From the NCBI RefSeq assembly GCF_006345805.1, contig NC_043007.1:53072001-53136000 (forward strand): DNA of 64,000 nt. Direction: 5' to 3'. The position numbers and the translations under genes are program-made. The notes under the pieces were generated by a model. It made no database searches, was not told the DNA's origin, and worked only from the letters and a program-made list of their open reading frames with translations. This DNA is from Octopus sinensis. Taxonomy: Eukaryota. Within the stretch, counting starts at the first letter, position 1. Each line of letters starts with the position of its first letter. Shown piece by piece: positions 1 to 64,000 of this stretch.

Positions 1-79
1 CCTCTGTCAGTATACATCTATTTAATATCGATCTCGTCATTGTCACCCTTTATACGCAAGTTACTAGTAATTGTTAATA

Positions 80-230
80 TCTTATTCTGCTCTAGGCACA
101 AGGCCCTAAATTTTGGGAGAGGGGGGGCAGTCAATTAGATCAACCCTAGTACGTAACTGGTACTTAATTTATTGACCCCGAAAGAATAAAAGGTAAAGTC
201 GACCTCAGCGTAATCTGAACTCAGAACGTA
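80..230 (-). mobile_element. Octopus-type SINE fragment
   Basis: Shares the core CGACCCC...GAAAG(G)ATGAAAGGCAAAGTCGACCTCGG...TGAACTCAG with 237-393; B-box-like GAGTTCAGATT on the - strand. Family recognised from memory. Confidence 0.7.
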
Positions 231-236
231 TATATT

Positions 237-393
237 TCTTTACTACCCACAAGGGGCTAAATACAGAGGGGGCAAACAAGGACAGACAAATGGATTAAGT
301 TGATTACATCGACCCCAGTGCGAAACTGGTGCTTAATTTATCGACCCTGAAAGGATGAAAGGCAAAGTCGACCTCGGGGTAATTTGAACTCAG
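237..393 (-). mobile_element. Octopus-type SINE fragment (second copy)
   Basis: Same core as 80-230; B-box-like GAGTTCAAATT on the - strand. Confidence 0.7.
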
Positions 394-1144
394 TACTCTC
401 TCTTTACTGTTCAGTAGGCGTTGTCTAAGTGATATATGTGGCACTTAAAGACTGTCCAGACTATCTTTATGCCTCTGTCACATTTTTTCCATTTAATATC
501 GATCTCGCTACTGTCACCCTTTATACGAAATTTACTAGTAATTATTAATGATTGATACTAGTCAATGCTCGTAGTTGTTGCTACACACACTTACAATGCT
601 AAAGCATTGTGGGATATATACAGACAGTTCTCAAATCCACATTTTCCAAAATCTGCTTAACCAATCGTTTCCGACGCTAATCACTCCAGCTTTACTCGCG
701 GCAACATTTACAATATGCTCGTTAAGGTTTTTTTCTTTTTCTATTATAACATATTATAACCCACCCTTAGTGGTTAGCCATATTGAGATAGCTATTATAC
801 TTTACGTTGTCGAGCAGTTACTGTTTACATCTCATTCAGAGATTTATTATTGCTTGCAAACAGTTTTTCGAAATCAGTGACGGAAGTTACTAGAAAAATC
901 CATAAGTATTTGCAAACAGGTCTTCCTTTTCATCACAAACCGGTGTTTTGACTCGTCTAGGGACCCCTCTTTCATCTGCGTATTGAGAAGTTAGCTGCCT
1001 ATTTTGTTGAGTGAGTTCGTTTTTTGTTCGTCGTTGTTTATGTTTGCTCGTGAATTGAACAGTTGCCCGGGGCTGAAAATTCTGTTATTACCTTCGGGGT
1101 AATTTTTTTTTTTTATTGAAAGATTGGTTCTCATAATTTGGGAA

Positions 1145-2578
1145 ATGGAGTTCGACTTGGTGTTGAGGAGCGACTTTCCTGTGATGGGAAAAGGCGAACA
1201 GAAGGATATTGAGGTTAAAAAACAGTCTTTTTCGGCCGCAGTGGGCGGAACCGTAACGAAAGTAGAATTTAAAATAGAACAGTTGTTCGAATACCGGAAC
1301 TTGGTTAAAAAGGAAGGCAACGAAATAACACTGGGACCGCAGCAAGCGATATTACAGGAAATAAAGGCCAAGACAGTGGTGTACAAGGCTTACAGTAACA
1401 AAGAGAAAAAAATAATGGACGTGAAGAACGAAATAGTAGAGAAGTGCTTGTCCCCGGTGTGGAGCAAAATTCGCTACGTCGGTCGAGGTGCCCGCAGCGC
1501 TACCGTTGAAGCACATTTCGACTCAGCTGATGTGGCAAGAGAGATTTCATCGATGACCTTAAAAAGTGAGGACATCATGTTACTACCTACCTATATGGGA
1601 AAAAGAACTGCGAAACTATATGTGGAAGACATTCAAAGAGGATATGATATAATGTAGGTAGCAGTGGCGGTTCTGCACGACATAGAGCAGAAAGTCTCAA
1701 TTCTGCAGATGAAAAGGAAAGAGGAGGTAAACTGGAAGGGACAAGTGCTCAAACTCCTCGTTCAAGCAGAAAATAATGTGCTAGAAAACTTACCCAATAG
1801 GGTATTTATTGAGGAGGGAATTACAATGAGTGTCAGTAGAGGGGCGCAGACCTAGGTGTTTCAAATGTGGTGAAAAGGGTCACGTCCGCTCGAACTGCAT
1901 AAAAAAAAGAAAAATAGCGAAGCCCCTCCTCAAAGTGCTTCAAACACAGAAAAAGAAAAGGCGGAAAAAGACCCCAAGACTGCGACAAGGAAGGGAATCG
2001 AAACGGAAGATAAAAATGAACAAATGGAATTTACACAGGTGACACACAAAAGAAAAAAAGAAAATACCCTGGACTCCCTTCCCCAAACAAAGAAAAAATC
2101 AGCAAACACCGCAGAGATACATACAAAACAAATTCCCCAGCCCTACCCCCACGGCACTGTATTCATTGGAACACAGTTCGCCAAGCCCCTCCCCATAAAA
2201 CAAGATTGGAAAAAATTGATTAAAAAAAATGAAAAGATTGTAGCATTCGACGAGAAAAACGATAGAGTGTTCAAGTATTTTAAATTTTCAAAACTGAAAT
2301 TATTCAGTAAGTCTGCAGACACTAAGTCGACCACTCATTTTGCAAAAATAAAGGAAGACGAGTGGAAGGAAAAAACACTCCAAGAACATTTTAAAAATAA
2401 CCTTATCAGAGACGTAACTAACGAAATACTGGAGGGTAAACTTACTATAACCCCGGCAACCACACCTACCCAGAGCCCGATGGCAACGCCAGTTAAGAGC
2501 CCTGCAGCTACGACCACAAGGGAGGAAGAAGGGGAAGCATGCAGATTTAAACTGTCATGCTCCCTGTCCCAACCATAA
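1145..2578 (+). pseudogene. Tx1-like ORF1 (gag-like, zinc knuckle), broken into three frames
   Basis: ORFs 1124-1657, 1664-1855, 1830-2042 and 2024-2578; RCFKCGEKGHVRSNC is a CX2CX4HX4C knuckle; homologous to the - strand ORF1 at 32822-33833. Confidence 0.85.
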
Positions 2579-2606
2579 GTTTTTTTTTTTTTTTCTCTCT
2601 CCGACA

Positions 2607-5600
2607 ATGGCAAAGCTGGGTTGTGTGAATGTGCATGGAATGGGGTCGAAATGGAAACAAATTTGTCTCCTGAATGACCTCACGACACACGGAGTGGACG
2701 TAGCTATTGTAACCGAGTCCAAGATGAACGGGGCCCAAGCGTTCTCGCCTCTTCTAAATGGTTTTGAGAAATTTATTTCTCCTAGCCGAGGAGGAGGAAG
2801 GGGCGTGGCAGTCCTTATCAGGAAGAGCTTGGACTTGCAGGTAAGTACTGTCTTTCTGGACCCAGAAGGCAGGCTGGTCGTTCTGGATGTGACCCACGTA
2901 AGTAAACAGTCCTTCAAGTTGGTAGCTGTCTACACTCCGAATGAGTGTAGGCAGTCGGGTTTTTTTCGGAATCTGGAGCACTTTTTAGTGACATCGAAAA
3001 TGGTAGTCTTAGTAGGGGACTTTAACACTGTCCTTGAAGCGCGGGTCGACAGTGTTGGCTCAACCAATAGGAAGGGGAACCCTAGCCTCAAGGGTCTACT
3101 AGAGAGCTTTAATCTAGTAGACCGTTATCGATGAGCCAAGCGTTCCACAGTGGACGTGGAGTAATATAGACGTATATAGATAGGATATTCGTTAGGAAAA
3201 GAGATAAGGATACGTTTAGTTGTCCACAGTTTCACATTGTGCCTTACACGGATCACAAATTTGTGACTTGTAGGGTGCAATTAGATAAGTGTCATAGACA
3301 GGGACCCGGGTACTGGAAGCTGAACAAGTCTATTTTGAATTGTGAAGACTTCCGTACCCGGATTAAGGTGTTAGTACAGAGGGCATTATGTGGCACCATC
3401 ATTAACAATAGATGGTGGCAGTCCCTCAAAAGAGCCATTCGTTCAGAGTCCATTAGATTTAGCAATCAGCTAAGGTTAGATAGGTCTAGGATAGAGGACG
3501 ATTTAGTTAAGAATCTAAACGAGGCAATGGAATCTGGCTCTGCATCCGGAGTGATGGCGGCAAGGACGGTATTGTACCGTCACCTTAACTCCAAACACGA
3601 AGGTTGCAGAGTTAGAGCTAAGCTATGCGCAGGGAAACGAGAAGGTATTAACGTTGCCGGATGGGCCCGTCGAGTGGAGAGTCAGAGAGGCAACAAAGCT
3701 TCAATCAAGTCTTTAACTGACGAACAGGGACACAAGATCTATGGACAGGAGGAGATGCAAAAGTTTCTTCACCAGCATTTCGCTCGCATGTTCGGGGGTG
3801 GTGGTTCGCTGGAGCGGGGGAGGGCCTTAAAGGACTTCCTAGCCGGCGGACCGTGGCTCTCGGGGCGTGAGGTGGAGTGCTGTGAAGTAGCGATCACTCC
3901 CGCGGAGATAGAGGGGGTACTGGCTGGATGCGCCGGGGTTGGATGGTCTGCCCTACGAGTTTTATCAAAGTATGCCGGACTTGTTCGGGGGAATACTGGC
4001 AGGCGTCTACGCGAACTGGCAGCAGAACGGGAAAATTCCCAGTTCTGTAAGCCGGGGAGTGGTGACGCTAATCCAGAAAGACCCGAGCAAGGGGGATAAC
4101 ATTAGTACTTACAGGCCCATAACTCTACTTTTAGTAGAGTTAAAGATTTTGGCCAAGGTGTTGGCAAAAAGGTTGACGACTGTCGTGGAGAAACTTGTAG
4201 GGAAAGCACAGACATGTGCAATTCCAGGCAGGTCGATCCAGGACAATCTTCACCTTATACGCTACGACTTAGATAGGGTGGGTAAATTAACCGGCAAGGG
4301 CAGGGTAATGGTCCATTTAGACCAAAGTAAAGCGTTCGATAGGGTAGACCATAAGTACCTGGCGACGGTCCTCGAAGCGACTGGACTGGGCCCTGAATTT
4401 CGCAGGTGGATCTCCACTATGTATAGCGGCATCAAGTCCACCGTCCAGATAAACGGTTACCTAACGGAACCGTTTTCGATCGAATGTTCAGTTCGTCAAG
4501 GGTGCCCCTTGTCACCACTTTTGTACGTGTTGGCTCTCGAGCCATTGCTGCGAAAGTTGGAGAGGCGGGAGGACGGTTTCTGCTTATGCAGATGACGTCA
4601 CCCTCATCGTGTCCAATGAGGCTCAGCTACCTTGTGTAGAAGATGCTATCAGAGGATACGAGGCGGTGGCAGGAGCAAAAGTTAACAAGGACAAGTCGAT
4701 TGGCTTACGCCTCGGCACCTGGAGGAGCAAGTCGATATCGTCCAGTGCCGTGGGACACTGGACAGATGGTCCTGTTAAGTTGCTAGGAGTTTGGCTTGGG
4801 CCAGACTCCCAAACGGAGAGGAATTGGAGTGAGGTGACGGGCAAGGTGGAGGCCATAGTACGGAAGGTTTCTGTCCTTGAAAGGAAGGGCGGGGTGGTAC
4901 AGATGTTTATTGCATCTGTAATCACTTACCGCCCGACCGTTGTCCCTTGCCCCGATTCATGGCTTAGCAAGTTGGAGCGAATCCTTTTCCGCTTTTTGTG
5001 GAAGGGAGGAAAGCCACTTGTGAGGCGCTCTGTTTGCTGCCAGGAACCGTTAAAGGGTGGGTTAGGAATGCCTTGGTTGATGATGCGCAGACATGCGTTG
5101 AGGCTGAAGCATCTCTGGCACCACCTGGAGGGTGATAAGGTGTGGAGTCCGCTGGCAGGGGAATTTTTCCCGAGACCGGCTTCCTTAGTGAATTTTAAAC
5201 CCGGTTGCATCAAAAGATGGAATCTGACTCTATGGCAAAAGGAGTGCCGACAGGCACTCACGCTGATCCACAAGGCGGGCAAGGCCGGCTGCGGAAATAC
5301 CACCTTGGTATTTTATAGCAGGCTGGTAGAGGCAAAGAACGACGACGTCCTAGGAGGGGCTCTGGGGTTTGACGAGGACCAGCTTACCAACCTGTTTAAA
5401 AAGACTTTCAGGACGGGGTATTTGGATAATTTCCAAAGATCCCTGGCCTGGCAGTGTTATAGGAATGCTTTACCTGTTCGCGAGAAGTTATCGCGGCACA
5501 GAATTTCAGTGCCACCGACATGTCCAAGATGCGGGTTGGACGATGAAACCGTCCAGCACGCTTTTGTACACTGTCGGCAGTTATCAGACTTGATAAGTTA

Positions 5601-5913
5601 CGTGTTATCGCATCTGGGACGAGTACAGCTGTCGGCTGAGTCTATGATTAAGATGATACCGCCAACTGGACTCTCGAAGGAAGGTGAGGCATGTTTTCAC
5701 TGCACGGTTGCAGTAGTAAAAGAATGCATGTGGCATACAAGAATGGAAGGAGTCGCAATAAGATCCTTTGTCTCAGGCCCCAGCTTGCTCACTTACTTCA
5801 GATATCATCTAAAGAGCAAAATGGGGCTGGAAAAGAAGACCTTACCACGAGGTGTGTATGAAAAAAGATGGAAGGAAGTGGCGAAAAAGGTGGGTGTCAG
5901 AAACCCAGTTTAA
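2607..5913 (+). pseudogene. Tx1-like ORF2: AP endonuclease, reverse transcriptase and zf-RVT, frameshifted
   Basis: LGCVNVHG..., VGDFN, YTDH (APE); YRPITLL, KAFDRVDH, RQGCPLSPLLY, YADD at ~4586-4597 (RT); CPRCGLDDETVQHAFVHC (zinc finger). Confidence 0.9.
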
Positions 5914-6165
5914 CTATGGATGGAGAAGAGGAAAGGAAAGCTGCGGGGCCTTATAGGTTGCTGGGGTTTAAAATATATTGGTAAGATTTCAATCGTAATG
6001 TTATATTAGTCAATGCAAAGGACAGTTTATATACAGTTTTTTTGTATAATGAATAATCCATATATTTTGGAAATTTTTAAACGAACCACTTAACTGTTTT
6101 TGTATGTATGTCCTGTATTGTTCTTCTATGTACTGATTTTATAATCATAATAAAGAATTAATCGT

Positions 6166-6697
6166 AAACTGGTGTTTTGACTCGTCTAGGGACCCCTCTT
6201 TCACCTGCGTATTGAGAAGTTAGCTGCCTATTTTGTTGAGTGAGTTCGTTTTTTGTTCATCGTTGTTTGTGTTTGCTCGTGAATTGAACAGTTGTCCGTT
6301 GTGTGACAGTAATTTTCGCCCTACGGGAATGAAAATTCTGTGTATAAACATTGTTATTACCTTCGGGGTAATTTTTTTTTTTTTTTTTTTGAAAAATTGG
6401 TTCTCATAATTTGAGAAATGGAGTTCAACTTGGCGTCAAGGAGCGACTTTCCCGTGATGGGAAAAGGCGAACAGAAGGATATCGAGGTTAGAAAACAGTC
6501 TTTCGGCCGCAATGGGCGGAACCGTAACGAAAGTAGAATTTAAAATAGAACAGTTGTTCGAATACCGGAACTTGGTTAAAAAGGAAGGCAACAAAATAAA
6601 ACTGGTACCGCCGCAAGCGATATTACAGGAAATAAAGGCCAAGACAGTGGTGTACAAGGTTTACAGTGGGCGGAACCGTAACGGAAGTGGAATTCAA
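6166..6697 (+). mobile_element. Second tandem Tx1-like copy: 5' UTR and start of ORF1 only (3'-truncated)
   Basis: Aligns with 937-1390 (about 90% by eye, with a ~45-bp insertion near 6296-6345); GGTVTKVEFKIEQLFEYRNLVKKEGN is repeated. Confidence 0.9.
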
Positions 6698-7115
6698 TCG
6701 GTGAAAATTTTCAAATAATTTTTGGGTAAAATTTTCTGTGAAAAATTTTGAAAAACCAAATAATGAATATGCTCCATATGCTGAAGTCTATAAACGTCGA
6801 CATCGTCATACTTGTTAAGTGTAAAGCAGAACCTGGTGTATCGTCGATGGTGAGGCATCTTGACAGTAGTAGTAAGCCAGAATTCACTCTATATATACAG
6901 AGAAAGCAGCCGCAGCAGCCACATGAAAGTCTATTTTTAGCAATAACATAAATCTAAGGTCATTTTTGGGTAAAATTTTCAGTGAACATTTTCGAAAAAT
7001 TTTGGGGGAAAATTTTTGAAAAACCATATAATATGCTCCATATGTCAATAAACGTTGACATCATTTTCAATGAAAATTTTCGAAAAATTTTTGGATAAAA
7101 TTTTCAGTGAAAATG

Positions 7116-7235
7116 CCAAAATCTCAAAGTATGGAAGGCCAGCGGTGCCAAAATCACAAAGTATGGAAGGCCAGTGGTGCCAAAATCACAAAGTGTGGAA
7201 GGCCAGCAGTGCCAAAATCACAAAGTATGGAAAGC
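7116..7235. repeat. 32-bp minisatellite GCCAAAATCACAAAGTATGGAAGGCCAGCGGT (clusters also at 8046-8167, 8526-8706, 9020-9110)
   Basis: Three to six tandem copies per cluster, read directly from the sequence. Confidence 0.9.
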
Positions 7236-7474
7236 CATTTTTGGATAAAATTTTCAGTGAAAATTTTCGGAAAATTTTTGGTGAAAATTTTCGACAAATT
7301 ATTGGGTAAAATTCTCGGTGAAAATTTTCGAAAAATTTTGGGGAAAATTTTTGGTGAAAATTTTCGAAAAACCATATAACGAATATGCTCCATATGCTGA
7401 AGTCTATAAAGGTCGACATCGTCATAGTTGTTAAAAGTAAAGCAGAATCTGGTGTATCGTGGATGGTGAGGCAT
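7154..7474 (-). CDS. Chimeric ORF: Rep-like N-terminus reading into satellite (106 aa); expression unknown
   Basis: ORF track; the first 36 aa are Rep-like (FTFNNY variant) and the remainder is satellite-derived FPKIF repeats. Confidence 0.25.
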   Translation of the reverse strand: MPHHPRYTRFCFTFNNYDDVDLYRLQHMEHIRYMVFRKFSPKIFPKIFRKFSPRILPNNLSKIFTKNFPKIFTENFIQKWLSILCDFGTAGLPHFVILAPLAFHTL

Positions 7475-7744
7475 CTTGACAGTAGTAGTAAACCAGAATT
7501 CACTTTATATATACACAGAAAGCAGCCACATAAAATCTATTTTTAGCAATAACATAAATCTATTTTTGGGTAAAATTTTCGGTGAACATTTTCGAAAAAT
7601 ATTTGGGGAAAATTTTTTCGTGAAAATTTTCGAAAAATTTTTGGCGTAAAACTTTCAGTGAAAATTTTAGAAAAATTTTTGGGGAAAATTTTCGGCAAAA
7701 GTTTTCAAATAATTTTTGGGGAAAATTTTCGGTTAAAATTTTAG

Positions 7745-7852
7745 AAAAACCATATAACGAATATGCTCCATATGCTGAAGTCTATAAACGTCTACATCGT
7801 CATAGTTGTTAAGTGTAAAGCAGAACCTGGTGTATCGTGGATGGTGAGGCAT
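7745..7852 (-). pseudogene. CRESS-DNA-virus-like HUH Rep N-terminal fragment (representative copy)
   Basis: Translates MPHHPRYTRFCFTLNNYDDVDVYRLQHMEHIRYMVF: RCR motif I (FTLNN) followed ~15 aa later by Y-M-V-F, as in circovirus-like Reps. Motifs II and III are absent. Confidence 0.7.
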
Positions 7853-9559
7853 CTTGACAGTAGTAGTAAGCCAGAATTCATTCTATATATACACAGAAAG
7901 CAGCAGGCACATAAAAATTTATTTTTAACAATAACATAAATCTATTTTTGGGTAAAATTTTCAGTGAACATTTTCGAAAAATGTTTGGGGAAAATATTCG
8001 GTGAAAATTTTTGAAAAATTTTTGGGTAAAATTTTCGGTGAAAATGCCAAAATCACAAAGTATGGAAGGCCAGCGGTGCCAAAATCACAAAGTATGGAAA
8101 GCCAGCGGTGTCAAAATCACAAAGTATGGAAGGCCAGTGGTGCCAAAATCACAAAGTATGGAAGGCCATTTTTGGGTAAAATTTTCAGTGAAAATTTTTG
8201 GAAAATTTTTGGTGAAAATTTTCGAGAAATTATTGGGTAAAATTTTCGAAAAACCATATAAGGAAGTCTTATATGCTCCATATGCTGAAGTCTATAAACG
8301 TCTACATCGTCATAGTTGTTAAGTGTAAAGCAGAATCAGGTTTATCGTGGATGGTGAGGCATCTTGACAGTAGTAGTAAACCAGAATTCACTCTATATAT
8401 ACACAGAAAGCAGCCACATGAAAATCTATTTTTAGCAATAACATAAATCTATTTTTGGGTAAAATTTTCGGTGAACATTTTCGAAAAATATTCAAAAAAT
8501 TTTTGGTAAAATTTTCGGTGAAAATGCCAAAATCACAAAGTATGGAAGGCCAGCAATGCCAAAATCACAAAGTATGGAAGGCCAGCGGTGCTAATATCAC
8601 AAAGTATGGAAGGCAAGTGGTTCCAAAATCACAAAATGGAAGGCTAGCGGTGCCAAAATCACAAAGTGGAAGGCCAGCGGTGCCAAAATCACAAAGTATG
8701 GAAAGCAATTTTTGGGTAAAATTTTCAGTGAAAATTTTCGACAAATTATTGGGTAAAATTTCCGAAAAATTTTTGGATAAAATTTTCGGCTAAAATTTTA
8801 GAAAAAACCTTATGACGAATATGCTGAAGTCTACAAATGTCGACATCGTCATAGATGTTAAGTGTAAAGCAGAACCTAGTGTATCGTGGATGGTGAGGGA
8901 TCTTGACAGTAGTAGTAAACCAGAATTCATTCTATATATACACAGAAAGCAGCAGGCACATAAAAATCTATTTTTAGCAATAACATAAATCTATATTTGG
9001 GTAAAATTTTCGGTGAAAATGCCAAAATCACAAAGTATGGAAGGCCAGCGGTGCCAAAATCACAATGTATGGAAGGCCAGCGGTGCCAAAATCACAAAGT
9101 ATGGAAAGCCATTTTTGGGTAAAATTTTCAGTGAAAATTTTCGGAAAATTTTCGACTAATTATTAATAATTTTCGGTGAAAATTATCGAAAAACCATATA
9201 ACGAATATGCTCCATATGCTGAAGTCTATAAACGTCGACATCGTCATAGTTGTTAAGAGTAAAGCGGAACCTGGTGTATCGTGGATGTTGAGGCATCTTC
9301 ACAGTGGTAGTAAGCCAGAATTCACTCTATATATACACAGAAAGCAGCAGGCACATAAAAATCTATTTATAGCAATAACATAAATCTATTTTTGGGTAAA
9401 ATTTTTGGGAAAAATTTTCGAAAAAATTTTGGTTAAAATTTTCGGTGAAAACTTTCAAAAAACCATATAACGAATACGCTCCATATGCTGAAGTCTATAA
9501 ACGTTGACATCGTTTTCGGTGAAAATTTTCGAAAAATTTTTGGTGAAAATTTGAAAATA

Positions 9560-11720
9560 TTTCAAAATATTTGTGAAAATTTCAAAATATTGCAAATAAG
9601 CATAAAAAAGTGAACAAAACAAAATGTATCAAAATATAGCAAATAAAATGTATCTTGAATGTATCTTGATACATTTTATTTGCTATATTAAGCAAGTATA
9701 GGAAAAAAGTGAAGAAAATTGCCCATTCCAAAATATTTTGACACATTTTGCATCTCTAGTGGATGAATGTAATCTTGTCAAAATTTTGCAAGAACAAAAT
9801 TGCTATTTCATACTTCTTGTTTTTTAGTACCTATTTGCAATATTTTGACACATTTTGTATCCTAAAATACTTTGAGACTTTATATTTACTCAAGAGATCA
9901 CTCAAGTCACAAAAGTTTTTAGAAAACAAAATGTATCAAAATATAGCAAATAACATGTATCAGAACATAGCAAATATAGCAAAAAAAGTGAACAAAATTG
10001 CCAATGCCAATTTGTTGATTTTTAGTACTAATTTGCAATATTTTAACACATTTCGTATCTTTAAAACTTTTGAGACTCTTGTGACATCTTGGATGAATGT
10101 ACTCTTATTATCAATCTGTTAACTTATATTTACTCAAGGGAGCACTCAAGTCACATACGTTTTGAGAAAACAAAATATATTGCAAATAAGCATAAAAAAG
10201 TGAAAATTGCTGTTTCATACTTCTTGTTTTTTAGTACTTATTTGCAATATTTTGACACACTTTGTATTTTTTAAACTTTTTAAACTTTAGTTTTGAAACT
10301 TGGATAAATGTAATCTTATTATCAATCTGTTAACATATTTACTCAAGAGATCACTCAAGTCAGAAAAGTTTTCAAAAAACAAAATGTATCAAAATATAGC
10401 AAATAAGCATGAAAAAGTGAACAAAATTGTTAATTCAAATTTGTTGCAATATTTTGACACATTTACATCTTAAAAATTTTTGTATACTGTTTTAATATAT
10501 TGCAAATAAGCATAAAAAAGTGAACAAAATTGCCATTTCATACTTCTTATTTTCTAGTACCTATTTGCAATATTTTGACACATGTTGTATACTGAAATCT
10601 TTTAAGACATAAGTGATCTCTTGGATGAATGTAATCTTATTATCAATCTGTTAACTTCTATTTACTCAAGAGATCACTCAAGTCAAAAAAGTTTTCAAAA
10701 AACAAAATGTATCAAAATATAGCAAATTAGCATAAAAAAGTAAACAAAATTGTTAATTAAAATTTGTTGCAATATTTTGACACATTTTGCATCTTAAAAA
10801 CTTTTGAGAGTTTAGTGATCTCTTACTCAAGTCACAAAAGTTGTGAGAAAACAAAATGTGTCAAAAAGCATAAAGAAGTAAACAAAATTACTATTTCATA
10901 CTTCTTGTTTTTTAGTACTTATTTGCAATATTTAGACATTTTGTATTTTGAAAACTTTTGAAACTCTAGCGATCTCTTGGATAAATGTAATCTTATTATC
11001 AATCTGTTAACTTATATTTACTCAAGCAATCACTCAAGTCACATACGTTTTGAGAAAACAAAATGTTTTAATATATTGCAAATAAGCATAAAAATGTAAA
11101 CAAAATCGCTATTTCATACTTGTTTTTTAGTACCTATTTGCAATATTTTGACACATTTTGTATACTGAAATCTTTTAAGACTTTAGTGATCTCTTAGATT
11201 ATTGTCAGAAAAGTTTTCAAAAAGCGAATAACCATTAAAAAGTGAACAAAATTGTTAATTTATATTTCTTGTTATTTAGTACTTATTTGCAATATTTTGA
11301 CACATTTCATATCTTGAAAACATTTGAGACTCTAGTGAATGTAATCTTGTCAAAATTTTGCCAATAAACATAAAAAAGTAAACAAAATTTGCTATTTCTT
11401 GTTTTTTAGTACTTATTTTTCAAGATACAAGCGATCACTAAAGTTAACTCAAGGGATCACTCAAGTCATAAGTTTTGAGAAAACAAAATATTTTAATATA
11501 TTGCAAATAAGCATAAAAAAGTGAACAAAATTGCTATTTCATACTTCTTGTTTTCTAGTACCTATTTGCAATATTTTGACACGTTGTGTACTGAAATCTT
11601 TTAAGACATAAGTGATCTCTTATATGAATGTAATCTTATTATCAATCTGTTAACTCAAGAGATCACTCAAGTCAGAAAAGTTTTCAAAAATCAAAATGTA
11701 TCAAAATATAGCAAATAAGT
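9560..11720. repeat. AT-rich ~220-240-bp satellite built from alternating inverted arms
   Basis: For example TATTGCAAATA 10498-10508 / TATTTGCAATA 10562-10572 and AGTGATCTCTTG 10612-10623 / CAAGAGATCACT 10667-10678, recurring through the array. Confidence 0.85.
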
Positions 11721-11724
11721 TTGA

Positions 11725-13425
11725 TTTGAATGTGTTGTCTATTTCGTTTGATTTGAGCGTTAATGCCGGGCCAGTATATACATTCCTTGGCTCGCTCTGT
11801 GCATTTTTCAATACCCATGTGTCCGGTATGTATTTCCTGTAGAGCTTCTCTACGTAATGACTTAGGTACAATGATTCTTGGACCTTTTAGAACGAGACCA
11901 TTGACGATCGATATTTCATCACGAACAGAGACGAATGGTTTGATGTTTATTGGTATTTTGTCTTTTGGGGGCCATTCTGTTCTTGTATATGTGATGAGAG
12001 TCTGTAGTGACGGGTCGTCTGCAGTGGCTTTTTTGTACTCGTTTAATTTAGTGTCGGTTATGGGGTAATTTTTTATTACTGCATGTATGTGCGATTTCAT
12101 ATCTTCGTCTGATGCTTCTGGAGTATTTTGTTCAAGGTATGCACGTGATAGGGTATCTGCAACAACTGATTCTTTACCAGGTATGTGGTTTAGGTCAAAA
12201 TCGTATCTTTGTAATGCTAGTAGAAATCTTTGGATTCTTCATTTAGTGATCGATTTTATGAATATTTGCTTCAACGGTTTATGGTCATTTTCGATTCTGA
12301 AATGAGTTCCGTATATAAACTGATGAAATTTCTTGCATGCAAAAACTATACTGAGAGCTTCGCTCTCTATCGGACAGTAGTTTTGTTCCGCTTGAGTTGT
12401 TGCACAAGATGCAAACGAAACAGGTAGCCATCTTTCTTTGTGTTTCTGCTCAATTATCGCTCTGAGCCCATGCTCACTAGCATCTGTAGTTATTTTTATT
12501 GGTAGATCTGGATCATAAAATTGTAGCACTGGTTTTCTGGTAATCATTTCTTTTAGCTTTTTTATTGCTTCGATTTGGGGTTTGTTGAATGACCATAACG
12601 TGTCACTCTGTAGAAGCTGGCGTAATGGTGCTGTAACATCGGAGTAATTTGATAAAAATTTACATAGGTAATTTGTCATACCTAGGAATCTTTGTAATTC
12701 TTTTTTACTTGTTGGCAGTGGCATGTGAATGATTGCTTGCACTTTGGTTGGATCTTGTTTTATCCCTTCGCTGGTTAATAGATGCCCAAGGTACGTAATT
12801 TGTGATTCATAGAAGATACGCTTTGATTTATTTAACTTTAATCCGTGCTTTCGGATTCGTTCGAAAACTTGTTGTAGTCTATTTCTGTGTTCTTCTAAAG
12901 TGCTGGACCAGATTATAATGTCATCCTGTGAATTTCGTGCTCCTTCTATACCCTCTATTATTTTTGCGATTTCTTTTTGGAAAACTTCACTGGCGCTGTG
13001 AATTCCATAGGGTAGTCGTGTGAAGCGATATCTTCCAAAAGGTGTGTTGAACGTTAACAGGTGAGAGCTTTCTTCGTCAACTGGAATTTGCCAGTATCCA
13101 TTAGATGCATCGAGTTTCGAAAAATATTGCATATGACGAGCTATTTGAGTTTTGGTGCCTTTTCTGTCGTGTTGACTATATACCCTTGAGATTTCGTTAT
13201 CTCTTGTTTCGGATGTGGTGTTCAGCATCCTTGATTGGTGTGGTGTTTGCTCTGCACTCTGACCTGCTTGAATTGTTTTTTGTAAGTCTAAATTTGGTTC
13301 TCTCAATAATATTTCTCTTAGTCTCATGTCTCTGATTCCACATATCAGAATATCTCTGGTGAGACTGTCTGTGAGGTTGCCGAATTTGCACTGTTGTGCC
13401 TTTTGGCGCAACTCTACCATGTACT
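11725..13425 (-). mobile_element. Gypsy element A, downstream part (gag end, RT, RNase H, integrase zinc finger); truncated at the satellite
   Basis: FSKLDASNGYWQ, LPYGIHSASEVFQ, SQDDIII, TTDASEHGL, ENDHKPL; EIHTGHMGIEKC...IYWPGI. No 3' LTR found. Confidence 0.9.
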
Positions 13426-13488
13426 TGTAGTGACGTCATATTCCAGTTGCACCCCAAAAGTGTAAAGAAGCAACCAGTTCCCTTTACA
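13426..13488 (+). repeat. 5' LTR of Gypsy B, internally deleted (63 bp)
   Basis: The first ~21 nt match 18055 onward and the last ~42 nt match up to 18611; followed by the PBS. Confidence 0.85.
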
Positions 13489-13489
13489 C

Positions 13490-13501
13490 TGGTGACCCCG
13501 A
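13490..13501 (+). promoter_or_regulatory. Primer-binding site, tRNA-Trp type
   Basis: TGGTGACCCCGA lies 1 nt after the LTR-terminal CA and is complementary to the 3' end of eukaryotic tRNA-Trp. Confidence 0.8.
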
Positions 13502-13939
13502 ACATAGAACATTTAACTGAAATCTAGAATCTACCTAGTCTGAACCAATCAACCCGCCGCAGTCATTATCTTTCAACAATTTGTCTCCAGTCGTCTCAAG
13601 CAGTTTCAGCAATTTCCTCATCGACGAAAAAAGTTTGACTTAAGCTGTTAGTGCGATCCGTGACCAAGCATAACAGGCAGTCAAACTTAAGAAGAGACAG
13701 TTTAAAATACATAACATTAAAAAAATTTGTTTTAGATGCGACGAAGGTTGGTAAAATAAAAAAAAGGAATTTTTTATTCTCTGTGCATACAGTACAAAAA
13801 AACAAACAAAAAAGACATTTTTTTTTGTAAATTGCTGGTCTTGTTTTTCCTTTTTTCCTTGTTGCGTCTTTTCAACTTTGATTCGTTGTCATTTACCTTT
13901 CCTTTGACAGAATCATCTAGTTAAAATAAAAAAAAGAAC

Positions 13940-14668
13940 ATGTCTTTGGCATCATTACCTATTTTCACGGGTGATGCCGCACTTTGGTTTGCACAACTAG
14001 AGGCATATTTTTGTGCACATAGTGTTTCTTCTGATCAGCAGTTGCAAATTCTTTATAGTTGTATGCCTCCTTAACTTGCAACTACTGCCAGAGATCTTAT
14101 TACGGATCCTTCTCCAGACGCCACTTATGCGTCTGTTAAATTAGAAGTGGAGAAGAGAAATACTAGAAGCAAGGAAAGCCGCTTCAATGAATTGATGGCG
14201 GATGAGGAGTTGGGAGATAGGACTCCGTCTGAATTTTTGAGACGCCTAAGAGAGTTGAGCGGTAAAGCTGCAGACGCTCCTCTTCTTCGAAAAATTTTTT
14301 TTTCAAGGTTGCTCGCCTATATACAAACTGTTTTGGCAACCGCTTTAGAGTCCAATTCCGTGGACCAGATAGCAACTATGGCAGATAAAATGGTTGAATT
14401 TGCCATGCAACCACCGTCACGGTCTGCTTGTGCCTGCTCACAAACTTCTTCAGCCTCAATTGAGGGACTTTCTAAACAAATAGAAAGTCTCACCAAAAGG
14501 ATGGACGCGATGTGTCGCGATGGCAAGCGATTTTCCAGATCACGTAGTCGTAGCCGTTCATCATCACGTACCACACAGTCAAAGTCCGGACTCTGTTGGT
14601 ATCACTCCAAATTTGGAGAGAAAGCACATAGGTGCATACAGCCATGCACCTATAAAGATTTAAACTAG
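13940..14668 (+). pseudogene. Gypsy B gag
   Basis: MSLASLPIFTGDAALWFAQLEAYF... with one stop; LGDRTPSEFLRRLREL; CWYHSKFGEKAHRCIQPC knuckle. Confidence 0.85.
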
Positions 14669-14679
14669 CTTCGGAGGAG

Positions 14680-17600
14680 TTGAGCATGTCAACCTCCTCC
14701 ACATCATTTTCTAGTTATCGTGCATTTTTCGTTAAGGGTCTAGTGTCGAAGAAATACTTCATGGTGGATACTGGTTCTTGTTGCAGCATTTGGCCTCTGC
14801 GTCTCACAACCGACAAGCCAAAACGATCTAATGTTACCTTGCACGCTATTGACTCGTCACCAATAGCCACATTCGGTCAGATCTCTTTACGCCTTGACAT
14901 AAATCTTCGTCGAGATTTTCAGTGGGTTTTTGTCATTGCTGACATTCCGCATCCTATTTTAGGTGTGGATTTTCTAAATAATTTTGATTTATTGGTAGAT
15001 GTCAGACGTCGGAGGCTAGTCGACAGTTCAACTACACTCTCCACGCCGACCAGAGACTCTACCGATTCAGCTCTTAGCCCGACATTTTTTGTTTCTACAT
15101 CTGGAGATGTTTTTCATTCTCTTTTGGCTTCTTTTCCAGAGCTACTTGATTTTACCTTTAAAATGGCAAAATCAATACACTCGACACTCCATTTTATTAC
15201 AACAACTAGCCGCCTGTTTTTTCGCGCCCACGGCGTCTTGCTCCTGACCGTCTTAAAATGGCTAGGGCTGAGTTTGAGCATATACTCCAGCTTGGTCTGA
15301 TACGCCCATCCACCAGTCCATGGGCATCACCCCTTCATTCAGTTCGAAAAGGGGATACAGATTTTCGCCCGGTGGGAGATTATTGGCGTCTAAATTCTGT
15401 GACAATTCCGGACAGATATCCAATTAGGACTTTTCAGCGAATCTCCATGGCTGTACCATTTTTTCTAAGGTTGACCTCATAGTGTTTATCATCAAATACT
15501 GGTCAACCCAGACGATGTTCCTAAAACGGCTATTACCACTCCTTTTGGTTGTGTTGAATTTTTATGTATGAGTTTTGGTTTTGGGAACGCCACTAGTACG
15601 TTCCAACGTTTTATAGATGAAGTTGTTCGTGGACTTGATTTTGTTTTCGCGTTTTCTCATCGCAAGTGATACGCATGAAAATCATCTCCAGCACTTGTCT
15701 CAGCTTTTTCAGTGTCTTCGCGACTATGGTGTTCGCATTAATCCAGACAAGTGTGTTTTTGGGCAACCATCTCTTGATTTTCTCGGTCATTATATTGATT
15801 CGAGTGGAATCAAACCACTCTCGTCTAAAGTCGATGCAATTCAGCGCATCGCACCACATTCTTCTTTGCGTCAACTTCGCTATTTTGTGGCTGGCTATAG
15901 TTAATTTCTATCGACGCTTCATAAACCGGTGTGCGGACAAGTTGTTTCCTTTAACGCAGTTGCTAAAGGGCAATTCTAAAAAGGACGCCCGTCTTACTCT
16001 TTCAGCTGAAGCACTGTCTGCCTTTGAGTTAGTTAAAAAGGAACTAGCTTCAGTTCCTGTTTTAGCACATCTGGCTCCTGATGCTCCACTTACTTTATCT
16101 GTGGACGCATCAGATTCTGCAGTTGGCGCTGTCTTGCAGCACACCGTAGATGGTGAAACTAAACCTTTGGCTTTCTTTTCTTGCCAGCTAAAGCCTGCTG
16201 AACGCAGACATAGTACTTTTGATCGAGAGTTACTAGCGACCTATCTGTCAGTTCGGCATTTTCAGCACCAGCTCGAGGGACGAGAGTTTGTGATTTATAC
16301 TGATCACAAGCCCCTTACTTTTGCACTATCTTCTAAAACGGATAAACTCTCTCCTCATGCTTTCTGTCACCTGGACTATATTTCTCAGTTTACAAGTGAC
16401 ATTCGACATGTGCCAGGGAAGGAGAACGTCCCAGCTGATGCTCTTTCTAGACTCCCTGTCAATTCCATTTCCTCTCCGGCAGAAATTGACTTAACTGCTA
16501 TTTCGCAGGATCAACCACCTTTAGCGAGTTGGATTTAACTTCGCCCAAGCTCATCAATTGTAAGTTTGCCTACCGACCGCTCCCTTCAGCAGAAGGCTCT
16601 ATTCTTTGTGACATATCCACCGGTTCTCCTAGACCGTTAGTACCTGAGAAATATCAACGTTCTGTTTTTGATGCTCTTCATTCATTGTCACATCCAGGTA
16701 TCTCTGCCACAGTAAAGCTTGTTACTGCTCGGTTCTTCTGGCCCAATATGCGACGATCGATTACCTCTTGGGCACGCTCTTGTTTGAGACACATTCGTGC
16801 TCCACTTGGACAGTTTTCTTCTCCTGAGGCCCGTTTTCGCCATGTCTACCTTGATTTGGTTGGACCATGGCCTGTGAGTCGCGGGTTCTCATATATTTTA
16901 ACCTGTATTGATCGTTTCTCACATTGGCCGGAAGCTATTCCTATAGCAGACATTTCTGCTGCGAAAGCTTTCGTGTCTAATTGGATTTCTAGGTATGGTG
17001 TACCGTCCAGTTTAACCACAGATTGTGGTCGACAATTCGAAGCAGTTTTATTTCGTGAGTTATCACGAATCTTGGGAATGCATCATATACGCACCACTAG
17101 TTACCACCCCGCTTCTAATGGGATGGTGGAGCGTTTCCACAGGCAACTTAAGGCCGCGTTGCGTGCCTCGCCGAATCCACAGTCGTGGACTGAATTTCTT
17201 CCTATCGTCTTGCTTGGATGTCGGACTGCGATTAAAGCAGACTTTGGTTTTTCTTCTGCCGAGCTCTTGTATGGTACCACACTGGCATTGCCTGGTACGA
17301 TGTTGGTGCCAGACAAGTCACAGTCTCTTAATTTAGTCTTATGTTGCTCGTCTACGCAGATATTTTTCTGCCCTTCCTCCTATAGGCCCTCGACACCAAA
17401 ATCCTTCTCATATGCCATCAGATCTTGATTCTTGGACGCATGTTTTTGTTCGTGATGATTCTGTCAAAGGACCACTTGTTTCTCCTTATAAAGGACCTTT
17501 TCGTGTGATTTCTCGCACGCCGAAGGTATTCAAACTTGAAATTAACGGTCGTTCGGAGACCGTATGCGTAGATCGTCTTAAAAGGGCATATTTTGAGGTG

Positions 17601-17828
17601 TCCACATCTTTTGATGGCCCCACTGCCACAACCATCGTTGAACCTTCACATGCACCTTTGACAACACCACCATTCACACATGCACTTTTGACAACACCAC
17701 CATTTACACATGCACCTTTATCAACACCACTTTCGTCGTTGCAGCCTGCCTCGAACAAACCTTATGTTACGAGGTCAGGCAGAACTGTTCACTGGCCGAA
17801 GAAACTTTCAAAGACGATTTATATTTAA
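14680..17828 (+). pseudogene. Gypsy B pol (protease, RT, RNase H, integrase), frameshifted, with RT YxDD deleted
   Basis: MVDTGS protease; WASPLH, GDYWRLN; at ~15650 GLDFVFA runs directly into FLIAS without YxDD; VDASDSAVGAVL, TDHKPL; DLVGP, TTDCGRQF, NGMVERFH. Confidence 0.9.
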
Positions 17829-18041
17829 CATTCTCAATTGACTTCCCAGTGACAGTTACGATACTAATTGAACTTTGTTCATTTGAGTATTATTTTTTCT
17901 TTTCCTTTGCTGCATGCTTGTTTATATTATGGATTTTTTTTTTTGTTTTAATTTGTCATATTGTGTGCCATTTTGGTGATTTGGTATCCACCTTATATTC
18001 TGAGGCCACTACAAGGAATTTTGTTTCGTGCTTCTGCACTC

Positions 18042-18050
18042 GAGGGGGAG
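18042..18050 (+). promoter_or_regulatory. Polypurine tract of Gypsy B
   Basis: GAGGGGGAG lies 4 nt before the TG of the 3' LTR. Confidence 0.75.
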
Positions 18051-18054
18051 CTTT

Positions 18055-18611
18055 TGTAGTGACGTCATATTCCAGTGTGCGCACACGCAATGTCATTCTT
18101 TAGTGTGCGTGTGCGGAACGTCACCTTTGTAGTGACGTCATGTTTCAGTGTGCGCACACACAACGTCATTCTTCAGTGTGCGTGTGCGGGGTTAGAACCT
18201 TCTGGAAAGGCATAAGGAAGTTCCCTCATGCACATGCGCTAGAGACTGAAGAATAAATTCCATAGCGTTCCTTAATAGCATCGGGGACTTGAGACACGGC
18301 GATAGAAGAGAAAGGACGTATATTTTGAAACCTGTGATCAGCCTATTCTCCTGTCCCAGACGCTTAGGATTTGACCTGTTCTGTTGCTGCTGAATTGTTG
18401 TAAAGCTTACAAACGTTTGAATTCAGCCTTGCTGCATTGAACTAGGTGGATACCAGCATACCATCGTGTTTCATTGTTGAACCAAGAAAATAAACAATTA
18501 TATATATTTTTAAACTTGCGTTTCGTTCCTGACTGGTAGTTTCTAGAAACAAAAAGAAAGGAAATTGTGTTGCACCCCAAAAGTGTAAAGAAGCAACCAG
18601 TTCCCTTTACA
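18055..18611 (+). repeat. 3' LTR of Gypsy B (557 bp) with tandem duplication of its first ~65 bp
   Basis: TGTAGTGACGTCAT occurs at 18055 and 18128; ends CCCTTTACA. Confidence 0.85.
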
Positions 18612-18973
18612 TATTCATCGAATTTTTGATGTTCCGCTTGTCCACATGTGAAGAATTTGTGTCTCAGGAAAGTTATGTTTTTCCTGGGTTCACAATATGT
18701 ATCGAATTTTTCGATTACTGTTTGAAGGTTCATTTCTTCGTCGGGTGAATCGAAATCCAGAGTGGAATGGATGTCTCGGCCTTTGGAACCGATGCAAGTT
18801 AAAAACATTGAAGTTTTTACTTTGTGTGACTTTATGTCACTTTCTGTTGCTATCAAAAAGAGATTGAATTCTTTCTTCCACTTTGTCCATGCTGCGGCTA
18901 GATTTTCCTGATTAAAGTCTAGGTCTTTTGGATGCGGTAAATTTTCCATTTCGTCTTTGAAGTATGATTTCAA
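18612..18973 (-). pseudogene. Gypsy A gag N-terminal part
   Basis: MENLPHPKDLDF...AAAWTKWKKEF...FDTYCEPRKNITFLRHKFF...KFDEY, which continues in frame at 13420 (MVELRQK) once element B is removed. Confidence 0.85.
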
Positions 18974-19016
18974 CTTCTTTTTTCTTTTGGTTTCTGTATG
19001 ATGGGTTCTTTTAGTA

Positions 19017-19027
19017 TTCTGACACCA
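19017..19027 (-). promoter_or_regulatory. Primer-binding site of Gypsy A, tRNA-Leu type
   Basis: TGGTGTCAGAA immediately follows ...AACAACA on the - strand. Confidence 0.75.
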
Positions 19028-19272
19028 TGTTGTTGTTATACATATATATATATAATGTATACTGTATTGAGTATGAAAGGAAATAGTGAGTACTTAGTAT
19101 GAAAGATTAAGAAAGTGAGAGAGACTGGATAAGCGTGTTAACAATACGAGATACTTTATTAGACTGCTGCTTATACAAAGGTATCTCCCGGGGCAGGAGA
19201 TTTACTGATTGTCTCTGTATCAAGGGAGATAATGGGCGACGTTAATTGTTCATATTTGTTGTGATGATTACA
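19028..19272 (-). repeat. Probable 5' LTR of Gypsy A
   Basis: The - strand reads TGTAATC...AACAACA with TATAAG and AATAAA. The outer boundary is tentative because no second LTR is available. Confidence 0.55.
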
Positions 19273-19390
19273 TTAACACTAGGTAAATGTTTGATAGTAT
19301 CTTTAATTTTACTCTATATGGCATGATTTAAGTATACCATTGTTGAATTGCTACATGGTGGTTCTGTAATTTATATACATATATTATATA

Positions 19391-20215
19391 TTGTTACTGA
19401 TGCTTTTAGCCCCAGGCGATCAACGTCACCAGATGGACTTTAGACACAAACTATCAGTGCGCTTGTGTTATTTGCAAAGGGAGGTCATCCTCCCTCGAAA
19501 ACCTAAGTGCTACATACGGACTATAGTTTCAAGGTAATTGCCTCTCGTCAACGCATAGTAAACATCGGTTTTCGATGAAGGAGACCCCTTGCAAATAATA
19601 ATATTTAACGTTTTTCACAGCAACCACTGTCACTGATTTAGAAAAACTGTCTGAAAGCATTAATAAATCTCTGAACGAGATATAAACAGTAACCGCTCGA
19701 CAACGTAAGGTGTACTAGCCATCTGAATGTGGCTAGCCACTGGGGTTGGGGTGTTACTGATGCTTTTAGCCCCAGGCGATCAACGTCACCAGATGGACTT
19801 TAGACACAAACTATCAGTGCCCTTGTGTTATTTGCAAAGGGAGGTCATCCTCCCTCAAAAACCTAAGTGCTATATACGGACTATAGTTTCAAGGTAATTG
19901 CCTCTCGTCAACACATGGTAAACACCGGTTTTCGATGAAGGATACCCCTTGCAAATAATAATATTTAACGTTTTTCACAGCAACCAATGTCACTGATTTA
20001 GAAAAACTGTCTGAAAGCATTAATAAATCTCTGAACGAGATATAAACAGTAACCGCTCGACAACGTAAGGTGTACTAGCCATCTGAATGTGGCTATGGGG
20101 CTAAAAGCATTAGTAACACCCCACCCCCAGTGGCTAGCCACATTCAGATGGCTAGTACACCTTACGTTGTTGAGCGGTTACTGTTTATATCTCGTTCAGA
20201 GATTTATTAATGCTT
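19391..20215. repeat. Unclassified ~360-bp dispersed repeat ('repeat X'): two tandem copies plus an inverted partial copy
   Basis: 19391-19752 and 19753-20090 are near-identical; 20095-20215 is the reverse complement of ~19656-19782. Homologs occur at ~860-950 (-) and at 34730-34821 plus 36779-36975. Confidence 0.85.
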
Positions 20216-20261
20216 ATATATATATATATATTGTTGAAAAACTGAATTTTTTTCAGAATCG

Positions 20262-21937
20262 GGATCTTTTCAATTGTGTGGCCAGGAGCCCAGATCTTTC
20301 TACTTAACTAAATAATTTGAAACTTCGTATGCTGGTACAGTGTTTCAAAACAAGACACAGGTTGGAACTAGTTTATTTGAGAAAAATCTATTTTATGACT
20401 TTAATCGTAGATTAAAACTGCGAATTTTAACCAATGAGATTGCTTGTTTTCATATTTAATACGTTACTGCATTCTGTTAGTGTGACGTAGAAAGCAGTTT
20501 TGTGACGTAGGCAACTGTGCACACACACACACATACATACATAGATACATACACACACACACATACATACAGATACACATACACCGAGTATTCACTCGAA
20601 AAAATTAAACACTGAATCGGCCATACATACATGTGTGACACACACACATACATAGATACATACACACACACACACATACATAGATACATACACACACACA
20701 TACATACAGATACACCGAGTATTCACTCGAAAAAACTAAACACCGAATCGGCCATACATACATACATACACACACATACATAGATACATACACACATACA
20801 TACATACATTCATACATATACACCGAGTAAAAAATTTCATCGTTATTGTTTTGTTTACATACCATATGTGGATCTTTTCAATTCTGAAGCCAGGACCACA
20901 GATCTTTCTACTTAACTAAATATTCTGAAACTTCGTATGCTGATAGAGTCTAGCAAAACAAGACACAGGTTGGAACTAGTTTATTTGAGAAAAATCTATT
21001 TTATGACTTTAATCGTAGATTAAAACTGCGAATTTTAACCAATCAGATTGTTTGTTTTCATGTGTAAAACTTGACTGCATTCTATTAGTGTGACGTAGAA
21101 AGCGCTTTTGTGACGTACTAACGTTCGGAAAACTGTAAACAAACACAGAACGTAACGGCAGACGAAATACGGCTACGCATTTCGCCCGGCGTGCTAACGT
21201 TTCTGCCAGCTCTTTGCTTTTTAATATTAAATTTCTTGCCTTTTGCACAAATAAATACAATAAGTGAAATGAAACGCATTAGCTTAGAAACGAAATCTTG
21301 TTAGAAGCCTCGTCACTGAGATGCCACTTCTTAATAGCAAACGAAAGCAAGTACTAACAGAATGGAAACATTTTCAATTTAATACATGTGGCTTATTAAC
21401 TAGTTTTAAATATTGTTATTAGAAGGTGGCTGACTATAGGATCCTGGAAACATGAGTACGTTAAATAATTAGAAGGAGATTTCACGGAGACATGCGGTCT
21501 GTTTACATTTAAGATGTTTAATACGTCACCAAATTGGTGGTCGAGACGGAGTAAATAAAATAAAGCCGAATGACGGAATATCATTGGTTAAAATTCTAAT
21601 TATTAAACAACGTTAAACTTAGAAGTTGACACATTCTACCAGTATACGAAGTTTCAAATTGTTTGGTTCAGTAGGAAAAATTTGAAAAAACTGGCTTCAG
21701 AATTGAAAAGATCCCCATATGTTTACTACGAGTAAATAATATGAAGCCGAAAGACGGAATACCATTGGTTAAAATTCTAATTATTAAACAATGTTAAACT
21801 TAGAAGTTACAATTCCGTTTTCATTCTGGTTTACAATTAAGTTTACTTTTGACACATTCTACCAGTATACGAAGTTTCAAATTGTTTGGTTCAGTAGGAA
21901 AAATTTGGAAAAACTGGCTTCACAAATGAAAAGATCC
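20262..21937. mobile_element. MITE (outer copy), ~24-bp TIR starting GGATC, 8-bp TSD CAGAATCG
   Basis: TSD at 20254-20261 and 21938-21945; TIRs GGATCTTTTCAATTGTGTGGCCAG / CTGGCTTCACAAATGAAAAGATCC. Confidence 0.85.
20870..21714. mobile_element. MITE (inner copy, same family), perfect 24-bp TIR, 8-bp TSD CCATATGT
   Basis: TSD at 20862-20869 and 21715-21722; TIR GGATCTTTTCAATTCTGAAGCCAG and its exact reverse complement. Confidence 0.9.
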
Positions 21938-22060
21938 CAGAATCGTAATCTTCGTATTTCGCAAAAAAAAAAAAAAAAAAGAAAAGAAATTTTACAAAAT
22001 GTTAATTTTAGAAAATTCTTTTCAGAATCGGATCCTCTATAATAAAAACGTGAGATTCTG

Positions 22061-22063
<3 letters not shown>

Positions 22064-22121
<58 letters not shown>
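22064..22121. repeat. (TA)n microsatellite
   Basis: Direct reading. Confidence 0.95.
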
Positions 22122-22124
<3 letters not shown>

Positions 22125-23005
22125 ACCGATAGTTATGACGGAAATATCGGATCTTGTATATTATCCGAAAGTCCTCTTTCCCCCATCCTGGGTCATTACC
22201 GCAATTTTCGCATAATTGTTAACACCCAGCAGGCTGGTTTATTATTATTTTTTTGTTCACGGGTGAAGATCTTTATATTAACATTTCTTACTACAGTCAC
22301 GGCTATCTATGTGTAATTAGTATTATCGGGTCATTTTCTGTTGGTTTGAATATTTTTTCATATAAACTTTTCACTTTGTTTAAATACAAACGTATTTACT
22401 TTCTATTTTACATGTAGAAGGGGTCTGGCGGAAATAAGCTTGCAGATATTAAATAATTTCTTATCAATATTTTAGAATAGATGCAAAGGAATTGTGCGAG
22501 TGATAAGGTAATAAATTGTACGACAGAACTTTTTGACACATTACAAAAATAAAACGAATTAAATATATCGGTATACGTATTTTAAACGGTAATCATAACT
22601 CGCCAACACATATCTATTGTAGTTCTCCATGTTATGTTAAAAATGTTAACAGATTATTCACTCCCTTATTTGTAACTCTTCAGTTTTCATTCATAAGACT
22701 TTATTTACAAACATTTTTTTCTGGAAGATTTTGAATGAATATGTAGTGCGTATTTTTCTGCATTTACTCCGCTGTTGAAAACAAGATTGATAAATCTATA
22801 TGAACAGACTTATCTCTATAATTAACAAAAAAGGTATTATTGTGGCATTTTCAACGACAGCATTTTTCTTTCTTTTATAACATTGTTTATTTTGATATCT
22901 TTCATAAATATTGTCCGGTATTACCGACACCTTGCGTGGATAAAAGACGAACAATCCAATGTGGTTATCAAGTGTAATTTAAGATTTTAGGTCTTTAATA
23001 TTTCG

Positions 23006-23289
23006 ATGTGTTATAAACAACTATCCCATGTAAGAACAAATATGATCAAGGCCACTATCTTTGTGTTGCTCCTGGCAATTATTTTCTATTATTCTTTGCG
23101 AAAATTGATACACGAAAGCTTCCTTCAAGATGGTAAATCACCAGGAAATATTTACATAAATCAAAAAAATATTCTTCATGAAATCAAACTGTACACTGGT
23201 CCAGAAAATACCAAAGCAATTTCTGAAGAACCCTTAGTTGATTCCAAGTTTGACGTGCAACCTATAATGGAAGGATCGAAGAAAAACAA
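23006..23289 (+). CDS. GXYLT1: Probable first coding exon of the GXYLT-like glycosyltransferase (type II transmembrane anchor and stem)
   Basis: Hydrophobic ATIFVLLLAIIFYYSL after a short basic N-terminus (ATG at 23006 or 23042). Donor AA|GTGAGG at 23290 is phase 2, matching the phase of the exon at 55197. Linkage is inferred. Confidence 0.6.
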
Positions 23290-24177
23290 GTGAGGAACTT
23301 TTGATATTCTAAATTGGATAATGAAAGATTAACTTGTTTAAATAAATGATTATAGAGCTGAGGATGACAAAAGTGTAAGAGATTAAACAAAATGTTATGC
23401 CTTGTTTATGTTTCTCTGCGTACTGAGTTCTGGCGAAGTCGTCAAAATACGTACGGCTTAAATACCGACGAGGTCGATATGATTATATAATTTCTGCAGT
23501 TATGTTAGTCAGATGATATTTTGCACAATTGTTTTTCAGAGTGAACTATTTAATGATATTTCAAAAATGTCGGAGAAATGCTGGGGATCTTTTTTCGTTT
23601 TCTTCCAACCACAAATCTTATTCTAAAAATTCTCAAAAATTTACTTTTGATATAGTTTTGTATACTGACAACGAATTTAAATTTACGTACTTTTAGCCAA
23701 GTCAGTGTGCTCGCAGCGGAAGTCGAAACTGTTGTCATGACAATTCTAGTGTATCGTTTACTCCTATTGCTGTGAGTGAAAGAATTGACAGCTACTAGAT
23801 TTGGTAAGAAGGAATTTGGAATTGGTAACACTAACGCAGTAGATTATACTATTTATTTATGGGATATCTGCGTGGAAGATTTGCCCCGCAATGCAATGAA
23901 AATTAATGGTGGTCCCCTGCGGAATTGTGGAAATAGACGAAACTGCATTTTAGAGGAGAAAATAAAATCGGGGGTTGAATGCGGCGCATATGGCGGAGAC
24001 GTAAACTGAACCCTCCCCTCTTTGGAAAATTTGGAGCACCTTTGGAAACGCACCTCCCCAAGAAAATGAAATGCTAACAAAAAAGGTTATGAAAATGCAA
24101 AATATATACAAAATAAATTATGTATGCTAACAATTAGAAAGATTCAGCCATTTAAAAATATTTTATACTAAAAAATA

Positions 24178-24930
24178 GAACACCGAAAACGAGCACTCTC
24201 GAATATAAACAAACATGTCGAACGATACAAGGAGTGGGGTAATTTACTTTTACCAGTCAGTTATTATTAATGATACGAGGAGCCCGACAATATCGTTTGC
24301 AAATTCTTGTTTATAATCAATTTTTTTTACTGTGCACACTTGTTAGGGTTAGGTGGTGTGCTTTACCTTCGCCCATTTTATGGTGTTGTGATATACGATA
24401 TAAATAATTAAAAAACAATAGGGTAAATATCGGCCCGGGTTAAATACTATAGTTTAAAGGCCATGGACTGAAGATGGGGAATTTTTTTTTGTTTGTCTTT
24501 GTGCCCGGGTCAGATCCGGAACATTCATATCGTGAATGTTCCGAGTCCTCTCCTCCAACCCCCTTTCGCGAGCGCGCATTTTTTTTTGTCATATTCGTTT
24601 AAAGCAAGTTGTTTTACACCTATTACACTTTTTTTATTGTTTTTATGACCGGGTCAAACGCTTTAGTTTGACCGTATGCAAGTTTTGTTATTTTTATTTT
24701 TGTTTTCAGTTTACAGAGAAAATAAATTACAGAACATATAACTCATTGGCTATTTGGCCCCTCGTATCATTAATAATAGTTGACTCGTAAAAGTAAATTA
24801 CCTCCCCCTGTTTCATCCAACATGTTTATTTGTATTCGCGAGTGCCCGTTTTCCGTTTGTTTTACTTTTAAGTTTTTTTTTTGGATTTGGTTTACAAGAT
24901 TCTTTATATAAGTTCGTATGTTGAAGCATA
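24178..24930. mobile_element. Insertion with ~105-bp inverted ends (24178-24285 / 24755-24856), carrying a unit of the 34822 foldback family
   Basis: GGTAATTTACTTTTACCAGTCAGTTATTATTAATGATACGAGG pairs with CCTCGTATCATTAATAATAGTTGACTCGTAAAAGTAAATTACC; 24455-24660 matches 36315-36460. Confidence 0.65.
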
Positions 24931-26271
24931 TTCTGTTGTGTCTGGGGAGAGTCATTTTCTTTTTGTGCCTCATAATTTAACACACTCACCGGAAAAAATT
25001 TCCACTTATTTCTTATTTTTATTTTCCTAAAACTTTCGTTGTCTTGCAACCTTTTCGGCAATGTTTCGATTGTATTAGCACGCTTGTAGCACGTTTCCGT
25101 CGATTTCCTCCGTCGATTTCCGTAAAAAACTTTTATTTTTTTATATATGGCTTTGCGGGAACATTTGAAGTAATGAGAGCGAAAGAGACTAAGAGGAAGC
25201 GATTTTATGACGAGGAAATTTCTTTTGAAGCTATGAAAGCATTGATGTACATGTGTGTGTGTGTTTGATGGGGTGTGGGAGACAGACAGTATGTTGTGTG
25301 TGCGAAGAGACAGAGAGAGTAATGTGTGAAAGAGAGAGATAACTGAAATTTTTTACTCGGTGTATGTGTATATGTATGTCTGCATGTATGTGTGTGTGTG
25401 TATGTATGTGTGTGTGTGTAAGTATGTGTGTATGTATGTATGGCCGATTCAGTGTAATTTTTTACACATACTTACACACACACACATACATAGATACATA
25501 CACACACACACATACATGCAGACATACATATACACATACACACACACACATACATGCAGACATACATATACACATACACCGAGTAAAAAATTACACTGAA
25601 TCGGCCATACATACATACATATATACACACATACACATACACACACACACATACATACGCACACACACACACATACATTCAGACATACATATACACATAA
25701 ACCGAGTAAAAAATTACACTGAATCGGCCATACATACATACACATACATAGATACATACACACATACATACATACATTCAGACATACATATACACATACA
25801 CCGAGTAAAAAATTACATTGAATCGGCCATACATACACACACACATGCATAGATACATACATACACACATACATACACACACATACATACATACACACAC
25901 ACATACATAGATACATACACACACACACATACATGCATACATACATATACACATACACCGAGTAAAAAATTTCAGTTATCTCTCTCTTTCACACATTACT
26001 CTCTCTGTCTCTTTGCACACACTAACAGAAGCACTTCACTTACACAACATACTGTCTGTCTCCCACACCCCATCAAACACACACACACATGTACATCAAT
26101 GCTTTCATAGCTTCAGAAGAAATTTCCTCGTCATAAAATCGCTTCCTCTTAGTCTCTTTCGCCCTCATTACTTCAAATGTTCCCGCAAAGCCATATATAA
26201 AAAAATAAAAGTTTTTTACGGAAATCGACAGAAATGTGCTACAAGCGTGCTACTACAAACGAAACATTGCC

Positions 26272-29159
26272 ACCTTTTCAATAGTCTTGACTCTGTCCGT
26301 TATTTACACTGCGTTCCTTTTTGTTTGTTTGTGCGCATGTTTGTGGGTCAGTGTGTGTATGTATGTGTGCATGTATATATGTGTGTGTATGCATTTGCAT
26401 GTCCGTGTTTGTGTATTGTTTATGTATGTGTGTGTGAGCATGTGTTTGTAGATGTATGCACAAGTGTGTGTGTATATATGGTCATGTGTTTGAGTCTCCA
26501 TTTGCATATATGTACTTGTCTGTTCTTATAACTTATGTACCTATCCGTCTGCATGTTGATCTGTTTCTTTTCATATCCTTATGCTTACATACAAAAAGGC
26601 ATGAGAGAAGTTACACCACAGGAACATGAAAGAGTGGAAAAACTCTTCAATGCACACATGGGAATGTGGTGCAACATACTCCAACCTATAAAAAGGACGG
26701 CACACAACTTCCAAGCATCCAACAATGATGTTCCTTCACTATACGGGTTACGCAAAGACCACAAACCCTACATAAACCCTGTCACGGGGCACCCAACCAG
26801 ACTAGCTTGAGGAGCGAACATCTCCAGCAACTGTAGACTGTCCTACTTTCTCTCATAGAGATGTTTCCGGATGTCAGTGTGAGTACGGAAGATCTCAATA
26901 AAATCAGTACTTGCAACCACTCCAACGACCTCACAGGTTGTGTAGTGGGTAGTATGAATGTGATTTCACTCTACCCATCTATAGACATAGATTTTGCTGT
27001 AGAGAAATGCATTCAGGTAATCTGTGAGAGTGAAGTGGAATTCCGTAAGGTCAACTCTAGGGAACTGGGCCTCCTCCTCAGACTATGCTTTGACAGTAAC
27101 TATTTAGATGACCATGACCTCAATAGATTCTGCCCCACCAGGTCACTGAGGGAAAGACCACTCACCATCACTTCAGCAGTGAAGAAAGGCACCACAGAGT
27201 GTTGGACCGCACCCACCCAACACCCTGAGAACAGCAATCAGGTGAAAGTAATGATTGCATATGCAATAGGGGCCAGTGTAAAAACCACCTTGAAGAACCA
27301 CATAGTAAAGTTTAATAAAAAAAAAAAAACTATACATGCAGGTTCAAGGTGCAGCCATCGGTGTAGGTGTAACTGGAGATTTGGCTGGCCTCTTCATGAC
27401 CTGGTGGGACAGAAAACTTAAACAAATGTTAGCAGAACAGTCCACAACTCTTCTACTCTACAGTAGATATGTAGATGACATTAATATCATAGTTAGGACC
27501 AACTCTAATGACGGTAATGTAGAAACTGAGAAGAACGTAATGGAGAGTATCCAGCAAAAAGCTAACCCCATCCACCAAAGTTTCAAGTTAACTATAGATT
27601 ACCCCACTAAGAACCCTAACAATAGACTTCCTGTACTTGATACTGAACTTTGGTTAGAGACTGTGAACAATAGAGTGCAGCTCCTCCACTCCTATTACAT
27701 GAAACTCATAACTTCAAAATATGTTGTTCACAAGAACTCAGCTTTGTCACACAACATGAAAATTAGCATACTGATAGCAGACTTAATTAGAATAATGAAC
27801 TATGTGTCCCCACTATGCGAACCCTATGAAATGAAAAAAACATATACAGAACTTCATGCACCGCATGCAGTTCTCTGGATATAATCAGAAAGATAGGATT
27901 TGAGTATACAGTGGGGCTAGAAAGAAATTAGACAACATTATATGTAATGATATCAGTGGTATCTGCCCTAAATATAGAAACAAAGAATAGGATACAAAGA
28001 ACTTGTGACACAGCAAACAGGGCGAACACGTGGTATAAAACTGACAAATATCAAAAAGTGATGTTTGTAGAGCCCATGGAGAACTAGCCTGTAGATTTAG
28101 AAAAGATCTGAAGGAGACCAAACTCAACATTAAGATTGCTGAAAAACCAGGGAACTCCGTCAGATCACAACTATGTAGGACGTATCATATGCATCAATGA
28201 TAATTGCATGGTATGTAGGATTAGTCCTGGCATTAACTGTAGAACTCGAAATGTAGTTTACAGCATAAGATGCATAGAAGGTGCTTGTAAAGACATGAAC
28301 ATGACATACATAGGGGAAACATCTATGAGCATTGCGGAACGACTAAATGAACATTTGAGACAATATGATGACAAAAATCAGTCCTCCATACTCTACCAAC
28401 ATGCCAAAGACCATCATGGGGGCAACTTGGGTCAACTTGACATCTGCATCTTAACCAAGCACCCAAAAGACCCAACACTCAGATAAATATGGGAGTATGT
28501 CCTTATAAATGAAACTTTCCCAATACTAAATAGTAGATATCATAACTCCATACCCACAATTTACACAGGTAGAGTAGAATAGTTAGTGGACTGTTATGTA
28601 GATAGATGTATGTGTGAGTGGGTGTGTATGCACATGCTTTTTTTTTTTGTATGTAAGCATATGGATATGAAAAACAGATCAACATACAGATGGATAGGTA
28701 CATAGGTTATAAGAACAGACAAGCACATATATGCAAATGGAGACTGAAACACATGACCATATATACAGACACACTTTACTCCATGCAAGGACGCATATGG
28801 AGACACGGGTCCGCATATATAAAGATGCACATCCATACATACAAACATGGTACATAGTTGAAAAACACAGACACAAGGAGACAGAGGTGCATACATCTAC
28901 AAACACATGCTCACACACACACATAGAAAATACACAAACACGGACATGCAAACACATGAATATGCAGAATACATACATACAAATGCACACACATACATAC
29001 ATATATACATATGCATACACACACACACATATACATACACACATGCATACATACGTACATGTATACATGCATAGGCACACACACACGCTGACCCACACAC
29101 ATGCGCACAAACAAACAAAAAGGAACGCAGCGTAAATAACAGACAGAGTCAAAACTATT
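26272..29159 (+). mobile_element. Penelope-like element (RT + C-terminal GIY-YIG, possibly Naiad-type), 5'-truncated, with inverted copy of its 3' end at the 5' end
   Basis: GSMNVISLYPSID, QVQGAAIG, SRYVDD, LPVLDTELW; CRTRNVVYSIRC...TYIGETSMSIAERLNEH. 26272-26597 is the reverse complement of ~28640-29167. Confidence 0.85.
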
Positions 29160-29321
29160 GAAAAGGTTGCAAGACAATGAAAATTTTAGGAAAATAAAGA
29201 TAAGAAATAAGTGGAAATTTTACCAGTAAAGAAAATGACTCTCCTCAGACACAACAGAATTATTTTTTAGTATAAAATATTTAAAAATGGATGAATCTTT
29301 CTAATTTTTTTGCATACATAG

Positions 29322-29690
29322 GCACAGGAGTGGCTTTGTGGTAAGTAGCTTGCTTACCAACCACATGGTTCCGCGTTCAGTCCCACTGCGTGGCACCTTG
29401 GGCAAGTGTCTTCTACTATAGCCTCGGGCCGACCAAAGCCTTGTGAGTGGATTTGGTAGACGGAAACTGGAAGAAGCCTGTCGTATATATGTATGTATAT
29501 GCGTGTATATGTTTGTGTGTCTGTGTTTGTCCCCCCACCATTGCTTGACAACCGATGCTGGTGTGTTTATGTCCCCGTAACTTAGCGGTTCAGCAAACGG
29601 ACTGATAGAATAAGTCCTGGGGGCGATTTACTCGACTAAAAGGTGGTGCTCCAGCATGGCCACAGTCAAATGACTGAAACAAGTAAAAGA
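29322..29690 (+). mobile_element. Octopus-type SINE
   Basis: GGAGTGGCT.TGTGGTAAGTAGCTTGCTTACCAACCACATGGTTCC.GGTTCAGTCCCACTGCG...CAAATGACTGAAACAAGTAAAAGA; matches 45525-45910. Confidence 0.85.
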
Positions 29691-29888
29691 GTATACATCA
29701 TTTATTTTGTATATATTTTCCATTGGCATTCTTTCGATATAACTCGGCAAAATCAAAACATTTCACTTCAGGTATTTCCGTGGGAGCAAATGACAGTTCG
29801 ATTCTGTTTTTTGCTTGAAAATTTGCGGATTTTACATACACACATGAAACAGGTAAGAACAAATATGCAAGGTTTTTTTTTCTTCAAG

Positions 29889-32800
29889 TTTAAAATGGAA
29901 TCTTTATTATGATCATGAGGATCTTATATAGAATGGGACAATACAGGGCAAACAAAAACAAAAATGTTATGTGAGTTCATATGAGTTACATGTAAAAATT
30001 TACTTAAAAATATTTTATATAACGATTAAATTTTCCTTTAACAAGGACTTTTTTTAAAAAATAAAACGAAAACAAAGAAAGAAAAACGAACAAAAAGATT
30101 AAAAGATCGAACCCGGCAGTCTATAAAGCCCAGCAACGATCTTTTCCTTTCATCAATGATTAAACTGGGTTACTAACACCCACCTTTCTCATCACATCCT
30201 TCCATCGTTTCTCGTATTCTCTCGGAAGCAGGTTCCTCCTCTCCAACCCCATCTTGCTCTTCAGGTGGTATCTGAAGTAAGACAGCAAACCGGGGCCAGA
30301 GATGAAGGACCCTTTCACCGAACCTTCCATTCTCTTTCTGCAAACAGACTCTTTCAGTACTGCAACCGTACAGTAAAAACGTGCCTTACCTTCCTTTGTG
30401 AGTCCAGTTGGCGGTATCCTCTTTATTATAGATTCAGCTGACAGCTGTACTCGTCCTAGATGTGACAGCACGTGTTCGACGTAACTTATCAAGCTAGATA
30501 GCTCCCGACATTGTACAATAGCATGCTGGACAGTTTTCTTGTCCACTCCGCATCTTGGACACGTCGGTGACACTGGTACTCCGTGTCTGGATAACTTATC
30601 TCGAACAGGTAAAGCGTTCCTATAACACTGCCAGGTCAGGGATTTTTGGAAGTTATCCAAATACCCTGGCCTGAAAGTTTTTTTAAACAGGTTGGTGAGT
30701 TGGTTCTCATCGAACCCCAGAGCCCCTCCTAGGACGTCATTGTTTTTTTCCTCTACCAGCCCTCTATAGAACACCGAGGTGGTATTCCCGCTGCTGGCCT
30801 TGCCCGCCTTGTGGATCAACCAGAGTGCCTGACGGCACTCCTTCTGCCATGAAGTCAGGTTTCGTCTTTTAATGTCTGCGCATCTTCAGCCAGGGTATCC
30901 CCAGTCCACCCTTTAATGGTTCCTGGCAGCAAACGGAGCGCTTCACAAGTGGCTTTCCTCCCTTCCACAAAAAGTGGAAGAGGATTCGTTCCAACTTGTT
31001 TAGCCAAAAATCGGGGCAAGACACCACGGACAGGCGGTAGGTGATTACAGATCACCTATCTATAAACTATAAACACCTGCACCACCTCCGCCCTGCCCTT
31101 CAAGGACAGAAGCCTTCCATACTATGGCCTCCACCTTCTTCACTACCTCGGCCCAATTCTTCTCCGCCTGGGAGTCCGGACCAAACCAAACTCCGAGCAA
31201 CTTAACAGGACCATCTGTCCAGATTATCCTGAATCGACCTGCCTGGGATTGCACATGTCTGTGCCTTCCCGACAAGTTTCTTCACGACAACTGTCAACCT
31301 TTTTGCTAGCACCTTGGCCAAAATCTTTAACTCTACATTAAGTAGGATTATGGGCCTGTAATTACTGATACTATCCCCCTTGCTCGGGTCTTTCTGGACC
31401 ATTGTCACAACTCCCCGCCAGTATATCCCCGAACAAGTCCGGCATACAACGATAAAACTCATAGGGCAGACCATCTAACCCCGGCGACTTTTCCCCGGCG
31501 CACTCAGCCAACACCTCTTTTACCTCCTAGGGCGTGATCGGTCCTTCACAGCATTCAACCTCACATGTCGAAAGTCGCGGCCCACCGGCTAGGAAGTCAT
31601 TTAAGGGCTCACTCACTCAAGCGGACCACTCTCCCCGAACAACTGAGCAAAATGTTAGTGAAAGACTTTCTGAATCTCCTCCTGTCCATAGATCTTGCGT
31701 CCCCATTCGTCCGTTAAAGACTTTATAGAGGACATTTTACCTCTCTGACTCTCCACATGACGTGCCCATTTCCCTGCGCGTAGCTTGGCTCTGACTCTGC
31801 AGCCTTCATGCTTGGCGTTACAAGACCTTTCTCGCTGCCAACACTCTAGATGCAGAGCCAGATTCCATTGCCTCGTCTAAGTTCTTCACTAAATCGCCCT
31901 CTATTCCAGTCCTATCTAAACTTAGCTGCTTGCTAAATCTAATGGACTCTGAACGAATAGCTCTTTTGAGGGCGTGCTACCATCTATTGTTAATGATGGT
32001 GACACATAATGCCCTCTGAACTAACTCCTTAATCCGGGTACGGAAAGCTTCACAAGTCAAAATAGACTTGTTCATTTTCCAGTACCCGGGTCTGACATTT
32101 ATCTACATTTACCTCACACGTCACAAGTTTGTGATCCGGGTAAGGCACAATACAAAATTGTGGACAACTAACACTATTCTTATCTCTTTCCTTAATAAAT
32201 ACCCTATCTAGGTACGATCTGTGTGAGCCATCGTTGTTACTCCACGTCCACTGTGGAACGTTCGGCTCATCCAGTCGGTAAAGGTCTACTAGATTATAGC
32301 TCTCTAGTAGACCCTTGAGGCATGGATTCCCTTTTCTATCAGTTGAGCCCACACTATCGACCTGCACTTTGAGGATAGTGTTGAAGTCCCCTAACAAAAC
32401 TAACGTTTTAGACGTCACTAGAAAGTGCTCCAGGTTCCGATAAAAACCAGACTGCCTACACTTCTCAGGAGCACAGACAGCTACCAACCTGAAGGACTGT
32501 TTACTCACATGAGTCACATCTAGTACAACCAGCCTGCCTTCTGGGTCCAGAAAGACAGTACTTATCTGTAAGTCCAAGTTCTTCCTGATAAGGACTGCTA
32601 CGCCTGCACCCCCTCCTCGGCTAGGAGAAATACATTTCTCGTAACCATCCAGAAGAGGCGACAACGCTTGAGGTTCACTCATCTTGGACTCAGTTACAAT
32701 TACAACATCTATTCTATGTGTCATGAGGTCGTTCAGAAAACAAGCTTGTTTCCATCTCGACCCCATTCCACGTACATTCAAACAACCTAACTTAATCATT

Positions 32801-33833
32801 GAAGAAAAGAAAATGAATTACTTAAGGTTGTGAGAGGGAGAATGGCAGTTTATGTCTACCAGCTTCCCCAGCACTCCCCGTAGCTGCTGGGCTTTTCACC
32901 GGCGTTACCACCGGGCTCTGGTTAGGAGTGGCTGCCGGGCTGATAATTAGCTTCCCAGCTATTACCTCCTGGGTAACATCTTTTATGTTTTTGTTTAGCA
33001 AGTGTTCCTGGAGGAACTCCTCCTCTCCGACTTTTGCATATCGCGTGTCGGGCTCCCCACCAGTCATTTAAAAAAAAATTATACGGCTATTAGCCTTGAT
33101 TAGTCGTAAAACCTTCTCGTTTTTTTCATTGAACGATATTATTTTGTCTGATTTTTTGACACCTTTTAACACAGGGGGGTGGGGTTTGTTAAAAAGCTGA
33201 CCTACAAATGTAGTGTTAGCTGGGAGAGATTGGGGAATTTTTTGCTGTTGTTCTTGCGTGTTTGCAGTTTTTCTTTTTGTTTGGGGAGGGGAGTCCGGGG
33301 TGCATTCTTTTTTACGCTTGTATGTCAGTTGTAAATTCCATTTGGTCGCTTTACTTTTGTTTTTTCTCTTTCTGTTTTTCATTATGTTTTTCACATTGTT
33401 TTTTTCTTCCTTTTCTCTTTCGTTTTGCTTCTTTTTGTCACTGTCGTTTTCTTTTTTTTTTTTGAGTGACGCTCTCCTGTCTCACTGCGTTTTGGGTAGG
33501 GACCTCAACTGTTTTTTTTTTCGTACAGGTAGAGCGAACGTGGCCCTTGTGCCCACACTTGAAGCATCTGGGCCTACGACCCTCTACCGACACACGAATT
33601 GTATGTCCCTCCCCTACGGAGATCCTATCAAGCAAACTTTCGAGGGTTTAGTTGTCCCCTTGGACAACCATCTCTAAACTCTGGCCTCTCCAGTTCGTAG
33701 CCTCCTTCATTCTCATGTTCAGTACAGTTACCTTTGCCTCCACGTCGTATACGACTGCCGTTGCTGCCCACATTACATCATACCCGGCCGGTATGTCTTC
33801 TACTGATATTTTTGCTGTTTGCCGGCCTAAGTA
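29889..33833 (-). mobile_element. Tx1-like LINE, 5'-truncated in ORF1 and internally deleted; diverged relative of 937-6165
   Basis: RPRCFKCGHKGHVRSTC; MIKLGCLNVRG...GDFN; YRPIILL; CPRCGVDKKTVQHAIVQC; 3' end ATCATAATAAAGA as in the first copy. Confidence 0.9.
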
Positions 33834-34821
33834 ATGAGGGAAATTACTCTGAAAGAAATCTTTGCCGAAAAAGGAGTAGATTGATTACAAATTTCTTTCA
33901 TTATGTTATCGCAGTTTTGTGAGATTTGGCTGTTATTACTAGCATGTAGATAGCCTGCATGAAGGCCAAGGCCATAGAATCGGCAGGGGTTGGGGTCATT
34001 TTTTTTACAATTTTTTTTTTCAGAATCATCTCCGTATTTCGCAAAAAAAAATTTCTGGAAAAAAATGAAGGGGGAGGGTTGAAATCTTGAAGTTGCGATT
34101 TTTGAAACACCTTTTCCAAATTTAAAATGCCTACCTCAACCTCCTTTCTCCCAAATTAAAAATTTTTCAAATTTCACACCGCCTCTCAGGCAAACCTCAC
34201 ATACAGTCACCCCACACGCATATACAAAAACGTTTTTTTTTTTTCAGCGGGCTCGGGCGGGCGGATTGATGGATGGATGGGTGGATGGATGGATGGGTGG
34301 ATGGATGGATGGCGATCAGTCGTTAAACTGTCACTTATAAACCCACGTGGGTTTATTTACATTTCTGAAGAAAAAAGATATCCTTCCCCCTAACCCCACT
34401 TTACGGAAAGTGACGATATTCTTCAAGTGTAAACAAATACACGTGATGTGGGACTCATATAGAAAGAATGCCCCTGGCAAACTTACGATATGAGTAGTTA
34501 CTGTCAAACTAGAGCACATGCTTTTGTTTACATTTGAAGAAAGAGATCATCGCTTTCCGTAAATTAAAAAAAATTTTTTTATATATATATAAGTCAGCGT
34601 GAAAGTGAGGCAGAGAGAGCGCGAATGGATTGGGGAAGTTCTTTTTAAGTTGGCGTTGCTGCTACCTTTTTTTTTTATGCTAGCGGTTTAATGCTCAGTT
34701 TCATAGATACGTTTTATTAATATGTGAGGTATACTTGCCGTCTCAATATGGCTAACCACTAAGGGTGGGTGTTACTGTAGCTTGTAGCCCCAGGAGAACA
34801 TCGTCTCCAGCTGGATTTAAG

Positions 34822-36778
34822 GGTTAATATAGGGCGTTACGTATATCAGAAAATCAAAAAAAAATGTGTGTAATAGGTGTAAAACAACTTCCTATGAACG
34901 AATATGAAAAAAAAATTCGCGCACGCGAAAGGGGGGTGGGGGAGAGGCCTCGGAAAATTCACATCGGGAAGTTCCGAAAGCGTCTGAGGGGCTGACCCGG
35001 GCACCAAAACAAAAAAAAAATAGTGTAATATGTGTAAAACAACTTGCTCTAAACGAAAATGACAAAAAAAATTCGCACTCGCGAAAGAGGGGTGGGGGAG
35101 AGGCTTCGGAAAATTTATATCGGGAATTTCTGAAAGCGTCTGAACCGGGCACAAAAACAAAAACAAAAACAGCGTAATAGGTGTAAAACAACTTGCTCTA
35201 AACGACTATCATGAAAAAAATGCGCGCTCGCGAAAGGGGGGGTGGGGGAGAGGCTTCGGAAATTTCCCATCTTCAGTCCACGGCCTTTAAACTAAGAAAA
35301 AATAGTGTAATTGGTGTAAAACTACTTGTTCTAAACGAGGATCAAGAACACACACTCACACATGAATCATAAACTCCGTATTTTTGTACATATTTCGCAA
35401 AAAAAAAAAAAAATAATAAAGAGAAGAAATTCTGGAAAAAGTGAAGAAATGTTGGATCTCATTCCTTGGTTAAAGCTATTTTAAACATTAAATTTATGCT
35501 TTTCTTTGAAATAGTTCAGATATATGCAATTCTTCTCACTTATTAAGATGCATTTATCAGAAAAAAAGAGACAGAAAAAATAATTATTTTGTGTCAATCC
35601 TTCCCTAATTATCCTTTATTAATTAGTTTTGGCGTGTATTTTTTTCCCAAATTTATTTTTTCACCTTTACAACACTGTTTAGTAAAGCAATTAATTATCT
35701 TTATAATTTGCATATTTGACTTATTAATCAAAATTCTCTAGATGTAATATATACTAAGTAATGCATCCTTCATTTATGTGTTCCGTTCTGTATTATGCAT
35801 GCGTGACTGTTTGTATGTAAGTGTGTTTAACTGTGCACATGAATGTGAATATTAAAGAACATATTTATTTACTATGATTGTTATTTTCAGAACAAATAAA
35901 TCTTTTGGCTGTTGTGTTATTGATGTTATTATTATTGCTAGTTAAAGGGTGGTGACTTGGCTGAATATTTTGAGTCTTGTAGTATGTAGTTGTGTTAGTC
36001 AATATTCTGAGTTCAAATCCAACTCATTTCTTTATCATCATTGTCGATGGACCACTCAAAGAGGTATGTATACATTATCATTTTCGTAACATATGTTCTG
36101 TAGTATTTCAAGATGTTTCTGACACGTATTTTGATTCACATAGCGGAGATCCAACATTTCTTCACTTTTTCCAGAATTTCTTCTCTTTATTATTTTTTTT
36201 TTTGCGAAATATGTACAAAAATACGGAGTTTATGATTCATGTGTGAGTGTGTGTTCTTGATCCTCGTTTAGAACAAGTAGTTTTACACCAATTACACTAT
36301 TTTTTCTTAGTTTAAAGGCCGTGGACTGAAGATGGGAAATTTCCGAAGCCTCTCCCCCACCCCCTTTCGCGAGCGCGCATTTTTTTCATGATAGTCGTTT
36401 AGAGCAAGTTGTTTTACACCTATTACGCTGTTTTTGTTTTTGTTTTTGTGCCCGGTTCAGACGCTTTCGGAAATTCCCGATATAAATTTTCCGAAGCCTC
36501 TCCCCCACCCCTCTTTCGCGAGTGCGAATGTTTTTGGTCATATTCGTTTAGAGCAAGTTGTTTTACACATATTACACTATTTTTTTTTTGTTTTGGTGCC
36601 CGGGTCAGCCCCTCGGACGCTTTCGGAACTTCCCGATGTGAATTTTCCGAGGCCTCTCCCCCACCCCCTTTCGCGTGCGCGAATTTTTTTTTTCATATTC
36701 GTTCATAGGAAGTTGTTTTACACCTATTACACACATTTCTTTTTGATTTTCTGATATACGTAACGCCCTATATTAACC
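34822..36778. mobile_element. Non-autonomous foldback DNA element: ~640-bp TIRs with ~120-bp internal tandem units, 8-bp TSD
   Basis: GGTTAATATAGGGCG...CGCCCTATATTAACC; TSD GATTTAAG (34814-34821) / GATTTAGG (36779-36786); spacer ~35461-36144 with no ORF. Confidence 0.88.
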
Positions 36779-37492
36779 GATTTAGGCACACTTTCTGTGC
36801 TCTTATGGTATTTGCAAAGGGAGGTCAACCTAAGTGATACGCACGGACTGCAGTTTCTAGGTTTTGACCTGTCATCAGCGTACGGCAATCACCAGTTTTC
36901 GATGAAAGGCGGTCCCAATGCAAACACTTATATCGTTTTTCCAGTAACTTTTCGTCACTGATTTCGAAAAACCGCACGTTTTATCAATATTTTTTCGTTT
37001 ATATTATTTGTTTTGAAATGTATTATATAAATACAGGCCCATAATTCAATTCTTGTTAGTATGAATCAGGAAGCCCTTGGATGCAGAGACGTTTGCAACT
37101 GAAAATCTTTTAATTTTCGTTTTGCACACTCACGCATGTACACACAAACACACACACACAGCGACACACAAGCAGGGTTTTGCACACACACACACACACG
37201 CCTGTACATACAAACACCGACTCACACACTCTCACACATACACACACACTCTCACACACACACACGCACATCAATTCTTCTGATTCACGCCAACTTCAAA
37301 AGAACTTCCCTCATACGCTCTCTGTCTCTTTCGCTTTCACGCCAACTTCAAAAGATCCCATTTCCCCCCAACCCCATATGTAAAAAAAATAAATAAAATT
37401 TTACGGATCATCTTCACAAAAGTAAATAAACATACGTGGTCTGTAACTAGCAGTCGTGTGTTCTTTGTAACGAAAGATCGCCAGAAACCTTT

Positions 37493-38595
37493 TTGGAAGG
37501 GGGCGAGAGGAGGAGTTCCTGGAAAACGGAGTTTCGGATCAGACGGTCCACATAAGTTGGAATTTCTCCGTTTTGACGGAAATTTTTTCCAAATTTTTTT
37601 TTCAGTACAGTCTTTGGGAGGCATCTTTTTACGAAAAAATGAAAAAATTTTTTTTGAAAATCTCTGATTTTTTTTCACTCTCACCACCTCAGTCGGGACC
37701 GATTTTGGCCAATTTTTGTTTTTCACAACGCAAGAGAAACATTTCCGGTTCTAAAATAAATATCTTTTCAGAGGAAAAAGTATGATTTAAGGGAGATTTG
37801 GCTGTTATTTCTAGCACATCCCAAGACCTCACTCTCACATCTATTTATGGAATGATGATGCTAAAGTAACACACGTGTAGACCATTGTTGGGATATAAAC
37901 AGAGAAAAAAAAGTTAGAATTTTTACTCGCACCCCAACTGAGCGCAGCCGTGCATGTGTAAGGAAAAAACATTTTATCAGAAAATTATGCTAACAAAATG
38001 AATAATTTTTTACATACCTCTTATTAAAATCACTCTGGATTAATCTTAATCAGCAATAATCTTCTCAGGCTCTCCAATATTTTAGAATTATATAAACAGA
38101 AACAATCGGGGGCAGAGAGTGGGGATAAAAAATTATAAATTTCAAATTTTTCTTCTTTTTTTTATCATGTAAATGTGTTTTTTTTGGAAAATACTGAAAA
38201 ACATCAACATATTTGAGTGAGAAAAAAACAAGGAGAATAGTCTTGCGATGTGCTAGAAGCAACAGCCAAATCTCCCTTAAATCACCTTTTTCCTCTGAAA
38301 AGATTAATTTTTTTTTAACCAGAAAGCTTTAGTGAAAAAAAAAAAAAAGAAAAGGAAAAAATTGGTCAAAATCAGTCCAGACTGGGGTGGTGAGGAAGCG
38401 GCAGGAGTGAAAAAAATTATAGATTTTCAAAAAATTCTTCATGTTTTTGTGAAAAGATGCCTGCCATAATCCAAAGACTGTGCTGGAAAAAAAATTATAA
38501 AAAATCCCCGTCAAAACGGAGAATTTCCAACTTATGTGGTCCATCTGATGTGAAACTCCGTTTTCTAGAAACTCCTCCCCCCACCCCTTCCAAAA
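37493..38595. repeat. Diverged inverted repeat (~340-bp arms, ~410-bp spacer)
   Basis: 37493-37830 pairs with 38240-38595, e.g. CACATAAGTTGGAATTTCTCCGTTTTGACGG / CCGTCAAAACGGAGAATTTCCAACTTATGTG. Confidence 0.8.
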
Positions 38596-38801
38596 CATTT
38601 TGCCTACAAATTTCTTTGTAATCATAATCTACACTGTTTGAAAGGTATTTGTATAAAATTTCATTAAAAAATACCCATTTTCCTGAAAGTTATGAGGGAT
38701 AAAATGGGTCGTGTGAATTTTCTGAAATTCCTCTCCCCAACTCCTCAGAAAATTTTTTTCAAACAAATCTTTACATACACTCAATCTACAGGAAGAAGAA
38801 A

Positions 38802-41800
38802 AATCCTTCAAAAGGTGATACAAATATGCAGTGTGGCACGCCTATAGTTTAAAACATGCACTTTAAGATAAGCATTATTGCCAATGTGAAAATCGAAAAT
38901 GGTGACCAAAAATCCAAGATGGTGTCCAGCATTAAAAATTATATAATAAACGTCATTTATTATGCAGAATTTTACACAAGTAGCCTTATATTTATCTTTT
39001 GAAGTAATTTTCTATCTTCTTCACTAATTCAGGTTATACAGGTTTCATCATCAATCAAATGCATGGACAGGCACAAAGGGAAGTACAAGGAAGGGCTGAC
39101 TTCTTGCATGTGACTTCCTGCACACTCAGTTTTGCATTGGCACTTTTTAAGTGCTTGGCATTGTTCTGCTATGGCTCTTAGTTCAGTCCAGTGAACAGTG
39201 AATGTGCCATTGTCATTTTTTCCCCACCCCAGATGATAGGTGATGATAGTGCTGGCTTCATCTGGAGAGCCTGGCCCCATATGTGCCCTGCCTGATATAT
39301 AGCTCATTGGATGTGCTGAATAAGAGCTCCTCATGTGGGTGGGATTGTATCATAGTGTCTGTTCTTTTCTGCAAACATGATTTTCCAGGCTTTATTTACA
39401 GACAACTCCGAATTGGATCCATCACACAGTAGAACAACGAATCATTCTATTACTTGCATCTGATCTTCCGTGATGTCTGCACAAAGTGCAGACAGCTGGT
39501 GAAATGTGTTATTGGCTTGAGGAAAAATAACCCAGGTTTGAAAGCAGGATTTTTTGCCTCTTTCTTTAAAAGCATTTACTGTGTCACAACAAACAGGCCT
39601 TCTCCCCAAGCTTACTGACTATGTTGAGGACTGGTAACCATCTCCTGCTTTTATCCATTCTGTACATAACCCACAAGTGGTCTAGACCACATCTCTTCAA
39701 AACAGGGAATGCTGCCACTGCTATGACAACTATATCAATGTCATTTGCAAGGATGGTTGCTCTATTGATGTAGCTGTGCTTCACAGCATTCATGACGTGG
39801 ACTAAAATCCTAGTGTCAGCTTCTTCATGGGAACTGTCAGTCATGTCTTCTATCATTTGTTTTATCTCGTCTTCTTTATTGCTAACACATGATGCCATGG
39901 TTGTAGCAAACACTAGTCCACCAGTAGCTTGTTTCAGCTTATGGGCTAGGAAAGTATGCAGTTCTTTTTTTGTTCTCCTTTTGAAGAAAACCAGGCCAAT
40001 TTTGGGGAACTTTTCCTTTTTTTGGTTACTCAGTGTCAGGATCCCCTACCTCTTTGTTATTTCATAAATGATTTCAGTGACTGTGAATTGTAAATATTGA
40101 ATATTATATCAGTGTGTCTGTACCTCTCAGCATATTTGTTTATCTTTCCAACAAAGTTGTGTTCAGCATAGTCCTTAAAGGTTAGATGCTTGGGTTGAAT
40201 ATTGTGGGCTAGGTGTGCTCTGTCAATGAATATGGCAACAGTTTCTGGCTCGTCTGCTAACATTTCCACCTGCTTCTTTAGGCATGCAATAAGTTCTGAT
40301 TTTGTTCAATGGTAGAGATTTCCATTTGAACTGATGGAAGCTGGGAAGTTAGCATTTTTGCACCTGAAGAACTCTTCGAAATCTACTTGTCTTGTTTGGC
40401 AAGTGATGAACAAGTTTGCAAAAAGATTGCAGTCTTGTTCCACAGCATTCTTAAGCTTCCTTGCAGTCTTTGTTCTGGGCTTGTTGAATATTTTGAAGTT
40501 GTTCTACTTCAAAGTGTGACATACATTTTCTATATTAAATATAAACCACTCAAACTGCTTCATTCCTTCAGGAATGTAGTTCTTCAAAGTATCGACTGCA
40601 TCACTGTCCATTCGTGCTGTGATGTATTGGTATGTTGCCTGATTTTTGATAACTCATCATATTCCCCAACAAGATGACATATCTCCGGCCCTGACACCAT
40701 CCATCTTAGCAAGGCAGACTAATTGTCTGTGATACCTACAGCTTCTCCATCTTCCTTGATTAGAGCATTATTTTGCTCATGGACTTGATCCACTCCGATG
40801 GCAGAGAACAGTCTTTCCATCTTGTGGATCTCAAACCTTCCTGCTGCAAACTCTTCATTGACAGATGGATTGGCCTCAGGCAGTTTTAGCATATCAGTGA
40901 TGTGCACAGAAAACCATCTTGCATAATGGGTGCTGTCATTGGCAAAGAAGTACAACATCAAGGCATTCAGTGAGGCAAGGTACCCTGTGAAATCGCCCAC
41001 CCTGATGGATCTGATAAACCCGAGGATGTACCATGTTCCAATACCAGAACTGGGGTTCCTGAGCTTCTCATTTGGCACACCAGTCATCAAAACTCTTAGA
41101 CTTATCACTTGCCTCATATGCCCTTTAGCTGATACAAGCTGCAGGATGTTACTTGATGTATTCTTCTTGTTTTTGTTACACTAGAGGCAGACAAGAAAGA
41201 ATCAGCTGTGCCAGAGGTTGCAATGTCAGATTCATCACTCACTAGTGTCTACCCACTGCCTTTGCGCAAACTACCAGCTACTCTTAAAATGGCCATCGCA
41301 GTGTGCAGTGAACCCATTAGTATGACAAAACTGCCATCCATTGAATCTGCTTGGCTAGTGCAAACAGTGGCTGATCTACAGCCAGAACTGAACTCTGTCT
41401 GGATTTAAGTGATGTAAGATGCCTTTGATGTGATGCTTGATAGTTGACAGCTCGTTAGAATGGTCTCTTAGGGAATAAGGGCAGACATATCCACATCAAA
41501 TTTCAAATTTTTCACTTGTTAAGCATTGTGTGCTGACCATGTCACTTTAATGGTATTGTCGTAGATTTCTGCAAGAGCTACTGACTGCAACCAGTCATAC
41601 TCAGGTTTTAGATTTGGCACTCCAAGTAAGGTGGGAATGTCACTCGAAGGAAGTATAGGGCACTTCTCCAGAAAAGCTGGTTTTACTTTCGTGTAGCTTT
41701 CTGAGAGCTCAGGAGTCTTTTTGATCTTTTTTCTTTAGAGCCAGTTCTGCTTCAGGCTCTCCTCTTGCGGTACTTTGGAACTGAGAAATACTTGTCCCAT

Positions 41801-43532
41801 GGAATGATGTTCTTGCTGTTGTTGCTTTTGGGTCATAGTCAATGTTATCTACAGCCACAAGTGTGAACATGCTGCACTTCATCTGTGGTGGACACACTAT
41901 GTCATCTTCAACATACTGACTAACAACAGCTTCACCCAGCTGGTTTGATATTTCAAGTATGTGATCATATGAGACAGATAATCCGTGTTCAAACAGTCTG
42001 TCCACTAACTGTTTTTTCCGAGTCCTTGAATACAGAGACAGTCCCAAATAAACAGATAAAGGTGGTTCTCTCTTATTTGAGTGTTTATAACTTGTAGCTG
42101 TGGGCTTTTTCTTGGAACAGCAGTTAAACTGTAGCAATTTAGCCATTGCAACATCAACTTTTGACACACCACTTTCCATTTGCTGCCTTGATACCTGATC
42201 TGTGGGTAAGACAGGTGACAAACTGTTGCAGCTCTGGAGGGACACTTGAGTTTAGGTACTGGCTATCAAACTTACCATCAAATGAACTGGAGCACTGGAG
42301 AATCTTCTTCCTGAGTATATCAGCAGTTTTCAGGATAAGTATGGTTTCATTATAGTTTATTGTGTCTGAAGATGGAACTTATCTGATGTCTTTTTGGAAA
42401 GCTATTATCACATCTCTTCCACAATTATATGCCTCTACCTCTGGAACATGGAACAAGATCCTCTTCTTCAGGTTAGTAGCATTCACATTTGGTTCTGCCA
42501 CATCTAACTGAACTAGCTGTTCACAATACATTTTTGTTAGATCAGCCTGTTGGAATACAGTCACATGATCTGCTCTGGCAGCATTCCTACTTTCATGTAA
42601 CTAAGCAAGTAGTTCAGAGAAAGCAAATGGACATCCACTGTTACTATCACTGTTCTCAAGCCTCCTTTCTTCGGATTTTAAAGAACAAGCTTTGTTTTGC
42701 AGGCCTATATAGCAATGCAGATGATATTTCAGCTCTTGGGCAACTGCATCAGAGCCACTAAGCTTGGTTTGCAATTTGCTATCACTCAAAGTCAGTGCAA
42801 TCTCCCTTAGTGATACACCAATTTGCATTGTTGATGCATGTCTCAAATTTTCCCAAATGTCCTCCTTTTTACAAATGAAACAAATATTCTGTTTTCTGTT
42901 GATGTGCTGCTTTTTGGTCCTTTGCATCATTTCTTTTTAGTGTCTCCTCCATGCCAAGATTGCCTTCATCTAGCCTGGCCAGATTGATGGTTATGGGAAG
43001 GTCACTAAGGAATATTTTTGTGCAGTCTTGTAGCCGTTGCTGTTGGGGAAGTAATGGGTAATTAGCTTGTTGGAGTCTCTCCATAGTGGCATTTTGGCAT
43101 AGGCAGCACTTTGTCCAGTCTGTGGGGATGTGTACGCTTGCCATGTTCATACTTACAAAATTGAAACATATATCAGACATGACAATATGTTACAATGTCT
43201 AAGGGTATTGTTATAAAAATAAAATAAACAGCCTTAAAAGACTCTGAAACAATAGAAGTTCAATACAGTTATGTTATTTTTAATTGTAAATTGGTATTCT
43301 TATTCTACAAATGTTGAGTATGTGTGCATTTGTTTTTGAATGCATTTATGCCTCGTTATGCTAAGTCAGCTGTAGTTCAGTGTGGCAGACAGTGTGTATG
43401 TGACCATTGATGAGAGAGGTTGTGATGGCTGCTATTTTCGATTTTCCCGTTGACAATCATGCCTATCTTAAAGAGCATGTTTTAAATTAGAAGTGTGCCA
43501 AGTTGCATGTTTGTATCACATTTTGAAGGATT
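38802..43532 (-). mobile_element. Decayed Academ-like (XPG/FEN1-type, AcademX) DNA transposon
   Basis: Fragments of one ~1400-aa protein: VAVDNID...FHGTSIS, HYARW, DQVHEQNN (transposase-like), HEEADTR (XPG-like), C-terminal Cys-rich CQC...C...C..LC.C. ~100-bp inverted ends at 38802-38901 / 43433-43532. Classification is from memory of the domain order. Confidence 0.65.
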
Positions 43533-44229
43533 CTTACAATATTTGAAGTTTAACCTATTCACTATAAGCGATTATTTGTTGAAAGTTTCATTAAAAAGTA
43601 TCCATTTTTCTGGAAGTTATAAGGCAATGAAGTTGATGGGTTACATCTGTAGTTATGCCAAAAAACGTTTTATTGCATCAGTGTTTTTCTTTAATCAACT
43701 GTACATGTGTTTTCGTTTCATTTTGCTTGTTATTTCTCGCAAGTCCAAAGCAAAACTTGTGACTATGACAATAATATTATTCTAATTGTATGTAAATATA
43801 AATCTTCAAGTGGTTGGAAGAAAATGAAAAATATGTATACAGTTCTGTGGATAAACGATATACTGGAATTGCCATGGCAACAAACAGTTTCCACTTCTGC
43901 TTGTGAAGACAGTCTTATTTCATTGGCTAAAATTACATAACTTTAAATGCTTCTAACTTCTTTACTATTCGTTTTTGTTTTTTTGAAAAAATAACTACAA
44001 TGTTCATCATGAGCATGCAAAACTGTTGGGTTGGCAAAACAATTCATAGCATTTTTCAGTTGGTGATGTTTAATCATGTGATCTTTTTTATCATCTGACA
44101 AGAACATATGTCATATTTTTCTATTTGAATTTTCTAAGGTCTTCTAGAAATCATGGTATTGTTGCTAAGAGGTGTATGCTTGTTTTATAGACCTTGAAAA
44201 GGTATATGACCACATGGTCCACATGATCA

Positions 44230-44930
44230 TAGAACATGCTGTGGGGGGCTTTGCAGGATTTTGGAATTAATAGGCAATAAATCCTCATACAAATACCCAG
44301 ATGTTTGTGTTCAGATGAATGGTGCTAATTGACAACCTTGCAATGTTGATGTTGTTCTTTGGCAGGAGGGTGTATTTTCACCTTTCTTTTTTTGTGAACT
44401 GGGTTAACATGTGTAGCTTTTGTGGAAGTGATATCACAATGCGTGTAGGATCGGTTGGCAGATATTTGAAGATGACATGGGACTACTTGACTCATCAGAA
44501 GGTCATCTTCAGCATGCACTAAATGGGTTGTTTGCTGCCTCAGAGTTTTTGCTATACCAATTGGTCTGGTCAACCACAGTACACTCAAGATTGTTGGGCT
44601 GGAGTTCAGCCCAATTCAGATTGGACTTGAGGTTGTCTTTATACCTTTTCCTTGGGCAACCTTGGGTGCAACTGCTCTTCTCAAGTTCACTGTAGAATAA
44701 CTGTGGTGACATCCTGGATTGATCCATGGTTCACATGGTCAGTCCATCCAAGCTGGAGACCACCTTCTGATATGCCAAACTGCACCATGTCATCTGCAAA
44801 TATCAACCAACTGATCCTACACTCACTGATCATGAAATCATTTCCACAATGACTGTGCATGCCAATCCAGTTCATAACAATTATGAAAAAGAAAGAATAT
44901 ACACTCCTGCTGAAGTCTAACATCCATATT
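44230..44930 (-). mobile_element. RTE-like LINE 3' remnant
   Basis: IFADD fragment; QGCPRKRYKDNLKSNL...TVVDQTNW. Confidence 0.6.
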
Positions 44931-44941
44931 GAAAGGTTTCA

Positions 44942-45061
<120 letters not shown>

Positions 45062-45228
45062 TAAATGACAGAAATATTTAGGTGAATCTTTATTTAACGA
45101 TAAAAAATCCAAATATCACATCAAAATTGTTTTATTACTCAAAGAACATGTAAATAAACTTATATTTAAGGAACTTGTTTAATGAGTACTTGAATATGGA
45201 TTACTTGAATCCATATATTGTGACTTAA

Positions 45229-45264
<36 letters not shown>

Positions 45265-45266
<2 letters not shown>

Positions 45267-45426
45267 GTGTGGGAGTGGCTATATGGTAAGTAGCTTGCTT
45301 ACCAACCACATGGTTCCAGGTTCAGGCCCACTGCGTGGCACTTTGGGCGGGTGTCTTCTACTATAGCGCCAGGCAGACCAAAGCCTTGTGAGTGGATTTG
45401 GTAGACAGAAACTAAAAGAAGCCTGT

Positions 45427-45516
<90 letters not shown>

Positions 45517-45910
45517 ATATATATAGAGTGGCTGTGTGGTAAGTAGCTTGCTAACCAACCACATGGTTGCGGGTTCAGTCCCACTGCGTGGCATCTTGGG
45601 CAAGTGTCTTCTGCTATAGCCCCGGGCCGACCAATGCCTTGTGAGTGGATTTGGTAGACGGAAACTGTCGTATATATGTATATATATATATATATATGTG
45701 TGTCTGTGTTTGTCCCCCTAGCATTGCTTGACAACCGATGCTGGTGTGTCTACGTCCCCGCCACTTAGCGGTTCGGCAAAAGAGACCGATAGAATAAGTA
45801 CTGGGCTTACAAAGAATAAGTTCCAGGGTCGATTTGATCGACTAAAGGCGGTGCTCCAGCATGGCCGCAGTCAAATGACTGAAACAAGTAAAAGAGTAAA
45901 AGAGTAAAGA
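45265..45910 (+). mobile_element. Two tandem octopus-type SINEs (partial 45265-45427, full 45525-45910)
   Basis: Same sequence as 29322-29690. Confidence 0.85.
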
Positions 45911-45964
45911 GTGTAAATAAATGAAAGAATGGAGTTGAACGACGATTTAACAAAATTCTTTTAT

Positions 45965-46045
45965 TCTCGACATATGTTTCGAAGACTGCATATTCCTAAT
46001 TTCAAAGGAATAAGGGGTGCATTATGCCACCTTCTCATCAGGAAA
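45965..46045 (-). ncRNA. Type I hammerhead ribozyme motif
   Basis: UUUC-CUGAUGA-GAAGGU...GUCUUC-GAAA-CAUAUG-UC-GAGA on the - strand. Confidence 0.75.
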
Positions 46046-46134
46046 GACAAGGAACTTGTCCATCGCTATGGACTCCGTGTGGGCAGTCATCTAAAAGTTT
46101 TTGTTCATCATGATGCTGACATAAGTTCCTTGTC

Positions 46135-46215
46135 TTTCCTGATGAGAAGGCGGCATAATGCACCCCTTATTCCTTCGAAATTAGGAATATGCAGTCTTCG
46201 AAACATATGTCGAGA
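46135..46215 (+). ncRNA. Type I hammerhead ribozyme motif
   Basis: CUGAUGA 46139-45, helix II GAAGGC/GUCUUC, GAAA 46200-03, palindromic CAUAUG, GUC cleavage triplet ending at 46211. Confidence 0.78.
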
Positions 46216-46412
46216 ATAAAGGAATTTTGTTAAATCGTCGTTCAACTCCATTCTTTCATTTATTTGTATTTAAAAAAAACACACAAATTTCCACACGAAA
46301 GCACGTGATCTCTGCCCTTGGCATGTAGCTTCAACCGTGTTTTTCTGACGTGAATTTGCTACCTGGGTATCGGTTAACCGAATTATCCATACTAGGATAA
46401 TTCATTCAACTA

Positions 46413-46444
<32 letters not shown>

Positions 46445-46468
<24 letters not shown>

Positions 46469-46600
46469 TGTGTGTCTTTGTTTGTTTCCCCACCATCGTT
46501 GGACAACTCATGTTAGTTGGACAACTTAGCGGTTCAGCAAAAGAGACCGATAGAATAAGTACTAGGCTTACAAAGAATAAGTCCTGAGCTCGATTTGCAA
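46445..46600 (+). mobile_element. SINE 3' fragment
   Basis: TTAGCGGTTC.GCAAAAGAGACCGATAGAATAAGTACT matches 45765-45820. Confidence 0.75.
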
Positions 46601-47421
46601 AACTGCAAACCATGAAAGGGCAATGTCATTCTTGCAGATGGGGTGTAAAAAAGAGGTAATCATATGAGAGGAGCCGAAGCTACATAACCATATTTAGAAG
46701 AGTGTTTGAGAGTGATCAGGTGGGGCTGGAAAGAAGTACAAACAAAATAACAGTGATGAGGTATAAGGGTAGACCTTTAAGGGTGAGATGTGGTAGAAAT
46801 GAGTGAGGCAGAAAGACCAGGAGTTAGGGGTGAGTAGGAGGTGATTAATTATGAGGAACAGTAGAATAGTAATGATGTAGACAGGAAAAGGACAAAAGAG
46901 GGATGGTGTTTGGTAGATTGTCGAATGGGAAAGAGAAAGAGAGAGAGAAGCATGGTGCATGAGGAAGGTGAGAGACCTATAGTGATAGGGGAGAAGAGAT
47001 AATTTAGTGGCTCACTGGGTGGTGTGATCAATGGCGGTGTGAGTTGAAAAAACTATTAATAAAGGGTGGATAATAAGTGAAATGGTCCTGGATTGTACAC
47101 TACATCTACTTGTTATGCCCAGTTATTCTCTCAAGACATTTTAATCTTCTACATTCAAGGCCCATGTCTTACCAACATCCAGAGTTGTTATTCTAACAAA
47201 AGTGCACTTCATTCTGTTGTCAGCAGTGGTAGTAGATCCCTGAACTTTCTGTGTGCACGCGTCACTCCTGTGCCCTTCCTCTTCCAGTCAGCTCCCCAGC
47301 TGCTGACATCCCACATATCCTATAACGTTTTTTTGAAACAATCTTAATAGCGTTCAGTTAATCACTATACATATCCATCATTTTCTGTTAAAATGTCTTA
47401 TTGATGAGTTTCATTTCTTTA

Positions 47422-47508
47422 CTTCCCTGAAGAGAAGATTACATTGTTTTACACCATTTTATTCCTTTGGAATAATACCAGTGATATCTTCGAAACATGT
47501 GTCGGAAG
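47422..47508 (+). ncRNA. Type I hammerhead ribozyme motif
   Basis: CUUCC-CUGAAGA-GAAGAU...AUCUUC-GAAA-CAUGUG-UC-GGAAG; helices I (5 bp) and II (6 bp) are perfectly paired. Confidence 0.82.
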
Positions 47509-47708
47509 TAAAAGAATTTGAATAACACCTACGTTTAACTCCATTTATTTATTTATATATATTATGCAAAATATTTCATGTAAACCCGAAGTTTCTACCT
47601 TTAAAAACAAGGAGTTACAACCTTTTTACTTGTGTGATTTTTTGCTGCCTTGGTAACTATTTATATATTTTTCCGTGTTAATTGTTAACAAGGGAAAAAT
47701 ACATACAT

Positions 47709-48030
<322 letters not shown>

Positions 48031-48265
48031 GTAGCGGAATTATAACACAGTAATTTCCCTTTGTATAACGGTCTTTTTTCATAGCGTTTTTCAGATGGCC
48101 AGATAACCGAAGAGATGGTGTTGTGGATTTCCACCTCAGCATCTGTAACTCAGAGTTTTATCTTGGCTATTGAATAATTGTCACATATTATTTTACAGAT
48201 AAATTTCCTCTATTTACATAATATTGAGGTCTCTTTCTTTCTTTTGTTATCTTACCGTTTTTACC

Positions 48266-48314
<49 letters not shown>

Positions 48315-48317
<3 letters not shown>

Positions 48318-48704
48318 TAGCAGTATCGCCCGGCGTTGCTCAGGTTTGTAAGGGAAATAACTATAAAGCATTTTTAGAGAGTTATAGCCAAAAAATAGCA
48401 AAAAAATAGAAAAAAAATGATGGTAAATTTTTTTTTGAGAGTAAAAAAAGGTTGAGTTGCGTCCCCTAGACAGTCTGTGGTTTATTTTTTTTGATTCTCG
48501 ACCCCATGTCGAATTTATCGATTTTTTTCAGAACTGGGGGAACTTTTCAAAATTTTCGCTGCGTTAGTTTTGAATTATGACATTGGGCTATGTGTGTGTC
48601 AAGTTTCATCAGAATCGGTTGAAAGCCGTGGTCAGGGTGAGGGTACGAGAAAACAGACACACAGAAACACGCACAGACAAACTGCCGTTTATATAGAGAG
48701 AGAT
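48315..48704. mobile_element. Non-autonomous repeat, possibly Helitron-derived
   Basis: Begins TACTAGCAGTATCGCCCGGCGTTGCT and ends TTTATATAGAGAGAGAT, termini resembling invertebrate non-autonomous Helitrons; from memory. Confidence 0.45.
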
Positions 48705-48729
48705 AATATATAATATATATATATATACG

Positions 48730-50225
48730 TACTCTCACCACTATCCACACTGCCCTTGCCAGAGCATGTTCCATGGACCGTGCATCTGCTCTCTCCCCCT
48801 GAACTCGCCTTGCAGTCTCCCACCTCCCTTTTCCCCCTCACCTACCTCCCCACCCCTACCTCTCCAACGCACTACTCTCCGAGCTTTCCGGCATCTTCAG
48901 TCCGACTCGTCCACTTCACACATCTTCTCTAACCGACCACTCCCCTCCTTCAAACAAGCCAACAACCTACGAGACCTTTTGGTCCACAGCTTCTTCCCCG
49001 ACCCAACCTCCCAACCTGGCTCATTCCCCTGCTCCCGCCCACGCTGCCGCACTTGTCCTTACCTCTCCAACACCACCCGCCTCAACAGCACCCATCATCG
49101 ACCCTAACATCACCGATTCCTTCACCTGCACTTCTACCAATATCATCTATTGCATCTCCTGCTCTCTCTGCCATTCTCTGTACATCGGACAAACGGGACA
49201 CTGCTTGGCTGACCGGTTCACGGAATACCTCCAAGACATCCAAGTCGGAAATAATACCCTGGTTTCACGCCATTTCTGCTCTACCGGCCACTCTTTGCAA
49301 CACCTGTCCGTGTTTAGATTGTCCTTGCACAGAGGCTATCCAGACTCCCGTTCGCTCTGTGAACATGGATTAATCTTCTCTCTTTGCTCCTTTGTGCCAC
49401 ACGGGATCAACTCTCTTCCCCTTGCCTCTCTCCCCCTGCCTCCTACTTCCTCCCACCTACCTCTCCTCTCTTGCTCTGAATCATACTTCTCTTCACCCCT
49501 ACTCTCTTTCTCTCTTCTTTCATACCCACCTTCCCCTTCCCCTTCATCGTCAACCCTCCCCCATAAGCACACCCCACCCACTCCTTCATATTTTTACCCC
49601 ACCTTCCCTATCCTTCCCAACCCATCCTATCCCATCCCTTACAGCTCCCACATACCCACCTCTACCCCCACCCTCTGCCTACCCACATATCCCAACTCTA
49701 CCCCAACCCTCAGCCTAACTCACCCCACCTCACCTCAACAACATCACACCACACTACACCATACCACACAAAACATCACATCACAACACACCACCACCCA
49801 CACACTAGCACTGACCAATTCCCATCCCCACATTTTCACACCTACACATACACACATACACACATGCACACGTCAAGATCACCAGCCCTCTTTCACATGC
49901 ACATACGTACTCTCTTACACACGCGTGCACCTTCGTTTTGGGATCACTACTACTTTGTTATCTCCCCTACTTCTTCGCTCACCTGAGTGACCCTTCTGTC
50001 CGGCATTTGCCATGATAGATCGGTAGCCACTACACATTTTTTTTCTTTCCTTGTTTCTTTCTGTGTTCCTTTCTGTGGAACATTATGCTCTTCCACAGAA
50101 AGGAACACAAGTCTTTAATGTTTCAAGCTTGAAACATTAAAGACTTTTTCAATTCCCTAGCGTTATACTAATACATTTGTTTGTTTACTACACCACCTGT
50201 CTTCATCTTTTGTTTTTTTCGTGAA
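48730..50225 (+). mobile_element. Penelope-like element 3' fragment (RT thumb, GIY-YIG, pLTR), decayed
   Basis: NLRDLLVHS, PCSRPRCRTC, FTCTSTNIIYCISCSLCHSLYIGQTG..LADRF, RHF..TGH, HGIN; followed by a pyrimidine-rich tail and a repeat unit shared with 52151 onward. Confidence 0.85.
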
Positions 50226-50425
50226 TCCTCCCTATATCATCATCATCATCATCATCGTTTAACGTCCGCTTTCCATGCTAGCATGGGTTGGACGGTTCAA
50301 CTGGGGTCTGGCAAGCCCGAAGGCTGCACCAGGCCAGTCAGATCTGGCAGTGTTTCTACAGCTGGATGCCCTTCCTAACGCCAACCACTCCGAGAGTGTA
50401 GTGGGTGATTTTATGTGCCACCGAC
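50225..50425 (-). mobile_element. Dispersed SINE/RTE-type 3' end with (CAT)n tail; related copy at 61900-62145
   Basis: TTTAA.GTCCG.TTTCCAT...GCATGGGTTGGA.GGTT...CTGGATGCCCTTCCTAA.GCCAACCA is shared by both copies. Confidence 0.7.
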
Positions 50426-50432
50426 ATATATA

Positions 50433-50464
<32 letters not shown>

Positions 50465-50646
50465 CACACTATATATATATACACCATATATATATATATA
50501 TATACACTATATATATATATATATATATATAGTTAATCCAAACAAGAAAACACAGAAAAAAAGAGAAGAAAAGAGAAAAAAACACAGCAACGCAGGACGT
50601 GGAACAATTAAAGTATTATTGACGCTCGGGAAAGAAGGGAAGGAGG

Positions 50647-50681
50647 GTTTAACGTTTCGAGCGGAGCTCTTCATCAGAAAC
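50647..50681 (-). ncRNA. Minimal type I hammerhead motif
   Basis: GUUU-CUGAUGA-A-GAGC-UCC-GCUC-GAAA-CG-UU-AAAC. Confidence 0.7.
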
Positions 50682-50829
50682 AAGGAGAAGGAAAGATCCT
50701 AAGGAGGGAAGACAGAGAAGACAATATTTGAGCTAGTGGTGCTTAAGGGATCACATGTTGAAAGAACAGAATTTGAAGGTAGTTGAAAAATGGTTTTATA
50801 ATGCAAGAGAGTTCCAAAAAAAGGGAATG

Positions 50830-50868
<39 letters not shown>

Positions 50869-50994
50869 GATGACAAGTGTGTTTGTGTGTGCGTGTGTGT
50901 GTGTGTGTGTGTATTTTTGGTGAATAAAGGTAATGACAAAGCCAGCTGTGGTGATGACTGCTCGCTGTTTGTGTCAAGCTAGGTCAAAGCCAGG

Positions 50995-52150
50995 TCAAAA
51001 AACATCATAGTGTGTGTGTTGTTTGTAGTGTGTGTGTGTGTGTGCATGTGTGTGTTCGTGTGTGTATGCGTAGAGTGTGGGTGTGTGGCGTAACCTAGTA
51101 CGTGTGTGTGTGTAGGGGGATGTATATGTGGGTTCATTTGTGTGAGAGTGTATGTATGTGCGTGTATGTGTGCGTTTGTATGTGTTTGTGTGTATGTGTG
51201 CGTGCGCGGATAGGTGTATATTGTGTATGTATATCTGTCGGTGTGTATGTGAGTTTGTGTTTGTACGCGTGTATGTGTGTGTGAGTGTATAGTATATATA
51301 TATATGTAAATGTGTGTGCGTGTGTGTGTACGTGCGTGCGAGTGAATGTATGTATATATGTGTGCGTGTGTGTACAATGTAGGGGCTTATATGTGTGTGT
51401 GTCTGTATGTGTGTGTATGTGTATGTATGTATGTATATATATGCGTGTGTGTATGTGTGTATGCATGCGTGTGTGTATGTGTGTAAGTATGTATGTGTGT
51501 GTATGTGTATGTATGTATGTACGTACGTATGTATGTGTGTGTGTATGTATGTATGTATGTACGTATGTGTGTATGTATGTATTTTTGCATGCGTGTATGT
51601 GCGTGTGTGTATGTATGTATGTGTGTATGTATGTATGTGTATAGTGTGTGTGTGTATGTATCTATGTGTGTATGTGTGCATGTGTGTGTCTGTCTGTATG
51701 TATGTATATGTATGTTTGTGTGTATGTATGTGTGTGTATGTATGTATGTAAGTGTGTGTGTGTATGTATGTATGTGTGTATGTATGTGTGTGTGTATGTA
51801 TGTGTATATATGTATGTATGTGTGCATACGTGTATGTGTGTATGTGCGTGTGTGTACGTATGTGTGTATATGTATGTGTGTGTATATGTATGTGTGTATG
51901 CATATATGCATGTGTGTGTGTGTATGTATGTGTGTATTTGTGTATGTGTGTGTGTATGTATGTATATGTATGTGTGTGTATGTGTGTATGTATGTGTTTG
52001 TGTGTATGTGTGTGTATGTATGTTTGTGTGTATGTGTGTATCTGTGTATGTATGTGTGTTGTATGTATGTATGTATGTATATATATATATATATATACAC
52101 ACACCATGTATGTATATATATATATATATATATATATACACTATATATGC
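50995..52150. repeat. ~1.15-kb (TG)n/(TATG)n compound microsatellite
   Basis: Direct reading; accounts for the many low-complexity ORFs here. Confidence 0.95.
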
Positions 52151-52373
52151 CATGATAGATCGTTAGCCACTACACATTTTTTTCTCTCCTTATTTCTCTC
52201 CTTGTTTTTTCTGTGTCCCTTTCTGTAGAAGAGCATAGGCTCGAAACGTAAAAGACTTTTTCTATTCCTGAGTGTTATACTAATACATCTGTTTGATTTA
52301 GACACCACCTGTCTCCGCCTTTTGTTTTTTTGGTGAATTCTCCCTATATATATATATATACACATCCTATATA

Positions 52374-52436
<63 letters not shown>

Positions 52437-52472
52437 TATATATATATACACCACATATATATATATATACAC

Positions 52473-52512
<40 letters not shown>

Positions 52513-52730
52513 CACCATGTATATATATATATATATACACTATATATGCCATGATAGATTGTTAGCCACTACACATATTTTTTTCTCTCCTTGTTTCTGT
52601 GTCCCTTTCTGTAGAAGAGCATAGGCTCGAAACGTAAAAGACTTTTTCTATTCCTGAGTGTTATACTAATACATCTGTTTGTTTTAGACACAACCTGTCT
52701 TCGTCTTTTGTTTTTTTTCATAATTCTTCC

Positions 52731-52799
<69 letters not shown>

Positions 52800-53246
52800 T
52801 ATATGTGTGTGTGTGTGTATATATATATATACACACCATATATATATATATTTTTAAAAAATAAAATTTTTTTTTTTAAATTTTATTTTATAGAAGGAGC
52901 TTCTACAGGACTAGAACTGTTTCATTCAAAAGAAATCATCAGGAAGCTAGTAGACAAGTGTATATATATACACACACACTATATATGCCATGATAGATCG
53001 TTAGCCATACACATATTTTTTCTCTCCTTGTTTTTTCTTTGTCCCTTTCTGTAGAAGAGCATAGGCTCGAAACGTAAAAGACTTTTTCTATTCCTGAGTG
53101 TTATACTAATACATCTGTTTGTTTTAGACACCACCTGTCTTCGTCTTTTGTTTTTTTCATGAATTTTCCCTATATATATATATATATACATCATATATGT
53201 GTGTGTGTGTATATATATACACACACACTATATATATATATACACA

Positions 53247-53280
<34 letters not shown>

Positions 53281-53283
53281 GAT

Positions 53284-53336
<53 letters not shown>

Positions 53337-53385
53337 TATATATGCCATGATAGATCGTTAGCCACTACATACATTTTTTTCTCTC
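52151..53385 (+). repeat. Tandem array of ~360-440-bp Penelope-pLTR-like units, each with a variant hammerhead motif
   Basis: Units start CATGATAGAT at 52151, 52551, 52988 and 53346; motif CTTTCTGTAGAAGAGCATAGGCTCGAAACGTAAAAG at 52219, 52605 and 53045. Confidence 0.85.
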
Positions 53386-54776
53386 CTTGTTTCTATATAT
53401 ATATATATTTATATTATTTTATTGTAATGTTATCTATCTCTGCATTTAGTCTTCTAATTATTTATTTATTTGCTTATTTAAGTGTAGATTTATACATACA
53501 TATCAAGTCATCTAATTTGTTATCTATCTATTTTTTACTTACTTATACAAGTGTAGTTTTATACATACATATCTATCATTTATTTTTATTTTATTTTAAT
53601 AATATATGAATACATATATACTGGTTTGTACTTATAATATGTGTGTAACCGTAATTATTCCTTCTTATTTATTTTATCACATTTTATCTTAAGTATTTAT
53701 AATATATAAAATTTTTTTTAAATTTCTGTGATGTTCTCATATGCGTTTGCATTAGTACTTCCCCTTGTTGATATTATTTAATGCCTAATCTGGTATATTA
53801 TGGCATTAAATTTATTAAGTAAATAAGAGATATATTTATAATATATAAATTAATATATATTTTATATTTTATATTTTATAACTTAGCGTACTTGGAATCA
53901 TAACAAACTTACGGTAAATCTAACAACCGGTATGTTTACTATGCAACAAACTGGTGTTATAAATTTTAAGTTACCCAATGAAATAGTATCTGACATCGTA
54001 AGATACTGATATTTAAAAATATTTTTATCTTTAAATTAAATATTTTATGAAATGCATGAGTGGATCTTTTTTGTTATTTGAGGCATAGTTATAATTTTGA
54101 AAGACTAAATGGCAGCATAGTTGCTTCCCTTTTTGTTTATCTATGTGCTAGTTGTTGCTTGTGGTTATGTATGTGTATAAGTGTATGTGTGTGTGTGTAT
54201 ACATATAATTATGTATGTATGTGCGATTGATCTGTGGATGCGCGTGTGAATATTGGCGTTCCTTGACTAACCAACCGTATAATTTCTTTTGTGATTTAAA
54301 TTTCAAACTACTAGCCAATCGAATTAATCTAAATTATCATTACCTAGTGGTCAGAATTTCTAAACTCATAGTTATTTCGATCTTGAAAGGATGGACTTGG
54401 TGCAAACATAACTGTATCTATTATTATTATTATTATTAATATTAATAGTAATTTTTATTGACTTTTATAGCTTTATAATTTTATGAACTGAACCATGGTT
54501 TTAATTATTATTTTTCATCTCCCTATGTGTTAGTTTTTTTTAAAAACTATTAGCCAAATATGTATAATAACTGTGCTTATTAATATTAATATATACACTG
54601 ATATATATTTTGTTTTATTTTGTTCTGTTTACCTTGCATTATTGTACCAATGAGTATTATATTATATAAGTGTAGCATTATGAAGTATATGCATAAGTTT
54701 TTATATTTTACATTTTTATATTTTTATATTTATATGTATATGGATAAATAATTTTTTTCACAATTATAACATATTT

Positions 54777-54892
54777 AATTCTCTGAAGAGGCCGTGGGGC
54801 ATCCTTGTTAATGCCTCATTTATACCTGCCTTTATGGCTTATAGGTTAAATGAGGTATGACTGCCCTCGCTGCCGAAACAGCTGTCAGATTT
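54777..54892 (+). ncRNA. Type I hammerhead motif with long extended helix II
   Basis: UCU-CUGAAGA-GGC...GCC-GAAA-CAGCUG-UC-AGA; the insert pairs GUGGGGCA/UGCCCUCGC and AUGCCUCAUUUA/UAAAUGAGGUAU. Confidence 0.75.
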
Positions 54893-55121
54893 GATTTAAT
54901 TACATATTATATTTGAAATTTTATACTTATATCTCTTTGTCTTTTTACAATTACTGTATATTTTGTATAATGCCTTTACTGATATGTAATGATGTAATAA
55001 AGTATTGATTGGGTATCATCTGATAGTTGATGTTTTATTGATTTAAGTATGTTTCTCCATTTTCTAATTTTGTTATATATATATACATATATATATATAT
55101 ACATATATATATATACATATT

Positions 55122-55174
<53 letters not shown>

Positions 55175-55196
55175 GTGTGTTCAATATATTTTTCAG

Positions 55197-55362
55197 ACAT
55201 TTTTTGCATCAGAAGAACTCTATTCATTTATCTCTCGTTGTATGTGGGGATCGCCTTGAGGAATCTGTTGTATTATTAAAATCTGCTGTTTTGCTGACAG
55301 ACCAACCCCTTGTTTTCCATTTGTTTGTGGAAGACCATCTCCAGAAGAATTTTCAGGATCAA
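55197..55362 (+). CDS. GXYLT1: Glucoside xylosyltransferase (GXYLT1/2, Drosophila shams-like; GT8) internal exon
   Basis: [47 protein letters not shown] resembles the remembered human GXYLT1 segment [45 protein letters not shown]; acceptor TTTTCAG at 55190-96 and donor GTATAA at 55363. Confidence 0.85.
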
Positions 55363-57879
55363 GTATAATTTTTCAGCGCTAATCCAGTTTTGAACTTTAA
55401 CTATTAATTTCAATTTAATGCTATAGCTTTTCAATTTAATGCTATGCATAAAGAAGATACAATTTCGTTAAAGAATATTGTAAGGTAAGGAAAGGATTAA
55501 TGTCCTAATGACTTCATCAGTCATTGAGTTGGCCTTTAATATTTTGTTAAAATTATTTCCACTATCTGTCTTGACCATTAATTTAAATATTTTTTTTAAA
55601 AAATGGATTGGGGAAAGACTGAATGTTTTGATCTTTATCCTTTGTTACATACCTTACAGATCCTTTTTTAAGAATTTTTGTATCTTCTTAACATGGAGCT
55701 AAAGTGTGCAAAAGAATTGTTATTTGAGGTGTAAAAAGTAAAACTGCACTAGTGTTATTTTTTGTTTTTTTAATCTCTGAATTTTATGTTGATTTCAGAA
55801 AATGGAGTCTGCTATGCTAAAAAATTTAATTAAGATTACAGCCTTAGAGATGAAAATATCTATTTTTTAAATGATTATGTCCGGTGAAAAAAGAAGAAAA
55901 AAGGAAACAATAAGTTGAAAACAATCCTGAAATTTTAATTGATTAAATACAACATTATAGTATTAAAAAGGTACTAACTTGTTTGGTGGTCAGCAGAAAA
56001 ATAGCTCTTTGACATTGTGCTGTGATCAGCTTGTTTATCTTACAGTTATATTTTTTCAATGTGACTGGGTTCCAGCATGTTTGTTTATTTTTAGAATTTG
56101 TTTTTATGAGTAAGTAAAACAAAAGAATAGGTAATCTTTTGCTTTAGGGATATCTAAGTTTAGGATTGAAAATGAAAGAAAATGAAGCTAAGAGTGTACA
56201 AAAATAAACTTATGTATAAGTGAAATAAGTATCACCTTAGAATATTGAATATGTTTTTTCTTTATTATGTAAAATATGAAAGTATTTCTCTCTTTTCTGG
56301 TGAAGTAAAACCAAATTATTTAATGACAAAAAAATGAAGTTATTTTATTTATGCAAAAAAAAAAAAAACTGAAGTGAATTGGTAAATCTCAATATTGAGT
56401 TGCTTGTTTGGCACTAGTTTGTTTTTTCATAGAAAAACAAATAAGATTTCATTCTGTTAATTAACTATCAGTTTCTTCCAAAATAGAAATTATTTGATTT
56501 TTTTCTCATGGATGGAGGTTAAATAAAAAAATTTTTCTTCCAATGGCCAGAGGTTACACAACAGAAAAATTAGGTAAATTATGACATATTCTTCAATTCT
56601 TTATAATGTTCATATTAATCATGGCTAATTATTATTTTACTAGTATGACCTGTGAAAATTCCAAAGAATGGAAAAAATTAAGAGGACTTATTTAAGAAAG
56701 AATGGATGATTTGCATTTTTATAGCATTCCTAGTTTAGCTTTCTTTAAATATACTTGATGTTTGTCTACATTCATTTTTTTAATGTCTCCATTGGTGTTG
56801 TCTTTTTTATCATTTTATTATATCTTCTCACTTTTCCTCTGATCTGTGCTCTATATCTGAGCATCCTTTCTCAGGCAGCTTGCAACCATGTTTCTTGTGA
56901 ATCCAGAGTTTAGGCTAAATTAACCCTTATAAACAAATATCATTTTTTTAATTGAGCAAATGATAAATAATTGCACTTATGCATATGCAATGGTTGCTAT
57001 AAAAAAAGTTAGTTCAATAAAAAAAAAACTTTTTCAACTTCAACACATCAGCACATCACTACAACCACTGCTATCTGCCTCTCTCTCTCTCTGGTGAGTC
57101 AATTGGTGAGAGTTTTAGCCAGTGCTGTTGAAGACTTAAAGTACTTAGATGGTTGAGTGAGCAGTTCGGACACAGACATCAAGATCAGGTAGGCAAAAAC
57201 ACAGACAGCCTGTCACAAAGAAAGTCTCACACTCCAAAATTGCTTAGGCAAATCATTTCAACTGAAATCCATTTTATTATATGGCAGTGAAAGATGGACA
57301 CTGACAAACAAATTTTCAAATGGATGCTACAGAAAGATGCAATAAATGACTCTAAATATGAAATGGCAGCAACATTTAACAAATGAATGCCTTTATGAAG
57401 GTCTGGCATGGTGATATAAGAAGAAAAAAAACATCGTCACACTTAGATCGACAACTTGATTGTAGACACTGGCCTGGAATGTATCCAGGAACTCAAGACA
57501 ATGATGATGGACCAAGAAGTGTGGCAAGTGGACTTCAATGCTGTGGCCCAGGTTGGAACCTGGCCATAATCTACATGATAATCTGCTTATTCGTTCACCC
57601 ATTATACATTAGTTAGTTAGAGAGATGAAGGTGGAATATTTAAAGAGGTGGAGTAAGAGTGAGAGAGAGAGGAGTGAAGAAAGGAGAGAGGAAGAAGTAG
57701 AGAAAGGTGATTAATATTAACATACTTAGGCCATATGGTCATATGGTCATATGGGCAGCTGAAAGTAGAGGCAAAGAATGAGAGAAAAAGAGGGAAAGGG
57801 AAGTGTTAACAACAGGTGGTGGAGTGAGGAAGGAATACATATTACATGGTTAAAAAGTTAACTGAAGGGAAAAGTAGAT

Positions 57880-58330
57880 AGAGAGAGATGGACAGGGGAG
57901 GCAGTTATAGAAGAGTTATACCTTTCCAATCATTGTTATTAGCAACTTTCTTAAGAATTTTGACTTTGAGTCCTGTTGACCATTTGGTCATGGAAGATTT
58001 GAAAAACAGATTGGTACTTTTGAACAAAGATGCCTCCAAAATATCTTGGGCTTTAGATCAAGACAAAATCACAAAAGCGGAGGTGCTTTGAAGATCCAAT
58101 ATCACACGTCTGAGTATTGTCGTCAAAAATAGAAGAATGCAGCTGGCAGGGCATGTCCTATGAATGGAGGACAATATCTCAGTAAGAACTGCAATGACAT
58201 AGTTACCAGCTGGTGGGAAGAGTCCAAGCAGTAAGCCAAAAAAACCTGGGATCCACCTTAAAAGATTACCTGCACAGCTGTGGCACCTATTGGTTTCAAG
58301 CTCCAAACCATGCCAAAATCATAAAAAGAT
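57880..58330 (+). mobile_element. RTE-like LINE 3' remnant
   Basis: W.DKITKAEVL..., NRRMQLAGHVL.ME, GGKSPSSKPKKTW in broken frames. Confidence 0.5.
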
Positions 58331-59399
58331 AGAAGAACATAGTGACCCATTACCATGAAGCTGGAGGAGCCAGATGACCAGTAAGTGGATGCTGGACACA
58401 GCTGATATAGGCCATGAAGAGGACAAATGAGCATTTGCTTGAGAGCCATCTTGTAGAACACTGATGGAGAGATACTGTGATGGAAAGGTTTAGTGAAATT
58501 ATTATTTAATTTTGTTGTATCAGAAAACAAAATGAGACGATTTCAGATGAAAAATGGTTTTAACTCTTTGTGGTTGATTTTAAATTAAGACAACTGAATA
58601 CTGTTTATGTATGGGGAATCTCAAAGCAAATAAAACTGTAAATAATGGTATGTAAATATTGTGTTACAAATCCTTTGGCTAGAAAAAGTTGAAGCATGTT
58701 TACAAGATTTGGGTTTGAGTCCCACAGGCAACGTTCAACTTTTTCTATCTAAAGAGTTTTTAATCCAATATTTACACTCTATTATTTATAGCTTTATTTG
58801 CTTCAAGAATTACCCTTACTAAAATGAGTTATTTCACATCCTCAAAGTTCTAAATTTGTATGAATATTATTTGTTTTTTACTTTAAAAAATTTGATGGAC
58901 AACACCAAATAAGAAACTCATTTTAGAACAATTATTTCTTAATTTGAACCATAACTGTATAAAGATTCAGTTGCTTAAGGTTGAGAGAACATGTGGCAGA
59001 GGAGTTCCCAGCAAGACATGGGATGATGTGATGAAGGACTCTGAAACTCATAGACAAGATGACAAAGGATCAGAATGACTGATGATATGCAGTATTTGAG
59101 AAACTCACCCAAGTTTATGAAACTGAAGTTCTAGAATTATATCTTCTAGTTCACAGCTGACCTGCTCAGAAAGCTAAACAGCAGGTGGTTAATATACTGT
59201 AGAAAAGAAGTGGAGCAGAGTAGCAGTTGTGCATGGTGACCCGAGAAAAGATATTCTATTAGGAGATTGTCCCTTTCTACTGCCAATGCTCTAACTCCAC
59301 AATCCTTTCAACATGACAAAACCTTTTGGGCCATCATTGCCAGGAGGTAAATGTATCTCCTTGCCAATGAGTGCATCAGCATGAGTGTCCAGATAGGAG

Positions 59400-61160
59400 G
59401 GGTCCCAGGCTGCTGTGTTGAACACACATAAGCAATCAGACATGTCATTAACGAAGCAAGGAGGAACAACAACTCATTCTCCACTGTTTGGTTGGCTCTT
59501 TTCAAAGCATACCCAAGTGTGCTCCACCAGCGTGCAATTGAAGTACTACCAAGTATCAACAGTAGTCAGACTCATAGTCCTATGTAGATTTGCTGAGAAT
59601 GAGGTTCACTGTGGGTAGAAACTGGAAAAAGGCATTATGGCAAGGTGTACAATTTCCATGATGGCCATGAACCTACTACTAGAGGTAGGAGGGAAGCAGT
59701 CAAAACAGGAAATTCAGTTTGATGGGTCTTTATGGACAACATAGCGGTTATGACACCATCAATCAAAGGAGCCCAGTCGATTTGAGCTACTGGAAAAATG
59801 GTCATGCTCAAAGTTCATTCCAATAAAATCTCAGTGCCTGGATATCTTTAAGATGTCAAATGACATCTTCAGCATTAAGGGCTCTGGGTTTCTGATAATC
59901 CAAGAAAAAAGAGTCTGTTGCCCTGGGAAAAATTATAATTACACTCTAAGGATATTGGCAATGCCGAAGAAACAAAGACACAACTAGACAACTGGCTGTG
60001 GGTAGTTGATAAAAATCAGCTACTTGGGGGATTTAAGGTATGGTGCTTCCAGTATGGCATGTACCCAAACTGCAGTGGCTACTTTTACTTTAAGGCTTTG
60101 CCATGATTCGAATAGAGGCAATAGTGAGGCTGTGCAGTAAATTCATGAAAAGGTGGTTAGTTGTTGCTCTAACTTTCAGCTCAGTCAATCTGCACTGCAC
60201 AACCTCTAAGCTCTGCTTACCAATTTCATCTGTGGTGGAGGAATTGAAAGGCACAATGGCAAGATCAATCAACACATTACTTCAGTCTGGAGATGAGAAA
60301 GTCAGACATATCAACAAGATCATAAAGTGTGGCAGAAAATGGAAACTCCCAGAAGTGTGAAGGAAGCAGACATACTGAAAACACCAAGAGATTGTTAGAG
60401 TAGTCTGTAAAGGACAGCTAGGACTTGGCAACAAGTGCTAAGAGGTGGAAAAACACCAATACCAGGAGCAAGAGAGAGCTCATAGCACAAAGGGTTTGTG
60501 ATTCAAGAGATTAGGATTGCCAAGGTAAGACAGTAGGACTTGCCCACCAAAGACTGTGGATACAGTGGGATCAGTCACTTGAGTATACACTGTCCTAGAA
60601 TTCCGGAGCAGTGACCAGGGAAGATTGTCCTTCCTTTGTGCTGTCACTGATCTCTTGTCAACCCCAAATAAACTTAAGATATAGGACAAAGAAGAAAACC
60701 CATCCTGCAAACAGTGTGGAGCTAGTCTTTGTATCCTGAACTACTCCCAAGATGAAAGCAGTAGCTGGGGACCTGTTTTCTATTTTGCATTCAGCCTCAA
60801 GTTGGGAAATGCATGAGGACTTAAAGGGCAAACTTGTCTTCCCAGAGGAGATAATAACATCACTCTGACCAGACAAGTTCCTGCTCTCCAGGAGCACAAA
60901 AACAATCGTTGTGGTCAAACTCACAGTACCCAAGGAAGACAGACTCGACATTTCTCACCAGGTAAGGTAAACTAGATATCAAGACTTGGTTGATGAGGCT
61001 CTTGTCAAGGGGTGGCTGCATCCTCCATTGAAGTTGGCTGTAAAGGCTTTTCAGATAGATCAGTGCACTATGCTATTTCCTACAGAAGATAGTTCTGGAA
61101 CCCTGAAGTTAACTGAAAAAGCCATCAAGATGGGCATGGCAGCTGAAACAGTCTTAAGGT
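59400..61160 (+). mobile_element. Heavily decayed RLE-type LINE (HERO-like, R2 group)
   Basis: GIMARCTISM (~59631), FMDNIAVMT (~59729), and PDKFLLSRSTKTIVVVKLTVPKE (~60870), resembling the RPD...ELTVPWE restriction-like endonuclease motif. Confidence 0.6.
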
Positions 61161-62271
61161 GGTGATGGTTGATCCTTTTATCCTTCTCTTGTCTATTATT
61201 ATTATCCTACTGCTCTTCACCCTCCTGCACTGCCAATAAGGATCTTACAGCTCTTCACCCTCCTGCTCTGCCAGTAAGGATCTTCTCTCCCTGACCTTTC
61301 CCCATAACTTATATGCATTATTGATTATTCCTTCCCCATTCACTACATTCACCCTTTTTCCCTACTTTCCATCCAATTCATATTTATTTTCTCCTTCACC
61401 TTAACACTTATTCATCATTCAATATATATGCACTCCCTACCCCATCTCTTACCGTCCATTATTTTATTGATACATTCTTGCTACCTCTATCCAGCTACCT
61501 TTTCTGTTTTTCTGCATCAAGGGTCCACTCTGATTCCTTATCACCATTGTCTTTGTCTCTTTTTCCAGCTCCATGACAATTACAGTAATGCTTGCTTGAA
61601 TAATGTGAGCATCCATGTATCTGTTATAACAACAAACCTGTTCCAACTCCTTCCTTCATATTCTAAGCTTTCTTCACCTACCATAAATCTACCCTCCACC
61701 TCTATTCTGTAGCACTATTGAAAAATCTATCCTACCACAAATAATAATAATGGAAGAGCACAGTGTGATTTGTAGAAGAGATTGTTTAATAAGATTGTTT
61801 ATTTAATGGTTTGAATAATCTCTATTACAAATCACATCACACTCTTGTCTATTTACCTTTGTGAAGAGTTCCACCAATCTTTATAAATTAATATTAATAA
61901 TCATTATCATCATTATTTAATGTCCGTTTTCCATATGGCATGGGTTGGATGGTTTGACTGAAAACTGGTAAGCTGGGGAGCTACACCAGGTTTCAATCTG
62001 ATTTGGTATGGTTTCTATTGCTGGATCCCTTCCTAATGCCAACCATTCCAAGAGTATGGTGGGTGCTTTTTACGTGCCACCACCATTGGCCATGACTACG
62101 ATCTCACTTGGTTTGACAGGTCTTCTCAGGTACAGTATATCACCTAAGGCCTTGGTCACCTGTTGAAAACTTGTGGATACCTATGGTTACAGGCAGTAAC
62201 CCACTATCCACATAATCCCTACCAGGAATAACACCGAACCTGAGACAAACCAAAATAATAATAATAATAAT

Positions 62272-64000
62272 CAAACAAAAGGTATCTGCCAAAGCTGCCC
62301 GCATAGCGAGATATGAAAAGCGTGTTAGATTTTTCAAGGACAACAACATGTTCAAAAATAACCCCAAGAATTTTTACAGGAAGATAGGAAAAACAGCGTT
62401 TACTGCAAGGTCTGTACCATCAAAAGAAGAAGTGCAGGGATTTTGGAATAAATTTGGGCAGAAGAAAAAACACACAACGAAAAGGCCCCCTGAATTGACA
62501 GAATATCTACAGAACTGGACCCCTTAGAAGAGCAAAAGTGGGAGGGTGTCAAGGTAGAAGATATAAGATCTGCTCTCAGGAGGTCAAGCAAATGGAAGTC
62601 TCCAGGAAAGGATAAAATTCCTAACTTCTGGCTGAATGCCTTCCCAGAGAGCCATGAACTGCTAACAGAACTGTACAATGATGTTTTGCAACATCCTAGT
62701 AGGATGCTTCCTTGGCTAGTTAATGGGTTAACATTCCTGCTTCCAAAAAGTGAAGAAACAAATGAACCAAAAAACTATAGACCCAGAACCTGCTTAACAA
62801 CTATGTACAAAACGCTAACATCTGTCCTTATAGTTTTTTAACAGACAGCAGCATATTCCCTAATGAACAGAAAGGATGTAAACGTGGATCCTATGGCTGT
62901 AAAGATCAACTACTCATCAATAAGATGATCTTAGAAGATTGTCACAAACGACACAAAAACTTATCAATAGCCTGGATAGACTATAAAAAGGCTTTTGATG
63001 GCCTACCACATAGCTGGATTAGGAAATGCCTGGAAATGTATAAGATAGCACCTACTCTGCGAAACATTTTGACTGTAAGTATGAGATCATGGAGAACCAC
63101 ACTAACTCTGAACAGTGACAATGAATCCCTAAATGCTGGTGATGTAAAAATTTTGTGTGGCATTTTCCAGGGTGACTCACTGTCACCACTCCTCTTTTCT
63201 TTAGCCTTAATACCTCTTTCAAAACTGCTCAATGATGCGCTGTACGGGTATAAAATGTTTGATAAAAATATAAATCATCTCATTTACATGGATGATTTAA
63301 AGCTTTTTGCAAAAAATGACCAACAACTCAAGGGCTTACTAGCAATAGTCAAACAATTCAGTGACGACATCAGAATGCAATTTGGCCTCGATAAATGTGC
63401 AAAAGCTACCTTTATCAAAGGAAAAATGACAGAAATATCTAACGTTAACCTTGACCAGCAGAATGTCATAAAAGAACTAGACCCAGCGGAGAGCTACAAG
63501 TACCTAGGGGTAATTGAAGGGAACGGAATAAGGCATTCAGAGATGAAGGAAAGGATCAGGAGAGAATGCTATCGAAGAGTGAGAGCAATACTCAAGACAG
63601 AGCTGAATGCAAGAAACAAGATCGAAGCGATCAATGCATTAGCCATACCAGTCATGACTTACAGTTTCAATATCGTTAACTAGTCAATTACTGAAATATG
63701 TCAGCTCGACAGAAAAATAAGAAAACTGTTAACAATGCATAGAATGCACCACCCTAAGGCAGATACAGAACGACTTTATCTGCCAAGAAAAGAGGGAGGC
63801 CGTGGTCTTTTGCAACTGGCAATAACAATGAAGATTGCTACAATTGGCCTAGACACCTACCTGAAAAAGTCTGAGGACTGGATGTTAAAACTTGTCTCAA
63901 AACATGAAAACAAGAAGGCATCATACTCAGTAACAAAACAGGCAAAGGAATATCTAAGTGAACTCCAAATACAACAAATTTCGGAATTAGAGATAGACAA
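62272..64000 (+). mobile_element. 5'-truncated R4/Dong-like non-LTR retrotransposon RT, continuing past the window end
   Basis: [54 protein letters not shown]; 5' junction at an (AAT)n run. Confidence 0.8.

What the first reader, a model, noticed from the sequence alone, without database searches (positions are those of the whole stretch)
6698..9560. Satellite built around a captured CRESS-DNA-virus-like Rep promoter and N-terminus
Seen: a ~195-bp block is repeated 6 times (ATG positions on - strand 6858, 7474, 7852, 8362, 8901 mutated to ATC, 9296) plus 2 partial copies. It encodes MPHHPRYTRFCFTLNNYDDVDVYRLQHMEHIRYMVF and breaks off into low-complexity DNA at the same point. Known: (R/W)xFTLNN is RCR motif I of circovirus-like HUH Reps and is typically followed ~15 aa later by Y-hydrophobic-V-F/G before motif II. 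Inference: an ssDNA-virus (or Replitron-like) fragment was endogenised and then amplified as part of a higher-order satellite with irregular periods (616, 378, 510, 539, 395 bp). I do not know of a described cephalopod satellite of this type. It could be a small-RNA source against related viruses, or a rolling-circle amplification product.
Basis: partly seen in the sequence, partly recalled or inferred. Interest (0 to 1): 0.85.

Follow-up and report, generated by a model that had tools for sequence, protein, structure and literature searches.

The report
Viral Rep gene stub repeated in tandem
A 190-bp relic of a circovirus-like virus, holding the first 36 codons of its replication gene plus about 80-110 bases upstream, was trapped in a probable octopod genome and copied six times within a local tandem repeat; it looks like a decaying viral fossil, not a working gene.

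Summary
Six copies of a ~190-bp block, 92-96% identical, and two partial copies lie on the minus strand of 6698-9596. They alternate with a 12-13-bp AT-rich microsatellite and a 32-bp minisatellite.

The encoded 36-residue peptide is a genuine N-terminus of a CRESS-DNA (circovirus-like) Rep.
- It matches Pfam Viral_Rep positions 2-28 only weakly.
- A search of 1.84 billion proteins finds two real relatives (80% and 64% identity). They sit on contigs with a cap-like ORF, an intergenic hairpin and a rep remnant that passes the Pfam threshold and matches solved circovirus Rep nuclease domains.
- In 32 of 83 environmental CRESS loci the peptide aligns in frame to the stretch just before the motif II region.
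- Differences from the relatives fall mostly on third codon positions.

The window copies themselves drift neutrally, and two of six are broken. The fragment lacks motifs II and III and the helicase, so it cannot act as Rep. No origin hairpin is present, and upstream ("promoter") homology to the viral intergenic region is not significant.

Best reading: an endogenous viral fragment amplified in situ by unequal exchange. The closest known analogue is the tobacco geminivirus-related DNA arrays. This is a new member of a known kind. Interest is moderate.

The parts
6698..9596 (-). Whole composite tandem array: Rep-stub blocks alternating with AT-rich microsatellite and 32-bp minisatellite
6747..6942 (-). 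Block copy 1: upstream part plus 36-codon Rep N-terminal stub (ORF part 6751-6858), frame open
7015..7062 (-). Partial copy (3' end of the block only)
7363..7548 (-). Block copy 2 (ORF part 7367-7474), frame open and running on into the microsatellite as a 106-aa ORF
7741..7930 (-). Block copy 3 (ORF part 7745-7852), frame open; best Pfam Viral_Rep score of the copies (E 0.009, profile positions 2-28 of 82)
8245..8437 (-). Block copy 4, broken: two stops in the stub frame and one in-frame indel
8819..8979 (-). Block copy 5, broken: no start codon and one in-frame indel
9188..9374 (-). Block copy 6 (ORF part 9189-9296), frame open
9458..9513 (-). Partial copy (3' end of the block only), with the same 5' breakpoint as 7015-7062
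7114..7237 (.). 32-bp minisatellite, 3.9 units
8045..8168 (.). 32-bp minisatellite, 3.9 units
8525..8703 (.). 32-bp minisatellite, 5.7 units
9020..9111 (.). 32-bp minisatellite, 2.9 units
7562..7749 (.). Longest run of the AT-rich 12-13/37-bp microsatellite. Similar runs flank every block, e.g. 7237-7371, 7947-8045, 8168-8253, 8707-8807, 9388-9456 and 9513-9596
6158..6697 (+). Left neighbour: 5' fragment of a second LINE copy (86% identical to 929-1396). It ends in a 34-bp duplication (6510-6543 repeated at 6664-6697) at the junction with the array
9597..11733 (.). Right neighbour: unrelated AT-rich satellite (sub-repeats about 200 bp, TRF period 356), followed by a Gypsy element truncated in its integrase

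Best explanation
The block is a dead fragment of an endogenous circovirus-like (CRESS-DNA) virus. It holds about 80-110 nt of sequence upstream of rep plus the first 36 codons of rep, cut off just before the motif II region. After integration in the germline of a probable octopod, the fragment came to lie among an AT-rich 12-13-bp microsatellite and a 32-bp minisatellite. The composite unit (378-616 bp) was then multiplied on the spot by unequal exchange or replication slippage, including duplications that span several units. The copies now drift neutrally. They encode no working Rep and most likely have no protein function. Shown: the Rep origin of the stub, the single origin of all copies, the tandem amplification and the neutral drift. 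Inferred: the order of events, the amplification mechanism and the viral origin of the upstream part.
For: Rep identity: Pfam Viral_Rep matches profile positions 2-28/30 in three of four copies tested (E 0.009-0.04). HMMER against 1.84e9 proteins returns two real relatives, P0002 (80% identity, E 3.5e-11) and P0003 (64%, E 1e-8). Their contigs carry a divergent Arg-rich cap-like ORF, an intergenic hairpin with loop GGTAATACTA and rep remnants scoring 47.4 and 38.7 bits on Viral_Rep against a cut-off of 26. These remnants match solved Rep nuclease domains 2hw0, 5xor, 6wdz and 7lar. The window peptide hits 32 of 83 environmental CRESS loci at E<0.01. Those hits end in frame exactly where the motif II-III piece begins to match, inside intact Reps of 279-320 aa. 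Coding frame: differences from the relatives by codon position are 6/3/14 and 12/3/17. Single origin and in-situ amplification: all copies share both ends, and both partial copies share one breakpoint. Multi-unit self-matches occur at shifts of 1487 and 2441 bp. Decay: variable columns among copies are 12 of 78 upstream and 5/4/8 of 36 per codon position in the ORF, and two of six copies are broken. Host setting: the array lies between a LINE 5' fragment and a second satellite that abuts a truncated Gypsy element.
Against: The window peptide alone stays below Pfam's gathering score (16.7 against 26 bits) and has no direct match among solved structures. The identification therefore rests on bridging relatives from a single sequencing project (the SRR118693xx runs) whose organism I could not name. 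The viral origin of the upstream part is not demonstrated. Four of six copies still keep an open frame behind a TATA box, so expression is not excluded. Copy number elsewhere in the genome is unknown, so the unit could belong to a dispersed repeat family. No exact ORF products of the array were on record in the public assemblies searched.
Confidence: 0.78

Rival explanations
1. The array is the integrated multimer of a defective, subgenomic viral circle (an intergenic fragment plus the rep 5' end plus captured host DNA) that was first amplified by rolling-circle replication. Only later did microsatellite length changes blur it.
For: CRESS viruses replicate by rolling circle. Hybrid virus/host minicircles and tandem endogenous arrays of rep plus intergenic region are documented in plants (PMC6293997 as listed; PMC5014472). 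The upstream edge of the block lies about 85-110 nt from the ATG. That is roughly the distance at which the relatives carry their hairpin loop (81-97 nt).
Against: No hairpin and no loop of the relatives' type occurs in any unit. The units differ by whole blocks of non-viral mini- and microsatellite. The duplicated partial copies and the multi-unit self-matches are what in-situ unequal exchange produces. The left junction shows a 34-bp host duplication rather than a viral end.
Confidence: 0.1
2. The unit is the internal tandem-repeat region of a non-autonomous transposable element, or a dispersed satellite family, that picked up the Rep stub. This window shows just one of many copies.
For: The window is packed with mobile elements. 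The array is bounded on both sides by truncated elements. From established knowledge, mollusc satellites are often carried inside mobile elements.
Against: No second copy of the block, the 32-bp unit or the microsatellite lies elsewhere in the 64 kb. No terminal repeats or target duplications bracket the array. No related ORF products were found in the public protein collections beyond the two rep relatives.
Confidence: 0.15
3. The array is functional. Six TATA-bearing units drive transcripts that feed a small-RNA (piRNA-type) response against related viruses, or they produce a short Rep N-terminal peptide.
For: TATA boxes lie 39 nt before each ATG and are kept in all six copies. Four frames are open. 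The setting is dense in transposable elements and resembles a small-RNA cluster. Endogenous geminiviral tandem repeats in yam do yield siRNAs (PMC5014472).
Against: Nothing here measures expression. Substitutions among copies show no codon bias. Two copies are broken. A 36-residue stub lacks motifs II and III and the helicase, so it cannot nick or unwind DNA.
Confidence: 0.08

Closest known systems
Geminivirus-related DNA (GRD) arrays of Nicotiana
   Same: Each unit holds a degenerate, truncated rep gene plus a fragment of the viral intergenic region. The units are clustered as multiple direct repeats and evolve neutrally (PMC5014472).
   Different: The host is a plant and the donor a begomovirus. 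GRD units keep an origin-like hairpin, and none was found here. Here only 36 codons survive, and the units are padded with non-viral micro- and minisatellites.
EGV1 tandem arrays of yam (Dioscorea)
   Same: An endogenous ssDNA-virus sequence present as tandem repeats containing partial rep genes (PMC5014472).
   Different: The unit is 2.6 kb, nearly genome length, with a hairpin and with reading frames that are partly intact and transcribed. Here the viral part is a 190-bp stub.
Circovirus-like endogenous elements (CVe) of animal genomes
   Same: Rep-derived fossils of circovirus-like or CRESS viruses in invertebrates, including bivalve and gastropod molluscs (PMC6069186).
   Different: That survey lists no cephalopod: 'octopus' and 'cephalopod' each occur 0 times in its text, and 'tandem' also occurs 0 times. 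Here the fossil is amplified in tandem.
Rep relatives P0002, P0003 and P0005 on Logan contigs L003-L009 (runs SRR11869385, 390, 391, 394)
   Same: Same Rep N-terminus (64-80% amino-acid identity, about 80% DNA identity over 103 nt). L003 and L007-L009 end in the SINE-like host repeat that also occurs four times in this window.
   Different: They retain a cap-like ORF, a hairpin-bearing intergenic region and the rest of the rep endonuclease. L004 also keeps helicase remnants. The rep of L004 is split into at least three separate open pieces. They are not arranged in tandem on the contigs seen.
Environmental CRESS-DNA viruses (e.g. IMG/VR contig L001; metagenome contigs L019, L052)
   Same: Intact Reps of 279-320 aa whose first 40-50 residues align with the window stub at 43-53% identity.
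   Different: They are free small genomes or metagenome contigs with complete rep. The closest endonuclease-domain identity to the cephalopod-type relatives is only 49%, so the donor lineage itself is unsampled.

Membership tests
CRESS-DNA virus Rep (Pfam Viral_Rep PF02407, HUH endonuclease) | N-terminal motif I region aligned to the start of the family profile | tested here: met
   Profile positions 2-28/30 are matched in three of four copies tested, below the cut-off. The match is confirmed through relatives and 32 environmental Reps.
CRESS-DNA virus Rep (Pfam Viral_Rep PF02407, HUH endonuclease) | Motif II (metal-binding HUH-type) and motif III (catalytic Tyr) | tested here: not met
   The block ends before profile position 30. 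tblastn with the relatives' motif II-III piece finds only its first 18 residues in the window, and these are an out-of-frame overlap with the stub. The window holds a fragment derived from the family, not a member protein.
CRESS-DNA virus Rep (Pfam Viral_Rep PF02407, HUH endonuclease) | C-terminal superfamily 3 helicase | tested here: not met
   No tblastn match to the helicase piece of L004 or to the full Rep of L001 beyond the stub.
Endogenous viral element | Virus-derived sequence embedded in host chromosomal DNA | tested here: met
   The array lies between a LINE 5' fragment and a second satellite that abuts a truncated Gypsy element, in a 64-kb window full of host repeats.
Endogenous viral element | Donor is a virus with a capsid gene rather than a transposon or plasmid | tested here: inconclusive
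   The relatives have a divergent Arg-rich ORF next to rep. Its only Pfam hit is Circo_capsid at E 1.4, and it has no match among solved structures or environmental loci.
GRD-type tandem endogenous ssDNA-virus array | Truncated rep in multiple direct repeats | tested here: met
GRD-type tandem endogenous ssDNA-virus array | Intergenic fragment carrying an origin-like hairpin in each unit | tested here: not met
   No inverted repeat of that kind occurs in the block, and no TAATACTA-type loop occurs in the array. Upstream similarity to the relatives' intergenic region is not significant.
Satellite DNA in the strict sense | Long arrays and high genomic abundance | not testable with these tools
   Only this 2.9-kb array is visible. 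No host genome can be searched with the tools on hand.
Replitron or Helitron (HUH transposons) | Full-length transposase with element termini and no capsid gene | tested here: not met
   Only a 36-codon stub is present. The relatives show a cap-like ORF, an intergenic region and rep laid out as in small ssDNA viruses.

The most novel reading that the evidence does not exclude
The six TATA-bearing Rep stubs form a transcribed array kept as a small-RNA source against circovirus-like viruses of cephalopods. That would be an animal counterpart of the siRNA-yielding endogenous geminiviral repeats of plants, built from a viral promoter region that now drives satellite transcription.
Probability: 0.1. 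Interest if true: 0.65.

Novelty: new member of a known kind. Interest (0 to 1): 0.4.

Why it matters
It adds a genomic fossil of a circovirus-like virus to a probable cephalopod host. The surveys I could read do not list this group, so it extends the known past host range of these viruses. It also shows in an animal what has been described for tobacco and yam: a truncated rep fragment can seed or ride a tandem array. On the practical side, the short ORFs in 6698-9596 should not be annotated as genes. The donor virus lineage is unsampled, since the closest environmental Reps are at most 49% identical in the endonuclease domain.

Tried and rejected
1. Direct match of the 39-aa peptide to solved structures: none.
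2. Word-index protein searches with the 106-aa ORF and with P0003: nothing beyond self.
3. Exact-product look-ups of seven window ORFs, three of them unrelated transposon ORFs tried to name the organism: none on record.
4. Two strong-looking hits, P0001 (2848 aa, 40 stretches) and P0004, were rejected. P0004 is a repeat of a translated sequencing-adapter artefact. P0001 shows the same many-stretch pattern.
5. Rfam: no family in the window.
6. A degenerate back-translation of the window's own motif I stretch in IMG/VR: 0 matches.
7. Upstream-region homology by local and ATG-anchored global alignment against shuffles: not significant.
8. An exon-intron boundary at the 3' break: no convincing donor site follows the last shared codon, and the relatives continue the coding sequence there.
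10. More stub copies, or cap or helicase pieces, elsewhere in the window: none.
Full report
**1. Observation**

A blastn of one block against the whole window gives the same picture.
- Six copies of a ~190-bp block lie at 6747-6942, 7363-7548, 7741-7930, 8245-8437, 8819-8979 and 9188-9374.
- Their start-to-start spacings are 616, 378, 510, 539 and 395 bp.
- Two partial copies, 7015-7062 and 9458-9513, hold only the 3' end of the block.
- No further copy lies anywhere else in the 64 kb.
- Copies are 91.9-95.7% identical to each other.
- All copies end at the same base and run into an AT-rich 12-13/24/37-bp repeat.
- Four intervals also contain a 32-bp minisatellite of 2.9-5.7 units. Its varying unit number explains the irregular periods.

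**2. Is the peptide really a Rep N-terminus?**

On its own the evidence is weak. Pfam Viral_Rep scores E 0.009-0.04 (14.6-16.7 bits, cut-off 26) in three of the four copies tested. The match always covers profile positions 2-28/30, at the start of the peptide. Solved structures gave nothing.

An exhaustive HMMER search of 1.84 billion representative proteins returned four hits.
- Two are artefacts. P0004 is a concatenated, translated sequencing adapter. P0001 has the same 40-stretch look.
- Two are real. P0002 has 78 aa and is 80% identical over residues 1-36 (E 3.5e-11). P0003 has 104 aa and is 64% identical (E 1e-8).

The real relatives sit on short Logan contigs from four runs of one project: SRR11869385, 390, 391 and 394. 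On L007 the following features are seen.
- A minus-strand ORF with an arginine-rich N-terminus diverges from rep.
- The two are separated by an intergenic region of about 166 bp that holds a short imperfect hairpin with loop GGTAATACTA.
- The rep piece reaches the Pfam Viral_Rep gathering score (38.7 bits, profile positions 2-82).

L004 has the same layout.
- Its rep remnant reads as at least three separate open pieces.
- One piece scores 47.4 bits on Viral_Rep positions 29-82.
- Another piece matches the helicase part of 21 environmental loci.
- Its rep piece, and P0003 (from L003), match solved Rep nuclease domains 2hw0, 5xor, 6wdz, 8h56 and 7lar.

**3. Independent confirmation from environmental viruses**

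An alignment of the relatives' endonuclease pieces retrieved 80 metagenome contigs, 30-49% identical and mostly 1-3 kb. A tblastn of the window's 36-residue peptide against these plus three IMG/VR loci gave E<0.01 in 32 of 83 loci and E<1e-3 in 18. In locus after locus the hit ends at the very base before the motif II-III match begins, and it is in frame. Examples are L052 (2890-3000 then 3001-3270), L019 (286-375 then 376-555) and L013 (448-558 then 559-738). In L019 and L052 these positions lie inside intact Reps of 279 and 320 aa. The stub is therefore the Rep N-terminus up to just before the motif II region.

**4. Is this frame the coding frame?**

Yes. Differences between the window stub and L004 fall 6/3/14 on codon positions 1/2/3. 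Against L007 they fall 12/3/17. That is the mark of purifying selection on this frame while the lineages diverged.

DNA similarity to L004 is about 80%. It begins at the ATG and stops at the end of the block.

Among the six window copies the pattern is flat. Variable columns number 12 of 78 upstream, and 5/4/8 of 36 per codon position in the ORF.

Two copies are broken.
- One has two stops in the stub frame and one in-frame indel.
- The other has no start codon and one in-frame indel.

The gene was under selection in its viral life and has drifted since amplification.

**5. The "promoter"**

Each block carries a TATA box starting 39 nt before the ATG. The relatives have one at 43 and 41 nt. 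All three share a CTGCTGCT motif 7-13 nt upstream of the TATA box.

The alignment scores do not support homology.
- Local and ATG-anchored global alignments of the upstream 100-110 nt against the relatives' intergenic regions give z from -0.6 to 2.9.
- The two relatives compared with each other give z 6.2-10.9.
- No hairpin and no loop of the relatives' type is present in the block.

The upstream part is co-amplified with the stub. It may be viral, but that is not shown.

**6. Setting and host**

The array's left neighbour (6158-6697, plus strand) is the 5' end of a second LINE copy. It lies head-to-tail behind a full LINE at 929-6157 that has the endonuclease, reverse-transcriptase and zf-RVT domains. 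At the junction with the array, 34 bp of the LINE are duplicated (6510-6543 and 6664-6697).

The right neighbour is an unrelated AT-rich satellite reaching about 11733. It abuts a Gypsy element truncated in its integrase.

The best named relatives of the LINE ORF2 are from Argonauta hians (48%) and Octopus sinensis (44%). This fits a cephalopod, probably octopod, host.

A SINE-like repeat occurs four times in the window. It also forms the first 34-40 nt of contigs L003 and L007-L009. Those relatives are therefore embedded in a host genome with the same repeat family, which makes them endogenous elements of a related animal.

**7. How the array arose**

All copies share both block ends, so one truncated fragment was the ancestor. 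Self-comparison shows long off-diagonal matches spanning several units.
- 6698-8018 matches 8185-9462 (shift 1487).
- 6703-7103 matches 9144-9552 (shift 2441). This match includes a full block, the microsatellite and the partial copy.

This is the footprint of repeated unequal exchange or slippage in place. Mini- and microsatellite length changes were laid over it.

A rolling-circle multimer is not excluded. It is disfavoured by the missing origin structure and by the non-viral padding of each unit.

**8. Function**

A 36-residue stub without motifs II and III and without the helicase cannot act as Rep. Nothing here measures transcription. Four open frames behind TATA boxes leave a small chance of expression, or of a small-RNA role like the one reported for endogenous geminiviral repeats in yam (PMC5014472). 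I rate that at about 0.1.

**9. Comparison and novelty**

Circovirus-like fossils are known from bivalves and gastropods (PMC6069186). That paper mentions no cephalopod and no tandem arrangement. My literature searches found no cephalopod case.

This is a new member of a known kind: an endogenous CRESS-virus fragment, tandemly amplified.

Noticed in passing
window 929-6697: Two LINE copies lie head to tail. A full-length one at 929-6157 has an ORF1 with a zinc knuckle plus endonuclease, RT and zf-RVT domains. Only the first ~510 bp of a second copy follow at 6158-6667 (86% identical). The second copy ends in a 34-bp internal duplication (6510-6543 = 6664-6697) exactly where the Rep-stub array starts, which suggests a template-switch type rearrangement.
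   Followed up: partly
window 9597-11733: A second, unrelated AT-rich satellite (sub-repeats about 200 bp, TRF period 356, 78% matches) directly abuts the Rep-stub array. It runs up to a Gypsy integrase ORF (11684-12100, minus strand) that it appears to truncate.
   Followed up: partly
window 29402-29693, 45351-45455, 45600-45898, 46443-46597: A SINE-like interspersed repeat is present four times (78-82% identical). Its first ~40 nt also end the Logan contigs L003 and L007-L009 that carry the related endogenous rep, which ties those contigs to a related host genome.
   Followed up: partly
window 34850-35271 and 36331-36750: Two arrays of a ~150-156-bp tandem repeat (2.7-2.8 units each) lie in opposite orientation about 1 kb apart, like subterminal repeats of a DNA transposon.
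   Followed up: no
P0001 and P0004: Public protein collections contain 'proteins' made of translated sequencing-adapter repeats. They matched the short Rep peptide at E 6.8e-32 through many weak repeats. This is a trap for short-peptide searches.
   Followed up: yes
L052 and L035 (metagenome contigs of about 22 kb): The environmental Reps closest to the full 36-residue stub (43% identity from residue 1) sit on contigs of about 22 kb, far larger than a typical CRESS genome. In L052 a 476-aa ORF follows rep on the same strand.
   Followed up: no
window 7921-7960 and equivalents in each block: Within the upstream part of each block, two direct repeats of about 10-12 nt flank a T/A-rich 11-13-nt segment some 65-105 nt before the ATG. 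This is roughly where the relatives carry their hairpin loop. Whether it is a decayed origin is unresolved.
   Followed up: partly
window 19392-20095: A 360-bp unit is present twice in tandem at 97% identity, which indicates a recent duplication.
   Followed up: no
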